From NCBI GenBank assembly GCA_964533585.1, contig CAZHMM010000001.1, forward strand, positions 12,940 to 76,939: a DNA stretch of 64,000 bases, given 5' to 3'. Under the pieces are notes generated by a model. That model was not told where the DNA came from. It was given only the letters and a program-made list of their open reading frames with translations, and made no database searches. The stretch comes from an uncultured Elioraea sp. (GTDB lineage: Bacteria; Pseudomonadota; Alphaproteobacteria; Acetobacterales; Acetobacteraceae). Every line of letters starts with the position of its first letter. Within the stretch, counting starts at the first letter, position 1. A program made the translations under genes and the position numbers. This document shows positions 1-64,000 of this stretch, piece by piece.

Positions 1-2
1 GC

Positions 3-938
<936 letters not shown>

Positions 939-1090
939 GCTAGGTCGGGAAGACGCGACCTTCTGGCGGGGTTTGGCCGGCGGGTCAAGCGGGCCGCCCG
1001 CAATGGGCCGCAAGCGAAAGCGGCGCCGGGACGGGGCCTGCAAGACCCCCACCCCGACGCCGCCGGCCTCGCGAACCGAACCGCCGCGGA

Positions 1091-1546
1091 TCAGGCCGCG
1101 CGGGCCTGGGTCTCGATCACCTGCGGCTGGCCCTTGGTGATCGGGATCTGCCGCGGGCGCAGGCTCTCGGGCACGACGCGGCGCAGCGCGATGTGCAGCA
1201 GGCCGTGCTCCAGGCTCGCGCCGTCCACCACCATGTGGTCGGCGAGCTCGAAGCGGCGCTCGAACGCGCGCCGCGCGATGCCGCGATGCAGGAACTGCCG
1301 CGGCTCGGCCTCCTTGGCCGCCTTGCCGGTCACGACCAGGGCATTGTCCTTCTGGCTGATCTCCAGATCGGACTCGCCGAAGCCGGCCACCGCCATGGTC
1401 AGGCGGTACTGGTCGTCGCTCAGCTTCTCGATGTTATAGGGCGGGTAGCTCGCATCGGCCGCGTTCAGGGCCGTATCCATCAGGCGCGACAGGCGGTCGA
1501 AGCCGATGGTCGAGCGGAACAGCGGAGAGAAATCGAAGCCGTTCAT
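1091..1546 (-). CDS. ibpA: Small heat shock protein (Hsp20, IbpA-like)
   Basis: FDFSPLFRSTIGFDRL, YPPYNIEK, LHRGIARRAFERRFELAD motifs. SD AGGAGG at 1554-1559. Confidence 0.95.
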   Translation of the reverse strand: MNGFDFSPLFRSTIGFDRLSRLMDTALNAADASYPPYNIEKLSDDQYRLTMAVAGFGESDLEISQKDNALVVTGKAAKEAEPRQFLHRGIARRAFERRFELADHMVVDGASLEHGLLHIALRRVVPESLRPRQIPITKGQPQVIETQARAA

Positions 1547-1658
1547 CGTCGGTCCTCCTTCAAGGAAGCAAGGTCCGGTCGGTCGGGCGTGGCACCGCCA
1601 TGGTCAGCCGAAGCCTGACCGATCGCGCCGGGACCCCTGAGGCATCCCGGCGCGATCG
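1544..1658 (-). promoter_or_regulatory. ROSE-type RNA thermometer in the ibpA 5'UTR
   Basis: On the minus strand CCUUGCU (1573-1567) pairs with SD AGGAGG (1559-1554) with a bulged G, the UYGCU ROSE signature. Upstream hairpins at 1602-1620 and 1620-1658. Confidence 0.8.
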
Positions 1659-1687
1659 ACATAGGAGGCGGAGCGCGGCCCTTCAAG
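1659..1687 (-). promoter_or_regulatory. Sigma32 (RpoH)-type promoter for ibpA
   Basis: Minus strand CTTGAA-N16-CCTATGT, directly upstream of a small HSP gene. Confidence 0.75.
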
Positions 1688-1704
1688 AGGGCGCGGGGCG
1701 AAGC

Positions 1705-2022
1705 CTATTTCTTCTTGCCCTGGGCCGGCTTGGCAGCGCCGGCCGGCGCTGCCGCAGCCTTGGCGCCCTTGTTGATGCTGGCCGCGGCCTTGATGTTCAT
1801 CTTCGACAGATCGACCGCGAAGCGCTTGTTGAACTTCGACACCTGGCCCGCGCTGTCGAGCACCACCCGCTGCTGGCCGGTCCAGGCCGGGTGCGACTTC
1901 GGGTCGATATCGAGCCGCAGCGTGTCGCCGGGCTTGCCGTAGCAGGACCGGGTCGTGAACGAGGACCCGTCGGTCATGACGACGGTGATCTCGTGGTAGT
2001 TCGGGTGGATGCCCTTCTTCAT
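1705..2022 (-). CDS. rpmE: 50S ribosomal protein L31 with Ala/Lys-rich C-terminal extension
   Basis: [19 protein letters not shown]...[13 protein letters not shown]...[10 protein letters not shown]. Start re-picked to ATG 2022 (105 aa). Confidence 0.93.
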
Positions 2023-2206
2023 GGCCCGCGACCTTTCAACGACGAAGGCGCGGCGATGCCGACCGCCGCGCGAGAGCGGGGGGATAGCCGAACGGCGCCG
2101 GGCAGGCAAGGCGGCCTGGCGCGCAGCCGGCCTGCCTGCCCGCGCCGGGTGCGCCAGGGCGGCGCAAAGGCCCCACATCGCAGCGTCCCCGCAGGCACGC
2201 GCAGCG

Positions 2207-2235
2207 TTGACGGGCCGTTCGCCAGGGCACACACT
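2207..2235 (+). promoter_or_regulatory. Putative sigma70 promoter of the nadC operon
   Basis: TTGACG (2207-2212), N17, CACACT (2230-2235). Confidence 0.5.
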
Positions 2236-2259
2236 CGATCGTAGGTATACAAACGATCG
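2236..2259. promoter_or_regulatory. 24-bp palindromic operator candidate
   Basis: CGATCGT-AG-GTATAC-AA-ACGATCG; 20 of 24 positions are dyad-symmetric. It lies between the putative -10 and the nadC start. Confidence 0.6.
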
Positions 2260-2270
2260 GGGGATGCGAC

Positions 2271-3119
2271 GTGCTGGAGTGGACTGCGGTCGACCGGATC
2301 ATCGACGCCGCACTGGCCGAGGACATCGGCGCGGTCGATCTCACCAGCGAAATCGTCGTCCCCGACGGCACCCGTGCCACCTTCGTGCTGCGCACCCGCG
2401 AGGAGATCGTGCTGGCCGGGCTTGCCGTCGCCGAGGCGGTGTTCCGTCGCCGCGCGCCGGAGTGCGGCTTCGAGCCCGGCGCCGCCGACGGCCACCGCGT
2501 GGCACCCGGCACCGTGCTGGCGACCGTCACCGGCCCCGCCCGAGCCCTGCTGACGGCCGAGCGCACCGCGCTCAACCTGCTCTCGCACATGTCCGGCATC
2601 GCCACGCTGACCCGTCGCTATGTCGACCGGATCGCCGGGACCAAGGCGCAACTCATCGACACGCGCAAGACCACGCCCGGGCTGCGCGCGATCGAGAAGC
2701 ACGCGACGACGCTGGGTGGGGCGCGCAACCACCGGCTCGACCTCGCCGGCGGGATCATGATCAAGGACAATCACATCTCGGTCTGCGGCTCGATCGCCGC
2801 CGCCGTGGCGCGCGCCAAGACGGCGGCGCCGGTGCTGACCAAGGTCGAGGTCGAGTGCGACCGGCTCGATCAGGTGCGCGAGGCGGTCGAGGCCGGTGCC
2901 GACATGCTGCTGCTGGACAACATGACCACCGAGATGCTGCGCGAGGCAGTCGCGATCATCGCCGGCCGCATTCCCGCCGAAGCCTCGGGCGGGGTGAACC
3001 TCGACACCATCCGCGGCATCGCCGAGACGGGTGTGGATTTCATCAGCGTCGGGCGGATCACCCAGGGCGCGCCAGCCGTGGATATCGGCCTCGACGCGAC
3101 GCTGGAGCCGGGTGGGTGA
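2271..3119 (+). CDS. nadC: Quinolinate phosphoribosyltransferase (nicotinate-nucleotide pyrophosphorylase, carboxylating)
   Basis: [49 protein letters not shown] motifs. Confidence 0.95.
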
Positions 3120-3691
3120 GCGCGGTTGGCCTGTTCTGTGGTGCGAACGACGCGCTGCCCGAGCCGTTCCGGGCAGCGGCCGCCGCGTTCGGCGAGGGCC
3201 TCGCCGCGCGGGGGCTGACGCTGGTCTATGGCGGCTCCTCGCGCGGGCTGATGGGCGAGGCAGCGCGCGCGGCCAAGGCGGCCGGCGGCCGCGTGGTCGG
3301 CGTGATGCCGCGCCACCTGATCAGCCGCGAACGCGCCGCCGCCGACATCGACGAGCTCCACCTGGTCGACAGCCTCGCCGAGCGCAAGCAGCGCATGGCC
3401 GATCTCTCCGACCTGTTCGTCGCGCTGCCGGGCGGTGTCGGCACCCTCGACGAGGCGCTCGAGATGATCACCTGGTTCGATGTCGGGATCGCGCGCAAGC
3501 CGACGCTGTTCGTCGACGTCGAGGCGTTCTGGCGGCCCTTCGCCGCGATGATGGCGGCGTTCGGCGCGGCCGGGGTGCTGCGTCCGCATCTCGCCGGCGC
3601 CTGGTCGATCCTTCCGGATGTTCCGGCCACACTGCTCGCCGTGGAGCAGGCACTGGCGCCTGAGGCGCCCATCGAGGGGAGACTGGCATGA
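3116..3691 (+). CDS. LOG-family (TIGR00730-like) nucleotide phosphoribohydrolase
   Basis: VGLFCGA, LVYGG..GLMG, ERKQRM, LPGGVGTLDE (PGGxGTxxE). GTG start overlaps the nadC stop (GTGA). Confidence 0.9.
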   Translation: MSAVGLFCGANDALPEPFRAAAAAFGEGLAARGLTLVYGGSSRGLMGEAARAAKAAGGRVVGVMPRHLISRERAAADIDELHLVDSLAERKQRMADLSDLFVALPGGVGTLDEALEMITWFDVGIARKPTLFVDVEAFWRPFAAMMAAFGAAGVLRPHLAGAWSILPDVPATLLAVEQALAPEAPIEGRLA

Positions 3692-4665
3692 CACTGGGAC
3701 GACGCACGCTTCTGGGCACCGCCGCGGCGCTGCCCGCATTCGGCCTGGCGGAGGCGCAGGAGGCGCTCCGCCTGACGCTCGCCGGCGGCTCGGTCGGTGG
3801 CGCCTGGAGCGCGATCGGCAACGCGATCGGCGAGGCGATCCGGCGCGAGCATCCCGGCACGGCGTTCTCCTACGAGCCGGGACGCGATGCGGCGAATGTC
3901 ACGCTGGTGTCGCAGGGGCGGGTGCAGCTCGGCATCGCGCACGCGCAGATCGCGCTCCGCGCCATCAAGGGCGAGGCGCCGTTCGACCGTGCGATGCCCG
4001 ACATCCGCGGCGTGAGCCTGATCGACAGCGAGGCGGCGTGGCAGCCGATCGTGCGCGCCGGCGCGCCCGTCGCCACGCTGGAGGAGATCGCCGAGAAGCG
4101 CGCCCCCGTGCGCGTCACCGCCAATCTGCGCGGCACGATGATGGCGCTCGCCACCGAGGAGGCCTTCGCCGCCGCCGGCGCGCCGTTCGCGCAGATCGAG
4201 CGCTGGGGCGGGCGGGTGCACTACGTCGCCTGGAACGACGCGCTGGAGATGCTGAAGAACAACCAGGTGGACATCATCACCAATGTGGTGGACTTCCCCT
4301 CGCGCCAGGTGCTGAACGCGGTGCGCGGGCTGGACGTGAAATTCCTCGGCTTCGGCCCTGATCTGGTCGCGAAGGTGAATGCGCGGCTCGGCTCGACGCC
4401 CATCACCATTCCGGCCAATGCGTATCCGTTCCAGCCCGAGGCGGTGAACACCTTCCGCGCCCATGTCGTGCTGCTGACCTCGGCCGCCGTGCCGGCCGAC
4501 ACGGTCGAGGCGGTGGTCAACGCGGTCATCAAGCACTTCGACGCGGTCAAGCGCGCCCACGCGACGATGGCGCGACTTGAGGCACGGGCGCTGCCGGACA
4601 CCGGCGGTGTCGCGCTGCATGAGGGTGCCGCGCGCGCCTATCGCGCCGCCGGACTGATGAGCTGA
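3688..4665 (+). CDS. TAXI-family TRAP transporter substrate-binding protein
   Basis: Tat-like RRTLL signal, GGSVGGAWSAIG, IPANAYPFQ, LHEGAARAYR. ATGA overlap with the LOG gene. Confidence 0.88.
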   Translation: MTLGRRTLLGTAAALPAFGLAEAQEALRLTLAGGSVGGAWSAIGNAIGEAIRREHPGTAFSYEPGRDAANVTLVSQGRVQLGIAHAQIALRAIKGEAPFDRAMPDIRGVSLIDSEAAWQPIVRAGAPVATLEEIAEKRAPVRVTANLRGTMMALATEEAFAAAGAPFAQIERWGGRVHYVAWNDALEMLKNNQVDIITNVVDFPSRQVLNAVRGLDVKFLGFGPDLVAKVNARLGSTPITIPANAYPFQPEAVNTFRAHVVLLTSAAVPADTVEAVVNAVIKHFDAVKRAHATMARLEARALPDTGGVALHEGAARAYRAAGLMS

Positions 4666-6539
4666 CCCTGCTCACGTCGCTTCTGCCGGGAAAGCCGCGC
4701 ACGCTTCCCCCGGCGGAGGCGGCGGTGGTCGGCGCGGTCGGCGCCGTGCTCTCGGCGTTCCTGCTGGCGCTCGCCCTCGGCCGGGAGGCCGACCGCACCG
4801 TCAGCCTGTTCGTCTTTCTCGGCGCGGTGCTGACCATCGGCTTCCTCACCGTTACGGGCAATCCGCTCCGCCCAACCGGCCGGTCGCTGCCGTCCTGGGG
4901 ATTGGTGATCGCGACCTGGGCCTCGGTCGGCTGGTTCCTCGTCCACGCCGAGGCGCATGCGCTGCGCTGGCCGATGGTGAGCCCGCTCTCGCCGGGCGAT
5001 CTGATCGCGGCCTCGGCGCTGATCCTGCTGGTGCTGGAGGCGACGCGGCGCACGATCGGGCTCGCGCTCGCGATCCTGGTGCTGCTGTTCCTCGCCTATG
5101 CGGTGTTCGGCGACCGGCTGGAGGGCGCGTTCGGCCACCGGCCCCTGAGCATCACCGAGATCCTCGACCATCTGGTGTTCACCACCAACGGCCTGATCGG
5201 CCCGGCACTCGCGGTGGCGGCGTTCCTGGTCTACGTGTTCGTGCTGTTCGGCGCGGTGCTGGACCGTTCCGGCGGCGGGGATTTCTTCTTCGACCTCTCC
5301 GCCGCGCTGGTGGGGCGGCAGGCGGGTGGGCCGGCCAAGGTCGCGGTGGTCTCATCGGCGCTCTACGGCACCATCTCGGGCAGCCCGACCGCCGACGTGG
5401 TCACCACCGGCGCGCTCACCATCCCGATGATGAAGCGGCTTGGTTACCGCCCGGCCTATGCGGGGGCGGTGGAGTCCTCCGCCTCGGCGGGCGGGGCGCT
5501 GCTGCCGCCGGTGATGGGCAGTGCGGCGTTCCTGATGAGCGACTTCACCAACATCCCCTACGCCGAGATCGTCGTCTCGGCCGCGCTGACGGGGGTGCTC
5601 TACTACGTCGCGGTGTTCTTCGCCGTCCATGCCCGCGCGGTGCTGGATCGGCTCGGCGCGTTCGACGGCACGACTGCGCGCGTCGCCGCCGTGCTGCGCG
5701 CAGGCTGGTGGCATCTCGTGCCGATCGCGGCGCTGGTTTTGCTCGTGCTCTCGGCCGACCGCCCCGTCTATGGCGCCGGACTCGCGGTGGTGATCGGTGC
5801 GGCGATCCTACTGATCCGAACGCGGGCGCCACTCAATACCGCCGCGACACTGCTCACGGCGGCGATCGAGGCAGCGCGACGGGCGGCACCGGTCGGCATC
5901 GCCTGCGCGGTCGCCGGGCTGGTGGTCGGCTCGCTCACCATCACCGATCTCGCCGGCAAGTTCTCCTCGCTGCTGTTCTCCTTCGCGCCCGACCTGCTGC
6001 CGGTGGTGATGCTGATCACGGCGGGCGTGACGTTGCTGCTCGGCATGGGGATGCCGACCCCGGCCGTCTATGTGTTGGCATCCGTGCTGGCCGCGCCGGC
6101 AATGGTCAATCTCGGCGTGCCGACGCTGGCCGCGCACCTGTTCGTCGTCTACTTCGCCTCGATGTCGGCAATCACGCCGCCCGTCGCGGTCGCCGCGTTT
6201 GCCGCCGCCTCGATCGCGGGCGCCGATCCGCTGCGCATCGCGGTGATCGCCTGCCGGCTCGCGGTGGTCGGCTTCGTGCTGCCGTTCTGCTTCGTCTGGC
6301 GCCCGGCGCTGCTGCTGATCGGCGATCCCGTGTCGGTCGTGCTGGCCCTCGCCGCGACGCTCGCGGGCGTGGTGGCGCTCGCCGCGGCGCTGGAGGGCTG
6401 GCTGGCACGACGGCTCACCGCGCTCGATCGCCTGCTGCTCGGCCTTGCCGGTGCGGCCCTGGTCGCGCCGATCGCCTGGGCGGATGTCGCCGGCGCCGCG
6501 CTGCTGGCCGGATGGCTGCTGGTTGGCCGGCCGCGCTGA
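4662..6539 (+). CDS. TRAP transporter fused 4TM/12TM permease
   Basis: LEATRR, GGPAKVAVVSSALYGTISGS, VESSASAGGALLPPVMGSAAF, LGMGMPT, ITPPVA. Start is either CTG 4662 (overlapping the SBP stop) or GTG 4725. Confidence 0.92.
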   Translation: MTLLTSLLPGKPRTLPPAEAAVVGAVGAVLSAFLLALALGREADRTVSLFVFLGAVLTIGFLTVTGNPLRPTGRSLPSWGLVIATWASVGWFLVHAEAHALRWPMVSPLSPGDLIAASALILLVLEATRRTIGLALAILVLLFLAYAVFGDRLEGAFGHRPLSITEILDHLVFTTNGLIGPALAVAAFLVYVFVLFGAVLDRSGGGDFFFDLSAALVGRQAGGPAKVAVVSSALYGTISGSPTADVVTTGALTIPMMKRLGYRPAYAGAVESSASAGGALLPPVMGSAAFLMSDFTNIPYAEIVVSAALTGVLYYVAVFFAVHARAVLDRLGAFDGTTARVAAVLRAGWWHLVPIAALVLLVLSADRPVYGAGLAVVIGAAILLIRTRAPLNTAATLLTAAIEAARRAAPVGIACAVAGLVVGSLTITDLAGKFSSLLFSFAPDLLPVVMLITAGVTLLLGMGMPTPAVYVLASVLAAPAMVNLGVPTLAAHLFVVYFASMSAITPPVAVAAFAAASIAGADPLRIAVIACRLAVVGFVLPFCFVWRPALLLIGDPVSVVLALAATLAGVVALAAALEGWLARRLTALDRLLLGLAGAALVAPIAWADVAGAALLAGWLLVGRPR

Positions 6540-6543
6540 CGCC

Positions 6544-6930
6544 TCAGCGCCGGCAGCGATACATCACCCGGACCTGGGCGATGTCCGTTTGCGTGCCGTC
6601 ACGCTCGATCACGAGCGGCCTGATGCCGCCGGGGACGCGGCGGTACTGCACCATGTCGCCAGGCCGCAGCGGCGCTTCCCCATTCTCCGTGGTGCGCACC
6701 AGCATGCCGATGCGATCGGCCTGGATGACGAAGCGCACCTCCGCCAGCACCAAGCGTTTGCCGCCGTCCCACCACTCGAGCGTCGTCTCGGCGATGACGT
6801 GGCGCAGGCTGGTCTCGGCGCAGGAGAGGTCGGGCGACCAGATGCCGCGCAGATCGGAGGGTGATTCGGCTACTGCCGGCCGCGTCGCTGCCAGGACCAG
6901 CAGGGTGGCCACACAAAAAGATCGATGCAT
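6544..6930 (-). CDS. Secreted hypothetical protein, paralog A
   Basis: Signal peptide ending AVA; LRGIWSPDLSC...YRCRR; 57/107 identical to 7035-7430 in a hand-made ungapped alignment. Confidence 0.8.
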   Translation of the reverse strand: MHRSFCVATLLVLAATRPAVAESPSDLRGIWSPDLSCAETSLRHVIAETTLEWWDGGKRLVLAEVRFVIQADRIGMLVRTTENGEAPLRPGDMVQYRRVPGGIRPLVIERDGTQTDIAQVRVMYRCRR

Positions 6931-7034
6931 GGACTGGACTCTCCGGGCCGTGACTGCCGGCACGTTCCGGCGAGGAGGCAGTCTAGGGCAGTTCGCCAGC
7001 CCCGGCACTGTCGCGTTCGCTTGAATGGGCCGGA

Positions 7035-7430
7035 TCACCTGCGGCAGGCGAAGAAGGTGCGCGGCCGCGAGATGTCGATCGTTGTGTCGTTGCGCATGAT
7101 CGAGATCGGCCGCAGCCCGCCGGCAACGCGCTGATAGGTCACGATGTCGCCCGGGCGGAGCGGGGCATCGCCATTCTGCACCTGCCGCACGAGCGCTGCG
7201 ATCTCATTGCCGCGAATGCGGTAATGGACCTGAGCCGCGGCGACACGCTCGCCCCCCTCGTGCCATTCCAGCGTCGTCCGGCCGACGACATGGCGCGGCG
7301 CGGTCGCGCCGCAGGAGAGATCGGGCGACCATGCGCCCTGCAGGCTCGACGGCGCCTCCACGGCGGTGGCCGGCGGCGCGAGCGCGACGACGAACAAGGC
7401 GGCCACGGCGGCGCGTTGCATCAGGTCCAT
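7035..7430 (-). CDS. Secreted hypothetical protein, paralog B
   Basis: GGAGG SD at 7436-7440; signal peptide ending ATA; LQGAWSPDLSC...FACRR. Confidence 0.8.
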   Translation of the reverse strand: MDLMQRAAVAALFVVALAPPATAVEAPSSLQGAWSPDLSCGATAPRHVVGRTTLEWHEGGERVAAAQVHYRIRGNEIAALVRQVQNGDAPLRPGDIVTYQRVAGGLRPISIMRNDTTIDISRPRTFFACRR

Positions 7431-7465
7431 CCCAGCCTCCTCAACTCGTCGATTCGCGCCGGCCG

Positions 7466-8899
7466 CTACGGCATCGTCGCGATCCGCAGCGCGTTGGTCG
7501 TGCCCGAGGTGCCGAACGGCATGCCCGCGACCACGACGATCTCCTCGCCGGCGGCGGCGAAGCTCTCCTGCGCGGCGATCCGCAACGACTTTGCCACCGC
7601 CTCGCTCATGCTGTGCGCATCCGCCGTCACGAGCGGATAGACGCCCCAGACGACGCAGAGCCGCCGTGCCGTCTCCTCGCGCGGCGTCAGCCCGAGGATC
7701 GGCGCGGCGGGCCGTTCGCGGCTGATCCTGAGCGCGGTCGAGCCCGACATGGTGAAGGTCGCGATCGCCTCGGCGCCGATCGTGTGCGCGACCTGGCGCG
7801 CGGCCGCGACGATCGCATCGGCCGAACTGCGATCCGGCAACTGCCGCGTGGCCTCGACGATCTCGCGGTAGGTGGGGTCGGCTTCCACGCGCGAGACGAT
7901 CCGGTCCATCATCGCCACCGCCTCGCGCGGGAAACTGCCGGCCGCGCTTTCGGCCGAGAGCATCACCGCATCCGCGCCGTCGAACACCGCCGTCGCGACG
8001 TCGGAGGCCTCGGCGCGCGTCGGCGTCGGCGCGCCGACCATGCTTTCGAGCATCTGCGTGGCCACCACCACCGGCTTGCCGGCGGTCCGGCACGCCTTGA
8101 CGATCCGCTTCTGCGCCAGCGGCACGTTCTCGGGTGGCAGCTCGACGCCGAGATCGCCGCGCGCGACCATCACGCAGTCCGACAGCGCGACGATCTGGTC
8201 GAGCGCATCGAGCGCCGACGGCTTCTCCAGCTTGGTCATGATCCAGGCGCGGCCGTTGATGATCGCCCTGGCCTCGGCGACGTCCTCGGGGCGCTGCACG
8301 AAGGAGAGGCCGACATACTCGATGCCCTGCTGGAGCGCGAAGTCCAGGTCGCGGCGGTCCTTTTCGGTCAACGCCGGGATCGGCAGGGTGATGTCCGGCA
8401 CGTTCACGCCCTTGCGGTCGCTCACCTGGCCACCGACCACCACCTCGCATTCCAGATGATCAGCCCGCTTCTTGTCGACGCGCAGCTTCACCTTGCCGTC
8501 ATCGATCAGCAGCGTGGCGCCGATCCCGGCCGCCTTGATGATCTCGGGATGCGGCAGCTGCACGCGCGCGGCATCGCCCGGCACGGGCGAGAGGTCGAGC
8601 CGGAAACGCCCGCCCGTCTGCAGCTGGACGAGCCCGCCGCGGAAGGTGCCGACCCGGAGCTTCGGCCCCTGCACATCGGCGAGGATCGCGATCTGCCGCC
8701 CGCTGCGCTTCTCGATCGCGCGGATCGCCTCGATCCGTGCGGCGTGATCGTCGTGCGAGCCGTGGCTGAAGTTCAGCCGGAACACATCGGCCCCGGCATG
8801 GAACAGATGCCCGATCATCTCGGGCGTCGACGAGGCCGGGCCGAGGGTCGCGATGATCTTGGTGCGGCGGTGGCGGCGGAGTGCAGGCTTCTGTCGCAT
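7466..8899 (-). CDS. pyk: Pyruvate kinase
   Basis: TKIIATLGPASS, FRLNFSHG, DVQGPKLR, MVARGDLGVE, ATQMLESM, AVMLSAESA. Confidence 0.96.
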   Translation of the reverse strand: MRQKPALRRHRRTKIIATLGPASSTPEMIGHLFHAGADVFRLNFSHGSHDDHAARIEAIRAIEKRSGRQIAILADVQGPKLRVGTFRGGLVQLQTGGRFRLDLSPVPGDAARVQLPHPEIIKAAGIGATLLIDDGKVKLRVDKKRADHLECEVVVGGQVSDRKGVNVPDITLPIPALTEKDRRDLDFALQQGIEYVGLSFVQRPEDVAEARAIINGRAWIMTKLEKPSALDALDQIVALSDCVMVARGDLGVELPPENVPLAQKRIVKACRTAGKPVVVATQMLESMVGAPTPTRAEASDVATAVFDGADAVMLSAESAAGSFPREAVAMMDRIVSRVEADPTYREIVEATRQLPDRSSADAIVAAARQVAHTIGAEAIATFTMSGSTALRISRERPAAPILGLTPREETARRLCVVWGVYPLVTADAHSMSEAVAKSLRIAAQESFAAAGEEIVVVAGMPFGTSGTTNALRIATMP

Positions 8900-8910
8900 C
8901 GATGCCTCCG

Positions 8911-10188
8911 TCACGCGACCAGGACGGCGCGGATGTCGTTCACGTTGGTCAGCGTCGGTCCGGTGACCACGAGATCGCCGAGGGCTGCGAAGAGCCCGTA
9001 GCTGTCGTGCCGCGCCAGCACTTCGGCTGGGTCGAGCCCGGCGCCGTGCGCGCGCGCGAGCGTGTCGGGGGCGACGATCGCGCCGGCCGCGTCCTCGGTG
9101 CCATCGATCCCGTCCGTGTCGCCGGCGATCGCCCAGACGCCCGGCTCGCCCTTCAGCGCGAGTGCCAGGCCGAGCAGGAAGGTCGTGTTGCGCCCGCCGC
9201 GCCCGGCCGGCCCCTTGATCGTCACCGTCGTCTCGCCGCCCGAGAGCAGCAGTGAGGGCGGTGCCACGGGCGTGCCGTGCGTGCGGCAGCCGCGCGCGAT
9301 GCCGGCCATCACCGTGCCGAGCACCGTGCTTTCGCCTTCGATCGCATCGCCAAGGATCAGCGGTGCGAGGCCACGGGCACGCGCCGCCGCCGCCGCCGCC
9401 TCGAGCGCCATCTGCGGCGTCGCGATCATGCGGAACTCGCTTGCGGCGAGGCGAGGGTCGCCCGGTTTCGGCGTCTCGTCCTCGGCGCGGTGGAGATGCG
9501 CCGCGACCTCTGCCGGCAGTTCGATGCCGTAGCGGTCGATCAGCGCGCGCGCGTCGGCGAAGCTGGTCGGGTCCGGCACCGTGGGGCCGGAGGCGATCAC
9601 CGCCGGATCGTCGCCCGGCACATCGCTGATCGCGAGCGTGACCACGCGCGCCGGATGAGCGGCGGCGGCGAGCCGCCCTCCCTTGATCGCCGACAGATGC
9701 TTCCGCACGCAATTCATTTCGTGGATGGTGGCGCCCGAATGGAGCAGCGCGCGGTTGACCGCCTGCTTGTGATCGAGCGTCAGGCCCGGCGCGGGCAGCG
9801 CCATCAAGGCCGACCCGCCGCCCGAGATCAGCGCCAGCACCAGATCCTCCGGCCCGAGCCCCTGCACCGCGGCAAGAATCCGCCGCGCCGCCGCCTCGCT
9901 GCGCGCATCGGGCACGGGGTGGGAGGCCTCCAGGACCGTGATCGACCGCGTCGGCACGGCGTGGCCGTCGCGCGTCACCACGACGCCCTCGACCTGCCCG
10001 TCCCAGGCCTCCTCGACGGCGGCCGCCATCACGGCCGCCGACTTGCCGGCGCCGACCACCACGGTGCGGCCGCGCGGGCGCTTCGGCAGATGCGCCGGCA
10101 GCACCCGCCTCGGATCGGCTGCCGCCACAGCCGAATCGAACACCGCGCGCAGCGCAGCGCGCGCCTCAGCGTCAGTCCATGACCCCAC
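8911..10188 (-). CDS. Glycerate kinase, MOFRL/TtuD type
   Basis: VVGAGKSA, EASHPVPD, ISGGGSAL, LSGGETTV, GRGGRN, DTDGIDG, TGPTLTNVND. GTG start at 10188. Confidence 0.92.
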   Translation of the reverse strand: MGSWTDAEARAALRAVFDSAVAAADPRRVLPAHLPKRPRGRTVVVGAGKSAAVMAAAVEEAWDGQVEGVVVTRDGHAVPTRSITVLEASHPVPDARSEAAARRILAAVQGLGPEDLVLALISGGGSALMALPAPGLTLDHKQAVNRALLHSGATIHEMNCVRKHLSAIKGGRLAAAAHPARVVTLAISDVPGDDPAVIASGPTVPDPTSFADARALIDRYGIELPAEVAAHLHRAEDETPKPGDPRLAASEFRMIATPQMALEAAAAAARARGLAPLILGDAIEGESTVLGTVMAGIARGCRTHGTPVAPPSLLLSGGETTVTIKGPAGRGGRNTTFLLGLALALKGEPGVWAIAGDTDGIDGTEDAAGAIVAPDTLARAHGAGLDPAEVLARHDSYGLFAALGDLVVTGPTLTNVNDIRAVLVA

Positions 10189-10285
10189 GCTGCCCCATCC
10201 TCCCACCTGATCGCGGCCGGGAGTATGGCGAACACAGGCCGGGCGCGCCATCTATGCGCGGACAGCAGCGCCGAGGAGAAGCCGC

Positions 10286-10597
<312 letters not shown>

Positions 10598-10607
10598 GGC
10601 GCGTCCG

Positions 10608-10628
10608 GGCCGCGGCGACGCCGCGGCC
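10608..10628. terminator. GC hairpin between convergent genes
   Basis: GGCCGCGGC-GAC-GCCGCGGCC; no U-tract seen. Confidence 0.35.
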
Positions 10629-10667
10629 GTGAGCCGAGGATCGCGTGTCTGCCGGGCCGTGCCCGGC

Positions 10668-10793
10668 CTAGAGCCGCACGCCGCTGGTCGTGAACGCGGC
10701 CTCGGCGCTCTGCTGGAAGTTCTGGTCGAGCAGATACCACGCGCCGACCGCGAGCCCGACGGCGACGATCACGGCGATGATGAAGGCCTTCAT
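10668..10793 (-). CDS. 41-aa single-TM small protein
   Basis: MKAFIIAVIVAVGLAVGAWYLLDQNFQQSAEAAFTTSGVRL; GC3-rich codons and an upstream GGGAG. Confidence 0.7.
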   Translation of the reverse strand: MKAFIIAVIVAVGLAVGAWYLLDQNFQQSAEAAFTTSGVRL

Positions 10794-10923
10794 GGCTGAC
10801 CGCCCACTCCCTTGCCTGGGCTCTCTCATGCGCCGTTTGCGGCCAGTTTTCAAGCATCCGTGCTGCGCATTGACGCGGCCGGCGGCGGGCGCGCATCGTT
10901 CATGCTCGACGGCGGAGGCACCG

Positions 10924-11913
10924 ATGGCGCGGATCGCACGACGCAGCCTGGTCGCAGGCATCGCATCGGGGGTTGCGCTGCCTGGCATCCTGCGCGCCCA
11001 GGCAGCGCCGCCGATCCGCATCGTCGTGCCGGCGGCTCGCGGCGAGCCGCTCGACTCGCTCGCACGGCTGCTCGCGGATCGGCTGATCCCGTTCCTCGGC
11101 CGGGGCATGGTGGTCGAGGCCCAGATCGGTGCGGGCGGGCTGACCGCCGCCGAGGCGCTGGCGACCGCGCCGCCCGACGACACGGTGATCGGCATCCTCG
11201 GTGCAGCGACGCTCTGCGCCGCGCCGGCGGTGTACGGGCGCGTGGACTTCGATCCGCTGCGCGCGCTGCGCCCCGTCACCCAGGTCACCGAAACCGCGGT
11301 GGTGCTCGCGGTCGAGAGCGCGCAGGCGCGGGCGCGCGGCTGGGCCGACCTGCCGACGTTGCTTGCCTGGGCGAAGGCCCATCCCGGCGCGCTCGCGATC
11401 GCCCATGCGGGTGTGGGGACCGAGAGCCATCTCGCGCTGGTGGCGCTTGCCGACGCGGCGGAGGTGGCGATCGCGGAGGGGCCGGCGCGCGACGGCACCG
11501 CGGCCGATCTCGTGGCCGGCGTGGTCGATGGCGCGGCGGATCTGCCCGGCGCCGTGCTGCCGGCGATTGCGGCGGGGCGCGCACGGCCGGTCGGCGTCAG
11601 CAGCCGCCGGCGGCTGTCGCTGCTGCCGGATGTGCCGGCCTTCGCCGAATACCCCGGAGTCGGACTTGGCGCGATCGACCTGCGCGGCTGGAACATGGTC
11701 GTGGTGCCCGCAACCATGCCGGACCCCGACGTGCAGCGCCTCTCCGTCGCCATCCGCCGTGTGGCGTCCCATCCCGAGTTCGCCCCGGTGCTGCGCCGCC
11801 CCGGCTACGCGGTCGCGCTCAGCGTCAGTCCGGAGGCGGCAGCGCAGATGATCGCCGAGGAGGCGCCGAAATGGCAGCGCCTGGCCGAACTCTCCGGTGC
11901 GGCAGCGAACTGA
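10924..11913 (+). CDS. Bug/TctC tripartite tricarboxylate transporter-type substrate-binding protein
   Basis: Tat-like RRSLVAG, PIRIVVP, FDPLRAL.PV, HLALV, LPDVPAFAE, GWNMVVVPA, AEEAPKW. Confidence 0.85.
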   Translation: MARIARRSLVAGIASGVALPGILRAQAAPPIRIVVPAARGEPLDSLARLLADRLIPFLGRGMVVEAQIGAGGLTAAEALATAPPDDTVIGILGAATLCAAPAVYGRVDFDPLRALRPVTQVTETAVVLAVESAQARARGWADLPTLLAWAKAHPGALAIAHAGVGTESHLALVALADAAEVAIAEGPARDGTAADLVAGVVDGAADLPGAVLPAIAAGRARPVGVSSRRRLSLLPDVPAFAEYPGVGLGAIDLRGWNMVVVPATMPDPDVQRLSVAIRRVASHPEFAPVLRRPGYAVALSVSPEAAAQMIAEEAPKWQRLAELSGAAAN

Positions 11914-11916
11914 GCG

Positions 11917-12552
11917 CTACAGGCCGGGATGGGCGGCGAGCAGCGCCTCGGCCTCGGCGAGGTCGTCCGGCGCGTTGGCGTTGAAGAACGGATCGAGCGG
12001 CGTCGTGGGCCAGTCCGCATAGGCAATGCCGTGCCGTGCGGTCCAGTGGTCGATCTTGCGTTCGTTCCCGACCACCAGCGCATGGCGCAGATCGGCGCGC
12101 AGCGAGACCGGCCAGAGTCCGATCGGCGGGTGGGTCCGACCGTCGGAGCGTGCGCAGGCGAGCGGCGCTCCGGCGGCAGCGCGCGCGGCGTGCAGCCGCG
12201 CCACCAGGTCGCGCGGCAGGAACGGCCCGTCGGTCGGCGCGGAGGCGACCCAGGCGATGTCGGGCATTTCGCGCGCGGCCCAGTCCAGCGCGGCGAGGAT
12301 GCCGGCGAGCGGACCCGCGAAACCCGGCACGTCGTCGGGCACGATCGGCAGATCGAGAAAGGCGAGGCGGGCCGGATCGCCGTTCGCGTTGACGATCAGC
12401 CCAGCGCATTGCGGGGCAAGCCGGGCGATCACGCGCGCAATGATGGTCTCGCCGCCCACGCGCTTCAGCCCCTTGTCGCCGCCGCCCATGCGGCGTGCGA
12501 GGCCGCCGGCCAGCAGCACGCCGAGGGTGGGCGGATGGTCAGTCGTCGTCAC
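11917..12552 (-). CDS. mobA: Molybdenum cofactor guanylyltransferase
   Basis: [45 protein letters not shown] overlap with fdhD. Confidence 0.93.
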
Positions 12553-13436
12553 GGGTCGTTGTCTTGCGCGCCCTTGCGGCGGTGCTTCGCGCTCTCCTCC
12601 TCGACGAAGCCTGGGTCGAGATCGAAGACGATGCGCTGCGCGCCGGCCAGCGCGAGGAAGCGCCTGCCGCGCGCGCGGCCGATCAGCGTCAGTCCTGCCT
12701 GGCGCGCGAGCTCGACGCCCCAAGCGGTGAAGCCCGAGCGGCTGACCAGGATCGGGATGCCCATCTGCACGGTCTTGATCACCATCTCCGAGGTCAGCCG
12801 GCCGGTGGTGTAGAAGATCTTGTCGCCCGGCTCGACACCATGGCGGAACATGTAGCCGGCGATCTTGTCCACCGCGTTGTGCCGGCCGACATCCTCCATG
12901 TAGACCAGCGGATGATCCTCGTGGCAGAGCACGCAGCCATGGATCGCGCCCGCCTCGAGATACAGGCTCGGCATGGTGTTGATCGCGTGGGTGAGGCGAT
13001 AGAGCCAGCTCGTCCGCAGTTCCGCGTCCGGAAGCCGGACGCGTTCGAACCGCTCCATCAGGTCGCCGAACGCGGTGCCCTGCGCGCAGCCCGAGGTGAG
13101 GGTCTTCTTCTTCAGCTTCTGCTGGTAGTCGGTCGCGCGCGCGGTGCGCACGACCACGACGTCAAGTTCCTCGTCGTGCTCGACGCCCGTCACCTCATCG
13201 TCCGGGCGCAGCATGTTCTGGTTCAGCAGGTAGCCGAGCGCGAGATACTCGGGGAAGTCGCCGATCGTCATCATCGTGACGATCTCCTGCCCGTTCAGGA
13301 ACAGCGTCAGCGGCCGCTCGACCGTGACGCTGGTCTCGACGGCGGTGCCCGTGTGGTCTATCCCGCGCACGCGCCGTGTGAGGCGCGGGTCCGTCGGGTC
13401 GGGGACGATCAGCGGAGCGTCCGCGTTGGTCTCCAT
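12549..13436 (-). CDS. fdhD: Formate dehydrogenase accessory sulfurtransferase
   Basis: [44 protein letters not shown]. Confidence 0.93.
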
Positions 13437-13488
13437 GAACCGAAGATGTGGCCCCGGAACATCGGCATCAAGAGTTCGGGGAGGCGGC

Positions 13489-14271
13489 ATGGCAGATCGA
13501 CTGCTCGGCAAGGTGGCGCTGGTCACGGGCGCCGCATCGGGGATCGGCCGGGCGATCGCGCTGCGCTTCGCGCGCGAAGGCGCGATCGTCGTGATCGCGG
13601 ACATCACCGAGACGGTGCGCGAGGGCGGCGAGCCGACCCGCGCGATCCTGGAACGCGAAGGCCGGCCGGTGGTGTTCCGGCGGACCGACGTCTCGAACGA
13701 AGCCGAGGCCGAGGCGGCGGTGGCGGCGGCGGTGGACCGGTTCGGCCGGCTCGACATCCTGGTGAACAACGCGATCGGCGGTGCGCGGGGAGGGCGGTTC
13801 ACCGACACCACGCTCGAAGAGTGGAGTGCCACCCTTGCGGTCGGCATCACCGGGGTGTTCCTGATGAGCCGCGCAGCCGTGCGTCAGATGCTGACGCAGG
13901 CGGCCGGCGAGGAGGGGGTGCGCGGCCGGATCGTCAATATCGGCAGCCAGCACGGCATGGTGGCCGCGCCAGAGGACGTCGCCTATGGCGTGGCCAAGGC
14001 CGGCACGAACTACATCACGCGTCAGGTCGCGGTCGACTATGCCAAGGACGGGATCGTCTGCAACGGGGTCGCGCCGGGCAAGATCCTCACGGGCAAGACC
14101 GGCCGCGCGGTCGAGCCGCGCTGGCTCGACTACAGCCACCTGCGCACGCCCTGGCCGCGGCTCGGCCGCGGCGAGGACGTCGCCAACGCCGCGCTGTTCC
14201 TCGCCTCGGACGAGGCGACCTACATCACCGGCGAGGTGTTGATGGTGGATGGCGGCTGGATGGCCTATTGA
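13489..14271 (+). CDS. SDR-family NAD(P)-dependent oxidoreductase
   Basis: TGAASGIG, LVNNA, YGVAK (YxxxK). Confidence 0.9.
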   Translation: MADRLLGKVALVTGAASGIGRAIALRFAREGAIVVIADITETVREGGEPTRAILEREGRPVVFRRTDVSNEAEAEAAVAAAVDRFGRLDILVNNAIGGARGGRFTDTTLEEWSATLAVGITGVFLMSRAAVRQMLTQAAGEEGVRGRIVNIGSQHGMVAAPEDVAYGVAKAGTNYITRQVAVDYAKDGIVCNGVAPGKILTGKTGRAVEPRWLDYSHLRTPWPRLGRGEDVANAALFLASDEATYITGEVLMVDGGWMAY

Positions 14272-14326
14272 GGCCGCCACTCCCGCCGGTGTGGACCGTG
14301 CGGTGGCCGCCCGCTACATCCCGCTC

Positions 14327-15319
14327 ATGCCCGCCGCCGAGTCCGATGCTGGCTTCGCGCCGCTCCTGAGCGAGCGGCTGCGGCTGCGCGCGATCACGCC
14401 CGATGACGCCGCCGCGCTGCACCGGCTGATCAACGACTGGGACGTCGCGCGCATGCTGGGCGGCGTGCCGTTTCCCTATCCGCGCGAGGAACTCGCCGCC
14501 TGGATTGCGGCCGCCTCCGCCGACCTCGCCTCCGGCCGCGCGTGGCACCTCGTCATCACCGGCCGCGAGGAGGAGCATCCGGTGGGCGTGATCGGGCTGA
14601 CCCGCGAGGACGCGCGGACGGCGCGGCTCGGCTACTGGATCGGCCGGCGCTACTGGGGGCATGGCGTCGCCTCCGAGGCGGCCGGCCGGATGGTGCAGTT
14701 CGCGTTCGGCCGGCTGGGGCTCGACACGCTCACCGCCTATGTCGCCGACGACAACGATGCCTCGGCGCGGGTGCTCGCCAGGCACGGCTTCCGCTTCACG
14801 CATGAGGCCGAGCACGATTTCCGCTCGCGCGGCGGCGCGTTCCCGGTGCGCTGGTTCCGCCTGACGCGCGCCGACGTGATGAAGGCATCCGGCCATGGCG
14901 AGGCCACGCCTGGCGCCGCGCGGCCGATCGTGCTGGTCGCGGCGGTGGCGCTGATCGACGCCGATGGCCGCGTGCTGCTCGCGCGCCGCCCGGAAGGCAA
15001 GGCGCTCGCCGGGCTGTGGGAGTTCCCGGGCGGCAAGCTGGCGGAGGGCGAGACGCCCGAGGCGGCGCTGATCCGCGAACTGAAGGAGGAGCTCGGCATC
15101 GATGTCTCGGCCGCCTGCCTCGCGCCCTTCGCCTTCGCGAGCCACGCCTACGAAACGTTCCATCTGCTGATGCCGCTCTATCTGTGCCGGCGCTGGCAGG
15201 GCGAGGTCGCGCCGCGCGAGGGCCAGGAGCTCGCCTGGGTGCGGCCGATGCGGCTCGCCGACTATCCGATGCCGCCGGCGGATGTGCCGCTGGTGGCGCA
15301 GCTTCGCGACTTCCTCTAG
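14327..15319 (+). CDS. GNAT (RimJ-like) acetyltransferase fused to a MutT-like NUDIX hydrolase
   Basis: N-half: ERLRLR, LGYWIGRRYWGHG.ASEA, NDASARVL..GF. C-half: WEFPGGK...GETPEAALIRELKEELG (Nudix box). Confidence 0.9.
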   Translation: MPAAESDAGFAPLLSERLRLRAITPDDAAALHRLINDWDVARMLGGVPFPYPREELAAWIAAASADLASGRAWHLVITGREEEHPVGVIGLTREDARTARLGYWIGRRYWGHGVASEAAGRMVQFAFGRLGLDTLTAYVADDNDASARVLARHGFRFTHEAEHDFRSRGGAFPVRWFRLTRADVMKASGHGEATPGAARPIVLVAAVALIDADGRVLLARRPEGKALAGLWEFPGGKLAEGETPEAALIRELKEELGIDVSAACLAPFAFASHAYETFHLLMPLYLCRRWQGEVAPREGQELAWVRPMRLADYPMPPADVPLVAQLRDFL

Positions 15320-15337
15320 CCCCGCCTGGAGCCCGGT

Positions 15338-16111
15338 ATGACCGCAGACGACCGCCCGACCGCCGCGCTGATCATCATCGGCGACGAGGTGCTGTCGGGG
15401 CGCACGCAGGACGTGAACCTGAAATACCTCGCGAGCCGACTTGGCGAGCTCGGCATTCCGCTGCGCGAGGCGCGCGTGATCCCGGATGACCGGGCGGTGA
15501 TCATCGCGACGGTGAACGAGCTGAGGCGCGCCCATACCTATGTCTTCACCACCGGCGGTATCGGCCCGACGCATGATGACATCACCAGCGAGTGCGTCGC
15601 CGAGGCGTTCGGTCTGGCCTGGGAGCCGCATCCGGAGGCGTGGGAGCTGCTCGCGCGCGACTATGCGAGCCGCACCCCACCGGTCGAGTTCAACGCCGCG
15701 CGCCAGCGCATGGCGACGATGCCGCGCGGTGCCGCGCTGATCCGCAACGCGGTCTCGGTCGCGCCCGGCTTCCGGGTGGAGAACGTTCACGTGCTCGCAG
15801 GCGTGCCGAAGGTGATGCAGGCGATGTTCGAGGTGATCGCGCCGACGCTCGCGGGCGGGCGGCCGACCGTCAGCCGCACCGTGCATGCGGTGCGCGCGAT
15901 GGAGGGGCAGATCGCCGCGGGGCTGGGCGCGATCCAAGACGAGAGTCCCGGGGTTTCGCTCGGTTCCTATCCCTACTACCGCTCGGCCGGGGGAGGGGTG
16001 GCGATCGTCGCGCGCGGCACCGACGTCGCCGCGGTGGACGCCGCCGCCGAGAAGGTGCGGGCGCTGTTCCGTGGGCTCGGCTTCGAGCCGCGCGACGGCG
16101 AGCCCGACTAA
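15338..16111 (+). CDS. CinA-like molybdopterin-binding-domain protein (COG1058 type)
   Basis: IIIGDEVLSGRTQDVN, TGGIGPTHDDIT, LAGVPKVM, LGSYP. Confidence 0.88.
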   Translation: MTADDRPTAALIIIGDEVLSGRTQDVNLKYLASRLGELGIPLREARVIPDDRAVIIATVNELRRAHTYVFTTGGIGPTHDDITSECVAEAFGLAWEPHPEAWELLARDYASRTPPVEFNAARQRMATMPRGAALIRNAVSVAPGFRVENVHVLAGVPKVMQAMFEVIAPTLAGGRPTVSRTVHAVRAMEGQIAAGLGAIQDESPGVSLGSYPYYRSAGGGVAIVARGTDVAAVDAAAEKVRALFRGLGFEPRDGEPD

Positions 16112-16545
16112 TCGGCGGTCGGTTTCGCGCGCATCGCCTTGGTGCGGGCGCGCCGCACCTTGCCCTCGACCCGGCGCTGCTTCGAGGCGAGAGTCGGTCG
16201 TGTCGGGCGGCGCGGCACCGGCGGCTCGGCCGCGTCGCGGAGGATCGCGACGAGGCGGGCGAGCGCGTCCTCGCGGTTGCGCGGCTGATCGCGGAAGCGC
16301 TGCGCGCTGATCACGATGACGCCCTCGTTGGTCAGCCGCCGCCCGGCGATGCGTGCGGCGCGCGTCTTCACCGCCGCCGGCAGCGAGGGGCTGTTCGCAA
16401 GATCAAAGCGCAGCTCGACGGCCGAGGAGACCTTGTTGACGTTCTGCCCGCCCGGTCCGCCGGCGCGCACGAAGGTCTCGGTGATCTCGTCGCGATCGAT
16501 CGCAAGGCCGGGCGCGATGGCGATCCTGCCGTCGTCCTCGGCCAT
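16108..16545 (-). CDS. arfB: Alternative ribosome rescue aminoacyl-tRNA hydrolase
   Basis: RAGGPGGQNVNKVSSAVELRF and a basic C-tail RRPTRPT..SKQRR..K. Confidence 0.93.
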   Translation of the reverse strand: MAEDDGRIAIAPGLAIDRDEITETFVRAGGPGGQNVNKVSSAVELRFDLANSPSLPAAVKTRAARIAGRRLTNEGVIVISAQRFRDQPRNREDALARLVAILRDAAEPPVPRRPTRPTLASKQRRVEGKVRRARTKAMRAKPTAD

Positions 16546-16550
16546 CGGGC

Positions 16551-17513
16551 TCAGGCCGCGCGCAGCAGACGCACCGGTGCGCCCGCGCGCCAGGCGGCGA
16601 TGCATTCGACCATGTCCTCGTAGAACACGCTGTAGGTGCCTTCGGTGACAAAGCCGAGATGCGGCGCGAGCACGACGTTGTCGAGCGTGCGCAGCGGATG
16701 CTCGGCCGGCAACGGCTCGACGTCGTACACGTCGAGGCCGGCGCCGGCGATGCGTTCCTCGCGCAGTGCGGCGATCAGCGCCGCCTCGTCGACGATCGGC
16801 CCGCGCGACGTGTTCACCAGGAACGCCGATGGCTTCATGAGCGCGAGTTCCGTCGCACCGACCAGCCCGCGTGTCCGCTCGCCGAGCACGAGGTGGACCG
16901 AAACGACGTCCGCCTCGCGGAACAGCGTCTCCTTGGAGACATGGCTCACGCCGGCGGCTTCGGCGCGCTCGGGCGTCAGATTCGCGCTCCAGGCGAGCAC
17001 GCGCATGCCGAGCGCGCTGCCGAGTTCGGCCATGCGCTTGCCCATCCGTCCGAGGCCGAGCAGGCCGAGCGTGCGGCCGTGCAGCGTCATCCCGACCGTG
17101 CGCTGCCAGAGCCCCTGCCGCATGCCGCGATCCTCGAAGGCGAGGCGGCGCGCGCAGGCGATCATCAGTCCAAGCGCAAGCTCGGTGGTGGCGTAGTAGG
17201 AGTCGCCGCCGCGGGTGTGCGTCACCGTGACGCCGCGCGCCTCGGCCGCGGCCAGGTCGAGGGTGCGGTTGTGCGCCCCCGTCACCACGATCAGCTTCAG
17301 CTTCGGCAGGCGCGCGATCAGCTCGGCCGGCATCGCCATGCGCTCGCGCAGCAGGCAGATCACGTCGAACCCGGCGAGCGCGTCGGCCGCCTGCTCGACA
17401 GTCGTAAGGTTGCGGTCGAACACCGTCACCCGGCAATCCGCGCCCAGACGCGACCAATCGGCCATGGACAGGGCCACGCGCTGGTAGTCGTCCAGCACGG
17501 CGATCTCGATCAT
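16551..17513 (-). CDS. D-2-hydroxyacid dehydrogenase family protein
   Basis: AVLDDYQ, LRER, GLLGLGRMG, VNTSRGPIVDE, GLDVYDVEPL, PHLGFV. Confidence 0.92.
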   Translation of the reverse strand: MIEIAVLDDYQRVALSMADWSRLGADCRVTVFDRNLTTVEQAADALAGFDVICLLRERMAMPAELIARLPKLKLIVVTGAHNRTLDLAAAEARGVTVTHTRGGDSYYATTELALGLMIACARRLAFEDRGMRQGLWQRTVGMTLHGRTLGLLGLGRMGKRMAELGSALGMRVLAWSANLTPERAEAAGVSHVSKETLFREADVVSVHLVLGERTRGLVGATELALMKPSAFLVNTSRGPIVDEAALIAALREERIAGAGLDVYDVEPLPAEHPLRTLDNVVLAPHLGFVTEGTYSVFYEDMVECIAAWRAGAPVRLLRAA

Positions 17514-17571
17514 CAGGCGCTCCTTCGCGACGGTGACACGCCCCGCCCCGTGAACGATCGCCCCCGTCCGG

Positions 17572-22119
<4,548 letters not shown>

Positions 22120-22130
22120 CGTCGTGCCCC

Positions 22131-22643
22131 TCAGAACCTGATCCCGCGCAACCGCTGGTCGGCGGCGCGCGCGGCGAGCGCCTCCTCACCGATCTTGCGC
22201 AGCCAGTCGCCGCTCGCGCGGTCGAGCTCGAAGGCGACGATCTGCAAGGCGCCCTCCATGCGCTGGTCGAGATTGAGCTCGAGGAAGCGGCGCATGATGT
22301 AGAGCTCCTCGGCGGTGAAGCCGCGCACCAGCGGCTGCACCGCCGCCTCGATCAGCTCGTCGAGCCGAGCGGCCACCGCCGGCACGATCACCGTCTCGAC
22401 CGCACGGCGGACATCCTCCTCGCGTGCGGGGTTCTGCTGGTTGAGGTGCTGACGCAGCCCCTCTGCCATTGCCGGCATGCTTTCCATCAGCTGGTCGCGC
22501 AGTCCGGCCGCGAGCACCAGCGCTTTCGCCTCGGCCTGCGCGGTCGGTGCGGGCTGGCCGGGCTGCACCGTCTGGGCGTGCGCGCCCTGAACGAGCCCGA
22601 GGGCAAGGGTGAGGATCAGCAGGCTACGGCGCATGGGGATCAC
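22131..22643 (-). CDS. Exported helical protein, DUF2059-like
   Basis: Signal peptide (..GAHA), FTAEEL..MRRF. GTG 22643 overlaps the gltD stop; ATG 22634 is an alternative start. Confidence 0.65.
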   Translation of the reverse strand: MIPMRRSLLILTLALGLVQGAHAQTVQPGQPAPTAQAEAKALVLAAGLRDQLMESMPAMAEGLRQHLNQQNPAREEDVRRAVETVIVPAVAARLDELIEAAVQPLVRGFTAEELYIMRRFLELNLDQRMEGALQIVAFELDRASGDWLRKIGEEALAARAADQRLRGIRF

Positions 22644-24109
22644 TCCGCGGCAACGGCGAGGGGGCGTGCCGCCGTCGCCTGTACGTAACGATGGATTCCG
22701 GTCGCGGCATCGCGGCCGTCGCGGATCGCCCAGACCACCAGCGAGGCGCCGCGCACGATATCTCCGGCGGCGAACACCCCGGGCAGCGAGGTCATCATCG
22801 TGCGGTGCTCGATCTTCAGCGTGCCCCAGCGCGTCAGCGCGAGCTCGGGTGCGTTGAACATTCCGGGCAGGTCCTCCGGGTCGAAGCCGAGCGCCTTGAT
22901 GACGAGATCCGCCTCGAGCGTGAACGAGGAGCCCGGGATCGGCTCGACCTGCTGGCGGCCGGTGGCGTCGGGCAGACCGAGATGCATGCGCACCGCGCGC
23001 ACGCCGGCGACGTGCCGGCCTCCCCTGCCGGCGGAACCGGCCCCCGAATCCAGGAAGGCCTCGGGCGCGGAGAGCCAGACGAACTCCACGCCCTCCTCCT
23101 CGGCGTGCTTCACCTCGCGCATCGAGCCCGGCATGTTCGCCCGGTCGCGCCGGTAGAGGCACCGCACCGAGGTGGCACCCTGGCGCACGGCGGTGCGCAC
23201 GCAGTCCATCGCGGTGTCGCCGCCGCCGATCACCACGACGCGCTTGCCGGCGGCGTTCAGCCGGCCATCGTCGAACGCCGTCACCTCATCGCCGAGACCC
23301 TTGCGGTTCGAGGCGGTGAGATAGTCGAGCGCCGGCACGATGCCGGCGAGCCCCGCGCCGGGGCCGCCGATGTCGCGGGGCTTGTAGACGCCGGTCGCGA
23401 TCAGCACGGCGTCGTGGCGCGCGCGCAACTCGTCGAGGCTGACATCCTCGCCGACCGCGCAGTTCAGGTGGAAAACGATCCCGGCAGCGCGGAACTGCTC
23501 CCAGCGTCGCAGCACGACCGGCTTCTCCAGCTTGAAGTTGGGGATGCCGTAGATCATCAGCCCGCCGGCGCGGTCGTAGCGGTCGTAGATGTGCACGGCG
23601 TAGCCCTTGCGGCGCAGCTGCTCGGCCGCGGCCAGGCCGGCGGGTCCCGCGCCGACGATGCCGACACTGTGCGGCAGCTCCCGCAGTGGCTTGGGCGGCG
23701 CGATCCAGCCGCGCTCCCAGGCGGTGTCGGTGATGTACTTCTCGACCGCGCCGATGGTGACGCTCTCGAAGCCCTTCTCGATGACGCAGTTGCCCTCGCA
23801 GAGCCGGTCCTGCGGGCAGATCCGGCCGCAGATCTCCGGGAAGGTGTTGGTGGAGGCGGCGATCTCGTAGGCCTCCTCGAGCCGCCCTTCCGCGGTGAGC
23901 TTGAGCCAGTCGGGGATGTTGTTCCCGAGCGGACAGTGCACCTGGCAGAACGGCACGCCGCACTGGCTGCACCGGCTGGCCTGTTCGACGGCGCGGTCGG
24001 CGGCGAACTCGCGATAGATCTCGTCCCAATCACCGCGCCGTGCCGCGGCGGCGCGCTTGTCGGGCGTGCGCTGCGGCGTGGAGACGAATTTCAGCATCCG
24101 CTCGGCCAT
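22640..24109 (-). CDS. gltD: Glutamate synthase small subunit
   Basis: RCSQCGVPFCQVHCP, CGRICPQDRLCEGNC, GAGPAGL, GGGDTAMDC, YRR, GDIVRGASLVVWAI. Confidence 0.97.
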   Translation of the reverse strand: MAERMLKFVSTPQRTPDKRAAAARRGDWDEIYREFAADRAVEQASRCSQCGVPFCQVHCPLGNNIPDWLKLTAEGRLEEAYEIAASTNTFPEICGRICPQDRLCEGNCVIEKGFESVTIGAVEKYITDTAWERGWIAPPKPLRELPHSVGIVGAGPAGLAAAEQLRRKGYAVHIYDRYDRAGGLMIYGIPNFKLEKPVVLRRWEQFRAAGIVFHLNCAVGEDVSLDELRARHDAVLIATGVYKPRDIGGPGAGLAGIVPALDYLTASNRKGLGDEVTAFDDGRLNAAGKRVVVIGGGDTAMDCVRTAVRQGATSVRCLYRRDRANMPGSMREVKHAEEEGVEFVWLSAPEAFLDSGAGSAGRGGRHVAGVRAVRMHLGLPDATGRQQVEPIPGSSFTLEADLVIKALGFDPEDLPGMFNAPELALTRWGTLKIEHRTMMTSLPGVFAAGDIVRGASLVVWAIRDGRDAATGIHRYVQATAARPLAVAAE

Positions 24110-24317
24110 GGGGTCCCCGTGTGACATGCGCTGGGCGTTTCCGGCACACGGCCCGAGCGGCGGGGGCGCTTATACGGTGCCTTTGGGGGCTTGGCGAGGC
24201 GGAATCAGCAGATTGAGTCCGCATTGGACCTAATAGCCTGCGCCCCGTCTCGAGAGCTGTCCTGACCGCGCGGACGTTTCGGCTCCGTCAGTGGCAAAAG
24301 GTCCGAAGCGGGCTAAA

Positions 24318-25274
24318 TCAGGCGGCCACGACGCGCGCCGCCCCACGCCGCCGGAACCGGCCCAGGTAGCCTGGCACGATCGCCTCCACCGCTTTCGGCA
24401 GAATGCCGAGATCCGCGAGCGTCAGCGCGCCAGGGGCGACCACGTTGTCCGTCTGCAGCAGCAGCAGCTGATCGCGGGTCAGTGGCGGGTTGGGCAGGAG
24501 TTCGAAGAACCGGGCCTGCAGCCGTCCGACCGACCAGGGCAGCGGCAGCAGCAGCCGCCGGCGGCCGGTGAGGCGCAGGATGGCGTCGAGCAGCTCGCGG
24601 AAGCTGTAGACGCGCGGACCGCCGAGCTCGTAGGTGCGGCCCGCAGCATCGGCGCGGTCGAGCGCGGCCATCACCGCGTCCGCGACGTCGCCGACATAGA
24701 CCGGCTGGAACTTCGTCTCGCCCCCGCCATACAGCGGCAGGGCAGGGAAGAATTGGGCCAGGGCTGCGAAGCGGTTGAAGAACGCGTCCTCGGGTCCGAA
24801 CACGATCGAGGGGCGCAGCACGGTTGCGGCCGGGAACGCCTCCCGCACGGTCTGCTCGCCCTCCGCCTTGGTGCGCGCGTAGGCTGACGGGCTCGTCGGA
24901 TCGGCGCCGATCGCCGAGAGCTGCACCAGCGCCCGCGCCCCGGATGCCGCGGCTGCCCGGCCGATCCGCCCCGGCGCCTCGCCCTGGATCGCCTTGAACG
25001 TGGCCTTGCGCGTCTCGTGCAGGATGCCGACCAGGTTGATGACGACCTCGGCGCCGGAAACCACCGCCGCCACGCCCGCATCGTCGGTGACCGACACGCC
25101 GACCGGCACGATCTGGCCCGGCGCGCCCATTGGCTTGAGGAACAGCGCCGCCTCGGGATCGCGCACCGCGACGCGCACGATATGCCCGCGTTCGGCCAGC
25201 CGCTTGACCACATAGCGCCCGATGAAGCCCGAGCCGCCGAACACCGTCGCGACCTTGCGCCCGCCCGCCTGCAT
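24318..25274 (-). CDS. Complex I NDUFA9-family NAD-dependent epimerase/SDR
   Basis: VFGGSGFIGRYVV, VINLVGIL, YARTKAEGE, RPSIVFGPED, FQPVYVGDVA. Confidence 0.92.
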   Translation of the reverse strand: MQAGGRKVATVFGGSGFIGRYVVKRLAERGHIVRVAVRDPEAALFLKPMGAPGQIVPVGVSVTDDAGVAAVVSGAEVVINLVGILHETRKATFKAIQGEAPGRIGRAAAASGARALVQLSAIGADPTSPSAYARTKAEGEQTVREAFPAATVLRPSIVFGPEDAFFNRFAALAQFFPALPLYGGGETKFQPVYVGDVADAVMAALDRADAAGRTYELGGPRVYSFRELLDAILRLTGRRRLLLPLPWSVGRLQARFFELLPNPPLTRDQLLLLQTDNVVAPGALTLADLGILPKAVEAIVPGYLGRFRRRGAARVVAA

Positions 25275-25346
25275 GACCTGCTCCCGAAGCTGATGGCGCT
25301 TCTGCATTAGGGGCTGGCGCGCCCCGCCACAAGCCGCGCGGCGGCG

Positions 25347-25375
25347 TTGACGCGCGGGGTGGCGGGCGCTAATGC
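25347..25375 (+). promoter_or_regulatory. Sigma70 promoter of tRNA-Leu
   Basis: TTGACG-N17-TAATGC, 22 nt upstream of the tRNA. Confidence 0.65.
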
Positions 25376-25397
25376 TCCGCGCCTCGCCGCACCCGGA

Positions 25398-25484
25398 GCC
25401 CAGGTGGCGGAATTGGTAGACGCGCAGGTTTCAGGTACCTGTGGCCGCGAGGTCGTGGAAGTTCGAGTCTTCTCCTGGGCACCA
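25398..25484 (+). tRNA. tRNA-Leu(CAG)
   Basis: GCCCAGGTGGCGGAATTGGTAGACGCG CAGGT-TTCAGGT-ACCTG, long variable arm, GTTCGAGT, CCTGGGCACCA. Confidence 0.97.
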
Positions 25485-25507
25485 CTCCCCGCGGCTGCGC
25501 GCCCCGC

Positions 25508-26158
25508 ATGGACACGCTGTTCTTGAGCGCAGCCACCATCCACCTGCACCAGCACGACCTGCCCGAGGGGCTTGATCTCGGCCCGGTGGTCGCGGTGGAC
25601 ACCGAGACGATGGGGCTCAACCCGCATCGCGACCGGCTGTGCCTAGTGCAGCTCTCCGCCGGCGACGGCACGGCGCATCTGGTGCAGCTCGTCCCCGAGG
25701 CGCTCGGCGGGCGCGGCTATGACTGTCCGAACCTGAAGGCGCTGCTCGCGGACCCAGCGCGGCTGAAGCTGTTCCACTTCGCCCGCTTCGACGTCGCGGT
25801 GATCCGCCACTTCCTCGGCGTCGACGCCGCTCCGTGCTGGTGCACCAAGATCGCCGCCAAGCTGACGCGCACCTTCACCGACCGTCACGGGCTCAAGGAT
25901 CTCTGCCGCGATCTGCTCGGTGTCGAGCTCTCCAAGCAGCAGCAATCCTCCGACTGGGGCGCGGTCGAGCTCTCGACCGACCAGCTCGCCTACGCGGCCT
26001 CCGACGTGCTGCACCTGCACGGGCTGAGGTCCCGGCTCGAGGGCCTGCTTGCGCGCGAGGGCCGGCTCGGGCTGGCCGAGGCCTGCTTCCGCTTCCTGCC
26101 CGCGCGCGCCGCCCTCGATCTGCTCGGCTACGAGGAGCCTGACCTGTTCGCGCATTGA
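25508..26158 (+). CDS. rnd: Ribonuclease D-like 3'-5' exonuclease
   Basis: VAVDTETMGLNPHRDRLCLVQL, FHFARFD, SKQQQSSDWG, YAASDV. Confidence 0.92.
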   Translation: MDTLFLSAATIHLHQHDLPEGLDLGPVVAVDTETMGLNPHRDRLCLVQLSAGDGTAHLVQLVPEALGGRGYDCPNLKALLADPARLKLFHFARFDVAVIRHFLGVDAAPCWCTKIAAKLTRTFTDRHGLKDLCRDLLGVELSKQQQSSDWGAVELSTDQLAYAASDVLHLHGLRSRLEGLLAREGRLGLAEACFRFLPARAALDLLGYEEPDLFAH

Positions 26159-26249
26159 GCGCGCGCTGCCTGGCCTGAGCGCCGCTTTGCTTTCCCGTTA
26201 ACCGATTCCGCGCTATGGCGGTGCCGGACGCGCAACGGACTGAAAGCGC

Positions 26250-27269
26250 ATGGACCCGGCTGACCTCAATCTGCCCGACCTCGGCACGATCGTCCTGATC
26301 GCGCTGATCCTGCTCGGCATCGTCACGGCGCTGAAGGGCATCCGCCAAGTGCCGCAGGGCGAGGTCTGGACGGTCGAGCGCTTCCGCGCCTTCACCCGGC
26401 TGCTGAACCCGGGGATCAACTTCATCATCCCCTATATCGACACGATCGGCCGCCGTGTGAACGTGCAGGAGATCGTGCTCGACATCCCCGAACAGGCGGT
26501 GATCACGCGCGACAACGCGACCGTCAGCGTCGACGGCATCGTCTATTACCGCGTGATGGACCCGGCCAAGGCGGCCTATGCGGTGCAGGACCTCACCGCG
26601 GCGCTCGCCGCGCTGGCAATGACCAATATCCGCGCGGTGATCGGCGAGATGGACCTTGACGGCACGCTCTCGGGCCGCGAGCGGATCAACTCCCAGCTCC
26701 TCTCGATCCTGGACGGCGCGACCGATCCCTGGGGCGTGAAGGTCAGCCGCGTCGAGATCCGCAAGATCGAGCCGCCCGAGAACCTGATCCGGGCGATGAA
26801 CCTGCAGATGACGGCCGAGCGCGAGCGCCGCGCCACCGTCGCCAAGGCGGAAGGCGAGCGCGAGGCCGAGGTGAAGCGCGCTGAGGGCGCCAAGCAGGCG
26901 CAGATTCTCGAAGCCGAGGGGCGGCTTGAGGCGGCGAAGCGCGACGCAGAGGCGCGCGAGCGGCTCGCCCTGGCCGAGGGGAACGCGACGCGCATGGTCG
27001 CCGAGGCGGCCTCCGGCGCGGGGATGGATGCGCTGCGCTACTTCATCAGCGACAAGTATGTGCGCGCCTTTGAGCGGCTGGCCGAGGCGCCGAACCAGAA
27101 GCTCGTGCTGGTGCCGATGGAGAGTGCCGGGCTCGCCGGCGGCATCGTCTCGGCGCTGGAGATCCTGCGCGGTCCGCCGGAGGGCACACCGCCCGGTGCC
27201 GCGCCTGCGCCCCGGCCACGCCCGCCCACACCGCCTCCGGGGTCCGGGAACCCATGGACGACGGGCTGA
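26250..27269 (+). CDS. SPFH/stomatin-family membrane protein (QmcA-like)
   Basis: N-terminal TM, VPQGEVWTVERF, VITRDNATVSVDG, WGVKVSRVEI, coiled-coil AEGE repeats, Pro-rich tail. Confidence 0.92.
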   Translation: MDPADLNLPDLGTIVLIALILLGIVTALKGIRQVPQGEVWTVERFRAFTRLLNPGINFIIPYIDTIGRRVNVQEIVLDIPEQAVITRDNATVSVDGIVYYRVMDPAKAAYAVQDLTAALAALAMTNIRAVIGEMDLDGTLSGRERINSQLLSILDGATDPWGVKVSRVEIRKIEPPENLIRAMNLQMTAERERRATVAKAEGEREAEVKRAEGAKQAQILEAEGRLEAAKRDAEARERLALAEGNATRMVAEAASGAGMDALRYFISDKYVRAFERLAEAPNQKLVLVPMESAGLAGGIVSALEILRGPPEGTPPGAAPAPRPRPPTPPPGSGNPWTTG

Positions 27270-27676
27270 TCTGGATTCTCGCCGGTCTCGTGCTGCTGAT
27301 GGCCGAGATCGTCGTTCCGGGCGTGTTCCTGCTCTGGATCGGCCTCGCCGCCCTCGGCACCGGGCTGGTCACGGTCGCCTTCGCGCCGGGCTTCGCCACC
27401 AAGGTCGCGGTGTTCCTCGCGCTGCTGGCGGTCGGCATCGGCACCGCGCTGACGCTGCGCCGGCGCCAGAAACCGCAGGTGCGGGTCAACACGCCGGATG
27501 CCGGCCTGGTTGGGCGGATGGGCACCGTCACCGCGCGCACGCCCGGTGGCGCGCGGGTGCATCTCGGTGACTCCGACTGGGCGGCACGCATCGCCGGCGA
27601 GGCCGAGGTCGGCGATACCGTGCGGGTCGATGGCGTCGACGGCACCACGCTCGTCGTGAGCCGCGTCGGGCATTAG
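27254..27676 (+). CDS. NfeD-family protein
   Basis: IWILAGLVLLMAEIVVPGVFLLWIG, LVGRMG, RVHLGDSDW.A, VDGTTLVV; typical partner of SPFH genes. Confidence 0.9.
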   Translation: MDDGLIWILAGLVLLMAEIVVPGVFLLWIGLAALGTGLVTVAFAPGFATKVAVFLALLAVGIGTALTLRRRQKPQVRVNTPDAGLVGRMGTVTARTPGGARVHLGDSDWAARIAGEAEVGDTVRVDGVDGTTLVVSRVGH

Positions 27677-28197
27677 GTCGGTCCGGCCCCCCCACCCGGC
27701 CGGCCGAGCGACTGATCCGCCCAGCCGAACACGGTGTTGCGTTCGATCTCGGCGACGTTCTCCGGCCGCGGGAAGGGGGCCGGCGCCGGCTCGCCCTCCT
27801 CGCGCGGCCGCCCGATCGCGGCGAAGAACCGCTCAAGCCCGCCCGGCAGCAGCACCCAGACGAAGGTCATCGGCCCTTCGCCGGTGTTGATGAAGGCGTG
27901 CCGCCGCCCCTTGCCGATGAACACGGTCGTGCCCGGCCGCGCGGGGTGCTCGGCGCCGTCGAGGCGGATCGTGCCGGCGCCGGCGACGAAATGGATGATC
28001 TCCTCCTGCGCCGGATGATCGTGCTCGCGCACGTGACAGCCCGGGTCGACCGTCTGCATGCCCATCGCGAAGGGAGTGTCGGCGCGCACGACCGACGGAT
28101 CGAGGATGCAGCGCACGAAGCCATTCGCCGGCACCGGCTGCCAGAAGCTGCGCGCCTCCTCCGGCTGGATCACGCGCGCGTCCGTCTCGCTGTCCAT
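27673..28197 (-). CDS. Cupin-domain protein
   Basis: VREHDH..QEEIIH...G.G...LDG...GTTVFI..GRRHAFIN. Confidence 0.87.
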   Translation of the reverse strand: MDSETDARVIQPEEARSFWQPVPANGFVRCILDPSVVRADTPFAMGMQTVDPGCHVREHDHPAQEEIIHFVAGAGTIRLDGAEHPARPGTTVFIGKGRRHAFINTGEGPMTFVWVLLPGGLERFFAAIGRPREEGEPAPAPFPRPENVAEIERNTVFGWADQSLGRPGGGAGPT

Positions 28198-28333
28198 CGG
28201 TCGGTCCTCCCCGTCGCTCAGGCCATCATGCCTCGTCGCTGCCTGCTGCGAGAACCCCGCGCTTCGGGCCGCGGCTTACTGTTGCTTAATCGCTCGGCAG
28301 TAGTCTGCTGATCCCCAGGACCAGGGTGATCCG

Positions 28334-30172
28334 ATGCGCACGCGAGCCGGGCTTCTGCCGCTTCTCGTCGCCGCCAACCTCACGGTTCTCGCATCGGCGG
28401 CGTTCGTCGGCTGGCGGATGACCGACTCCTACGAGGCCGCGTTCGACGCGTTCCGCCAAGCTGCGGCGCAGGAGATGCTCGACGCGCGCATCGCCGCCGA
28501 GCTGTGGGACAGGCATGGCGCCGAGGTCGCGGCCCTCGCCCAGCAGATCGCCGGCGGCCAGGCGCTGCGCCAGGCTGTCACCGCGCGCGACCGCGCTGCC
28601 CTCGAGCCGCTGCTGGGCGAGGAATGGCGCCGCGGCGTCGTCAGTTCGGGCACGATCACGCTGCTCGGCCTCGGCCTCTACGCGCCGGACTTCACGCCGA
28701 TCGCCGCTCGGTGGCGCGCGGGCACCGAACAGCTCGACCCGTCGATCATCGCCGCCGCCTCGCCCCGTCAGGGTGCGGAGCGGCTGCGTACCCTGGCGCG
28801 CAGCTGGCTCTCCGACGGCCAGCCTCGCCTGACCGTGCTCGTGCCGGTCGGCGGCGTCCGCCTCGTCGGCTATCTTGCGGTGACGGTCGATCCCTTGCCG
28901 TCGCTCGCTGGCCTGGACTCGGCGCTGTCGATGGCGCTGACGGTCCGCCGCATCACCGATGGTGCCGCGCTGCTCGCGCCAACCAACGTCGCGCCGCCCG
29001 AGCCGTCGCAGGCCGGGGTGTCCCGTCTGACGCTGCATGGTCTGGACCGCGCCCCGCTCGCCACCGTCGAGGCGGTGGCCGATCTCTCGGCGCTGCGCAG
29101 GACGCTTGGCGGCATCCGCGATGGCGCGCTTGCGACCTTCCTGTCGGTGTCCGGCAGCGTGGCCCTGCTGGCGACGGTGGTGGTTGGGCTGGCGGTGCGC
29201 CGCGCGCGGCAGGCCTCCGCCACGGCTGCCGCCGCGCTCGCCGAGCGCGAGGCCGAGGCGCACCGGGTCGAGGCCGAGCGGACCGAGGCGCAGCGTCGCG
29301 CCGAACAGGAGGCGGCTGCGGCGCGCGAGGCGGAGACACGCCGGATGGCCGAGACGATCCGCGCGCGCGTGCAGGGCGCCGTGCGCGGGATCGAGGCCGA
29401 GGCCGCGACGCTGCGGGCGGCGGCGGAGTCGCTCACGGCCCAGTCGCGCGCGACGCGCGAGACCGCCGGATCGGTCGCGCAGGTCTGCGACGCTGCCCAG
29501 GCCGAGGCGGATCAGGTGGCCCAGGAATGCCGCCGCGTCGCCGAGAGCGTGGCCGCGGTCGCGCGCGGCTGCGCGCAGGCGGCGGAGCGTGCGGCCGGCG
29601 CGGTGCGACGCGCGACCGAGGTCGCTGCCTCGGTCGAGCGGCTGACCACTGCCTCCGGCGAGATCGGCCGCGTGCTCGACCTGATCGGCGAGATCGCCGG
29701 CCGCACCACGCTGCTCGCGCTGAACGCCACGATCGAGGCGGCGCGCGCGGGCGAAGCCGGCAAGGGCTTCGCCGTGGTTGCCTCCGAGGTGAAGCAGCTC
29801 GCTGGCCAGACCGCACGCGCCACCGCCGAGATCGGCACGCGCGTCGCTGCCATCCGCGACGGCACGGGCGACACCGCTTCGGCACTCGCCACCATCGGCG
29901 GCGAGATCCGCGCGATCGATGCCGTGCTGGCCGAACTGGTCGCCACGGTCGAGGCGCAGACCCAGGCAGTGCGCGGCATCGCGGCCGGGGCAGCGAAGGT
30001 CGCCGGCGGCTCGGCGGGCGCGCGTCAGGGCATGCAGACGCTCGATCGCTCTGTCGTCGCCGCGGATGCCGCGGTGGTCGAGGTCGCGCAGGGCATCACG
30101 GCGCTGGGCGAGGAGGTGGCTGCGTTGGATCGCGACGTCACGGAGGTGATCGCCGAACTCAACGCGGCATGA
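28334..30172 (+). CDS. Methyl-accepting chemotaxis protein with a large periplasmic sensor domain
   Basis: Two TM segments flank about 240 aa; signalling motif [37 protein letters not shown]. Confidence 0.93.
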
Positions 30173-30228
30173 CGGGTCGGGGGCAGAACGCCTCGCACAG
30201 CCAACACGGCAGTCACAGGAGACGAGAG

Positions 30229-30648
30229 ATGAACCGCAGAGTTTTCGCCGCCGCCCTGGTCGGGCTCACGCTCGGCGTGTCGGGCGCGCGCGCCGATGCG
30301 CCGATGTCGATCACCGGCGCGACCACGGTCGACGCCAAGGCCATCATCGCGCTGATGGAGAGCAAGCCCGACCTGGTGATCATCGACAACCGCCGCGCCG
30401 AGGACTACGCGAACGGCTTCATCGAGGGCGCGGTGCGCGTGCTCGACACCGACATGACCGAGGCGGTGCTGGCAAGCCACGTCAAGACCAAGGCCACGCC
30501 GGTGCTGTTCTACTGCAACGGCGTGAAGTGCGGCCGCGCCGCCAAGGCCACCGAGATGGCGGTGTCCTGGGGCTACACCCAGGTGCACTACTATGCGCTC
30601 GGCATGGAGGAGTGGCGGGCGCTCGGCCTGCCGGTCGCCGGCCCCTGA
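30229..30648 (+). CDS. Exported rhodanese-like domain protein
   Basis: Signal peptide MNRR...ARA, LVIIDNR, GFIEGA, VLFYCNGVKCGR, YYALGMEEW..GLP. Confidence 0.88.
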   Translation: MNRRVFAAALVGLTLGVSGARADAPMSITGATTVDAKAIIALMESKPDLVIIDNRRAEDYANGFIEGAVRVLDTDMTEAVLASHVKTKATPVLFYCNGVKCGRAAKATEMAVSWGYTQVHYYALGMEEWRALGLPVAGP

Positions 30649-30654
30649 TCGCGA

Positions 30655-30678
30655 CGGCCCGCGCTTCGGCGCGGGCCG
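30655..30678. terminator. UUCG-tetraloop hairpin between convergent genes
   Basis: CGGCCCGCGC-TTCG-GCGCGGGCCG, a perfect 10-bp stem. Confidence 0.55.
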
Positions 30679-30684
30679 CTTCCG

Positions 30685-32016
30685 CTATGCTGCGGCCTGC
30701 GCCGCAGCGTGATCCCGCAGCACGCGCGCATGCGTGCGCAGCACATCGGCGAAGGCCGCGACCAGCGCGTCGTCGTCCGCTGGCGTCTGCGGCAGGCTCA
30801 GTGTCATGAAGCCGCGCCGCGCCATGTAGATGCCGCGCGCGATCAGCGCCAGATGGATCAGCGCGCGCGCCTCCTTCGCCTCCGGCGCGTCCTCGGCGGT
30901 GGTGATCGCCCGGTCGGTCGGGTGGATGCCGATCATGCTGCCAAGCCCTGTCGCCCGTACCGGCACCTCCGCCGCAACCGCTGCCTCGTTCAGCCGTCCG
31001 CGCAGCCGTTCGCCGCGCGCGAACAGCGCCTCGGCCGCGGCGGGCGTGAACACCTCGCTCAGTCCCGCGTATCCGGCCGCCATCGAGGTGACGTTGTTGT
31101 TGAACGTGCCCGCATGCGCGAAGGCGTCGGGACGGTACGGGTCGTAGCGCTCCATCAGCTCGGCGCGCCCGCCGAACGCGCCGAAGCTGAACCCGCCGCC
31201 GAGATACTTGCCGAAGGTCGTCAGATCGGGAGTGATGCCGAGCAGCCCCTGCACGCCGCCCCGGCCATGGCGCGAGGTCATCACCTCATCGAGGATCAGC
31301 AGGATGCCGTGGCGTGTGGTGAGTTCCCGCAGCCCGCGCAGGAATTCGGGCGTGGCCGGGATCGCACCCGCCCCGCCCATCACCGGCTCGACGATCGCGC
31401 AGGCGAACTGATCGGCGCCCTCGCGCAGCAGCGCCTCGACCGAGGCGAGGTCGTTGTAGCGGGCGAGCGCGAAGTCGAACGGCGCATTGGTCAGCACGCC
31501 CGGCTTCAGCGTCAGCACGCCGCCGTGATAGCCGCCGCGGAAGCCCAGCACGCGCTTCCGTCCGCTCGCCGCGATCGCGGTGACCAGCGCCATCAGGTTG
31601 GCCTCGGTGCCGCTGTTGGTGAAGCGGATGCGCTCGACCGAGGGGAACCGCGAGGCGATCGCAGCGGCGAGCTTCGCCTCGTACATGTTCGGCCCGCCGA
31701 GCACGATCCCGCCCTCGATCGCGCCCTTCGCCGCGGCGACGATCACCGGATGCGAGTGCCCGTAGAGGCCGGCCGAATACTCGCCGAGGAAGTCGCGATA
31801 GCTGTGCCCGTCGAGATCCGTGACGGTCGCGCCCTCTCCTCGCGCGAAGGCGAGCGGGAAGGGCGTGTAGTGCAGCACCGTGCGGGTGTTGCCGCCCGGC
31901 ATCACGGCGGCGGCGGCGAGCGCACGCTCGCGCGAACGGGGGTTGGCCGCCGTGAAGCGCGCCTCCTCCTCGGCGAGGGCATCCGCGAGCGACCAGTTGG
32001 CGGCGAGCGTCGTCAT
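30685..32016 (-). CDS. Class III PLP aminotransferase (GSA-aminomutase-like)
   Basis: MPGGNTR, DLDG..Y.DF, RFTNSGTEAN, LILDEVMT, TTFGKYLGGG, HAGTFNNN. Confidence 0.9.
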   Translation of the reverse strand: MTTLAANWSLADALAEEEARFTAANPRSRERALAAAAVMPGGNTRTVLHYTPFPLAFARGEGATVTDLDGHSYRDFLGEYSAGLYGHSHPVIVAAAKGAIEGGIVLGGPNMYEAKLAAAIASRFPSVERIRFTNSGTEANLMALVTAIAASGRKRVLGFRGGYHGGVLTLKPGVLTNAPFDFALARYNDLASVEALLREGADQFACAIVEPVMGGAGAIPATPEFLRGLRELTTRHGILLILDEVMTSRHGRGGVQGLLGITPDLTTFGKYLGGGFSFGAFGGRAELMERYDPYRPDAFAHAGTFNNNVTSMAAGYAGLSEVFTPAAAEALFARGERLRGRLNEAAVAAEVPVRATGLGSMIGIHPTDRAITTAEDAPEAKEARALIHLALIARGIYMARRGFMTLSLPQTPADDDALVAAFADVLRTHARVLRDHAAAQAAA

Positions 32017-32086
32017 CGGCCAGTCTCCCTCCTGAAGGCGGCAGGATGGCATGCCGGGATCACAGCGCAACCGGAGGAGACCGCCG

Positions 32087-32872
32087 ATGCGGCTTGACGG
32101 CACGATCGCGGCAGTGGTGACGGGGGGCGCGTCCGGGCTCGGCGAGGCGAGCGTGCGGCGGCTCGCGGCGGCGGGGGCGCGTGTCGCCGTGCTCGATCTC
32201 GACGCGGCGCGGGGCGAGGCGGTCGCGGCCGCGGCGGGCGGGCGGTTCATCCGCTGCGATGTCAGCGATACCGACTCGGTGGCCGGCGCGCTGGCCGAGG
32301 CCGAGGCGGCGCACGGGCCGGCGCGCGTCGCCGTCGCCTGCGCCGGCATCGCCCCGGCGCAGCGGCTGGTTCGGCGCGACCGTGCGAGCGGCGCGCCGAA
32401 GCCGCACGACCTCGCGCTGTTCGAGCGCGTGATCGCCGTGAACCTGCTCGGCGCGGTGCGGCTCGCCACGCACGCCGCGGCGGCAATGGCGGCGCTCGCT
32501 CCGCTCGGCGAGGATCAGGAGCGCGGCGTGATCGTGCTCGCCGCCTCGATCGCGGCCGAGGACGGGCAGATCGGCCAGGCCGCCTATGCCGCCAGCAAGG
32601 GCGGCGTGCTCGGCTTCACCTTGCCGGCGGCGCGCGATCTCGCCGAATGGGGCATCCGCGTCGTCAGCATCATGCCCGGGGTCTTCCGCACGCCGATGGT
32701 CGCTGGCCTGCCGCAGGAGGTGCAGGCCGCGCTCGGCGCACAGGTGCCGTTCCCGCGCCGGCTCGGCCGGCCGGAGGAGTTCGCCCGGCTGGTGGCCGAG
32801 ATCGTCGAGAATCCGATGCTGAACGGCGCTGGGCTCCGGCTCGATGGCGCGCTGCGCATGCCCCCGCGCTGA
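32087..32872 (+). CDS. SDR, 3-hydroxyacyl-CoA dehydrogenase type-2-like
   Basis: TGGASGLG, RGVIVLAASIAAEDGQIGQAAYAASKGG, PFPRRLGRPEEF, NPMLNG..LRLDGALRM. Confidence 0.9.
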   Translation: MRLDGTIAAVVTGGASGLGEASVRRLAAAGARVAVLDLDAARGEAVAAAAGGRFIRCDVSDTDSVAGALAEAEAAHGPARVAVACAGIAPAQRLVRRDRASGAPKPHDLALFERVIAVNLLGAVRLATHAAAAMAALAPLGEDQERGVIVLAASIAAEDGQIGQAAYAASKGGVLGFTLPAARDLAEWGIRVVSIMPGVFRTPMVAGLPQEVQAALGAQVPFPRRLGRPEEFARLVAEIVENPMLNGAGLRLDGALRMPPR

Positions 32873-33032
32873 CGCGTGGCGGCGACAGGGCGTTGCCGGA
32901 GCGATGCAGCAAAACGGCGCGGGATTGCGGCGATGCGGCCGACTCGACAAGGACATGACGGGGGGTTTTCGGTTAACTTTATTCCCCTAGAGGCTTGGCC
33001 GCGTCGTGCGGTCTGACGGGAGGCGGTGCTGC

Positions 33033-36000
33033 ATGGATTCGCTCAGCGGTCACGCACCCATCACACTTGAAAGCCGGTTCGTCGATCTCGATGCGCCGGT
33101 GCTGCTCACGGGCATCCAGGCGCTGGTGCGCCTGCTGCTCGAACAGTCGCGGCTCGACCGGATGGCGGGGCTGCGCACGGCGGGGCTCGTCTCCGGCTAT
33201 CGTGGCTCTCCGCTGGGTGGGCTCGACAAGGAACTCTGGCACCAGCGCACGCTGCTCGACGCACACGACATCCGCTTCCAGCCCGGGCTCAACGAGGATC
33301 TCGGCGCCACCATGCTGTGGGGCGCGCAGATGGTGGACGTCTTCCCCGGCAAGCGGTTCGATGGCGTGTTCACGCTCTGGTACGGCAAGGGCCCGGGCGT
33401 CGATCGTTCGGGCGATGCGCTGCGCCACGTGAACTACTTCGGCACGGCGAAGCATGGCGGCGCGATCGCAGTGGCGGGCGACGACCATGCCGCGCAGTCC
33501 TCCGTCCTGCCGCACCAGACCGACCAGATCTTCGAGGCGGTGATGATCCCGGTGCTGAACCCGGCCGGGGTCGAGGAGGTGCTCTCGTTCGGCCTCACGG
33601 GCCTCGCGATGAGCCGGTTCTCCGGGCTCTGGGTCGGGCTGAAGACCATCGCCGAGACGGTCGAGGGGGCCGCGACCTTCATCGTTCCGGCATCACGCCG
33701 TTACGAGATCCCGACGGATGCTGCGATCCCGCCGCACGGGCTGAACCTCGACCCCACGCTGCGCTGGCCCGCGCAGCGCGCCGAGCTTGAACGCCGCGTG
33801 GTCGAGGAGCGGCTGCCCGCCGCGGTCGCCTTCGCGCGCGCCAATGCGCTCGACCGCGTGCTCTGGGGCCATCCGGACGCGCCGATCGGCATCGTCACCA
33901 CGGGCAAGGCGCATCTCGACGTGCTGCGCGCGCTCGATGATCTCGGTCTGCCGCCCGCGCGGGCGGCCGAGGCCGGTATCGCGCTCTACAAGGTGGCGAT
34001 GACCTGGCCGCTCGAGCGGGAGGGTCTGCTCCGCTTCGCCACCGGCAAGCGCGCGATCCTGGTCGTGGAGGAGAAGCGCAGCCTGGTCGAGTGGCAGGCG
34101 CGCGACGTGCTCTACAACGTGCCGGCGGACCGGCGACCGGCGATCGCCGGCAAGGTCGGGCTGAACGGCGCGAAGCTGCTGCCGGAGGCGGGCGAGTTCT
34201 CCCCGGCGATCGTCGCCGGTGCGCTGGCGCGCTTCCTCGGCACGCTCGGCATCACCGCCGCGCCGCCGGTGCTCGACCTGCCGCCGCCGGCGGAGCCACT
34301 GAAGCGCGCCCCGTTCTTCTGCGCTGGCTGCCCGCACAACACGTCGACTGCGGTGCCGGAGGGATCGCAGGCGCTCGGCGGGATCGGCTGCCACACGCTC
34401 GCCCTCGGCGAGATCGGCCGCGCCAAGACCGTGACGCATATGGGCGCCGAGGGTGTGACCTGGGTCGGGCTCGCGCCCTTCACCGAACTCCCGCACATGT
34501 TCGTCAACATGGGCGACGGCACGTATCAGCACTCCGGCGTGCTGGCGATCCGTCAGGCCGTGCTCGCCGGCACCACCATGACCTACAAGCTGCTCTACAA
34601 CTCCGCGGTGGCGATGACCGGTGGACAGCCGGTCGATGGCGGGCCGAGCGTCGCGCAGATCGCCACCCAGCTCGCTGCCGAAGGTGTCACCCGCATCGCC
34701 GTGCTCGCCGATGATGTCGCCCGGCTGCCCGCTGCCCGTGACCTTCCGCCCGGCACCGAGCGGCACGCACGTGGCGCGCTCGGCGACGTGCAGCGCCGGT
34801 TCCGCACCATGCCGGGCGTCACCGTCATCATCTACGACCAGATCTGCGCGACCGAGAAGCGGCGCAAGCGCAAGCGCGGCGCCATGGCCGTGCCGGACGT
34901 GTCGGTGGTGATCAACGAGCGCGTCTGCGAGAACTGCGGCGACTGCACCGTGCAGTCGAACTGCGTGGCGGTCGAGCCGGTCGAGACGCCCTATGGCCGC
35001 AAGCGCCGCATCTCGCCCTCGACCTGCAACACCGATCTCTCCTGCCTGAAGGGCTTCTGCCCGTCCTTCGTCACCGTCGGTGCGGCGCGCACGCCGCCCA
35101 AGCCGAGTGCCCGCATCCTGGAGATGGAGGCGGAATTCGCGCGCAACCTGCCGGCGCCGCTGCTTGGCACGCTGGGCGACCGCCCATGGCGGGCGCTGTT
35201 CGCCGGCGTCGGCGGCGGCGGCATCGTCACCACCGGGGCGATCGTCGCGATGGCAGCACATCTCGAGGGCCGGGCGGTGCGCACGCTCGACTTCACGGGG
35301 CTTGCGCAGAAGAACGGCGCGGTGGTCGGGCATGTGCAGGTGGCGCGCGACGAGGCTGTGCTCGATGTCGCGCGCGTGCCGGTGCGGGGGGCCGACCTGA
35401 TGCTTGCGGCCGACATGGCGGTCGCGGCGGGGCGCGATGTGCTGCCGCGCGTGAAGCATGACGCGGCCGTGATCGGCAATGGCACGCTCGCCGCGGTCGC
35501 CGCGCTGGTACGCGATCCCGACGTCGCGCTCGATTCGGCGTGGCACCGGGGCGCGATCGAGGCGGCGGTTCCCGAAGGGGTCGCGCTCTGGCTCGACGCC
35601 GCTCGCATCGCCGAGGTGCTGTTCGGCGAGGCGCAGGCGATGAACACGATCCTGCTGGGTGCTGCGTTCCAGCGCGGCCGCGTGCCGATGCGCGAGGCGA
35701 GCATCCTGCGCGCGGTCGAGCTGAACGGTGCGGCGGTCGAGGTGAACCGACGCGCGTTTCTCTGGGGCCGTGCGCTCGGCCACGACCCCAAGCTTGCCGA
35801 GGCGCTGCTCGTGACCCCGCGTGCGCCGGACTCGCTCGATGCGCTGATCGCCGAACGTGCGGCCGAACTGGCCCGATACCAGGATGATCGGCTCGCGGCG
35901 CGCTACCGCGCACTGGTCGAGCAGGCAGCGGCGCGCGAGGCCGAGATCGCCGGCAGTCCGGGCGGGTTCGCGCGCGCGGTCGCCGAGGGGTATTTCCACG

Positions 36001-36509
36001 TGCTCGCCTACAAGGACGAGTACGAGGTCGCGCGGCTGCTCACCGATGAGGCGTTCCTCGCCGGGCTGCGCGAGGGATTCGGGCCGGCGGCGCCGCTGAC
36101 CTTCCATCTCTCGCCGCCGATCCCGTTCCTCGGCCGCGACCCCGCCACCGGACGGCGGCGCAAGCTCGCGCTGCCGGGACACTGGATGCTGCCGCTGTTC
36201 CGCCTGCTGCGGCGGGGCAGGCGGCTGCGCGGCACGCTCGCCGATCCGTTCCGATGGCAGCAGGACCGCCGCATCGAGCGGGCGATGATCGCTGCCTTCG
36301 AGCAGGACGTCGCAGCAGCGCTCGCGCATCTCTCGCCCGCAACGCTGTCGACCGCAGTCGAACTCGTGCGCCTTCCCTTCGCCGTGCGTGGCTTCGGTCC
36401 GCTGAAGCGCGACAGCCACGCCCGGGCCGAGGCGCGGCGGGAGGAGTTGCGCGCCAGTCTGCGCTCCGTGCAACCCGCGCGTGTGGCGGAGTCCGTCGCG
36501 GCGCAGTAA
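33033..36509 (+). CDS. Indolepyruvate ferredoxin oxidoreductase family (fused alpha/beta)
   Basis: GYRGSPLGG, NEDLGAT, WYGKGPGVDRSGD, PFFCAGCPHN, GDGTYQHSG, CENCGDC, AYKDEYEVARL. Confidence 0.95.
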   Translation: MDSLSGHAPITLESRFVDLDAPVLLTGIQALVRLLLEQSRLDRMAGLRTAGLVSGYRGSPLGGLDKELWHQRTLLDAHDIRFQPGLNEDLGATMLWGAQMVDVFPGKRFDGVFTLWYGKGPGVDRSGDALRHVNYFGTAKHGGAIAVAGDDHAAQSSVLPHQTDQIFEAVMIPVLNPAGVEEVLSFGLTGLAMSRFSGLWVGLKTIAETVEGAATFIVPASRRYEIPTDAAIPPHGLNLDPTLRWPAQRAELERRVVEERLPAAVAFARANALDRVLWGHPDAPIGIVTTGKAHLDVLRALDDLGLPPARAAEAGIALYKVAMTWPLEREGLLRFATGKRAILVVEEKRSLVEWQARDVLYNVPADRRPAIAGKVGLNGAKLLPEAGEFSPAIVAGALARFLGTLGITAAPPVLDLPPPAEPLKRAPFFCAGCPHNTSTAVPEGSQALGGIGCHTLALGEIGRAKTVTHMGAEGVTWVGLAPFTELPHMFVNMGDGTYQHSGVLAIRQAVLAGTTMTYKLLYNSAVAMTGGQPVDGGPSVAQIATQLAAEGVTRIAVLADDVARLPAARDLPPGTERHARGALGDVQRRFRTMPGVTVIIYDQICATEKRRKRKRGAMAVPDVSVVINERVCENCGDCTVQSNCVAVEPVETPYGRKRRISPSTCNTDLSCLKGFCPSFVTVGAARTPPKPSARILEMEAEFARNLPAPLLGTLGDRPWRALFAGVGGGGIVTTGAIVAMAAHLEGRAVRTLDFTGLAQKNGAVVGHVQVARDEAVLDVARVPVRGADLMLAADMAVAAGRDVLPRVKHDAAVIGNGTLAAVAALVRDPDVALDSAWHRGAIEAAVPEGVALWLDAARIAEVLFGEAQAMNTILLGAAFQRGRVPMREASILRAVELNGAAVEVNRRAFLWGRALGHDPKLAEALLVTPRAPDSLDALIAERAAELARYQDDRLAARYRALVEQAAAREAEIAGSPGGFARAVAEGYFHVLAYKDEYEVARLLTDEAFLAGLREGFGPAAPLTFHLSPPIPFLGRDPATGRRRKLALPGHWMLPLFRLLRRGRRLRGTLADPFRWQQDRRIERAMIAAFEQDVAAALAHLSPATLSTAVELVRLPFAVRGFGPLKRDSHARAEARREELRASLRSVQPARVAESVAAQ

Positions 36510-36538
36510 GGCTTCGGCCGACACGGAGGACGCACCAA

Positions 36539-37684
36539 ATGCTGGACCGCACGCCGGCGGAGCTGGCCGAGACCCGCAGCCTGGTGGTGGAGACCGCGCG
36601 GGCCTTCGCGCGCGAGCAGCTCGCCCCCGGCGCTGCGGCCCGCGAGCGCGCCAAGGCGATCGAGCCGGAGATCATCGCAACCCTCGGCGAGCTTGGCTTT
36701 CTCGGCGCGACGGTCGATCCCGAATGGGGCGGGGCGGGCCTCGATACCCTGACCTATGCGATGGCGCTCGAGGAGATCGCCGCCGGCGACGGCGCGGTCT
36801 CGACGCTCGTCTCGGTGCACAACTCGCCGACCTGCCTGATCCTCGAACGCTTCGGCACCGAGGCGCAGAAGCAGCGCTTCCTGCGGCCGATGGCGAGCGG
36901 GGAGGCGGTCTCGTGCTTCGCGCTGACCGAGCCGCAGGCAGGCTCGGACGCCTCGGCGCTGCGCACCCGTGCGGTGCGCGACGGCGATCACTGGATGATC
37001 GACGGGGCCAAGCAGTTCATCAGCAATGGCCGCATCGCCAAGGTCTGCGTGCTGTTCGCGGTGACCGACCCGAAGGCGGGCAAGAAGGGCATCTCCTGCT
37101 TCGTCGTGCCCACTGACACGCCCGGCTTCAGGGTAGCGCGGGTCGAGGAGAAGCTCGGCCAGCATGCCTCCGACACCTGCGCGCTTGCCTTCGAGTCGAT
37201 GCGGGTGCCGGCGGATGCGTTGGTGGGCCCGGAGGGCGAGGGCTACCGGATCGCGCTCTCGACGCTCGAATCCGGGCGCATCGGCATCGCCGCGCAGAGC
37301 ATCGGCATGGCGCGCGCAGCCCTCGACTATGCGATCGCCTACGCCAAGGAGCGCATCGCCTTCGATCGGCCGCTGATCGAGCACCAGGCGGTGCAGTTCC
37401 GGCTGGTCCAGGCGCGCACGAAGCTCGAGGCCGCGCGCCAGCTCACCCATCTCGCCTGCCGGAGGAAGGACGCGGGCGAGCCCTCGCTCGAGCCTGCGTG
37501 CATGGCGAAGCTCTACGCCTCCGAGATCGCCGAGGAGGTCTGTTCGGTGGCGATCCAGACGCTCGGCGGCTACGGCTATCTGGCCGAGTACCCGGTCGAG
37601 CGGATCTACCGCGATGTCCGCGTCTGCCAGATCTACGAGGGCACCTCGGACGTGCAGAAGATCATTCTCGGCCGGATGCTCTGA
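36539..37684 (+). CDS. Acyl-CoA dehydrogenase
   Basis: CFALTEPQAGSDA, GAKQFISNG, LESGRIGIAAQ, QTLGGYGY..EYPVER.YRD.R..QIYEGT. Confidence 0.95.
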   Translation: MLDRTPAELAETRSLVVETARAFAREQLAPGAAARERAKAIEPEIIATLGELGFLGATVDPEWGGAGLDTLTYAMALEEIAAGDGAVSTLVSVHNSPTCLILERFGTEAQKQRFLRPMASGEAVSCFALTEPQAGSDASALRTRAVRDGDHWMIDGAKQFISNGRIAKVCVLFAVTDPKAGKKGISCFVVPTDTPGFRVARVEEKLGQHASDTCALAFESMRVPADALVGPEGEGYRIALSTLESGRIGIAAQSIGMARAALDYAIAYAKERIAFDRPLIEHQAVQFRLVQARTKLEAARQLTHLACRRKDAGEPSLEPACMAKLYASEIAEEVCSVAIQTLGGYGYLAEYPVERIYRDVRVCQIYEGTSDVQKIILGRML

Positions 37685-38576
37685 GCGCGAGCGCATAGAC
37701 CTCGCGCCGCGAACGGCCGCTGGCGGCGGCGACCTCGGCGGCGGCGTCGCGCACGCCGAGACCGCGCGTCAGTGCCGCGCGCAGCATCGCCTCGACCTCC
37801 GCATCGTCGGCCTGGGCGGCTCCTGATCCCGGACCCACCACGACAACGATCTCGCCGCGTGGTGCCTCGGCGCGGTAGCGCTGCACGAGCTCGCCCAGCG
37901 TGCCGCGCACCACCTCCTCGAACAGCTTGGTCAGTTCGCGCGCGACCGCGGCGGGCCGCGCCTCACCGAGCGCCGCGGCGAGATCGGCGAGTAGCGCGCC
38001 GAGTCGCTGCGGCGCCTCGAACAGTACGATCGTCGCCGCGAGCCCTGCTGCCTCCAAGCGCGCGATCTCGGCCATGCGGGCGCGCCGCGGCCCCGACTTG
38101 GGCGGCAGGAAGCCGAGGAACAGGAACGGCGCCGGCGGCAGGCCGGAGACTGCCAGCGCGGCGAGTGCCGCCGACGGCCCCGGCACGGCGGTGACGCGGT
38201 GTCCTGCCGCGATCGCCGCGCGCACGAGCCGATAGCCCGGGTCGGACACCAGCGGCGTGCCGGCATCCGAGACCAGCGCGAGCCGCTCGCCGGCGGCGAG
38301 ACGTGCGAGCAACCGCGGCGTGATCGCGTCTTCGTTGTGTTCGTGCAGGGCGATCAACGATGGCGCGAGTTCATGGCGGGCTGCCAGTTTCGCCGTCACG
38401 CGTGTATCCTCGCAGAGCACGGCGTCCGCTGCGGCGAGCACGGCGATGCCCCGCGCGGGCATGTCGCCGAGATTGCCGATCGGTGTCGCCACCAGCGTCA
38501 GCGTCCCCGGGGGGCCGGCAACGCCCTTCGCCTCGTCGGAAGGAGGGTGCATTGGAGAACGCTCGGACTCGGCCAT
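37662..38576 (-). CDS. rsmI: 16S rRNA (cytidine-1402-2'-O)-methyltransferase
   Basis: LVATPIGNLGD, LCEDTRVT, LVSDAGTPLVSDPG, FLGFLPPK, ARELTKLFEE. Start is ATG 38576 or 38552. Confidence 0.95.
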   Translation of the reverse strand: MAESERSPMHPPSDEAKGVAGPPGTLTLVATPIGNLGDMPARGIAVLAAADAVLCEDTRVTAKLAARHELAPSLIALHEHNEDAITPRLLARLAAGERLALVSDAGTPLVSDPGYRLVRAAIAAGHRVTAVPGPSAALAALAVSGLPPAPFLFLGFLPPKSGPRRARMAEIARLEAAGLAATIVLFEAPQRLGALLADLAAALGEARPAAVARELTKLFEEVVRGTLGELVQRYRAEAPRGEIVVVVGPGSGAAQADDAEVEAMLRAALTRGLGVRDAAAEVAAASGRSRREVYALALRASGRE

Positions 38577-39847
38577 GGACGATGCTTAGCATTGCGCTGG
38601 GTGCACTGGCGCTCGCCGCGTGTGCGGCGCAGCCGCCGACCCCGCGGCCGAGCCCTGGCATCGCCGCGCCCGTTGGGATCGGCATCGGGGCGATGCCGCG
38701 CCCGATGGTCGGGCCGGATGGCAAGATTCGCGCGGCACTGCTGCTGCCCCTTTCAGGTCCGCACGCCGCCGTCGGCGAGGCCATGCTGAACGGCGCGACG
38801 CTTGCGCTGTTCGACCAAGGCGCGGACCGGGTGGAACTGGTGCCGAAGGACACCGCAGGCGATCCGGCACGTGCGGCGGCTGCGGCACGCCAGGCGATCG
38901 ACGAGGGAGCGGCGATCGTGCTCGGGCCGCTTTTCGCGACCGAGACCGCGTCGGTCGCGCAGGTCGCGGCTGCGGCGCGCGTGCCGGTGCTGGCCTTCAC
39001 CACCGATCCTGCCCAGGCGCGGCCCGGCGTCTGGGTGGTCAATCTGCTGCCGGAGCCGCCGGTGCGCCGCGTGGTCGCCGCCGCCCGCGAAGCAGGCGCG
39101 ACTCGTTTCGCCGCCCTCGTGCCGGACGACGCGTATGGCCGTCTGGTGCTCCAGGCGTATCGCCGCGCCGTCGCCGATGTCGGCGGGGTGATGGTGCGCG
39201 AGGAGGTGTATGCCGGGACGAACCCGGATCCGGCGGTGCGCCGGCTTGCCAACTATGCTGGTCGGCGCGCGCCGATCGATGCGCAGATCCGCGCGGCCCG
39301 CGCGCTCGGCACGGCCGAGGGACGGCGCCGTGCGGCGCAGATCCAGCGCGAGGCGCGCATTCCGCCGCCCGATTTCGACGCGCTGCTGCTGGCCGATGGC
39401 GGGGAGCGTCTGCGCGCGGTCGCGGCCCTGCTGCCGTTCTACGACATCGACAATCCGCCCGTGCGCATCCTCGGCACGCCGCTGCTCGCCGCCATGGCCG
39501 ATGCCGGGCGTGAACCCGCCCTGATCGGCGCCTGGTACGCCGCTCCGGACGAGGCGCGGCGCGAGGCCTTCGAGGCTCGGTTCCGCGAGGCCTACGGCAC
39601 CGTGCCGCCGATCGTCGCCGGCGTGGCGTTCGACGCCGCCGCCATTGCCGTGGCCGTCGCCGGCGCGGGGCAGACGCCGTCCGGCGTCACGCTCACCCAG
39701 CCGGAAGGCTTCGTCGGCGCGCTCGGCATCGTGCGGCTGATGCCCGATGGCACCAACCAGCGCGGGCTCGCGCTGATGGCGGTGCAGCGCGACGGCGCCC
39801 AGGTCGTCGAGCCTGCACCGGAACGGTTCGACGACCGCATGTTCTAG
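38552..39847 (+). CDS. Penicillin-binding protein activator, LppC/LpoA-like lipoprotein
   Basis: AGGAGG (38541-38546) then TTG; lipobox LAAC; ALLLPLSGP, PKDT.G, VLGPLF, GALGI.RLMPDG.NQRGL. Confidence 0.88.
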   Translation: MENARTRPWTMLSIALGALALAACAAQPPTPRPSPGIAAPVGIGIGAMPRPMVGPDGKIRAALLLPLSGPHAAVGEAMLNGATLALFDQGADRVELVPKDTAGDPARAAAAARQAIDEGAAIVLGPLFATETASVAQVAAAARVPVLAFTTDPAQARPGVWVVNLLPEPPVRRVVAAAREAGATRFAALVPDDAYGRLVLQAYRRAVADVGGVMVREEVYAGTNPDPAVRRLANYAGRRAPIDAQIRAARALGTAEGRRRAAQIQREARIPPPDFDALLLADGGERLRAVAALLPFYDIDNPPVRILGTPLLAAMADAGREPALIGAWYAAPDEARREAFEARFREAYGTVPPIVAGVAFDAAAIAVAVAGAGQTPSGVTLTQPEGFVGALGIVRLMPDGTNQRGLALMAVQRDGAQVVEPAPERFDDRMF

Positions 39848-39850
39848 CCC

Positions 39851-41248
39851 GTGGCGCTGCCGTCCGAGGGGCCCGGCCGGCCGACCCTGCTCGTCGGCGG
39901 CACGGCGGCGGCGATCGCGGCCGCGCCGGCGGCCATCCTTGCCGCGCTGGCGGCCTCGGACGCGATCCTGCCTGCGACCGCGGGCTGGCTCGCCCTCGGC
40001 ATTGCCGCAGCAGGGCTGCTTCTAGGCCTGATCTGGTATCGCGACCTCGTGCGTCTGTCGCGCGCGCTCGATCGCGCCGAGGCGGGCCGGCCGCCCGACG
40101 ACCTGCCCCGCCTGCCGCCGCTCCGCCGCATCGCCGAGGCGGCGGATCGGCTCGCAAGCTCCATCCGGGCCCGCGCACAGGAGGTGGACACGCTCTCGCG
40201 CGCGGCCGTGCGGATCGTCGAGAGGCTGCCTGATCCGCTGATCGTGCTCGACCGTGAGGGAAGGCCGGTGACGCTCAACGCGGCGGCGCGCGAGGGCTTC
40301 ACGCCGCCTGGCGCGGCGTCGGCGGATCTGGGGGCGCTATTGCGCCATCCGGCGCTGCGCGCCGCGGTCGATCGCGCGGCCGGAGGCGAGGCGAGCGAGA
40401 GCGTCGCGGTGACGCTGCCGGTGCCGGTTGAACGCGAACTGGTGGTGCAGGTGATCGGTCTCGATCCGCCGCTGCCGGACGGCGGACGGGTTCTGCTGGT
40501 GCTCTCGGACCGCACGCGCGAGCGGCGCATCGAGCAGATGCGCGCCGATTTCATCGCCAACGCCAATCATGAGCTGCGCACGCCGCTCTCGAGCCTGATC
40601 GGCTTCATCGAGACGCTGCGCGGCCCGGCCGCCGACGATCGCGAGGCGCAGGCGCGCTTCCTCGGCATCATGGCTGAGCAGGCGCAGCGGATGAGCCGGC
40701 TGATCGAGGACATGCTCTCGCTCTCGCGCATCGAGATGAGCGAGCACATGCCGCCGAAGGGAACGACCGACCTCGTTGCACTGGTGCGGCGCACCGCCGA
40801 GGCGCTCGAGCCGCGCGTTGCGGCACGGCGAATGCGCATCGAGCTGGATCTCGCCGACGGGGTGCGCCCGACCCTTGCCGATCCGGACCAGCTTGCCCAG
40901 GTGATCGCGAACCTGCTCGACAATGCAATCAAGTACGGCCGCGACGGCGGGCGGGTCCGCGTCCGGCTTGCCCCGACCCCGCCGGCCGGGTCGCGTCCGG
41001 CCGGGATCGCGCTCGCCGTCAGCGATGACGGCCCAGGCATCCCGCGCCAGCACATCCCGCGCCTGACCGAGCGGTTCTACCGTGTCGATGCGGCGCGGTC
41101 GCGCGCGGTCGGGGGCACCGGGCTCGGACTTGCGATCGTCAAGCACATCCTGAACCGCCACCGCGGCAGCCTGGAGATCACGAGCGAGGAGGGCAAGGGC
41201 GCGACCTTCACCGTCTGGCTGCCGGCGGCCGCGCCCGAGCGCGCGTGA
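39851..41248 (+). CDS. PhoR-like sensor histidine kinase (TM-PAS-HisKA-HATPase)
   Basis: FIANANHELRTPL, NLLDNAIKY, DDGPGI, ERFYRVD..RSR..GGTGLGLAIVKHI. Confidence 0.9.
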   Translation: MALPSEGPGRPTLLVGGTAAAIAAAPAAILAALAASDAILPATAGWLALGIAAAGLLLGLIWYRDLVRLSRALDRAEAGRPPDDLPRLPPLRRIAEAADRLASSIRARAQEVDTLSRAAVRIVERLPDPLIVLDREGRPVTLNAAAREGFTPPGAASADLGALLRHPALRAAVDRAAGGEASESVAVTLPVPVERELVVQVIGLDPPLPDGGRVLLVLSDRTRERRIEQMRADFIANANHELRTPLSSLIGFIETLRGPAADDREAQARFLGIMAEQAQRMSRLIEDMLSLSRIEMSEHMPPKGTTDLVALVRRTAEALEPRVAARRMRIELDLADGVRPTLADPDQLAQVIANLLDNAIKYGRDGGRVRVRLAPTPPAGSRPAGIALAVSDDGPGIPRQHIPRLTERFYRVDAARSRAVGGTGLGLAIVKHILNRHRGSLEITSEEGKGATFTVWLPAAAPERA

Positions 41249-42367
41249 TCACGCAACGATCGCCTCCTCGGCGCGCCAGAGCTTCTCGCCGAGCGCGGCC
41301 GCGACGGCGGGGTGGGTGATCCGCCCCGCATGCGCGTTCAGCCCGGCGAGCAGGTGGCGGTCCTCGGCCATCGCGCGCCGCCAGCCCTTGCCGGCGAGCG
41401 CCAGCACGAAGGGCAGCGTGGCGTTGTTGAGCGCGGCGGCCGAGGTGCGCGCCACCGCGCCCGGCATGTTGGTGACGCAGTAGTGCACGATCCCGTCGGC
41501 GATGTAGGTCGGCTCGGCATGCGTGGTCGGGCGCGAGGTCTCGAAGCAGCCGCCCTGGTCGATCGCGACATCGACCATCACGCTGCCCGGCTTCATCTGT
41601 GCGACCGTCGCGCGGCTGACCAGCCTGGGTGCTGCGGCACCCGGCACCAGCACGGCGCCGATCACCAGATCGGCGCGCAGCACCTCACGCTCGATCGCGT
41701 CCATCGTCGCATAGACCGTCGCCACACTGCCGTTGAACTCCTGATCGAGCGCATCGAGCCGGCGGACGTTCTTGTCGAGCACGGTGACGCGCGCGCGCAT
41801 GCCCATCGCGATGCGCGCGGCGTTCGAGCCGACCACGCCGCCGCCGATGATGCAGACGCGGCCTGGCCGCACGCCCGGCACGCCGGCGAGGAGGATGCCG
41901 GCCCCGCCCGCCTCCTTTTCGAGGCAGCGCGCGCCGACCTGCACCGCCATCCGCCCCGCCACCTCGCTCATCGGCGCGAGCAGCGGCAGGCCACCGGCCG
42001 CGTCCGTCACCGTCTCGTAGGCGATCGCGGTGGTGCCTGACGCCATCAGCGCCCGGGCCTGCTCCGGATCGGGCGCGAGATGCAGATAGGTGAACAGCAC
42101 CTGGCCTGCGCGCAGCATCGCGCACTCGGCGGGCTGCGGCTCCTTCACTTTCACGATCAGCTCGGCCTCGGCGAACACCGACTCTGCGTCCGGTACGATC
42201 GTCGCACCGGCTGTGGCGTAGCTCTCGTCGGTGAAGCCGATCCCGGCGCCGGCGCCGGACTGGACCAGCACCGCATGCCCGTCATGGATCAGTTCGCGCA
42301 CGCTCGCCGGCACGAGGCCGACGCGGTACTCGTGGACCTTCACTTCCTTCGGGACGCCGATCTTCAC
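41249..42367 (-). CDS. ald: Alanine dehydrogenase
   Basis: [58 protein letters not shown]. Confidence 0.96.
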
Positions 42368-42383
42368 GCGCTTCCTCCGTTGC

Positions 42384-42752
42384 TCAGTTCTGCGCCGGCA
42401 GGAAGATGAATATCACGGCCGCGACCAGACAGACCGAGGCAGCGAGGTAGTTCCAGGTGAGCTGCTCCTTCAGGAACCAGACCGCGAAGCCAGCGAACAC
42501 CGTCATGGTGATCACCTCCTGCATCACCTTGAGCTGCTGGGCGGTGTAGGTGCCGAAGCCGATGCGGTTCGCCGGCACGGCGAGGCAGTACTCGAAGAAG
42601 GCGATCCCCCAGGAGACGACGATCGCCAGCCCGACGCCCCAGTGCGGCTGCTTCAGGTGGCCGTACCAGGCGAAGATCATCAGCACGTTGGACAGCAGCA
42701 GCAGCACCGGCGGCAGCACCCAGGCGAGCCAAGGCGCAGGCATCGGGATCAT
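42384..42752 (-). CDS. DMT-family small membrane protein (DUF486-like)
   Basis: SNVLMIFAWYGHLK, SWGIAFFEYCL.VPANRIG, QLKVMQEVIT. Confidence 0.9.
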   Translation of the reverse strand: MIPMPAPWLAWVLPPVLLLLSNVLMIFAWYGHLKQPHWGVGLAIVVSWGIAFFEYCLAVPANRIGFGTYTAQQLKVMQEVITMTVFAGFAVWFLKEQLTWNYLAASVCLVAAVIFIFLPAQN

Positions 42753-44005
42753 CGCGGGTCGTCTCCGTTCTCGCGGGGCGGGAAGCGGCGGAGCAGCGCC
42801 AGCATCAGCGCCATGCCGGGCAGCGCGGCGGCGGTGGTGAGCAGGAAGAACGGTGTCCAGCCCATCGCCTCGGCGAGATAGCCGCTGGTGGCGCCGAGTG
42901 TGCGCAGCGGCACGGCGGCAAGGCTCGACAGCAGGGCGTACTGGGTCGCAGTGAAGGCGGTGCTGGTGAGGCCGGAGAGGTAGGCGACGAAGGCGGCATC
43001 CGCGAGCCCGTCGGTGGTGTTCTCCACCCCGACCTGCAGCCAGAGCATCGGCACCGACCGCCCCGCCTCGGACAGCGCAACATACATCAGGTTCGAGAGC
43101 ATCTGGCCGAGGCCGGTGACCAGCAGCGCCCGGCCGACGCCGATCCCGGCAACGAGCAGCCCCCCCAGCGTCACGCCTGCGAGGGTCGCGACCAAGCCGA
43201 ACACCCCGGATACCGCGGCGACGTCGAGCCGCGAGAAGCCGAGCGCGCGGTAGAACGGCGCCGTCATGATCCCGGCCAGCGCCTCGCCGAGCTTGTAGAG
43301 CGCGACGAAGCCCAGGATCAGCGGCCAGCCGGGCCGCCTCAGCATGTCGCGGAACGGATCGACCACCGCCAGCCTGAGCCGGGCTCCCCAGGCCGTGGGC
43401 GTGGGGGTGCCGGGCGCGAGCGGCTCGCGCGCGAGGAACAGCGTGGTCGCGAGGCCGACGCCGATCAGCGCTGCCAGCACCAGGAAGGCGGCGCGCCAGC
43501 CGAAGAACTCGGCCATCGTCAACGCGCCGGCATTGCCGGCCAGCATGGCCACGCGGTAGCCCCAGACATAGGCGGCGAGGCCGAGCCCCTGCCGGCTCGG
43601 CGGCAGGGATTCGATGCGAAACGCGTCGATGACGATGTCCTGCGTCGCCGACAGGAACGCCACCGCGACCGCGACCGTGACCGTGGCACGCGCATTCGTC
43701 GCCGGGTCGGTCAGCCCGAGTGCGGCGATCGCGAGCGCCAGCGCGACCTGGACAGGGGCGAGCCAGCCGCGCCGCCGCCCGAGCGCGGCGATCGGCGGGC
43801 GGGCGTGGTCGAGCACGGGGGCCCAGACGAACTTGAACGTGTAGGCGAGGCCGATCAGCGCGGTGAGCCCGATCTCACCCAACGGCACGCCGCCCTCGCT
43901 GAACCACTGGCGCAGCGTGAAGCCGGTCAGCGGCAGCGGCAGCCCGGCCGAGAAGCCGAGCAGGAACAGCACCGCAAACGTCCGGTCGGGGCGCGGCCAG
44001 GTCAT
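42749..44005 (-). CDS. ampG: AmpG-family muropeptide MFS permease
   Basis: LGFSAGLPL, KFVWAPVLD, GRRRGW, SATQDIVIDAFRIE, FTATQYALLSSL. Confidence 0.92.
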   Translation of the reverse strand: MTWPRPDRTFAVLFLLGFSAGLPLPLTGFTLRQWFSEGGVPLGEIGLTALIGLAYTFKFVWAPVLDHARPPIAALGRRRGWLAPVQVALALAIAALGLTDPATNARATVTVAVAVAFLSATQDIVIDAFRIESLPPSRQGLGLAAYVWGYRVAMLAGNAGALTMAEFFGWRAAFLVLAALIGVGLATTLFLAREPLAPGTPTPTAWGARLRLAVVDPFRDMLRRPGWPLILGFVALYKLGEALAGIMTAPFYRALGFSRLDVAAVSGVFGLVATLAGVTLGGLLVAGIGVGRALLVTGLGQMLSNLMYVALSEAGRSVPMLWLQVGVENTTDGLADAAFVAYLSGLTSTAFTATQYALLSSLAAVPLRTLGATSGYLAEAMGWTPFFLLTTAAALPGMALMLALLRRFPPRENGDDPR

Positions 44006-44189
44006 CGCGTCGGAACGATGCGGCCGATCACGCGGATACGACGCCGGCGGGCACGAGGGGCATTGCGGCAGGGCCTCCAGGTCTCGTCGCGCCGATCATC
44101 GTTGCGCGACTCGCAAGGTCAGAGGGTGTTCGGAGCGCATGTGGATGATACTGTGTCGAGGCTACGTCCACAGCCGTGGAGACTGGATC

Positions 44190-45053
44190 GTGACATGCGA
44201 GAATGACGGCGCGCTGGCCGCGCCTGCGTATTGCCATCGTCGCCGCGAGCTGATCGCGGCAGGGGCGAGCGTGCTGACCGCGATGGCGCTCGGGCTGCCA
44301 CTGTCGGGCTGCCAGCAGAACCCGCAGCTCGGCCGCTCGCAGCTGATCCTGGTCTCCGATGCCGAACTTGAGCAGATGTCGAACATGGCGGAGCAGGACA
44401 TCCGCCGGCGCACCGGCGTGCTGCGCGACCCCGCGCGGCAGCGGCGGCTCGAGCGCATGGCCGGGAACCTCTCCGCGGTCGAGGGCGCGCCGCAGCCGAC
44501 CCGCGGCTTCCGCCCGGAACTGCTGGCGGACCGGAGCGTGAACGCCTTCGTGCTGCCGAACGGCTACTCCGGCTACCACGACGGGCTCTGGCGCTTCACC
44601 AACGGCGATGACGGCGAACTCGCGCTGGTCATGGGCCACGAGATGGGCCACCTGACCGGGCGGCACGCGCAGGAACGGGTGAGCCAGCAGCTCGCGCTGT
44701 CGATCGGTGCGGCGGTGGTCGGCACGGCGGCTGGGGCGGCTGCCGGGCAGCGCTACTCGCCGGCGATCGGCGCGGCGCTTGGGCTCGGCGTGGCGCTGGG
44801 CGGCTCGGCGTTCTCGCGCAGCCACGAATACGAGGCGGACCGGCTCGGCCTGCTCTACTCGGCCCGTGCCGGCTACGACCCGAATGCCGGCCAGCGCTTC
44901 TGGGACCGCATGGAGGCGCAGCAGGGCGGAGGAGGGGGTCCGAGCTTCCTCTCGACGCATCCGTCCTATGGCGACCGGCGCCAGCGCCTGGCTTCGCTGG
45001 TGCGCGAGGATCCGGAGATCGTCCAGGCCATCCGGGCGCGCCGGACGGGATAG
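44190..45053 (+). CDS. M48-family Zn metalloprotease, predicted Tat lipoprotein
   Basis: RRRELI...LSGC lipobox, VNAFVLPNG, VMGHEMGH (HExxH), EYEADRLG, FLSTHP. Confidence 0.88.
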   Translation: MTCENDGALAAPAYCHRRRELIAAGASVLTAMALGLPLSGCQQNPQLGRSQLILVSDAELEQMSNMAEQDIRRRTGVLRDPARQRRLERMAGNLSAVEGAPQPTRGFRPELLADRSVNAFVLPNGYSGYHDGLWRFTNGDDGELALVMGHEMGHLTGRHAQERVSQQLALSIGAAVVGTAAGAAAGQRYSPAIGAALGLGVALGGSAFSRSHEYEADRLGLLYSARAGYDPNAGQRFWDRMEAQQGGGGGPSFLSTHPSYGDRRQRLASLVREDPEIVQAIRARRTG

Positions 45054-45068
45054 GAGGCCTGAAAAGCG

Positions 45069-45092
45069 CGCGGCGGCCGAGCGGCCGCCGCG
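45069..45092 (-). terminator. Putative intrinsic terminator of thrS-infC
   Basis: 10-bp stem CGCGGCGGCC/GGCCGCCGCG followed on the minus strand by CGCTTTTC. Confidence 0.5.
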
Positions 45093-45118
45093 TTGTCCGA
45101 TCAATGGGCCGTTGCCGC

Positions 45119-45658
45119 TCAGCGCGGGGTCAGCACCATGATCATCTGCCTGTTCTCCATGCGCGGCATCTGCTCGACCTTGGCGATCTCGTCGAGTTCG
45201 CCTTTCACGCGTTCGAGCACCTTCATGCCGAGATCGACATGCGCGAGCTCGCGGCCGCGAAATCGCAGCGTGACCTTCACCTTGTCGCCTTCGCCGATGA
45301 AGCTCTTGGCCTGACGCATCTTCACGTCATAGTCGTGGTCGTCGATATTCGGACGAATCTTGATCTCCTTGATCTCGACAACCTTCTGCTTCTTCTTGGC
45401 TTCGTTCTTTTTTTTCTGTTGCTCGTACTTGTACTTGCCGAAGTCGAGGATCTTGCAGACCGGTGGATCGGCGTTCGGGGAGATCTCCACGAGATCCAGC
45501 CCCACTTCCCGGGCGCGCCACAGCGCCTCGCGGGTCGGCAGCACGCCGATCATCTCGCCATCTGCGCCGATCAGGCGGACCTGGGGAATGCGGATGTCTT
45601 CGTTGACGCGCGGGCCCTCGCGGGTCGGCGGCGCCAGGGTGGTCGGACGCGGTGGGAT
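45119..45658 (-). CDS. infC: Translation initiation factor IF-3 (non-canonical ATC start)
   Basis: [61 protein letters not shown] 8 nt before ATC 45658. Confidence 0.95.
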
Positions 45659-45704
45659 GGCTCAAGCCTCCTTGCCGTTGTTGAACCGGTAGAGAATGGG
45701 GAAA

Positions 45705-47663
45705 TCAGGCCGCGGCTTCAACCGCGACGGGGGCGCGCAGGTCGGGCGGGGTCGCCTCGGCGGTGAGCGCCGCCACCGCCTGATCGAGCGTCACGATCTG
45801 CTGCGCCTCGCCGCCGAGGCGCCTGAGGGCGACGGTCCGCGCCTCGGCCTCCTTGCGCCCGACCACCACGATCACCGGCACGTGCGCCACCGAATGCTCG
45901 CGGATCTTGGCCTGGATCTTGGCGTTCGACAGATCCGCCTCGACCGCGAGCCCGGCGCGCGCCAGCGCCGCGGCAACCTCGCGCGCATAGGCGTCGGCGT
46001 CCGAGGTGATGGTCGCCACCACCGCCTGCACGGGGGCGAGCCAGAGCGGGAAGCGCCCCGCATACTGCTCGATCAGGATGCCGAGGAAGCGCTCGAAGCT
46101 GCCGAGGATGGCGCGGTGCAGCATGACGGGGCGGCGCCGCGAGCCGTCCGCCGCCACGTAGAGCGCATCGAGCCGTTCGGGCAGCACGAAATCCACCTGC
46201 AGCGTGCCGCACTGCCAGTCGCGCCCGATCGCGTCGCGCAGCACGAATTCGAGCTTGGGCCCGTAGAACGCGCCCTCGCCCGGGTTGAGCGTGTAGGCGA
46301 CCCCCGCCTTGGCGCAGGCCTCCTTCAGCGCGTTCTCGGCCTGGTCCCAGACCGCGTCGCTGCCGGCGCGTTTGGCCGGGCGGTCGGAGAACTTCACGCG
46401 GAACTCGGCGAAGCCGAAATCGCGATAGACGGAGGAGAGCAGGTCGACGAAGCGCACCGTCTCGTCGGCGATCTGCGCCTCGGTGCAGAAGATGTGCGCG
46501 TCGTCCTGGGTGAAGGCGCGCACGCGCATGATGCCATGCAGCGCGCCCGAGGGCTCGTAGCGATGGCACGAGCCGAACTCGGCCATGCGCAGCGGCAGGT
46601 CGCGGTAGGAACGGATCGTGGTGTTGAAGATCTGCACGTGGCAGGGGCAATTCATCGGCTTCAGCGCGAGCACGCGGGATTTCTCGCCCTCGTCCTCGAC
46701 ATTCGCGATGAACATGTTCTCGCGGAACTTCTCCCAGTGGCCCGAGGCCTCCCAGAGCGCGCGATCGACCAGTTGCGGCGTCTTCACCTCCACATACTGG
46801 GCGGCCTCGAGGCGGCGGCGCATGTAACTCTCGGCGGTGCGGTAGAGGCGCCAGCCCTTCGGGTGCCAGAACACCGAGCCGACCGCCTCCTCCTGGAGAT
46901 GGAACAGGCCCATCTCCTTGCCGATGCGCCGGTGGTCGCGCCGCTCGGCCTCCTCCAGCTGATGCAGATAGGCATCGAGCTCCTTGCGGTCGCGCCAGGC
47001 CGTGCCGTAGATGCGCGACAGCATCGCGTTGCGGTGATCGCCGCGCCAATACGCGCCCGCGACCTTCATCAGCTTGAACGCGTCGCCCACGTGCCCGACG
47101 GTCGGCATGTGCGGGCCGCGGCAGAGATCGGTCCACTGGCCCTGGCGATACAGCGTGATCGTCTCGCCCTGCGGCAGATCCTCGATCAGCTGAACCTTGT
47201 ATTTCTCGCCCTTCGACCGGAACAGGTCGATCGCCTCGTGGCGCGAGGTGACGATGCGCTCGAAGGCCGCACCGCGCGCGATGATCTCGCGCATCTTCGC
47301 CTCGATCGCGGCGAAGTCTTCGGGGGTGAACGGCGTGTCGCGGGCGAAGTCGTAGTAGAAGCCGTTCTCGATCGGCGGCCCGATGGTCACCTGGGTGCCG
47401 GGGAACAGTTCCTGCACCGCTTCCGCCAGGACGTGCGCGCAGTCGTGCCGGATCAGATCGAGCGCCTCCGGGTCCTTGCGGGTGATCAGGCGCACACGCG
47501 CATCCGCCTCGATCGGGCGCGCGAGGTCCCACAGCGCGCCGTCCACCTCGATCGCGATCGCCGCCTTGGCGAGACCCGGGCCGATCGCGGCCGCGATCGC
47601 CGTGCCGGTGACGGCGGCGTCGAAGCGGCGCACGGATCCGTCGGGCAGGGTGATGGCGGGCAT
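45705..47663 (-). CDS. thrS: Threonine--tRNA ligase
   Basis: [62 protein letters not shown]. Confidence 0.98.
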
Positions 47664-47697
47664 GGGTGTTCCTCGGCCGTTCTCAGGCAAGGGGCGT

Positions 47698-48645
47698 CTA
47701 TGCGGGCGGGGCGGCGGAGGCGTCAAGCGCGGCGGCCGCGTCGATGACCCGCCCGGGCGGCAGATCGCGCAGGTCGGGCACGCGCAGGATGCGCACCTCG
47801 CGCCCGCGCGGGGCACAGAGCGCGGGGTCGCTGTCGGCCGAGAACAGCACCAGCGAGGGCACGCCGATCGCAGCGATCAGGTGCATCGGTCCCGTGTCGT
47901 TGCCGATCGCGAGGTTCGCACGGCGGGCGAGCGCGGCGACGTCAGGGATCGTGGTTCGGCCGGTGAGGTCGCGGACGGCGGGACAGAGGCCGCGGATCGC
48001 GGCGGCGAGCGGCGCCTCGGCGGGCGTGCCGAGGATCACGGGCGTCAGGCCGGTGGCGGCGAGATGGCCGGCGAGCGCGCCATAGTGCTCGGCCGGCCAG
48101 CGCTTGGCCGGACGGTGCGGCGCGGCGCCCGGGATCAGCAGCGCGATCCGCGGCGGCAGGCCGAAGCGCGCGACATCGCCTTCGATCCAGTCGAGGTCAG
48201 GAATGGGGAACGCCGAGAGCCCGGCCATCGCGAGTTGCTCGCGCTGGCGGTCCTGGGTGTGCATTGCATCGCGGCCGGGATTGGCATGCGGGTGCGAGGC
48301 GCCGCGCGCGATGCCGCTCCACTCCGGCCGGGCGCCGAACAGGCGCATCCAGGCGAGCAGACGCGAGGAGCGCGCCGAGGTCTGCAGATCATAGACGCGT
48401 GCGTAGCCGCCCCCCGCGAGCCGGCGCGCCAGGCGCGCCTGAGCGAGCAGGTTCCAGGTGGGGGCACGCGCATCGGTCAGCACCCGTTCGAACCACGGCG
48501 CATGCGCCATCAGCGCTTCGAATGGAAGCGTGGTCAGCAAATCGATCCGCGCTCCGGCATGGTGCGCGCGGATCGCCGCGAACGGCCCAAAGGCCTGCAC
48601 CAGATCGCCAAGCGCGCCGTGCTTGATCACCAGGATCGCCGTCAT
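47698..48645 (-). CDS. Glycosyltransferase family 9 (heptosyltransferase-like)
   Basis: [36 protein letters not shown]. Confidence 0.9.
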
Positions 48646-48706
48646 CGTGCGCGCCTCTCCGACGCGCGCTCGCCGGCGTCAAGGCCCGCCGCGGCGTGGG
48701 CGCGGC

Positions 48707-49570
48707 TCAGGCCGCCTGCGCGGCGCGGGGGACGTTGCTGTTCGCCGCCGCCCGTTGCGCGATCGCCTCGTTCCGCTTCTGCTTGAAACGGATGAACCTG
48801 TGCGCGGCGCGCGCCGCAAGCTCGGACAGCCGCCCGCGCGGCGGCAGGCCCACGGCCTTGAAGATCATACCCATGCCGCGGTCGATGTGGCGGACCTTGT
48901 AGTAGGTCATCGCCTTGGCCATGTAGGTCGCGATCGAGGTCTTGCGGTCATAGGCCGCGCCGGGCGGCATGTTGCCGCAGTGGAAGGCGAAGGCGAGTTC
49001 GTCGTCCTCGCTCTCGCCGATCCGACCCGCGGCGATCCGCATGCGCTCGAACAGCGAGAGCTTCTCGCGCGCGAGGTAGCGCCGCATGTGGTCGTAGAAC
49101 AGCTTGAAGTGGCGATACTCGTCGGCCGCGATGAGCTGGCAGACCTGCTTCAGCACCGGCTCCTCTGTGCCCTCGCCGAGGGCGGTGTAGTAGGAGGACG
49201 TGCCGGTCTCGACCATGCAGCGCGCGATCAGTTCGCCGGTGCGGCTGCCGCGCACGGAATGATCCGCCTCCAGCGGGATCTGATAGCCCTCGCGGAACCG
49301 CGCGAACGCGGCCCGATAGTCCCAGGACGGATCGGCCAGCATTGCCCAGCGTCCGAGCGCCTCGCCGTGCTGCACCTCCTCCACGGCCCAGTTGCGCGCC
49401 GCCTGCTGGAAATCCGGATCGTCGTGGAACACGTTGCACAGATAGTGCGCGTAGTCGTCGCCGTTGCGCTCGACCATCGCCGCAGCCTTGACCAGTGGGA
49501 CGATGCCCGGATCGAGCTTGCTTGGATCGAACCCGTCCCAGCCGACCTGATCGATGTGCCAGTGCTTCAT
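48707..49570 (-). CDS. Ferritin-like diiron-carboxylate protein
   Basis: AMVE...WAVEEVQH...CMVE...AADEYRH, the E/ExxH/E/ExxH ligand pattern. Confidence 0.85.
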   Translation of the reverse strand: MKHWHIDQVGWDGFDPSKLDPGIVPLVKAAAMVERNGDDYAHYLCNVFHDDPDFQQAARNWAVEEVQHGEALGRWAMLADPSWDYRAAFARFREGYQIPLEADHSVRGSRTGELIARCMVETGTSSYYTALGEGTEEPVLKQVCQLIAADEYRHFKLFYDHMRRYLAREKLSLFERMRIAAGRIGESEDDELAFAFHCGNMPPGAAYDRKTSIATYMAKAMTYYKVRHIDRGMGMIFKAVGLPPRGRLSELAARAAHRFIRFKQKRNEAIAQRAAANSNVPRAAQAA

Positions 49571-49758
49571 GGCGTTGCCGTCCTTCCCGGTTCTCGAACA
49601 GCCCTGCCTTCCCGAGGGGGACTCGGCCTCTCGCAAACGCTAGCACAGGAATGGGGATTGCGCGCCAGGGAGGCAAGGGGGCGCACACGGGACGAAAGCG
49701 AACCGAATCAGCGTGTTGCACGCCTGTCGGCAGGCGCGGCCACCGGCGCCCGGCGGCG

Positions 49759-50172
49759 TCAGCGGCGGGCCGCGTCCTCCATGGCCCGGGCGGCGGCGAG
49801 GCGCATGATCGCCTGCTCGATCGCACCCGCATCGCGCGACTCGGCGGCCGCCTCATAGGCGCCCTCGGCCTCGGCGACGCGCGTCCGCGCCGTCTCGATC
49901 GTCAGTTCCTCCGCCGGGATCACCTCGTCGGCGAGCACCGTGCAGCGGTCGGGCGCGATCTCGACGAAGCCGCGCCCGACATAGAGCTGCTTCGTCACCG
50001 AGCCGCCCTGATGCACACGGATCAGCCCGCCGCGCAGCGTGGCGATCATCGGCGCGTGACCCGCCAGCACGCCGATATAGCCGTCATAGGCCGGAATCTC
50101 GGCGAGATCGACCGGCTCCGACAGCAACAGCCGGGTCGGGCCAACAATCTCGAGCGTGGTCTGTTCCGCCAT
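49759..50172 (-). CDS. atpC: ATP synthase F1 epsilon
   Basis: LEIVGP, GYIGVLAGHAP, GFVEI; last gene of the atp operon. Confidence 0.93.
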   Translation of the reverse strand: MAEQTTLEIVGPTRLLLSEPVDLAEIPAYDGYIGVLAGHAPMIATLRGGLIRVHQGGSVTKQLYVGRGFVEIAPDRCTVLADEVIPAEELTIETARTRVAEAEGAYEAAAESRDAGAIEQAIMRLAAARAMEDAARR

Positions 50173-50197
50173 GCTGGCGCGCTCCCGGAGCTGCTGC

Positions 50198-51655
<1,458 letters not shown>

Positions 51656-51693
51656 CTAACGCGTTGTCCTCGCCGTCCGAGCGTCGCGCGCGG

Positions 51694-52578
51694 TCAGATC
51701 GCTTCCGCGCCCGAGATGATCTCGATCAGCTCCTTGGTGATGTTCGCCTGGCGCTGGCGGTTGTAGTTCAGCGTCAGCCTGGCGATCATGTCGCCCGCAT
51801 TGCGGGTGGCATTGTCCATCGCGGTCATCCGCGCGCCCTGCTCGCCGGCTGCGCTCTCAAGCAGCGCCCGATAGATCTGGATCGCAAGGTTGCGCGGCAG
51901 GAGTTCGGCCAGGATCTCCTCCTCGCCCGGCTCGTACTCGTAGGACGCGCGCGGCCCGCTTGCGGTGTCGGCCGGTGCGCCCTCGATGCTCGCCGGGATC
52001 AGGCGCTGCTCGGACGGCACCTGGGTGATGACGTTCTTGAAGCGGTTGTAGATCAACGTGCAGACGTCGAACTGCTGGCCGTCCAGCATCTCGCTCACCT
52101 GGTTCGCGATCTCCACCGCATCGTCGAAGCCGATCTGCTTCTTGCCGACGAAGTCGATGCTGCCGACGATGTTCCTGCGGTACTCGCGGCGCAGGAAGTC
52201 GCGTCCCTTGCGCCCGACCGTCAGCAGCTTGACCGTCTTGCCCTGCTCGATCAGCGCGCGGGTCCGGTTGCGCGCAAATCGGGAGACGGCGGTGTTGAAC
52301 CCGCCGCACAGGCCGCGATCGGCCGACACCACGACCAGCAGATGCACCTCGTCCTTGCCGGTGCCGACCAGCATCGGAGGTGCGATCGGGCTGCCGGCGA
52401 CCGAGGTGGCGAGCGCACCCAGCATCCGCTCCATGCGCTCGGCATAGGGGCGGGCCTGTTCGGCCTGGCTCTGCGCGCGCTTCAGCTTCGAGGCGGCGAC
52501 CATCTTCATCGCCTGCGTGATCTTGCGCGTCGACTTGACGCTGTTGATCCGCGTGCGGAGCGCCTTCAGGCTCGGCAT
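51694..52578 (-). CDS. atpG: ATP synthase F1 gamma
   Basis: [25 protein letters not shown]-like [25 protein letters not shown]. Confidence 0.98.
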
Positions 52579-52601
52579 CGTCTATCCCCGGACCGTGTGC
52601 C

Positions 52602-54134
52602 TCAGGCGAAGGTCTTGGCGAAGGCGTCGAGGAAGGCGACCAGCTTCTCCTCGGTCGGCTTCTTGATCTCCTTGTCGGTGCGGATCGCCTCGAGGATCGC
52701 GGGCTCCTTGGCGCGCAGCTCCGACAGCATCAGCCGCTCGAACCGCCCGACATCCTCGACCTTGATCGGGTCGAGATAGCCGCGCGTGCCGGCGAAGATC
52801 GCCACCACCTGCTCTTCGACCGGCACGGGCTGGAACTGCGGCTGCTTGAGCAGCTCGGTCAGCCGCGCGCCGCGCGCGAGCAGGCGCTGCGTGGCCGCAT
52901 CGAGGTCGGAAGCGAACTGCGCGAAGGCGGCCATCTCGCGGTACTGCGCGAGTTCGAGCTTGATGCGCCCGGCCACCTGCTTCATCGCCTTCACCTGGGC
53001 GGCCGAGCCGACACGGCTGACCGAGATGCCCACGTTCACCGCCGGGCGGATGCCGCGATAGAACAGCTCGGTCTCGAGGAAGATCTGGCCGTCCGTGATC
53101 GAGATGACGTTGGTCGGGATGTAGGCCGACACGTCGCCCGCCTGGGTCTCGATCACCGGCAGCGCGGTGAGCGACCCCGAGCCGTTGTCCTTGTTCAGCT
53201 TGGCCGCGCGCTCGAGCAGGCGCGAATGCAGGTAGAACACGTCGCCCGGATAGGCCTCGCGGCCCGGCGGGCGGCGCAGCAGCAGCGACATCTGGCGATA
53301 CGCGACGGCCTGCTTGGAGAGGTCGTCGTAGAAGATCACCGCGTGCATGCCGTTGTCGCGGAAATACTCGCCCATCGCGCAGCCCGAGTAGGGCGCGAGA
53401 TACTGCAGCGGCGCAGGCTCCGAGGCGGTGGAAGCGACGACGATGGAGTACTCCATCGCGCCATACTCCTCGAGCGTCTTGACCAGCTGCGCCACGGTGG
53501 AGCGCTTCTGCCCGACCGCGACGTAGATGCAGTAGAGCTTCTGGCTCTCGTCGCCGGCCGCGTTGATCGAGCGCTGGTTGAGGATGGTGTCGATGATCAC
53601 CGCCGTCTTGCCGGTCTGACGGTCGCCGATCACCAGCTCGCGCTGGCCGCGGCCGATCGGGATCAGCGCGTCGATCGCCTTGATGCCGGTCTGCATCGGT
53701 TCATGCACCGAACGGCGCGGGATGATGCCCGGCGCCTTGACGTCGACGCGCCGGCGCTCAGCCGCCTCGATTGGGCCCTTGCCGTCGATCGGGTTGCCGA
53801 GCGGATCGACCACGCGGCCGAGCAGGCCCTTGCCGACCGGCACCTCGACGATCGCGCCGGTGCGCTTGACCGTGTCGCCCTCGCGGATCGATCGGTCGTC
53901 GCCGAAGATCACCACGCCGACATTGTCGGTCTCGAGGTTGAGCGCCATGCCGCGCAGCCCGGCAGAGGGGAACTCGACCATCTCGCCGGCCATCACGGAC
54001 GACAGCCCGAACACGCGGGCGATGCCGTCGCCGACGCTCAGCACCTGGCCGACCTCGGCGACGTCGGCCTCGTCCTCGAAGCTGGCGATCTGCTGCTTCA
54101 GGATCTGCGAGATCTCGGCAGGACGGATCTCCAT
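52602..54134 (-). CDS. atpA: ATP synthase F1 alpha
   Basis: [30 protein letters not shown]. Confidence 0.99.
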
Positions 54135-54135
54135 G

Positions 54136-54777
54136 TCAGGCAGCCCCCTTCATGGCATGGGCGAGCCGCTGGAGGCGGCTCCTGATTGACGAATCATAGA
54201 GGCGCGAGCCGAGCTTCAGCACGAGCCCCCCGAGAATGGCGGGATCGACCCGCTCGGTCAGGCGCACGCGGGCGTGGCCCGCGCGGTTCAGCGAAGCCAG
54301 CAGCTGCGCACGCTGGGTGTCGTCGAGCGGCACGGCCGAGACGACCTCGGCCTGCTCCTCGCCGCGACGCTCCGCATCAAGCGCGCGGAACGCGGCGATG
54401 ATGCGGGCGAGCAGGGCGGCGCGCCGGTTGCGGATCACCACGCCGACGAAGTTGCGCACCTCGCGCGGCACGGACAGGCCCGTCGCCGGGTCGTCGAGCA
54501 CCGCGAGCACGGCCTTGAGCTGCGTCTCGGCGGGGATGAGCGGGCTTTCCAGGGTGTAGCGGAAGCTGCGGTTCCGCTCGATCGCGGTGGCGACGGCGTC
54601 GAGCCCCTGGGCGATCCGGTCGAACACCCCCGTATCGCCCTGCTCGAAGGTCTCGCGCGCCAGCGCCATCAGCCCGCCGGCGTAGCGCGCGGGAATGGCA
54701 TCGACGGCGGCGCGCGCCTCGCGCGCCATCCTCAACGCAGCGGCAATCTCGGCGACTTGCGGATTGGTCTCCGGCAC
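54136..54777 (-). CDS. atpH: ATP synthase F1 delta
   Basis: [44 protein letters not shown]; first gene of the operon. GTG start at 54777 is uncertain. Confidence 0.9.
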
Positions 54778-54912
54778 GCGGACCCGGTCCCCGTTCTGAT
54801 GCGGCGCGGCAGCGGCGCCGGCACGAAAAACACGTCCCGCGGGGCGAGCCCCCGCAGGCGCGGCGGGGGTTACCATAGCCCCTGTGGCGGTGCAACAGGC
54901 CCCGGGCGGGCG

Positions 54913-55413
54913 TCAGCCGCGCGGGGTCGCGTCCGTCTCGTCGAGGCGCTTGCGGCTGCCGACCCAGTGCGTCAGTTCGTCCGCCACCAGGCGCTCGATG
55001 GTGTCGGCCAGCGATGCATGGCGGTCTGGGCCGTCATACGGAGCGAGGCGGGCGAGGTAGCGCACGCGTTCACGCTTCAGCGCCTCGGCGGTCGCCCGGT
55101 GCATCAACCAGGTCTGGTGATGCCGCCCGACCTGAAGCAGCCCTTCCAGCAGCACCGCCAGCGCGCCGGCGGTTGCCGCGACCCATGGGCTGCCGACCAG
55201 CGCGAACACCGGCACGAAGGCCGTGAGCGCGATCTGCGCGCCCTTGAGCAGCCGATAGAGAAGCTGGTTGGCGACCGCGCTCTCCTCGTACCACGCGCGC
55301 AGGTAGTCGAGCCGCGCCTGCACGATGGCCGCCGCGTCCAGCCCCGCGTAGTCCGGCTCGGCGATGCGGCCGCCCGGCCGGATCCGATCGAACAGGCGCC
55401 TCAGTGCCGTCAC
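54913..55413 (-). CDS. DUF4231/SLATT-like two-TM protein
   Basis: RLDYLRAWY, two hydrophobic helices, W...R.TAEALKRE..RY. GTGA overlap with the upstream M20 gene. Confidence 0.8.
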   Translation of the reverse strand: MTALRRLFDRIRPGGRIAEPDYAGLDAAAIVQARLDYLRAWYEESAVANQLLYRLLKGAQIALTAFVPVFALVGSPWVAATAGALAVLLEGLLQVGRHHQTWLMHRATAEALKRERVRYLARLAPYDGPDRHASLADTIERLVADELTHWVGSRKRLDETDATPRG

Positions 55414-56528
55414 GGCAGCGCGGCGATCCGCGCGGCGAGGCGGAGCAGCACGGGTGGAGCCGCGGTGAGGTCAGCCACCGCGACGCGCTCGTGCGGCGTG
55501 TGCGCGGTGTCCACCCCGCCCGGTCCGAGCACGATGCAGGGCGCGACCGCCTGCAACTCCGAGGCATCGGTGCCATAGGGCGCGGTCTTGGCGGCCTTGC
55601 CGGTCTCGGCCACCGCGGCGGCGACCAGCGGATGGTCCTCGGGCAGTTGCGGCGGCGCGCCCTCGTGCCGCTCCTCGAGCGTGATTCCGTGGCGCTCCGC
55701 CGCCTCGCGCACCGCGGCGATCACCGGAGCGGGATCGACGTTGCGGCTGTAGCGGAACTTGATGTGCGCGGTCGCGCGCGCGACCGTCACGTTCGCCGCG
55801 GTGCCGTGGTTGTCGATGACGATGTTGAAGTCGCTGAACGGCGGGTCATAGGCCGGGTCCTGCCAGGCCGGATCCTCGCGCAGGCGCTTGTGGATCGGCA
55901 GCAGCGCATTGAGGAACGGGATCAGGTCGAGATTGGCGTTCTTGCCCTTGCCGGTCGAGGAATGCGCCTGCACCCCCGTCGCCGTCGCGGTGAACTGGAC
56001 GTGCACGCGATGGCCGCGCACGCACTGCATGGCCGAGGGCTCGACCACCACGATCCCCTTGGGGGTGAACTGCCGCATCAACGCGCTCTTCGCGGCGATC
56101 AGCCGTGCGCCGGCCTTCGTCGTCTCCTCGTCGAAGGTGTAGAGCAGGCTGAGCGGCAGGTCGGCCGGGGCAGCCTGGGCGGCGACCAGGCTCGCTGCCA
56201 GCGGACCCTTCATGTCACAGGCGCCGAGCCCATGCAGCATTCCGTCGGCGACCAGCGGCGTCCAGGGATCCGTGGTCCAGCCGGTGTCCGGTACGGTGTC
56301 CATATGCGCGCTGAAGGCGGCCCCACCGCGCGCGGGGCCACGATGCGCGACCAGCGCGCGCTTCGGCACGCCGTTCGGGTCGGTCCAGTCGAGCCGCTCG
56401 ACCTCGAAGCCCGCGAGTTCGGCCTCGATCCGTTCGGCGACCGCGATGTTGCTCACCGAGCTCCGGCTGTCGATCGCGACCAGGTCGCGGGCTAGGCGGA
56501 GCGTGCGTTCGCCGTGGTCGTCAGTCAT
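55410..56528 (-). CDS. M20 metallo-amidohydrolase (ArgE/DapE-like deacylase)
   Basis: FSAHMDTVP, GLGACDMKG, TFDEET, VVVEP, HSS.G.G.NA, YGTDA, GPG..DTAHTPHE. Confidence 0.9.
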   Translation of the reverse strand: MTDDHGERTLRLARDLVAIDSRSSVSNIAVAERIEAELAGFEVERLDWTDPNGVPKRALVAHRGPARGGAAFSAHMDTVPDTGWTTDPWTPLVADGMLHGLGACDMKGPLAASLVAAQAAPADLPLSLLYTFDEETTKAGARLIAAKSALMRQFTPKGIVVVEPSAMQCVRGHRVHVQFTATATGVQAHSSTGKGKNANLDLIPFLNALLPIHKRLREDPAWQDPAYDPPFSDFNIVIDNHGTAANVTVARATAHIKFRYSRNVDPAPVIAAVREAAERHGITLEERHEGAPPQLPEDHPLVAAAVAETGKAAKTAPYGTDASELQAVAPCIVLGPGGVDTAHTPHERVAVADLTAAPPVLLRLAARIAALP

Positions 56529-56556
56529 CGGCCGGGGTGTCCTTTGCGACTCCAGG

Positions 56557-56936
56557 TCACGCCGCGCGTTCATAGACCAAGTGCAGGGCGCCGCGCGGCC
56601 TTGCCTCCCACCTTGCCAAACGCAGCTTGGTCTCGGGCGTGCCGGCGGGGAAGAGGGGAATGCCCTCGCCGAGCACGACCGGAATCAGCGCCATCTCCAG
56701 CACGTCGAGCCGGCCGATCGCGCGCATGCCCCGCAGCAGCTGCCCTTCGCCCTCGATCCAGACGCGTCCAAAGCCCGCGTCGCTCCAGCTCGGCGACAAA
56801 GGTGCCGAGGTCGCCACTGCGCGTCTCCACCTCGTCCGGCGGATCGTCCAGGGCGCGCGAGGCGACGACCACGGTCGGCTTGCCTGGAGCGGCCATCCAG
56901 CGAAACGGCAACATGGCAATGCCAGATCGTCGGCAC
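56557..56936 (-). pseudogene. Degraded DHFR/RibD-C-family gene
   Basis: Three reading frames hold consecutive parts: HVAVSLDGR, then PGKPTVVVASR...ELERRG, then FGRVWIEG.GQL...LIPVVLGEGIPLFP. The central MGR.TYE region is missing. Confidence 0.8.
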
Positions 56937-57010
56937 GACACCGTCCTGACCCGGAGCGGAAACGCGCCCAGCCTTGCAGCCGGCCCGCGCTTCGGCAACC
57001 CTCCGCGCGC

Positions 57011-58147
57011 ATGACGCCCGCCTATCTCGACCCTCGGACCGGACGAACCTTTCCGCTCGCCACCCCGCGCTGGCGTTCGGATGACGGCAATCCGCTGTTG
57101 CTCACACCGCTGCCAGGCATCGCCCGCAGCGACATTGATTCCGACACGCGGAGCCTCTGGCGCTACCGCCGCGCCTTTCCGTTCGGCCCCGAGGTGGCGC
57201 CGATCACCATGGGCGAGGGCTGCACGCCGCTGATCGAGCGCAGGCTCGATGGCGCGCGCGCCCTGCTCAAGCTCGAGTGGTTCGCGCCCACCGGCAGCTT
57301 CAAGGACCGCGGCGCCTCGGTGATGCTGTCGGGGCTGCGCGCACAGGGTGTCGCCGCCGTGCTGGAGGATTCCTCCGGCAATGGCGGTGCCGCGATCGCG
57401 GCCTATGCCGCGGCCGGCGGCATGCGCGCCAAGATCCTCGTGCCGGCCTCCACGTCACCGGCCAAGACGGTGCAGATGAAGGCGCATGGCGCGGAGATCG
57501 AGCTCGTGCCGGGATCTCGACAGGACTGCGCGGACGCGGCCCTGCGCCAGGCCGAGCGCATCTTCTACGCCTCGCACAACTGGCATCCGTTCTTCCTGCA
57601 CGGCACCAAGACGCTCGCCTTCGAGCTGTGGGAGGACCTCGGGTTCCAGGTACCCGACAACATCATCATCCCCTGCGGCGCGGGCTCGAATGTGCTCGGC
57701 TGCGAGATCGGCTTCGCCGAACTGCTGCGTGCCGGCGCGATCGATCGGATACCGCGTCTGTTCGCGGTGCAGCCCGCCAATGTCGCGCCGATCGCGGCGG
57801 CGTTCCTCGCCGGCGTCGACGCGCCGGTCGCGTGCGAGATCAGGCCGACCATCGCCGAGGGCACGGCGATCGCCAAGCCGATCCGCCTGCGTGAGGTGCT
57901 CGGCGCACTCCGCGAGTCCGAGGGGGGGGCGGTGACGGTCACCGAGGCCGAGATCGAGGCGGCGCTGTTCTCGCTCGCGCGCATCGGCATCTATGTCGAG
58001 CCGACCTGCGCCTCGGCCGCCGCGGCGCTGGCCAAGCTGCGCGCGTCCGGCACGATCGGTGCCGAGCAGACCACCGTGCTGGTGCTGACCGGCACCGGCC
58101 TGAAAGCCACGCCGCGCATCGCCGAGCTGATGGGAATGACGCTCTGA
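57011..58147 (+). CDS. Threonine synthase-like fold-type II PLP enzyme
   Basis: MGEGCTPL, KLEWFAPTGSFKDRG, DSSGNGG, GTKTLAFE, EPT.A, LTGTGLK. Confidence 0.88.
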   Translation: MTPAYLDPRTGRTFPLATPRWRSDDGNPLLLTPLPGIARSDIDSDTRSLWRYRRAFPFGPEVAPITMGEGCTPLIERRLDGARALLKLEWFAPTGSFKDRGASVMLSGLRAQGVAAVLEDSSGNGGAAIAAYAAAGGMRAKILVPASTSPAKTVQMKAHGAEIELVPGSRQDCADAALRQAERIFYASHNWHPFFLHGTKTLAFELWEDLGFQVPDNIIIPCGAGSNVLGCEIGFAELLRAGAIDRIPRLFAVQPANVAPIAAAFLAGVDAPVACEIRPTIAEGTAIAKPIRLREVLGALRESEGGAVTVTEAEIEAALFSLARIGIYVEPTCASAAAALAKLRASGTIGAEQTTVLVLTGTGLKATPRIAELMGMTL

Positions 58148-59715
58148 TGGCCCAGAAACCGCCGCCGCGCATTGCCATCCTCGGCTTCTCGATCGAGTGC
58201 AATGCCTTCGCCCCGCCGGCGACGCGCGCCGACTTCGAGTCCTGCGTCTGGCTCGAACGTGATGCGATCATCGCCGACGCGCGCTGCGCCACGCCGATCG
58301 CGCTCGGCGAGGTGCCTGGCTTCGTCGCCGCGATGGACGCCACGGGACCGTGGCAGCCGATGCCGATTCTGCTGGCCATGGCCGAGCCGAACGGGCCGGT
58401 GGAGGAGCAGACCTTCGCCGAGATGATGCGCATCTGGCGCAAGGGCCTGGAGCGCGCCGCCCCGCTCGACGCCGTCTATGCCTGTATGCACGGTGCGGGG
58501 CTCTCGACCGAGCGGACCGATCCCGACGGCGACATGCTGGCGATGGTGCGCGAGGTGGTCGGCCCGGACGTGCCGGTGGTCGCGACCTTCGACCTGCACG
58601 CCAACATCTCCGAGGCAATGGTGCGGAGCGTCGATGTGTTTGTCGGCTACCGCACCAACCCGCATCTCGACATGTGGCAGCGCGGCGAGGAGGCGGCAGG
58701 CCATGTGCGCGCGCTGCTGCGCGGGGCGAAGACCTCGCGCACCTTCATCCGTCTGCCGATCATTCCGCCGACGGTGACGATGCTGACGGGCAGGGACGCG
58801 TCCGATCGCCCGTATGGCGAGATGATCGATCTCGGTCAGCGCCGCATCGCGGATCAGGACTGCGTCGGCCGGATCCTCAATGTTTCCGTGATGGGCGGCT
58901 TCGCCTACAGCGATACGCCGAAGAACGGGCTCGCCGTGGTGGTGACCGCGCGACGGGGTGACGAGGCCGTGGCCGAGGCACTCGCCGAGGAGATCGCCAC
59001 GCTCGGCTGGTCCAACCGCAAGCGATTCAATGCCAGGCTGACACCGCTCGACCAGGCGACCGCCAAGGCCAAGGCCGCCGGGGAGGACCCGTCGACGCCC
59101 GCGCTCTGCTTTCCCGACGTCGCCGACAATCCCGGCGGCGGCGGCCGCGGCAACACGATGTGGATTCTCGAGGCGTTCCACCAGGCCGGCGTGCAGCGCT
59201 GTCTCGTCGGCATCGTCTTCGACCCGCCGCTGGCCGCGGCGGCACATGAAGCGGGCGTGGGGGCCGCCTTCGAGGCCCGCTTCAACACCGCCGAGACGAA
59301 TGCTTTCTCCAGGCCCTTCTCGGCACCTGCCACCGTGCGCGCGCTCTCGGACGGGCGCGTCACTGGGCGACGCGGCATCTTCGCCGCGCGCGACATGCGG
59401 CTCGGACCTTCCGCCGCGCTCGATCTCGGCGGCATCACCGTGGTCGTGGTGTCCTACCGCACGCAATGCGCCGACCCCGCGTTCTTCGAGATGTTCGGGC
59501 TCGACATCGCCGCCGCGCGCTCTGTGGTCGTGAAGTCGCGTGGGCATTTCCGCGGCGGCTTCGACGAGTTCTTCACCAACGACCGCATCGTCGAGGTCGA
59601 TGCGCCGGGTCTCACCAGTCCGATCCTCAGCCGGTTCGAGTGGAAGCGCCTGCCCCGGCCGGTGATCCCGCTGGACGAGGGGGTGAAGTGGTCGCCGAGG
59701 CAGTTGCGACGCTGA
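58147..59715 (+). CDS. M81-family (MlrC-like) metallopeptidase
   Basis: IECNAF, MHGA, TFDLHAN, YRTNPHLD, DVADNPGGG, KSRGHFRGGF. TGATG overlap with the upstream gene. Confidence 0.92.
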   Translation: MAQKPPPRIAILGFSIECNAFAPPATRADFESCVWLERDAIIADARCATPIALGEVPGFVAAMDATGPWQPMPILLAMAEPNGPVEEQTFAEMMRIWRKGLERAAPLDAVYACMHGAGLSTERTDPDGDMLAMVREVVGPDVPVVATFDLHANISEAMVRSVDVFVGYRTNPHLDMWQRGEEAAGHVRALLRGAKTSRTFIRLPIIPPTVTMLTGRDASDRPYGEMIDLGQRRIADQDCVGRILNVSVMGGFAYSDTPKNGLAVVVTARRGDEAVAEALAEEIATLGWSNRKRFNARLTPLDQATAKAKAAGEDPSTPALCFPDVADNPGGGGRGNTMWILEAFHQAGVQRCLVGIVFDPPLAAAAHEAGVGAAFEARFNTAETNAFSRPFSAPATVRALSDGRVTGRRGIFAARDMRLGPSAALDLGGITVVVVSYRTQCADPAFFEMFGLDIAAARSVVVKSRGHFRGGFDEFFTNDRIVEVDAPGLTSPILSRFEWKRLPRPVIPLDEGVKWSPRQLRR

Positions 59716-59756
59716 TCGCTTCGGCGGACACTCGGGCGCGGCGAGGGAGGACGAGG

Positions 59757-61319
59757 ATGAGAATGAGAAGAACACTGCTGGGCGCTGCCGCCGCCGTAAC
59801 GCTCACGTGGGGTGCCGCGGCCGAGACGCTGACGATGGGCATCAAGCTCGGCCCCTCGTCGCTCGACCCGCATTTCCGCTTCGCCGGCGAGACCGACAAC
59901 ACGCTCGAGCACCTCTATTGGCGGCTGATCCGCGAGGGACCCAACAAGGAGATGACCCCTGGTCTCGCGCAATCCTGGCGAGCGATCGACGACCGCACCT
60001 GGGAGTTCTCGCTGCGGCCGGAGGCGACATTCTCCGACGGCAGCCCGGTCACCGCCGAGGATGTCGCCTACAGCCTCTGGCGCGTGCCGCGGATCGAGGG
60101 CAGCCCCGGCAGCTACGTCATCTTCACCCGCGCGATCGAGGCGGTGGAGGTGGTCGATCCGCGCACCGTGCGGATCCGCACCCGCACGCCCTATCCATTC
60201 GTGCCGGTGGACATGGCGCGTATCTTCATCGCGCCGAGATCGCTCGGCGAGACCGTGCGGACCGACGATTTCAACGCCGGCCGTGCGGCCGTGTTCTCCG
60301 GTCCCTGGGTGCTTGAGACCTGGCGTCCGGGCGAGGTGCTGGAGCTTCGTGCCAACCCGCATTGGTGGGGCCAGAAGAGCCCGTGGACGCGCGTCTCGAT
60401 CCGCACCGTGTCGAACGACGCCGCGCGCACGGCGGCGCTGCTGTCCGGCGCGGTGCAGGCGATCGACGAGGTCTCGCTCGCCGACCTGCCGCGGATGCGG
60501 ACCGACAGCCGCGTCGCCGTGACACAGATCGCCGGCAGCCGCGTGATGTATGTCGGCCTGGACATGGACCGCGACGCCTCGCCATTCGTGCGCGACCGCG
60601 CGGGCAACCCGCTCACGCCGAACCCGCTGAAGGATGTGCGCGTGCGCCAGGCACTCAGTCACGCGATCGACCGCACGGCGATGGTCGAGCGGGTGCTGGA
60701 GGGCGCGGCGACGCCGGCGGCGAATCTGCTGCCGGAGGGAACCCCCGGCACCAACCCGAACCTCAAGCCGACCCCCTACGACCCCGATCGGGCGCGCGCG
60801 CTGCTGGCTGAAGCCGGGCTCGCGGGCGGGTTCCGCGTCACCCTGCACGCGACCAACGACCGCTACCCGAACGACGACAAGGTGGCGCAGGCGATCGCGC
60901 AGTTCTGGACCCGGATCGGTGTGCAGACCGAGGTCGCGCTGCAGCCCAACGCGACCTTCTTCGCGCAGGCGAGCCGCCAGACCTTCAGCATCATGGCCGC
61001 GCAGTACGGTGCGGCGGACGTCTCGACGATGTACCGCGCGCTGGTGCACTCCTTCGACCGCGCCGGCGGGCTCGGCAGCGCCAATCGCACCCGCCACTCC
61101 TCGCCGCGCGCGGATGCGCTGGTGCGCGATGCGCTCACGACGATGGATGACGCGAAGCGCAACGCCCTGTTCGCCGAGGCTGCGCGCATCGCGCTCGACG
61201 AGGAGACGATCATCATCTTCGTCTACTACCCCTCATACGTGTACGCCGCCCGTCAGGGCATGACGGTCGCGCCGTACAACGACGGTCGGTTCCTCGCCCA
61301 CGAGATCAGGAAGCAATGA
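59757..61319 (+). CDS. ABC transporter substrate-binding protein, family 5 (peptide/Dpp-like)
   Basis: SLDPH, PGLAQSW, WEFSLRP..TFSDGSPVTAEDV..S, DVRVRQALS.AIDR, YPND. Confidence 0.92.
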   Translation: MRMRRTLLGAAAAVTLTWGAAAETLTMGIKLGPSSLDPHFRFAGETDNTLEHLYWRLIREGPNKEMTPGLAQSWRAIDDRTWEFSLRPEATFSDGSPVTAEDVAYSLWRVPRIEGSPGSYVIFTRAIEAVEVVDPRTVRIRTRTPYPFVPVDMARIFIAPRSLGETVRTDDFNAGRAAVFSGPWVLETWRPGEVLELRANPHWWGQKSPWTRVSIRTVSNDAARTAALLSGAVQAIDEVSLADLPRMRTDSRVAVTQIAGSRVMYVGLDMDRDASPFVRDRAGNPLTPNPLKDVRVRQALSHAIDRTAMVERVLEGAATPAANLLPEGTPGTNPNLKPTPYDPDRARALLAEAGLAGGFRVTLHATNDRYPNDDKVAQAIAQFWTRIGVQTEVALQPNATFFAQASRQTFSIMAAQYGAADVSTMYRALVHSFDRAGGLGSANRTRHSSPRADALVRDALTTMDDAKRNALFAEAARIALDEETIIIFVYYPSYVYAARQGMTVAPYNDGRFLAHEIRKQ

Positions 61320-62425
61320 TGCGCCTCGCCGATCTGCCGACACCCGCGTTGGTGCTCGACCGTGCCGCGCTGATGCGCAACCTGCGCATGATGGCCGAAG
61401 CCGTCGCGCGTCACGGCGTCACACTCCGCCCGCATCTCAAGACGGCGAAGAGCATCGACGTGGCGATGGCGGCGGCGCCTGGCTTCGGGCCGATCACCGT
61501 CAGCACACTGGCCGAGGCGCAGCTCTTCGCCGAAGCCGGGTTCCGCGACCAGATTTACGCGGTCGGCATCGTGCCCGCCAAGCTCGACGCGGTCGCGGCG
61601 ATGAACGCCAAGGGTGCGGACGTGAAGGTCATCACCGACGACCTCGACGCCGCGCGCGCCATCGCTGCCCACCCGGGACGCATTCGCGCGCTGGTCGAGG
61701 TCGATGTCGGCGAGAGCCGCGGCGGCGTCACACCCGACGACGATGCGCTGCCGGCGATTGCCGCGGCGCTCGGGCCGAGACTCGCCGGGGTCATGACGCA
61801 TGCCGGCCACTCCTATGCCGGGCATGACGTCGCGGAGATCCGCGCGGTCGCCGAGACCGAGCGTGCCGGCATCGTGCGTGCGGCGGAGCGGCTGCGCGCT
61901 ACAGGGCACGAGATCGCCATCGTCTCGATGGGCTCCTCGCCCACCGCCCTGCATGCCGCCTCGCTCGCGGGCGTGACCGAGGTGCGTGCGGGCGTCTACA
62001 TGTTCGGCGACCTGATGCAGGTCGAACTGCACACCCAGCCGATGGAGGACGTCGCGGTCTCGGTGCTGGCGAGCGTGATCGGCCGGAAGCCCGCGCAGAA
62101 CCGCATCCTGATCGACGCCGGCGCGCTCGCGCTCTCGAAGGACCGCGGCACGCAGACCATGGCGAAGGATTACGGCTTCGGCCTGGTGGTCGATCTCGCC
62201 GGGCGGGCCGTGTTCGGCGATGCGATCGTCACACGCGCCTACCAGGAGCATGGCGTGGTCGAGTGCGACCGGCCGCTGCCGTTCGACGCGCTGCCGGTCG
62301 GGGCACGCGTGCGCGTGCTGCCGAACCACTCGTGCCTGACGGCGGCGGCCTATGAGCGCTACCACGTGGTCGATGGCCGCTCGGACGAGGTGGTCGCGGT
62401 CTGGCCGCGGGTGAACCACTGGTAG
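61316..62425 (+). CDS. DSD1-family PLP enzyme (D-threonine aldolase/D-serine dehydratase-like)
   Basis: TPALVLD, LRPHLKTAKS, HAGHSY, GSSPT, RAGVYMFGD, IDAGALALSKD, QEHG, PNHSCLT. ATGA overlap. Confidence 0.9.
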   Translation: MMRLADLPTPALVLDRAALMRNLRMMAEAVARHGVTLRPHLKTAKSIDVAMAAAPGFGPITVSTLAEAQLFAEAGFRDQIYAVGIVPAKLDAVAAMNAKGADVKVITDDLDAARAIAAHPGRIRALVEVDVGESRGGVTPDDDALPAIAAALGPRLAGVMTHAGHSYAGHDVAEIRAVAETERAGIVRAAERLRATGHEIAIVSMGSSPTALHAASLAGVTEVRAGVYMFGDLMQVELHTQPMEDVAVSVLASVIGRKPAQNRILIDAGALALSKDRGTQTMAKDYGFGLVVDLAGRAVFGDAIVTRAYQEHGVVECDRPLPFDALPVGARVRVLPNHSCLTAAAYERYHVVDGRSDEVVAVWPRVNHW

Positions 62426-62476
62426 GCTGGGCGTTCGGTCGTGCACAGCCCGCGGGGCGAGGCGCGCGAGCGGGCG

Positions 62477-63385
62477 TCACGCGTTCCAGTGGGCGAGGCG
62501 TCGGAGCAGGGCCGCCGATCGGGCGATGAACCCGCCCCGCCACAGGAAAACGAAGTGGTCGGCCACGTGCAGTACGTAGAGTGGCAGGTAGAGGACCAGA
62601 AACAGCGTCTTGAGGTCCACCGTCGTCGCCGCGATCCGCCACGGCCCGATGCCGAGATCGAGCACCGCCAAGCCGGCAAAGCACAGCATCGCCAGGTGGA
62701 AGTTGGCGAGTGCGGCGCGGATGAGGCCCATCATCCCACCGTAACGCGCAATGACCTGACGACGACGGGTCAATGTCTCGGCCACGTCCGGGGGACCTCG
62801 TTCGGCCGCGGGATCGACGCCGAGTTGCGCCGCGTATCGCTCTCGCTTCGCGGCATCCGCGGCGACGATCTGCTCGACCGTGAGGAAGACGTGGCAGACG
62901 TCGATGAACTTCTTGGTCAGCAGCGTCAGCGCCAGCGCCGTTCCGGCCAGGATCATCCACGGACTTCCCGTCAACCGGAACGCATAGACGCCAAGTGAGA
63001 CGTGGAAGAGCGCCATCACCCAGGCACCGAAGAAGAAGTCGGGGAACGACCAGAAATACCGGTCGATGCCGCGCAGCCTGGCCACCTCGCCATCCACGCA
63101 ATCAAGCACGTAGAACAGCACGAAGCAGAGTGCGGCGGCGGCCGACCAGATGCCCCCAAGCGGCAGCAGCAGCGCGCCGAGCAGGCCGGCGAACAGCATC
63201 CCGATCGTGGCAATCGTCGGGCTCAGGCCATGGCGCAGAAAGGCGCGAGTGAGGACGGGCGAGACCCAGTCGCCGAACACCGCGCCGCCGAGATCATTCC
63301 GATGTCGTTCGGGTTGCTGCGCGCGCTCACGCAGTTCCCTGATCGGCAACCTCGCCAGATCGCGCGGATCCTCCCCGGCAGTCAC
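62477..63385 (-). CDS. CDP-alcohol phosphatidyltransferase family protein
   Basis: DxxDGxxAR motif (LDCVDGEVARLRG), multiple TM helices. Start taken as GTG 63385 after GGAG. Confidence 0.85.
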   Translation of the reverse strand: MTAGEDPRDLARLPIRELRERAQQPERHRNDLGGAVFGDWVSPVLTRAFLRHGLSPTIATIGMLFAGLLGALLLPLGGIWSAAAALCFVLFYVLDCVDGEVARLRGIDRYFWSFPDFFFGAWVMALFHVSLGVYAFRLTGSPWMILAGTALALTLLTKKFIDVCHVFLTVEQIVAADAAKRERYAAQLGVDPAAERGPPDVAETLTRRRQVIARYGGMMGLIRAALANFHLAMLCFAGLAVLDLGIGPWRIAATTVDLKTLFLVLYLPLYVLHVADHFVFLWRGGFIARSAALLRRLAHWNA

Positions 63386-63404
63386 GGCGTGCGGCTCCGT
63401 TCCG

Positions 63405-63998
63405 TCAGCCAGCCTTGCGCAGCCGCGGCCACTGCCAGGCCCGGCGACGAAGATCGATCGCCTCGATCCCGCCTGCGCGAGACAGCGTGTGGCAGCCGAT
63501 CGAGCCGCCCACCGACGCGGGCTCAATCCGGCCGACGACGCGCTGAGCGAATTCGTCCGGCGTCAGGCGATCGATCGCGCAGAGATTGAGCGCGCGCCCA
63601 TAGCTGCCGCTGCAATCCTGGGCTGGTCTGATCAGCGTGCCGTTCTCGATGAAGAGGGGGCCAGCGGGCCGGGCGCTGCGGCAATCCGACACGACCGGAT
63701 TGAGGGCGTGCGGCTGCCACGGGCCGAGCGGCGTTTCGGCCAGGAAGACGAACAGCTCGTCGTTCGGGCCGCCACCGGCCTCGTCGATGGCGACGAACAG
63801 GTACCAGAGACCCTCCCAGTGCAGCAGCGTCGGGTCATAGGCGCGCTGTCCGTCCAGCAGCGTCGCGCGTCGGCGCCACAGCAGCGGGAACGCCTCGGCC
63901 TCGAACAGGCCAAGCGCGCCCGCGTCCGCGCTCTCGACCAGCATCATTGGTCGTCCGTCCCAGACGAAGAGGAAGGGGTAGGAGAGATGGTGCGCGGC
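63405..63998 (-). CDS. GINT1 N-terminal-like beta-propeller protein (5'-partial)
   Basis: HLSYPFLF, DPTLL..EGLWYLF, LGPWQPH..NPV..D...ARPAG, LIRPAQDCS..YG. Open to the window edge. Confidence 0.75.
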   Translation of the reverse strand, partial: AAHHLSYPFLFVWDGRPMMLVESADAGALGLFEAEAFPLLWRRRATLLDGQRAYDPTLLHWEGLWYLFVAIDEAGGGPNDELFVFLAETPLGPWQPHALNPVVSDCRSARPAGPLFIENGTLIRPAQDCSGSYGRALNLCAIDRLTPDEFAQRVVGRIEPASVGGSIGCHTLSRAGGIEAIDLRRRAWQWPRLRKAG

Positions 63999-64000
63999 GG

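Follow-up and report, generated by a model that had tools for sequence, protein, structure and literature searches.

A nadC–LOG–TAXI/TRAP operon of Elioraea as a candidate route from imported quinolinate to nicotinate

Introduction

Why would an alphaproteobacterium without NadA keep its nadC gene coupled to a LOG-family gene and a TAXI-TRAP transporter? The locus that raises this question lies at the start of a 64,000-nucleotide stretch of DNA from an uncultured Elioraea sp., hereafter called the window. NadC converts quinolinate, a relative of vitamin B3, and PRPP into nicotinate mononucleotide (NaMN), CO2 and PPi, and LOG-family enzymes split nucleoside 5'-monophosphates into the base and ribose-5-phosphate. 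Alcaligenes faecalis grows on quinolinate via 6-hydroxyquinolinate and 6-hydroxypicolinate; hydroxylation comes first and the other carboxyl is removed by an ordinary decarboxylase, with no PRPP, NadC or nucleotide intermediate. To our knowledge, there is no quinolinate-to-nicotinate decarboxylase, and no bacterial precedent for quinolinate breakdown through nicotinate was found in the searchable literature. Here we analyzed the operon, its control elements and its relatives in other genomes, and all enzyme and ligand specificities proposed for it below were deduced from sequence and genomic context.

Results

The locus is a four-gene operon

Positions 2207-6539 of the window hold one operon of four genes on the forward strand, and the products that the preliminary description had named all scored above their profile cut-offs. 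These are nadC (2271-3119; TIGR00078, 318.5 bits against a cut-off of 198.4), which encodes the decarboxylating quinolinate phosphoribosyltransferase; a LOG-family phosphoribohydrolase gene of a NadC-linked subfamily (3116-3691; TIGR00730, 147 bits against 96); the gene of a TAXI-family TRAP solute-binding protein with a twin-arginine-type signal peptide (3688-4665; TIGR02122, 128.7 bits against 84.35); and that of a fused TRAP permease of the DctQ-DctM type (4725-6539; TIGR02123, 543 bits against 321). Three 4-nt stop/start overlaps had been claimed between these genes. The GTGA at 3116-3119 and the ATGA at 3688-3691 are exact, whereas the CTGA at 4662 is unlikely because it requires a CTG start for the permease. 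The earliest start codon of canonical type in this frame is GTG 4725, which a GGAGG box precedes by 6-10 nt; when residues are numbered from 4662, this GTG is residue 22, and position 12 of the TIGR02123 model aligns at residue 30. The permease therefore probably starts at GTG 4725, and CTG 4662 is disfavoured and kept as the lesser option. The GTG start leaves a 59-nt gap behind the binding-protein gene, in which no terminator-like site was found.

A conserved putative promoter and a probable MarR-type operator precede nadC

A single promoter and operator had been proposed ahead of the four genes, and both hold up as conserved elements predicted from sequence. The promoter (2207-2235, forward strand) consists of a -35 box TTGACG (2207-2212), a 17-nt spacer and a -10-like box CACACT (2230-2235); a scan with the strict sigma-70 consensus returned no promoter upstream of nadC. 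Comparison of five Elioraea loci showed that the TTGACG and (C/T)ACACT boxes are conserved in four; in the fifth (L018) the box and the palindrome lie about 90 nt farther upstream of nadC. The operator (2236-2259) is a 24-bp palindrome, CGATCGTAGGTATACAAACGATCG, which is a putative site for a MarR-family repressor. Related palindromes precede nadC in all divergent alphaproteobacterial loci examined, and in all LOG-type ones except L062. Using an operator matrix built solely from other genomes and then applied to the Elioraea genome, we found that the 2236-2259 site scored 33.9 bits and that exactly four sites in the whole genome exceeded 20 bits; in 10 random genomes, the same matrix gave a best score of 22.4 bits, with none above 24. 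Control by NadQ was rejected, because the GATCRTTTGTATACAAAYGATC-like operator does not fit the published NadQ motif ttATRCTCannntGAGYATaa (PMC5343134).

The operator is shared with a nicotinate-breakdown operon

The four sites lie before nadC, in a MarR/DctPQM divergent region, before an ndh-hnr operon and before a ribokinase-like gene. The MarR gene bearing the operator is on another contig (C221), outside the window, and its product is the probable ligand of the 2236-2259 operator. An open reading frame at 42-893 had been considered as a regulator within the window and was rejected, since it matches no family. Five other genomes encode an orthologue of the MarR protein beside their nadC module, and in Microvirga, Chelatococcus, Bosea, Xanthobacter and Elioraea rosea the nicotinate cluster again comes with the operator and MarR.

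In Elioraea, the shared operator stands upstream of the nicotinate dehydrogenase/6-hydroxynicotinate reductase operon of contig C29, whose genes share 51-67% identity with physical neighbours of nadC and a PhnN fusion (described below) in two other loci (L096 and L098). The C29/C46 operon encodes a molybdenum nicotinate dehydrogenase, 6-hydroxynicotinate reductase, an amidohydrolase and two conserved unknowns; the 499-aa protein of the nicotinate operon bears the NCBI name 6-hydroxynicotinate reductase. This reductase was found in 18 of 21 genomes carrying the module versus 8 of 60 random Alphaproteobacteria (p = 3e-9), and the three carriers lacking it are two Pseudolabrys and one Orrella. 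On predicted sites, the sharing of operator and regulator places the nadC operon in a nicotinate-catabolic regulon of the tetrahydro-6-oxonicotinate route. The proteobacterial nicotinate cluster (Azorhizobium caulinodans and Bradyrhizobiaceae SG-6C, with Eubacterium barkeri as prototype; PMC3511419) has its downstream enzymes in common with the C29/C46 operon; the pathway described there, however, begins at nicotinate and is not known to include a quinolinate branch, NadC or a nucleotide-cleaving step.

NadC is intact and lacks an internal source of quinolinate

The NadC motifs ER..LN, TRKT, NHR, IKDNH (IKxNH), EVE and LLDN are presumably its quinolinate- and PRPP-binding residues. Alignment with the solved structures 1X1O, 3GNN and 3PAJ showed that all of them are kept. 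In the tree, the NadCs of the module form one 76-member clade with 99/99 support, separate from the housekeeping NadCs; the extra NadC of each of the two carriers that have NadA groups with the housekeeping copies.

The preliminary description had found neither nadA nor nadB in the window, and we extended this to the whole Elioraea genome, in which NadA was not found, the best NadB matches lay below the TIGR00551 cut-off, and 3-hydroxyanthranilate dioxygenase, the marker of the kynurenine route, was absent. The gene at 2271-3119 is the sole nadC of this genome, which has the arrangement of Bordetella-type salvage, nadC without nadA, nadB or the kynurenine route. Among the 21 carrier genomes, NadA is missing in 19, including Elioraea, and the dioxygenase in 20; NadA was present in all 24 random Alphaproteobacteria with NadC that served as controls (Fisher p = 8.6e-11). 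A second nadC beside nadA had been named as a point to check, and the module nadC proved to be the only one in 19 of 21 carriers, which favours the earlier reading. An internal supply of quinolinate in Elioraea was rejected, since NadA and the dioxygenase are absent from its genome and no NadB match there exceeds the cut-off. PncA, PncB, NadD and NadE are present in the Elioraea genome, and neither NadR nor PnuC was found in it.

The transporter is linked to nadC across species

A TAXI binding protein followed directly by a fused DctQM permease identifies the uptake system as TAXI-TRAP. The binding protein is unique in the Elioraea genome, where no other TAXI protein exceeds 25% identity to it. 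Of 71 species, about 58 have its orthologue (45-96% identity) beside nadC, with gene order shuffled among them, so that the conservation of synteny asked about earlier holds for this linkage; no nadC lies near the orthologue of L012/L066, and the permease gene lies directly 3' of the binding-protein gene in every orthologous locus. More widely, the dedicated NadC clade adjoins an uptake system in about 75 species, and ABC, MFS or TctC systems stand in for TAXI-TRAP in other genomes. TctC proteins encoded beside nadC bind quinolinate in vitro with submicromolar affinity (PMC11452294). The linkage to nadC, these transporter swaps and the lack of an internal source support the earlier suggestion that the transporter imports quinolinate, and we propose the TAXI binding protein as a quinolinate receptor, although it could prefer nicotinate or another dicarboxylate instead. 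Systematic clustering of neighbouring genes was swamped by spurious antisense open reading frames of the high-GC DNA, and only an FRG-domain neighbour emerged from it.

A LOG subfamily and a PhnN fusion occupy the same position

The LOG protein keeps the catalytic motifs RK and PGGxGTxxE of its family (as ERKQRM and PGGVGTLDE), and its NadC-linked subfamily adds the signatures GGSxRGLMG, with an invariant Arg, and MPRxLxxRERA. Against the cytokinin-LOG equivalog NF058542 it scored 116.7 bits, below the cut-off of 300, and a canonical LOG paralogue is also encoded in the genome (contig C223). NadC was directly upstream of every LOG with the xxRGLM signature that had any nadC nearby; two sampled LOGs of this type had none nearby, and canonical LOGs never have one. 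Cytokinin LOGs (P. aeruginosa PA4923, PDB 5ZBJ) and PpnN have the fold, the RK/PGGxGTxxE motifs and the reaction type in common with the Elioraea LOG; unlike them, the Elioraea subfamily is linked to nadC and has the RGLMG Arg and RERA. We propose this subfamily as candidate NaMN phosphoribohydrolases.

The middle gene of the module encodes LOG in about 21 loci and a fusion of PhnN to an AMP-phosphorylase-like domain in about 54, and both occur together in none. The fusion scored 183 bits with TIGR02322 (cut-off 156) and 455 bits with TIGR02645 (cut-off 435). Beyond those loci, 11 of 11 fused copies follow nadC, against 0 of 68 unfused homologues; no PhnN or AMP-phosphorylase homologue was found elsewhere in the Elioraea genome. 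AMP phosphorylase converts a nucleoside monophosphate and phosphate into the base and ribose-1,5-bisphosphate, and PhnN converts ribose-1,5-bisphosphate into PRPP. The fusion is predicted to combine the activities of archaeal AMP phosphorylase (TIGR03327) and E. coli PhnN, which it differs from in joining them within a single bacterial protein that always follows nadC. What LOG and the fusion would have in common is release of the base from a nucleoside 5'-monophosphate. Literature searches for LOG acting on NaMN, for an NaMN phosphoribohydrolase and for PhnN with thymidine phosphorylase returned nothing.

Discussion

We consider it fairly probable that imported quinolinate is converted by NadC to NaMN and by LOG to nicotinate and ribose-5-phosphate, feeding both nicotinate catabolism and NAD. 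The binding protein and the fused permease would take up external quinolinate, NadC would couple it to PRPP and strip the 2-carboxyl, and the LOG paralogue would hydrolyse the resulting NaMN. On balance, quinolinate would yield nicotinate and CO2, and the phosphoribosyl group would serve as a handle that is attached and then taken off again. Nicotinate would then be oxidised by the enzymes of the C29 operon along the tetrahydro-6-oxonicotinate route known from Azorhizobium, and the C221 repressor probably keeps the operons off until a pyridine carboxylate appears. The NadC step would double as the entry to NAD via NadD and NadE, and it would be the only way from quinolinate to NAD, given the missing NadA and dioxygenase and the NadB matches below cut-off. 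In other genera, the NMP-phosphorylase/PhnN fusion would replace LOG and return ribose-1,5-bisphosphate to PRPP, closing a catalytic cycle.

Net decarboxylation by NadC plus LOG was one of two functions suggested at first, and it is supported by the exchange of LOG for the fusion and by the operator and MarR protein in common with the nicotinate operon; balancing of the NaMN pool, the other suggestion, gains no specific support. The route would consume one PRPP for each quinolinate, which with LOG amounts to about two ATP equivalents, and the fusion would remake PRPP at one ATP per turn. As PncB is present, a NaMN-splitting LOG would run a wasteful cycle unless regulation or kinetics separate the two. 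The broader idea, that the phosphoribosyl group is a recyclable decarboxylation handle served by a catabolic NadC clade, a NaMN-cleaving LOG, a PRPP-regenerating fusion and the first complete high-affinity quinolinate importer, seems to us slightly favoured.

Pure salvage of the kind seen in Bordetella and Streptococcus pyogenes, in which quinolinate is taken up for NAD alone while LOG or the fusion draws ribose-5-phosphate or PRPP from other nucleotides and leaves NaMN untouched, is unlikely in our judgement. It would agree with a sole nadC in a genome without nadA, with the presence of PncB, NadD and NadE, and with the published reading of nadC-phnN clusters as PRPP supply (PMC11452294); in several loci (L005/L019, L184 and L248) nadD adjoins nadC-LOG, which points toward NAD synthesis and away from breakdown. 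However, NAD synthesis needs little PRPP, and PRPP made from AMP should gain nothing once the adenine is salvaged, so that base release would pay only where the base itself is wanted. LOG, moreover, gives ribose-5-phosphate and not PRPP, yet swaps one-for-one with the fusion. The absence of a NadQ motif, the operator in common with the nicotinate-catabolic operon and the strong enrichment of 6-hydroxynicotinate reductase among carriers also argue against salvage alone.

It is very improbable that LOG or the fusion is an orphan NMN nucleosidase turning the NMN of DNA ligase into nicotinamide for PncA and PncB, with the nadC linkage reflecting general pyridine upkeep: cleavage of nucleoside monophosphates is established for the LOG family, and PncA and PncB occur without detectable NadR or PnuC in the genome, but the strict tie to nadC and an uptake system and the MarR/nicotinate-catabolism regulon would be left unexplained. 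Least probable of all is that the module NadC phosphoribosylates an imported ring dicarboxylate other than quinolinate itself, for instance a substituted derivative, whose modified form LOG then frees, since the separate NadC clade, the co-regulated N-heterocycle hydroxylase and the other candidate ligands of the binding protein are outweighed by intact quinolinate-binding and catalytic motifs, scores far over the equivalog cut-off and a single nadC in 19 of 21 genomes.

Among the closest known counterparts of the operon are loci for NAD salvage. As presented in PMC11452294, the Bordetella nadQ-nadC-bug69 system (Brickman et al. 2017) combines an orphan NadC without nadA and nadB with a quinolinate-binding protein, as in Elioraea, and PhnN beside nadC is already noted in the bug27-nadC-phnN clusters of Variovorax and Jezberella. 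By that account, Bug69 and Bug27 are TctC proteins whose membrane permease was never found, whereas Elioraea has a TAXI-TRAP system with its own permease; Bordetella uses NadQ, whereas Elioraea has a MarR-type regulator and a LOG gene in the operon. These clusters are read there as NAD salvage with PhnN as the PRPP supplier, and that reading includes no fused phosphorylase domain, LOG or connection to nicotinate breakdown.

If the proposed route is true, bacterial pyridine catabolism would gain a missing entry route, and new functions would follow for three groups of proteins that are widespread but lack an assignment: the LOG subfamily linked to NadC, the fusion of PhnN to an AMP-phosphorylase-like domain, and the TAXI binding-protein clade. 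It would also name a membrane transporter for quinolinate, a question left by the Bordetella work, and would show a biosynthetic NadC recruited into degradation under a substrate-responsive regulator of the MarR type. The retention of an orphan nadC after loss of nadA and nadB in many bacteria would be explained, and for the many Proteobacteria of soil and freshwater that lack NadA, quinolinate from outside would serve at once as a nutrient and as a shared precursor of NAD.

Gene organization of the operon and its upstream region

The operon lies on the plus strand of the window, and its nearest public loci are found in Elioraea tepidiphila DSM 17972 and Elioraea MAGs (Alphaproteobacteria). 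It is composed of nadC (2271-3119; TIGR00078 equivalog, 318 bits, cut-off 198), a LOG family gene (3116-3691; TIGR00730, 147 bits, cut-off 96), a TAXI binding protein gene (3688-4665; TIGR02122, 129 bits, cut-off 84) and a fused TRAP permease gene ending at 6539 (TIGR02123, 543 bits, cut-off 321). The LOG protein does not reach the cytokinin-LOG equivalog (117 bits versus a cut-off of 300). The preliminary description joined the four genes by successive 4-nt overlaps; GTGA at 3116 and ATGA at 3688 are exact, whereas CTGA at 4662 requires a CTG start. Judging from the sequence, the permease more likely starts at GTG 4725, because a GGAGG box lies 6-10 nt upstream and the family-model match begins nearby (model position 12 aligns at residue 30 counted from 4662, GTG 4725 being residue 22); this start would leave a 59-nt gap between the binding-protein and permease genes. 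A sequence scan found no terminator-like sites between the four genes, and their co-transcription is predicted from gene spacing.

Reading the sequence 5' of nadC, we found a -35 box TTGACG (2207-2212), a -10-like CACACT (2230-2235) and, at 2236-2259, the palindrome CGATCGTAGGTATACAAACGATCG, a predicted operator (hereafter the operator). In a comparison of five Elioraea loci, four keep these elements with equal spacing, and the fifth (L018) has them about 90 nt farther 5'. On the minus strand, a mechanical ORF of 175 aa (1705-2232) has a ribosomal protein L31 domain that begins at residue 71; the true rpmE start is probably an ATG near 2022, giving a divergent region of about 250 bp ahead of nadC. 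A plus-strand ORF of 283 aa (42-893), helix-turn-helix-looking by eye, had no match in Pfam or NCBIfam and was rejected as the operon regulator. Beyond the permease gene, the minus strand encodes tandem paralogous small secreted proteins (6544-7038 and about 7035-7600) with a 4-nt overlap and a similar Cys-containing C-terminus, the first of which had no match in Pfam or NCBIfam.

Conservation of the nadC-transporter linkage

Homologues of the binding protein (45-65% identity) are present in many other taxa. The synteny on which the preliminary description depended is conserved, since in about 58 of 71 species genomes nadC is a neighbour of the genes for the binding protein and permease, and the species without an adjacent nadC are mostly represented by cut contigs. 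The position of nadC relative to the transporter differs among loci (upstream, downstream or divergent), which argues for functional coupling and not for an inherited fixed block. In 14 loci (e.g. L083:3925-4740), which belong to Microvirga, Burkholderiales, Orrella, Rubrivivax and Rhodocyclaceae, an FRG-domain protein (PF08867) is encoded directly 5' of nadC.

LOG and a PhnN-phosphorylase fusion replace each other beside nadC

The gene that accompanies nadC and the transporter, either between them or to one side, takes two forms, LOG or a 680-aa fusion, and among the loci examined none contained both. The N-terminus of the fusion is PhnN (TIGR02322, 183 bits, cut-off 156), the kinase that makes PRPP from ribose-1,5-bisphosphate, and the C-terminus is an AMP/thymidine phosphorylase of the archaeal type (TIGR02645, 455 bits, cut-off 435); the chemistry common to both forms is the release of the base from a nucleoside 5'-monophosphate. 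LOG occurs in Elioraea, several alphaproteobacterial MAGs and one Hyphomicrobiaceae MAG, and the fusion in Bosea, Microvirga, Pseudolabrys, Xanthobacter, Chelatococcus, Burkholderiales, Rhodocyclaceae, Orrella, Rubrivivax and others. In L050 (4841-6879), PhnN and the phosphorylase match separate stretches and the longest ORF spans the phosphorylase only, a split that may be natural or an assembly frameshift.

Both forms are tied to nadC. All 11 further fused copies are placed after nadC, versus none of 68 unfused homologues (38-48% identity) with nadC or phnN nearby. The LOG subfamily is marked by an Arg before GLMG, and in 6/6 further nadC-bearing loci nadC immediately precedes a LOG with this signature, in agreement with the first set of loci; two other LOGs with the signature (L208, L225) lack a neighbouring nadC. 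Of about 60 canonical LOGs checked, not one is close to nadC, and the Elioraea genome (G000) itself encodes such a canonical paralogue on contig C223.

The uptake system also varies. Rhodoplanes combines the nadC-fusion pair with an NMT1-type ABC system, Caballeronia with an MFS carrier and Ottowia with a TctC binding protein. In beta- and gammaproteobacteria, a TctC gene comes after nadC-LOG in L177, nadD is the partner in L184 and L248, and for L176 no partner was identified. In Bordetella, the genes for the TctC proteins Bug69 and Bug27 adjoin nadC, and both proteins bind quinolinate with submicromolar affinity; neither could be assigned a membrane partner, and a bug27-nadC-phnN arrangement in Variovorax was interpreted as PRPP supply (PMC11452294). 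The salvage half of our system belongs to this known nadC-bug69 type, but the Elioraea operon has another transporter family and another regulator, and includes a complete membrane component. Literature searches found no account of the LOG or fusion step, nor of its link to nicotinate catabolism.

Module NadC forms one lineage, mostly in genomes without NadA

The absence of nadA and nadB, noted earlier for the window, extends to the whole genome: G000 has a single nadC, no NadA, no NadB above cut-off and no 3-hydroxyanthranilate dioxygenase, and it encodes PncB, NadD, glutamine-dependent NadE and a partial PncA. Among 21 genomes carrying the module, NadA is missing from 19 and 3-hydroxyanthranilate dioxygenase from 20. 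The proposed check for a second nadC showed a single copy in 19 of the 21, with extra copies in the two NadA-positive carriers. As a control, 24/24 randomly drawn NadC-bearing Alphaproteobacteria were also NadA-positive (Fisher p = 8.6e-11). Maximum-likelihood phylogeny groups all 76 module NadCs in a single clade (support 99/99), which spans alpha-, beta- and gammaproteobacteria and includes LOG-type as well as fusion-type loci; the 24 housekeeping NadCs, among them the second copies from the two carriers with NadA, fall outside it. Since there is no internal quinolinate source and the quinolinate and PRPP motifs of module NadC are intact, its predicted substrate must be imported quinolinate.

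A shared operator probably links the operon to nicotinate catabolism

The operator does not match the published NadQ motif (PMC5343134). We built a matrix using sites from other genomes only and scanned the 4.45-Mb G000, which gave exactly four matches above the 20-bit threshold; in ten first-order random genomes the maximum was 22.4 bits and none exceeded 24. One site precedes nadC (window 2237-2258, 33.9 bits) and another precedes a nicotinate-catabolic operon (C29:9047, 29.1 bits). The strongest (C221:1631, 35.8 bits) is flanked by a MarR-family gene and a DctPQM TRAP operon, and the weakest (C7:29029, 25.3 bits) lies right at the start codon of a ribokinase-like gene. Orthologues of the MarR protein (45-54% identity) adjoin the nadC-fusion module in five other genomes, and the operator with a MarR orthologue is also found at nicotinate clusters of Microvirga, Chelatococcus, two Bosea species, Xanthobacter, E. 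rosea and one MAG. The sole G000 orthologue of the module-linked MarR is divergent from DctP/DctQ/DctM (C221:1158-5090), and this TRAP system may be a second pyridine-carboxylate importer, e.g. for nicotinate. The C7 gene (28144-29050) is of the ribokinase family (218 bits versus an equivalog cut-off of 300) and is a possible member of this regulon.

The products of the C29 operon include a molybdenum hydroxylase FAD subunit, the 913-aa iron-sulfur/molybdopterin subunit of this enzyme and a 499-aa Cys-rich protein, whose family is named 6-hydroxynicotinate reductase by NCBI. These proteins are 51-67% identical to products of genes that, in L096 and L098, adjoin nadC and the fusion, and the cluster matches that for nicotinate degradation via tetrahydro-6-oxonicotinate in Azorhizobium and Bradyrhizobiaceae (PMC3511419). 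The reductase was found in 18/21 carriers versus 8/60 random Alphaproteobacteria (p = 3e-9), and lies 3.6-5.6 kb from module nadC in three betaproteobacterial genomes. Betaproteobacterial loci also have an amidohydrolase gene near nadC (immediately upstream in L137), the product of which is 72-73% identical to a candidate enamidase on Elioraea contig C46. In L184 (2461-6062), nadC-LOG is followed by genes named, from reading the sequences only, enoyl-CoA hydratase-like and family III CoA-transferase-like, and by a molybdenum hydroxylase FAD-subunit gene; these neighbours would be consistent with the glutarate end of the nicotinate pathway in Azorhizobium.

Proposed pathway from quinolinate to nicotinate

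We propose that the TAXI-TRAP system takes up quinolinate, which NadC, by its established chemistry, would convert with PRPP to NaMN, CO2 and PPi. LOG would then hydrolyze NaMN to nicotinate and ribose-5-phosphate, with part of the NaMN passing to NAD via NadD and NadE. NaMN is favoured as the cleaved nucleotide because adenine salvage cancels the PRPP gain from AMP, and because LOG replaces the fusion though it makes no PRPP. Points against this pathway are the wasteful cycle that would arise from PncB and a LOG that splits NaMN, the position of nadD next to nadC-LOG in some loci, and the lack of the reductase in three carriers. The rival readings are that the module serves salvage only, that it recycles NMN, or that it acts on a different substrate. 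In the proposed conversion of quinolinate to nicotinate, the regulon suggests that the nicotinate would enter the co-regulated catabolic operon. In fusion-type genomes, phosphorolysis would yield ribose-1,5-bisphosphate, which PhnN would return to PRPP, so that PRPP would be catalytic, at a cost of one ATP per turn.

What the first reader, a model, noticed from the sequence alone, without database searches (positions are those of the whole stretch)
55410..62425. thrC-like / MlrC / SBP5 / DSD1 operon with a divergent M20 deacylase: candidate catabolism of D- or hydroxy-amino-acid peptides
Seen: TGATG and ATGA overlaps tie four genes together, there is no ABC permease or ATPase, and an M20 hydrolase lies on the opposite strand. 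Established: MlrC (M81) cleaves microcystin fragments; DSD1-family enzymes act on D-Ser, D-Thr and beta-hydroxy-D-amino acids; fold-II enzymes perform beta/gamma eliminations; M20 enzymes remove N-acyl groups. Inference: an uptake-hydrolysis-elimination pathway for a non-ribosomal-peptide-like or N-acyl-D-amino-acid substrate, rather than threonine biosynthesis.
Basis: partly seen in the sequence, partly recalled or inferred. Interest (0 to 1): 0.55.

Follow-up and report, generated by a model that had tools for sequence, protein, structure and literature searches.

The report
Conserved hydroxy-amino-acid breakdown gene cluster
An Elioraea-like bacterium carries a conserved but uncharacterised gene cluster that most likely frees an unusual (probably beta-hydroxy, aspartate-like) amino acid from peptides or N-acyl conjugates and breaks it down; its "threonine synthase" is a spare, altered copy that probably does not make threonine.

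Summary
Four + strand genes run from 57011 to 62425: a ThrC-like PLP enzyme, an M81/MlrC-like peptidase, an SBP5 binding protein and a DSD1-like enzyme. An ArgE-like M20 gene lies on the opposite strand. No ABC permease is found on the whole contig.

A canonical thrC lies elsewhere in the genome, and the cluster is conserved.

Across 80 species with the ThrC-like gene:
- 49 have the DSD1-like gene beside it.
- 41 have the M20 gene beside it.
- 38 have the M81 gene beside it.
- Only Elioraea has the SBP5 gene, and it is internally deleted in a 93%-identical relative.

New points:
- The DSD1-like protein is closest to Delftia D-threo-3-hydroxyaspartate dehydratase (271 bits) and keeps the dehydratase-type His-x-Cys metal site.
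- The M81 protein keeps all five MlrC zinc-site residues.
- The ThrC-like protein falls below every thrC cut-off and lacks the residues that I recall as the phosphate site of solved threonine synthases. So do all 127 nearest representative proteins.
- In other lineages its orthologues sit beside DctA, RraA-like, RidA, asparaginase and BhcD-like genes.

Best reading: a catabolic module for a beta-hydroxy, aspartate-like amino acid released from amide conjugates. No function was tested. The scan noted the same three-gene group (ThrC-like, M81, DSD1-like) on another genome (e1-3011012). Interest is moderate.

The parts
57011..58147 (+). ThrC-like fold-type II PLP enzyme (378 aa). It is the anchor gene of the module and probably a lyase or deaminase rather than a threonine synthase.
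   Evidence: PALP domain 3e-68. Best NCBIfam matches are thrC models, all below their cut-offs (131 bits against 167.1). Closest solved structures are short ThrCs at 31-35% identity, TM about 0.8. The PLP lysine motif SFKDRG is kept. At the positions T88, N154, S155, R160 and N188 of Thermus ThrC it has G, H, N, F and A. Homologues are 74-94% identical across Acetobacteraceae.
58147..59715 (+). M81 (MlrC-like) metallopeptidase, cytoplasmic, translationally coupled to the ThrC-like gene.
   Evidence: DUF1485 and MlrC_C domains. Solved relatives are 3IUU (144 bits) and microcystinase C 7YLQ (126 bits). Window E17, H115, D149, H151 and H173 align with the MlrC zinc-site residues E56, H150, D184, H186 and H208. 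The NCBIfam MlrC model scores 133.7 against a cut-off of 999.
59757..61319 (+). Family-5 periplasmic solute-binding protein, an orphan with no permease or ATPase nearby. It is a lineage-specific addition.
   Evidence: SBP_bac_5 6e-82. NikA, DppA and Opp models all score far below their cut-offs. An RBS and a signal-peptide-like N-terminus are present. It lies in the operon only in the window, G004 and E. rosea. It is reduced to two fragments in G008. There is no BPD_transp_1 match on contig C1.
61316..62425 (+). DSD1-family (fold-type III) PLP and metal-dependent dehydratase, closest to D-threo-3-hydroxyaspartate dehydratase.
   Evidence: Ala_racemase_N and D-ser_dehydrat domains. 3WQC scores 271 bits, E 1e-79, full length, about 46% identity by my count. 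3LLX scores 249 bits, chicken D-serine dehydratase 158, BhcC 87 and D-threonine aldolase 82. PHLKTAK (PLP lysine) and LPNHSCLT (His-x-Cys) are conserved.
55410..56528 (-). ArgE/DapE-like M20 deacylase (372 aa from the probable start; the ORF extends to 56573). It is the conserved divergent partner of the ThrC-like gene.
   Evidence: Peptidase_M20 and M20_dimer domains. The ArgE model TIGR01892 scores 206.6 against a cut-off of 297.7, while another gene on C60 scores 366.6 and ArgJ is present. It lies beside the ThrC-like gene in 41 of 80 loci.
56557..57012 (-). Decayed RibD_C (dihydrofolate-reductase-like) gene between the M20 and ThrC-like genes. Probably a pseudogene and not part of the pathway.
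   Evidence: Two reading frames each carry part of the protein. Only a weak RibD_C match remains. Intact 174-176-aa genes are present in G004 and G008. The alignment shows an extra base and a lost 5' half.
54913..55413 (-). DUF4231/SLATT-like small membrane protein, overlapping the M20 stop by 4 nt. A lineage-specific passenger.
   Evidence: DUF4231 3e-20, with weak SLATT_1 and SLATT_3 matches. A terminator-like hairpin follows at 54858-54836. It forms a singleton cluster among all loci, and there is no room for it in G004. No PADLOC hit.

Best explanation
This is a conserved catabolic module, not threonine or arginine biosynthesis.

Proposed working (all steps inferred, none assayed):
1. A peptide-like or N-acylated precursor enters the cell. 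In Elioraea the orphan SBP5 protein would hand it to a permease encoded elsewhere. In other genera a DctA or MFS carrier encoded in or beside the operon would do this.
2. In the cytoplasm the M81 metallopeptidase and the divergently transcribed ArgE-like M20 deacylase cut amide bonds and release a non-standard amino acid.
3. The DSD1-like PLP and metal-dependent enzyme dehydrates and deaminates beta-hydroxy amino acids of the D-threo or L-erythro type. The most likely substrate is 3-hydroxyaspartate, with D-serine a further candidate. The product would be oxaloacetate or pyruvate plus ammonia.
4. The ThrC-like enzyme has the threonine-synthase fold but not its phosphate pocket. It would act as a lyase or deaminase on the isomer or related amino acid that the first enzyme cannot take. 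This is the weakest step.

My odds:
- About 0.5 that the module is a catabolic route for a beta-hydroxy or D-type amino acid released from amide conjugates.
- About 0.3 that the amino acid is specifically 3-hydroxyaspartate or hydroxyasparagine.
For: Shown by tools:
- Gene order, the two overlaps and the shared strand.
- Canonical thrC, ArgJ and a better ArgE match lie elsewhere in the genome. thrC is present in five relatives: four same-genus genomes that also carry the ThrC-like gene, and G010, which lacks it.
- The ThrC-like protein is below every thrC cut-off.
- Its residues at the five Thermus ThrC positions T88, N154, S155, R160 and N188 differ from the three solved ThrCs shown. The same signature holds in distant orthologues and in all 127 nearest representatives.
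- In 80 species the ThrC-like gene is flanked by the DSD1-like gene (49), M20 (41) and M81 (38); 60 of 80 have at least one partner.
- In five genomes checked, orthologues of M20 and M81 were found only next to the ThrC-like gene or not at all. Both genomes lacking it also lack them.
- The DSD1-like protein matches Delftia D-threo-3-hydroxyaspartate dehydratase at 271 bits, against 87 bits for the BhcC aldolase. It has His-x-Cys, whereas D-threonine aldolase has His-x-Asp.
- That enzyme degrades D-threo- and L-erythro-3-hydroxyaspartate (PMC8071972).
- The five MlrC zinc-site residues are conserved.

Context pointing to a C4-dicarboxylic amino acid or an imine-forming lyase:
- DctA (588 bits, cut-off 513) lies downstream on the same strand in 7 loci.
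- An RraA-like protein (a family that includes an aldolase/oxaloacetate decarboxylase) lies directly upstream in 4 loci.
- RidA and asparaginase genes follow the orthologue in Streptomyces.
- Asparaginase and a BhcD-like reductase lie beside it in R. tropici.
- Another M20, an amidase and an SBP5 flank it in a Roseomonas MAG.
Against: - No enzyme activity, ligand or expression data exist.
- The roles of T88, N154, S155, R160 and N188 in phosphate binding are recalled from Omi et al. 2003 and Murakawa et al. 2011, which could not be read here.
- The ThrC-like gene also occurs alone. It sits next to atpH in small-genome congeners. It is found without a DSD1 orthologue anywhere in G018 and G020. 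So it need not depend on the other genes.
- Contexts of distant orthologues are heterogeneous: SufS-like, AMP-binding and LeuB genes.
- DctA is present in only 7 loci.
- At about 46% identity the DSD1-like enzyme may prefer D-serine, D-threonine or another substrate.
- A divergent cyanobacterial ThrC lineage keeps synthase activity and also deaminates threonine (PMC12172450). Its relation to this clade was not tested.
Confidence: 0.5

Rival explanations
1. A general D-/L-serine and threonine detoxification or utilisation pair. The DSD1-like enzyme removes D-serine or D-threonine, the ThrC-like enzyme deaminates L-threonine or L-serine, and the peptidases supply them from D-amino-acid-containing peptides such as cell-wall or antibiotic fragments.
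For: DSD1-family enzymes act on D-serine, D-threonine and related substrates (PMC8071972). The Delftia enzyme also takes D-serine (my recollection of Maeda et al. 2010, not read here). Canonical ThrCs show threonine deaminase side activity, and a divergent lineage does so physiologically (PMC12172450). RidA lies next to orthologues, as expected of a Ser/Thr-type deaminase.
Against: The carrier in the operon is DctA (588 bits), not SstT (85 bits). RraA-like, asparaginase and BhcD-like neighbours point to C4 dicarboxylates. The closest characterised relative of the DSD1-like protein is the hydroxyaspartate enzyme at 271 bits, not the D-serine dehydratase at 158 bits.
Confidence: 0.2
2. The ThrC-like gene is a second, genuine or moonlighting threonine synthase (synthase plus deaminase), and its neighbours are unrelated or only loosely related.
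For: It has the ThrC fold and the PLP lysine. PGAP and JGI name many members threonine synthase. It is the most conserved gene of the locus, with median identity 72% against 61-64% for the partners. It persists alone in reduced genomes. There is a precedent in Microcystis (PMC12172450).
Against: It is below all curated thrC cut-offs, whereas the ThrCs of all 14 control genomes, archaea included, pass. The phosphate-site residues are replaced throughout the clade. A canonical thrC is always present as well. It is tightly and repeatedly coupled to hydrolase and dehydratase genes.
Confidence: 0.1
3. An mlr-like pathway for microcystin or other cyanobacterial peptides, with the M81 protein acting as MlrC.
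For: The M81 fold and zinc site are conserved. A close relative is a MAG from an algal culture-collection sample (CCAP1437). Microcystin contains D-amino acids.
Against: The MlrC model scores 133.7 against a cut-off of 999. No mlrA, mlrB or mlrD equivalents are among the genes identified beside it. The M81 gene is missing from about half of the loci. The module is widespread in soil, lichen and freshwater Acetobacteraceae.
Confidence: 0.05
4. A variant beta-hydroxyaspartate cycle for glyoxylate assimilation, in which the DSD1-like enzyme acts as the BhcC-type aldolase and the ThrC-like enzyme as the BhcB-type dehydratase.
For: The same two enzyme folds sit side by side as BhcB and BhcC. The best NCBIfam name for the DSD1-like protein is BhcC. 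A BhcD-like gene lies near the R. tropici orthologue.
Against: BhcC scores 119 against a cut-off of 690, and BhcB 70 against 550. The solved BhcC scores only 87 bits, against 271 for the dehydratase. The His-x-Cys site is the dehydratase type. No BhcA or BhcD lies in the operon. The class-V aminotransferases seen next to distant orthologues are SufS-like.
Confidence: 0.03

Closest known systems
D-threo-3-hydroxyaspartate dehydratase of Delftia sp. HT23 (EC 4.3.1.27; PDB 3WQC)
   Same: Full-length match of the DSD1-like protein: 271 bits, about 46% identity. It shares the PLP lysine, the His-x-Cys metal ligands and the other motifs (THAG.SY, EVRAGVY, QEHG).
   Different: Activity is untested. 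Here the gene sits in an operon with a ThrC-like enzyme and peptidases. I know of no such context for the Delftia gene and found none in the searched literature.
Threonine synthase, short bacterial type (Thermus 1UIM, M. tuberculosis 2D1F, Aquifex 2ZSJ)
   Same: Same fold (TM about 0.8), PLP-lysine motif and C-terminal GxGxK motif.
   Different: Below the thrC cut-offs. STGNT becomes SSGNG, NSVNPxR becomes HNWHPFF, and GNAGN becomes GAGSN. The N-terminal zinc ribbon, if ancestral, has lost its cysteines (by eye). It is a paralogue beside a canonical thrC.
Microcystinase C (MlrC, M81; PDB 7YLQ) and the structural-genomics M81 protein 3IUU
   Same: Two-domain M81 architecture, five zinc-site residues, and no signal peptide, as in cytoplasmic MlrC.
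   Different: Only 126-144 bits, far below the MlrC model cut-off. There is no mlrA, mlrB or mlrD context. The substrate is unknown.
Beta-hydroxyaspartate cycle enzymes BhcB and BhcC (Paracoccus denitrificans)
   Same: A fold-II and a fold-III PLP enzyme are encoded side by side and both are thought to act on 3-hydroxyaspartate.
   Different: Neither protein reaches the Bhc models. The fold-III enzyme is of the dehydratase type, not the aldolase type. The fold-II enzyme is ThrC-like, not serine-racemase-like. BhcA and BhcD are absent.
Divergent 'moonlighting' ThrC lineage of cyanobacteria (mSystems 2025, PMC12172450)
   Same: A second ThrC-like gene beside a canonical one, about 35% similar to Thermus ThrC, with deaminase chemistry proposed.
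   Different: That protein still makes threonine from O-phosphohomoserine and is said to keep comparable active-site residues. Whether it belongs to the clade described here was not tested.

Membership tests
Threonine synthase (ThrC, EC 4.2.3.1) | Reaches the curated equivalog score (TIGR00260 or PRK models) | tested here: not met
   129-131 bits against 167.1. PRK06450 scores 233 against 301 and PRK08197 scores 225 against 303. All 14 control genomes pass TIGR00260.
Threonine synthase (ThrC, EC 4.2.3.1) | Fold-type II fold with the PLP-binding lysine | tested here: met
   SFKDRG aligns with K61 of Thermus ThrC. The model has pLDDT 83.7, and the top fold matches are ThrCs with TM 0.76-0.86.
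Threonine synthase (ThrC, EC 4.2.3.1) | Pocket for the phosphate of O-phosphohomoserine (Thermus T88, N154, S155, R160, N188; roles recalled from Omi 2003, not re-read) | tested here: not met
   The residues are G, H, N, F and A in the window protein, whereas the three solved ThrCs shown agree with each other. The same holds in distant orthologues. All 127 nearest representatives have His at the N154 position and no Arg at the R160 position (Phe/Tyr in 120 of 128 rows, window included).
Threonine synthase (ThrC, EC 4.2.3.1) | Is the organism's threonine-forming enzyme | tested here: not met
   A separate canonical thrC lies at G000:C4:14288-15361 with 263.5 bits. One is also present in five relatives. 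Enzyme activity itself is not testable here.
D-threo-3-hydroxyaspartate dehydratase / DSD1 dehydratase group | Full-length similarity to the characterised enzyme, stronger than to the aldolases | tested here: met
   3WQC scores 271 bits, against 87 for BhcC and 82 for D-threonine aldolase.
D-threo-3-hydroxyaspartate dehydratase / DSD1 dehydratase group | PLP lysine and His-x-Cys divalent-metal site (aldolases have His-x-Asp) | tested here: met
   PHLKTAK and LPNHSCLT align with PHVKTSK and LPNHACAT. The H351A mutant entry 4PB3 marks the His. The aldolase ligands His347 and Asp349 come from PMC4401734.
D-threo-3-hydroxyaspartate dehydratase / DSD1 dehydratase group | Dehydratase activity on D-threo- or L-erythro-3-hydroxyaspartate | not testable with these tools
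   Needs an enzyme assay. The substrate range of the Delftia enzyme is taken from PMC8071972.
Microcystinase MlrC (M81) | DUF1485 + MlrC_C architecture with the five zinc-site residues | tested here: met
   with the residue list from PMC12474180.
Microcystinase MlrC (M81) | Reaches the NCBIfam MlrC score and lies in an mlrABCD context | tested here: not met
   133.7 bits against 999. The neighbours are PLP enzymes, SBP5 and M20.
Acetylornithine deacetylase ArgE | Reaches the equivalog score and is the genome's arginine-pathway enzyme | tested here: not met
   206.6 bits against 297.7. A gene on C60 scores 366.6, and ArgJ is present at 370 bits.
Beta-hydroxyaspartate cycle (BhcABCD) | BhcB and BhcC equivalog scores, and BhcA and BhcD in the cluster | tested here: not met
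   BhcB scores 70 against 550 and BhcC 119 against 690. No aminotransferase or OCD-family gene lies in the operon.
Dpp/Opp/Nik-type ABC importer | SBP5 encoded together with permease and ATPase genes | tested here: not met
   No BPD_transp_1 match on contig C1. The SBP5 protein is below all named SBP models.

The most novel reading that the evidence does not exclude
The ThrC-like protein represents a large, mis-named clade: at least 127 clusters at 50% identity, many annotated 'threonine synthase'. The clade has swapped the phosphate pocket of threonine synthase for a His/Trp/Phe pocket and works as a lyase. In Acetobacteraceae it would pair with a D-threo-3-hydroxyaspartate-dehydratase-like enzyme so that all stereoisomers of beta-hydroxyaspartate are converted to oxaloacetate. 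The amino acid would be released by the M81 and M20 hydrolases from siderophore or lipopeptide fragments. This would be a dedicated salvage route for a hallmark non-proteinogenic residue of non-ribosomal peptides.
Probability: 0.2. Interest if true: 0.7.

Novelty: new variant of a known kind. Interest (0 to 1): 0.5.

Why it matters
If the reading is right, hundreds of genomes carry a 'threonine synthase' and an 'acetylornithine deacetylase' annotation that are wrong. A sizeable branch of the threonine-synthase fold would have a different, unassigned chemistry.

The module would also give M81 peptidases a first physiological context outside microcystin degradation. It would add a bacterial route for 3-hydroxyaspartate (or a related beta-hydroxy amino acid) distinct from the beta-hydroxyaspartate cycle.

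The enzymes could be useful for making optically pure beta-hydroxy amino acids, as the Delftia enzyme already is. If the reading is wrong, this is still a well-conserved operon of unknown function with clear, cheap tests.

Tried and rejected
Context therefore came from the genome search/get_from_genomes, the search for related loci and plasmid records.
- Fused ThrC-like + DSD1 proteins in the database (P0123-P0125) looked like Rosetta-stone evidence. P0124, the one compared, is a frameshift read-through: its ThrC-like part stops aligning at residue 271 and about 100 out-of-frame residues follow. I treat all three as such and rejected them as evidence.
- Literature searches for M81/DUF1485, ThrC-like enzymes, and hydroxyaspartate plus threonine synthase found nothing on this module.
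- The Thermus ThrC papers were not held, so the residue roles rest on memory.
- The protein atlas returned only generic 'threonine synthase' and 'PLP enzyme' names. Cluster look-up gave no organisms or useful names.
- The Iso_dh gene next to one orthologue is plain LeuB, and the class-V aminotransferases are SufS-like rather than BhcA-like. Neither is used as support.
- The promoter scan found nothing, and the terminator scan found nothing after the operon.
- PADLOC gave no hit for the SLATT-like gene.
- I did not test whether the cyanobacterial moonlighting ThrC belongs to this clade, because no sequence reference was available.

Full report
**What is there**

The window is about 70% G+C and comes from an Elioraea-like member of the Acetobacteraceae. 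The nearest relatives of its proteins are Elioraea species and MAGs.

- An M20 peptidase lies on the minus strand at 55410-56573. Its probable true start is 56528.
- A PALP-domain protein begins at 57011. The 506-aa ORF from 56627 is an over-extension: about 120 homologues are 377-380 aa long and start with the same N-terminal motif.
- An M81 peptidase (DUF1485 + MlrC_C) lies at 58147-59715.
- A family-5 solute-binding protein lies at 59757-61319.
- A DSD1-type enzyme (Ala_racemase_N + D-ser_dehydrat) lies at 61316-62425.

The junctions are TGATG (58145-58149) and ATGA (61316-61319). The middle junction is a 41-nt gap with a GGAGGA ribosome-binding site.

None of the genome's 127 BPD_transp_1 permease matches lies on the window's contig.

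Between the M20 and PALP genes lies a decayed RibD_C gene. It is intact in two congeners. Downstream of M20 a DUF4231/SLATT-like gene overlaps its stop codon and is followed by a terminator-like hairpin. Neither is conserved in other genera.

The genome has a canonical thrC on contig C4 (263.5 bits; cut-off 167.1). The window gene scores 131 bits.
- Four congeners carry both genes.
- A family member without the window-type gene has only the canonical one.

The M20 gene is likewise a paralogue. ArgJ is present (370 bits), and another M20 on contig C60 passes the ArgE model at 366.6 bits. The window gene scores 206.6 against a cut-off of 297.7. So neither 'biosynthetic-looking' gene is the housekeeping enzyme.

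**Conservation**

The ThrC-like gene was found in 19 of 24 sampled genomes of the family. It was found in only 12 of 401 genomes sampled across the class and 5 of 401 across the phylum (G000 included in both).

In 80 species fetched from the species-representative collection:
- the DSD1-like gene lies within 6 kb in 49;
- the M20 gene in 41, always on the opposite strand (directly divergent in 36 of the 41; in five, and in the window, other DNA lies between);
- the M81 gene in 38, always between the two PLP genes;
- 60 of 80 have at least one partner, and many of the remaining loci are truncated contigs.

Median identities to the window proteins are 72% for the ThrC-like protein, 64% for M20, 61% for M81 and 63% for DSD1.

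No other gene family is comparably frequent in these neighbourhoods.

The SBP5 gene lies in the operon only in the window, in G004 and in Elioraea rosea. In G008, whose ThrC-like protein is 93% identical to the window's, only residues 23-82 and 455-520 of SBP5 survive. SBP5 is therefore a recent and dispensable addition.

In five genomes examined:
- orthologues of M20 and M81 were found either beside the ThrC-like gene or nowhere;
- the two genomes without the ThrC-like gene lacked them;
- only 47-49% DSD1 paralogues occur elsewhere.

Conversely, the ThrC-like gene can stand alone. It lies next to atpH in three small-genome congeners and in other lineages. It is the anchor of the module, and the other genes are accessories.

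**The individual proteins**

*DSD1-like protein.* It aligns end to end with D-threo-3-hydroxyaspartate dehydratase of Delftia (3WQC; 271 bits, E 1e-79). I count about 46% identity. This is much better than the match to chicken D-serine dehydratase (158 bits), the BhcC aldolase (87) or D-threonine aldolases (74-82).
- It keeps the PLP lysine.
- It keeps a His-x-Cys pair where D-threonine aldolase has His-x-Asp.
- The Delftia enzyme degrades D-threo- and L-erythro-3-hydroxyaspartate. Its selectivity is set by how the beta-hydroxyl faces the metal (PMC8071972).

*M81 protein.* It has no signal peptide. It keeps all five residues placed around the zinc of MlrC: E56, H150, D184, H186 and H208 correspond to window E17, H115, D149, H151 and H173. 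It is nevertheless far from MlrC proper (133.7 bits against 999). The searched literature knows M81 only from microcystin work.

*ThrC-like protein.* It has the threonine-synthase fold. The closest solved structures are the ThrCs of M. tuberculosis, Thermus and Aquifex, at 31-35% identity and TM about 0.8. The PLP lysine is kept.
- The three solved enzymes shown share STGNT, NSVNPxR and GNAGN. The window protein has SSGNG, HNWHPFF and GAGSN.
- From memory of the Thermus structures, T88, N154, S155, R160 and N188 hold the phosphate of the substrate. The released phosphate then assists water addition. I could not re-read those papers.
- The altered signature is shared by orthologues from Streptomyces, Rhizobium tropici, large alphaproteobacterial genomes and Acidobacteriota.
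- All 127 full-length representatives closest to the window protein (at least 237 bits) have His at the N154 position. None has Arg at the R160 position, where 120 of the 128 aligned rows have Phe or Tyr.

This is a large clade that annotation pipelines often call threonine synthase.

**Contexts elsewhere**

In seven Acetobacteraceae loci a DctA C4-dicarboxylate carrier (588 bits; cut-off 513) follows the ThrC-like gene or the DSD1-like gene on the same strand. In four loci an RraA-like protein is encoded immediately upstream; its family includes an aldolase/oxaloacetate decarboxylase.

On Streptomyces plasmids a 55%-identical orthologue is followed by a YheO-type PAS regulator, RidA and an asparaginase-domain gene. 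In R. tropici it lies with the same regulator type, an asparaginase and an OCD-family protein whose best model is iminosuccinate reductase BhcD. In a Roseomonas MAG it is flanked by a different M20, an amidase with an allophanate-hydrolase C-domain, and another SBP5.

These hints converge on two points: a lyase that produces an imine or keto acid, and an aspartate-like (C4 dicarboxylic) amino acid delivered from amides. They are circumstantial. Other orthologues sit beside SufS-like, AMP-binding or LeuB genes.

**Reading**

I conclude that the locus is a catabolic module. The hydrolases (M81, M20) would free a non-standard amino acid. Two PLP enzymes of different folds would then destroy it. 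The fold-III enzyme most probably acts on 3-hydroxyaspartate-type substrates. The ThrC-like enzyme would act on what the former cannot take.

I give this about 0.5, and about 0.3 for 3-hydroxyaspartate or hydroxyasparagine specifically.

Rivals:
- a serine/threonine-centred D/L pair (0.2);
- a genuine or moonlighting second threonine synthase, as reported for a divergent cyanobacterial lineage (PMC12172450; 0.1);
- an mlr-like cyanopeptide route (0.05);
- a variant beta-hydroxyaspartate cycle (0.03).

**Novelty and limits**

Every component belongs to a known family. No paper in the searched library describes the combination or the ThrC-like clade's chemistry. The scan's first stage noted the same three-gene group (ThrC-like, M81, DSD1-like) on another genome (e1-3011012).

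All functional statements are inference from homology and context. The decisive experiments are simple enzyme assays and a thrC complementation.

Apparent ThrC-like + DSD1 fusions in the database are frameshift artefacts, as shown for the one compared.

Noticed in passing
window 54913-55413 (-): A 166-aa DUF4231/SLATT-like membrane protein gene overlaps the M20 stop by 4 nt and is followed by a hairpin plus T-run at 54858-54836. It is absent from the same position in the close relative G004 and forms a singleton among about 100 related loci. It looks like a recent insertion between the M20 gene and the ATP synthase operon. No PADLOC hit.
   Followed up: partly
window 56557-57012 (-): The RibD_C (dihydrofolate-reductase-like) gene upstream of M20 is broken here: its 5' half is lost or rearranged and there is one extra base. 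It is intact (174-176 aa) in G004 and G008. It could be a pseudogene or, less likely, an assembly error in this 401-contig draft.
   Followed up: partly
L023 (G008) 7017-7366: In a relative whose ThrC-like protein is 93% identical, the SBP5 gene is reduced to two fragments (residues 23-82 and 455-520). This is an internal deletion caught in progress.
   Followed up: yes
P0123-P0125 (database proteins of 670-744 aa): Apparent fusions of the ThrC-like and DSD1-like proteins. P0124, the only one compared, is a frameshift read-through of the two adjacent genes, not a real fusion.
   Followed up: yes
L119 (Priestia megaterium plasmid), L120 (Selenomonas plasmid): Plasmid genes annotated 'threonine synthase' lie directly behind RidA genes. 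They also lack the Arg160 equivalent of solved threonine synthases, which suggests that a wider group of mis-named ThrC-like deaminases exists.
   Followed up: partly
L007, L010, L011 (G005-G007, same genus, 2.3-2.5 Mb genomes): The ThrC-like gene is kept next to atpH while M20, M81 and DSD1 are gone. It is therefore the most persistent gene of the module and may have a role of its own.
   Followed up: partly
L104-L107 (Streptomyces, Embleya, R. tropici): A YheO-like PAS/HTH regulator gene overlaps the 3' end of the ThrC-like orthologue in Actinomycetota and Rhizobium. This is a conserved pair not seen in Acetobacteraceae.
   Followed up: no
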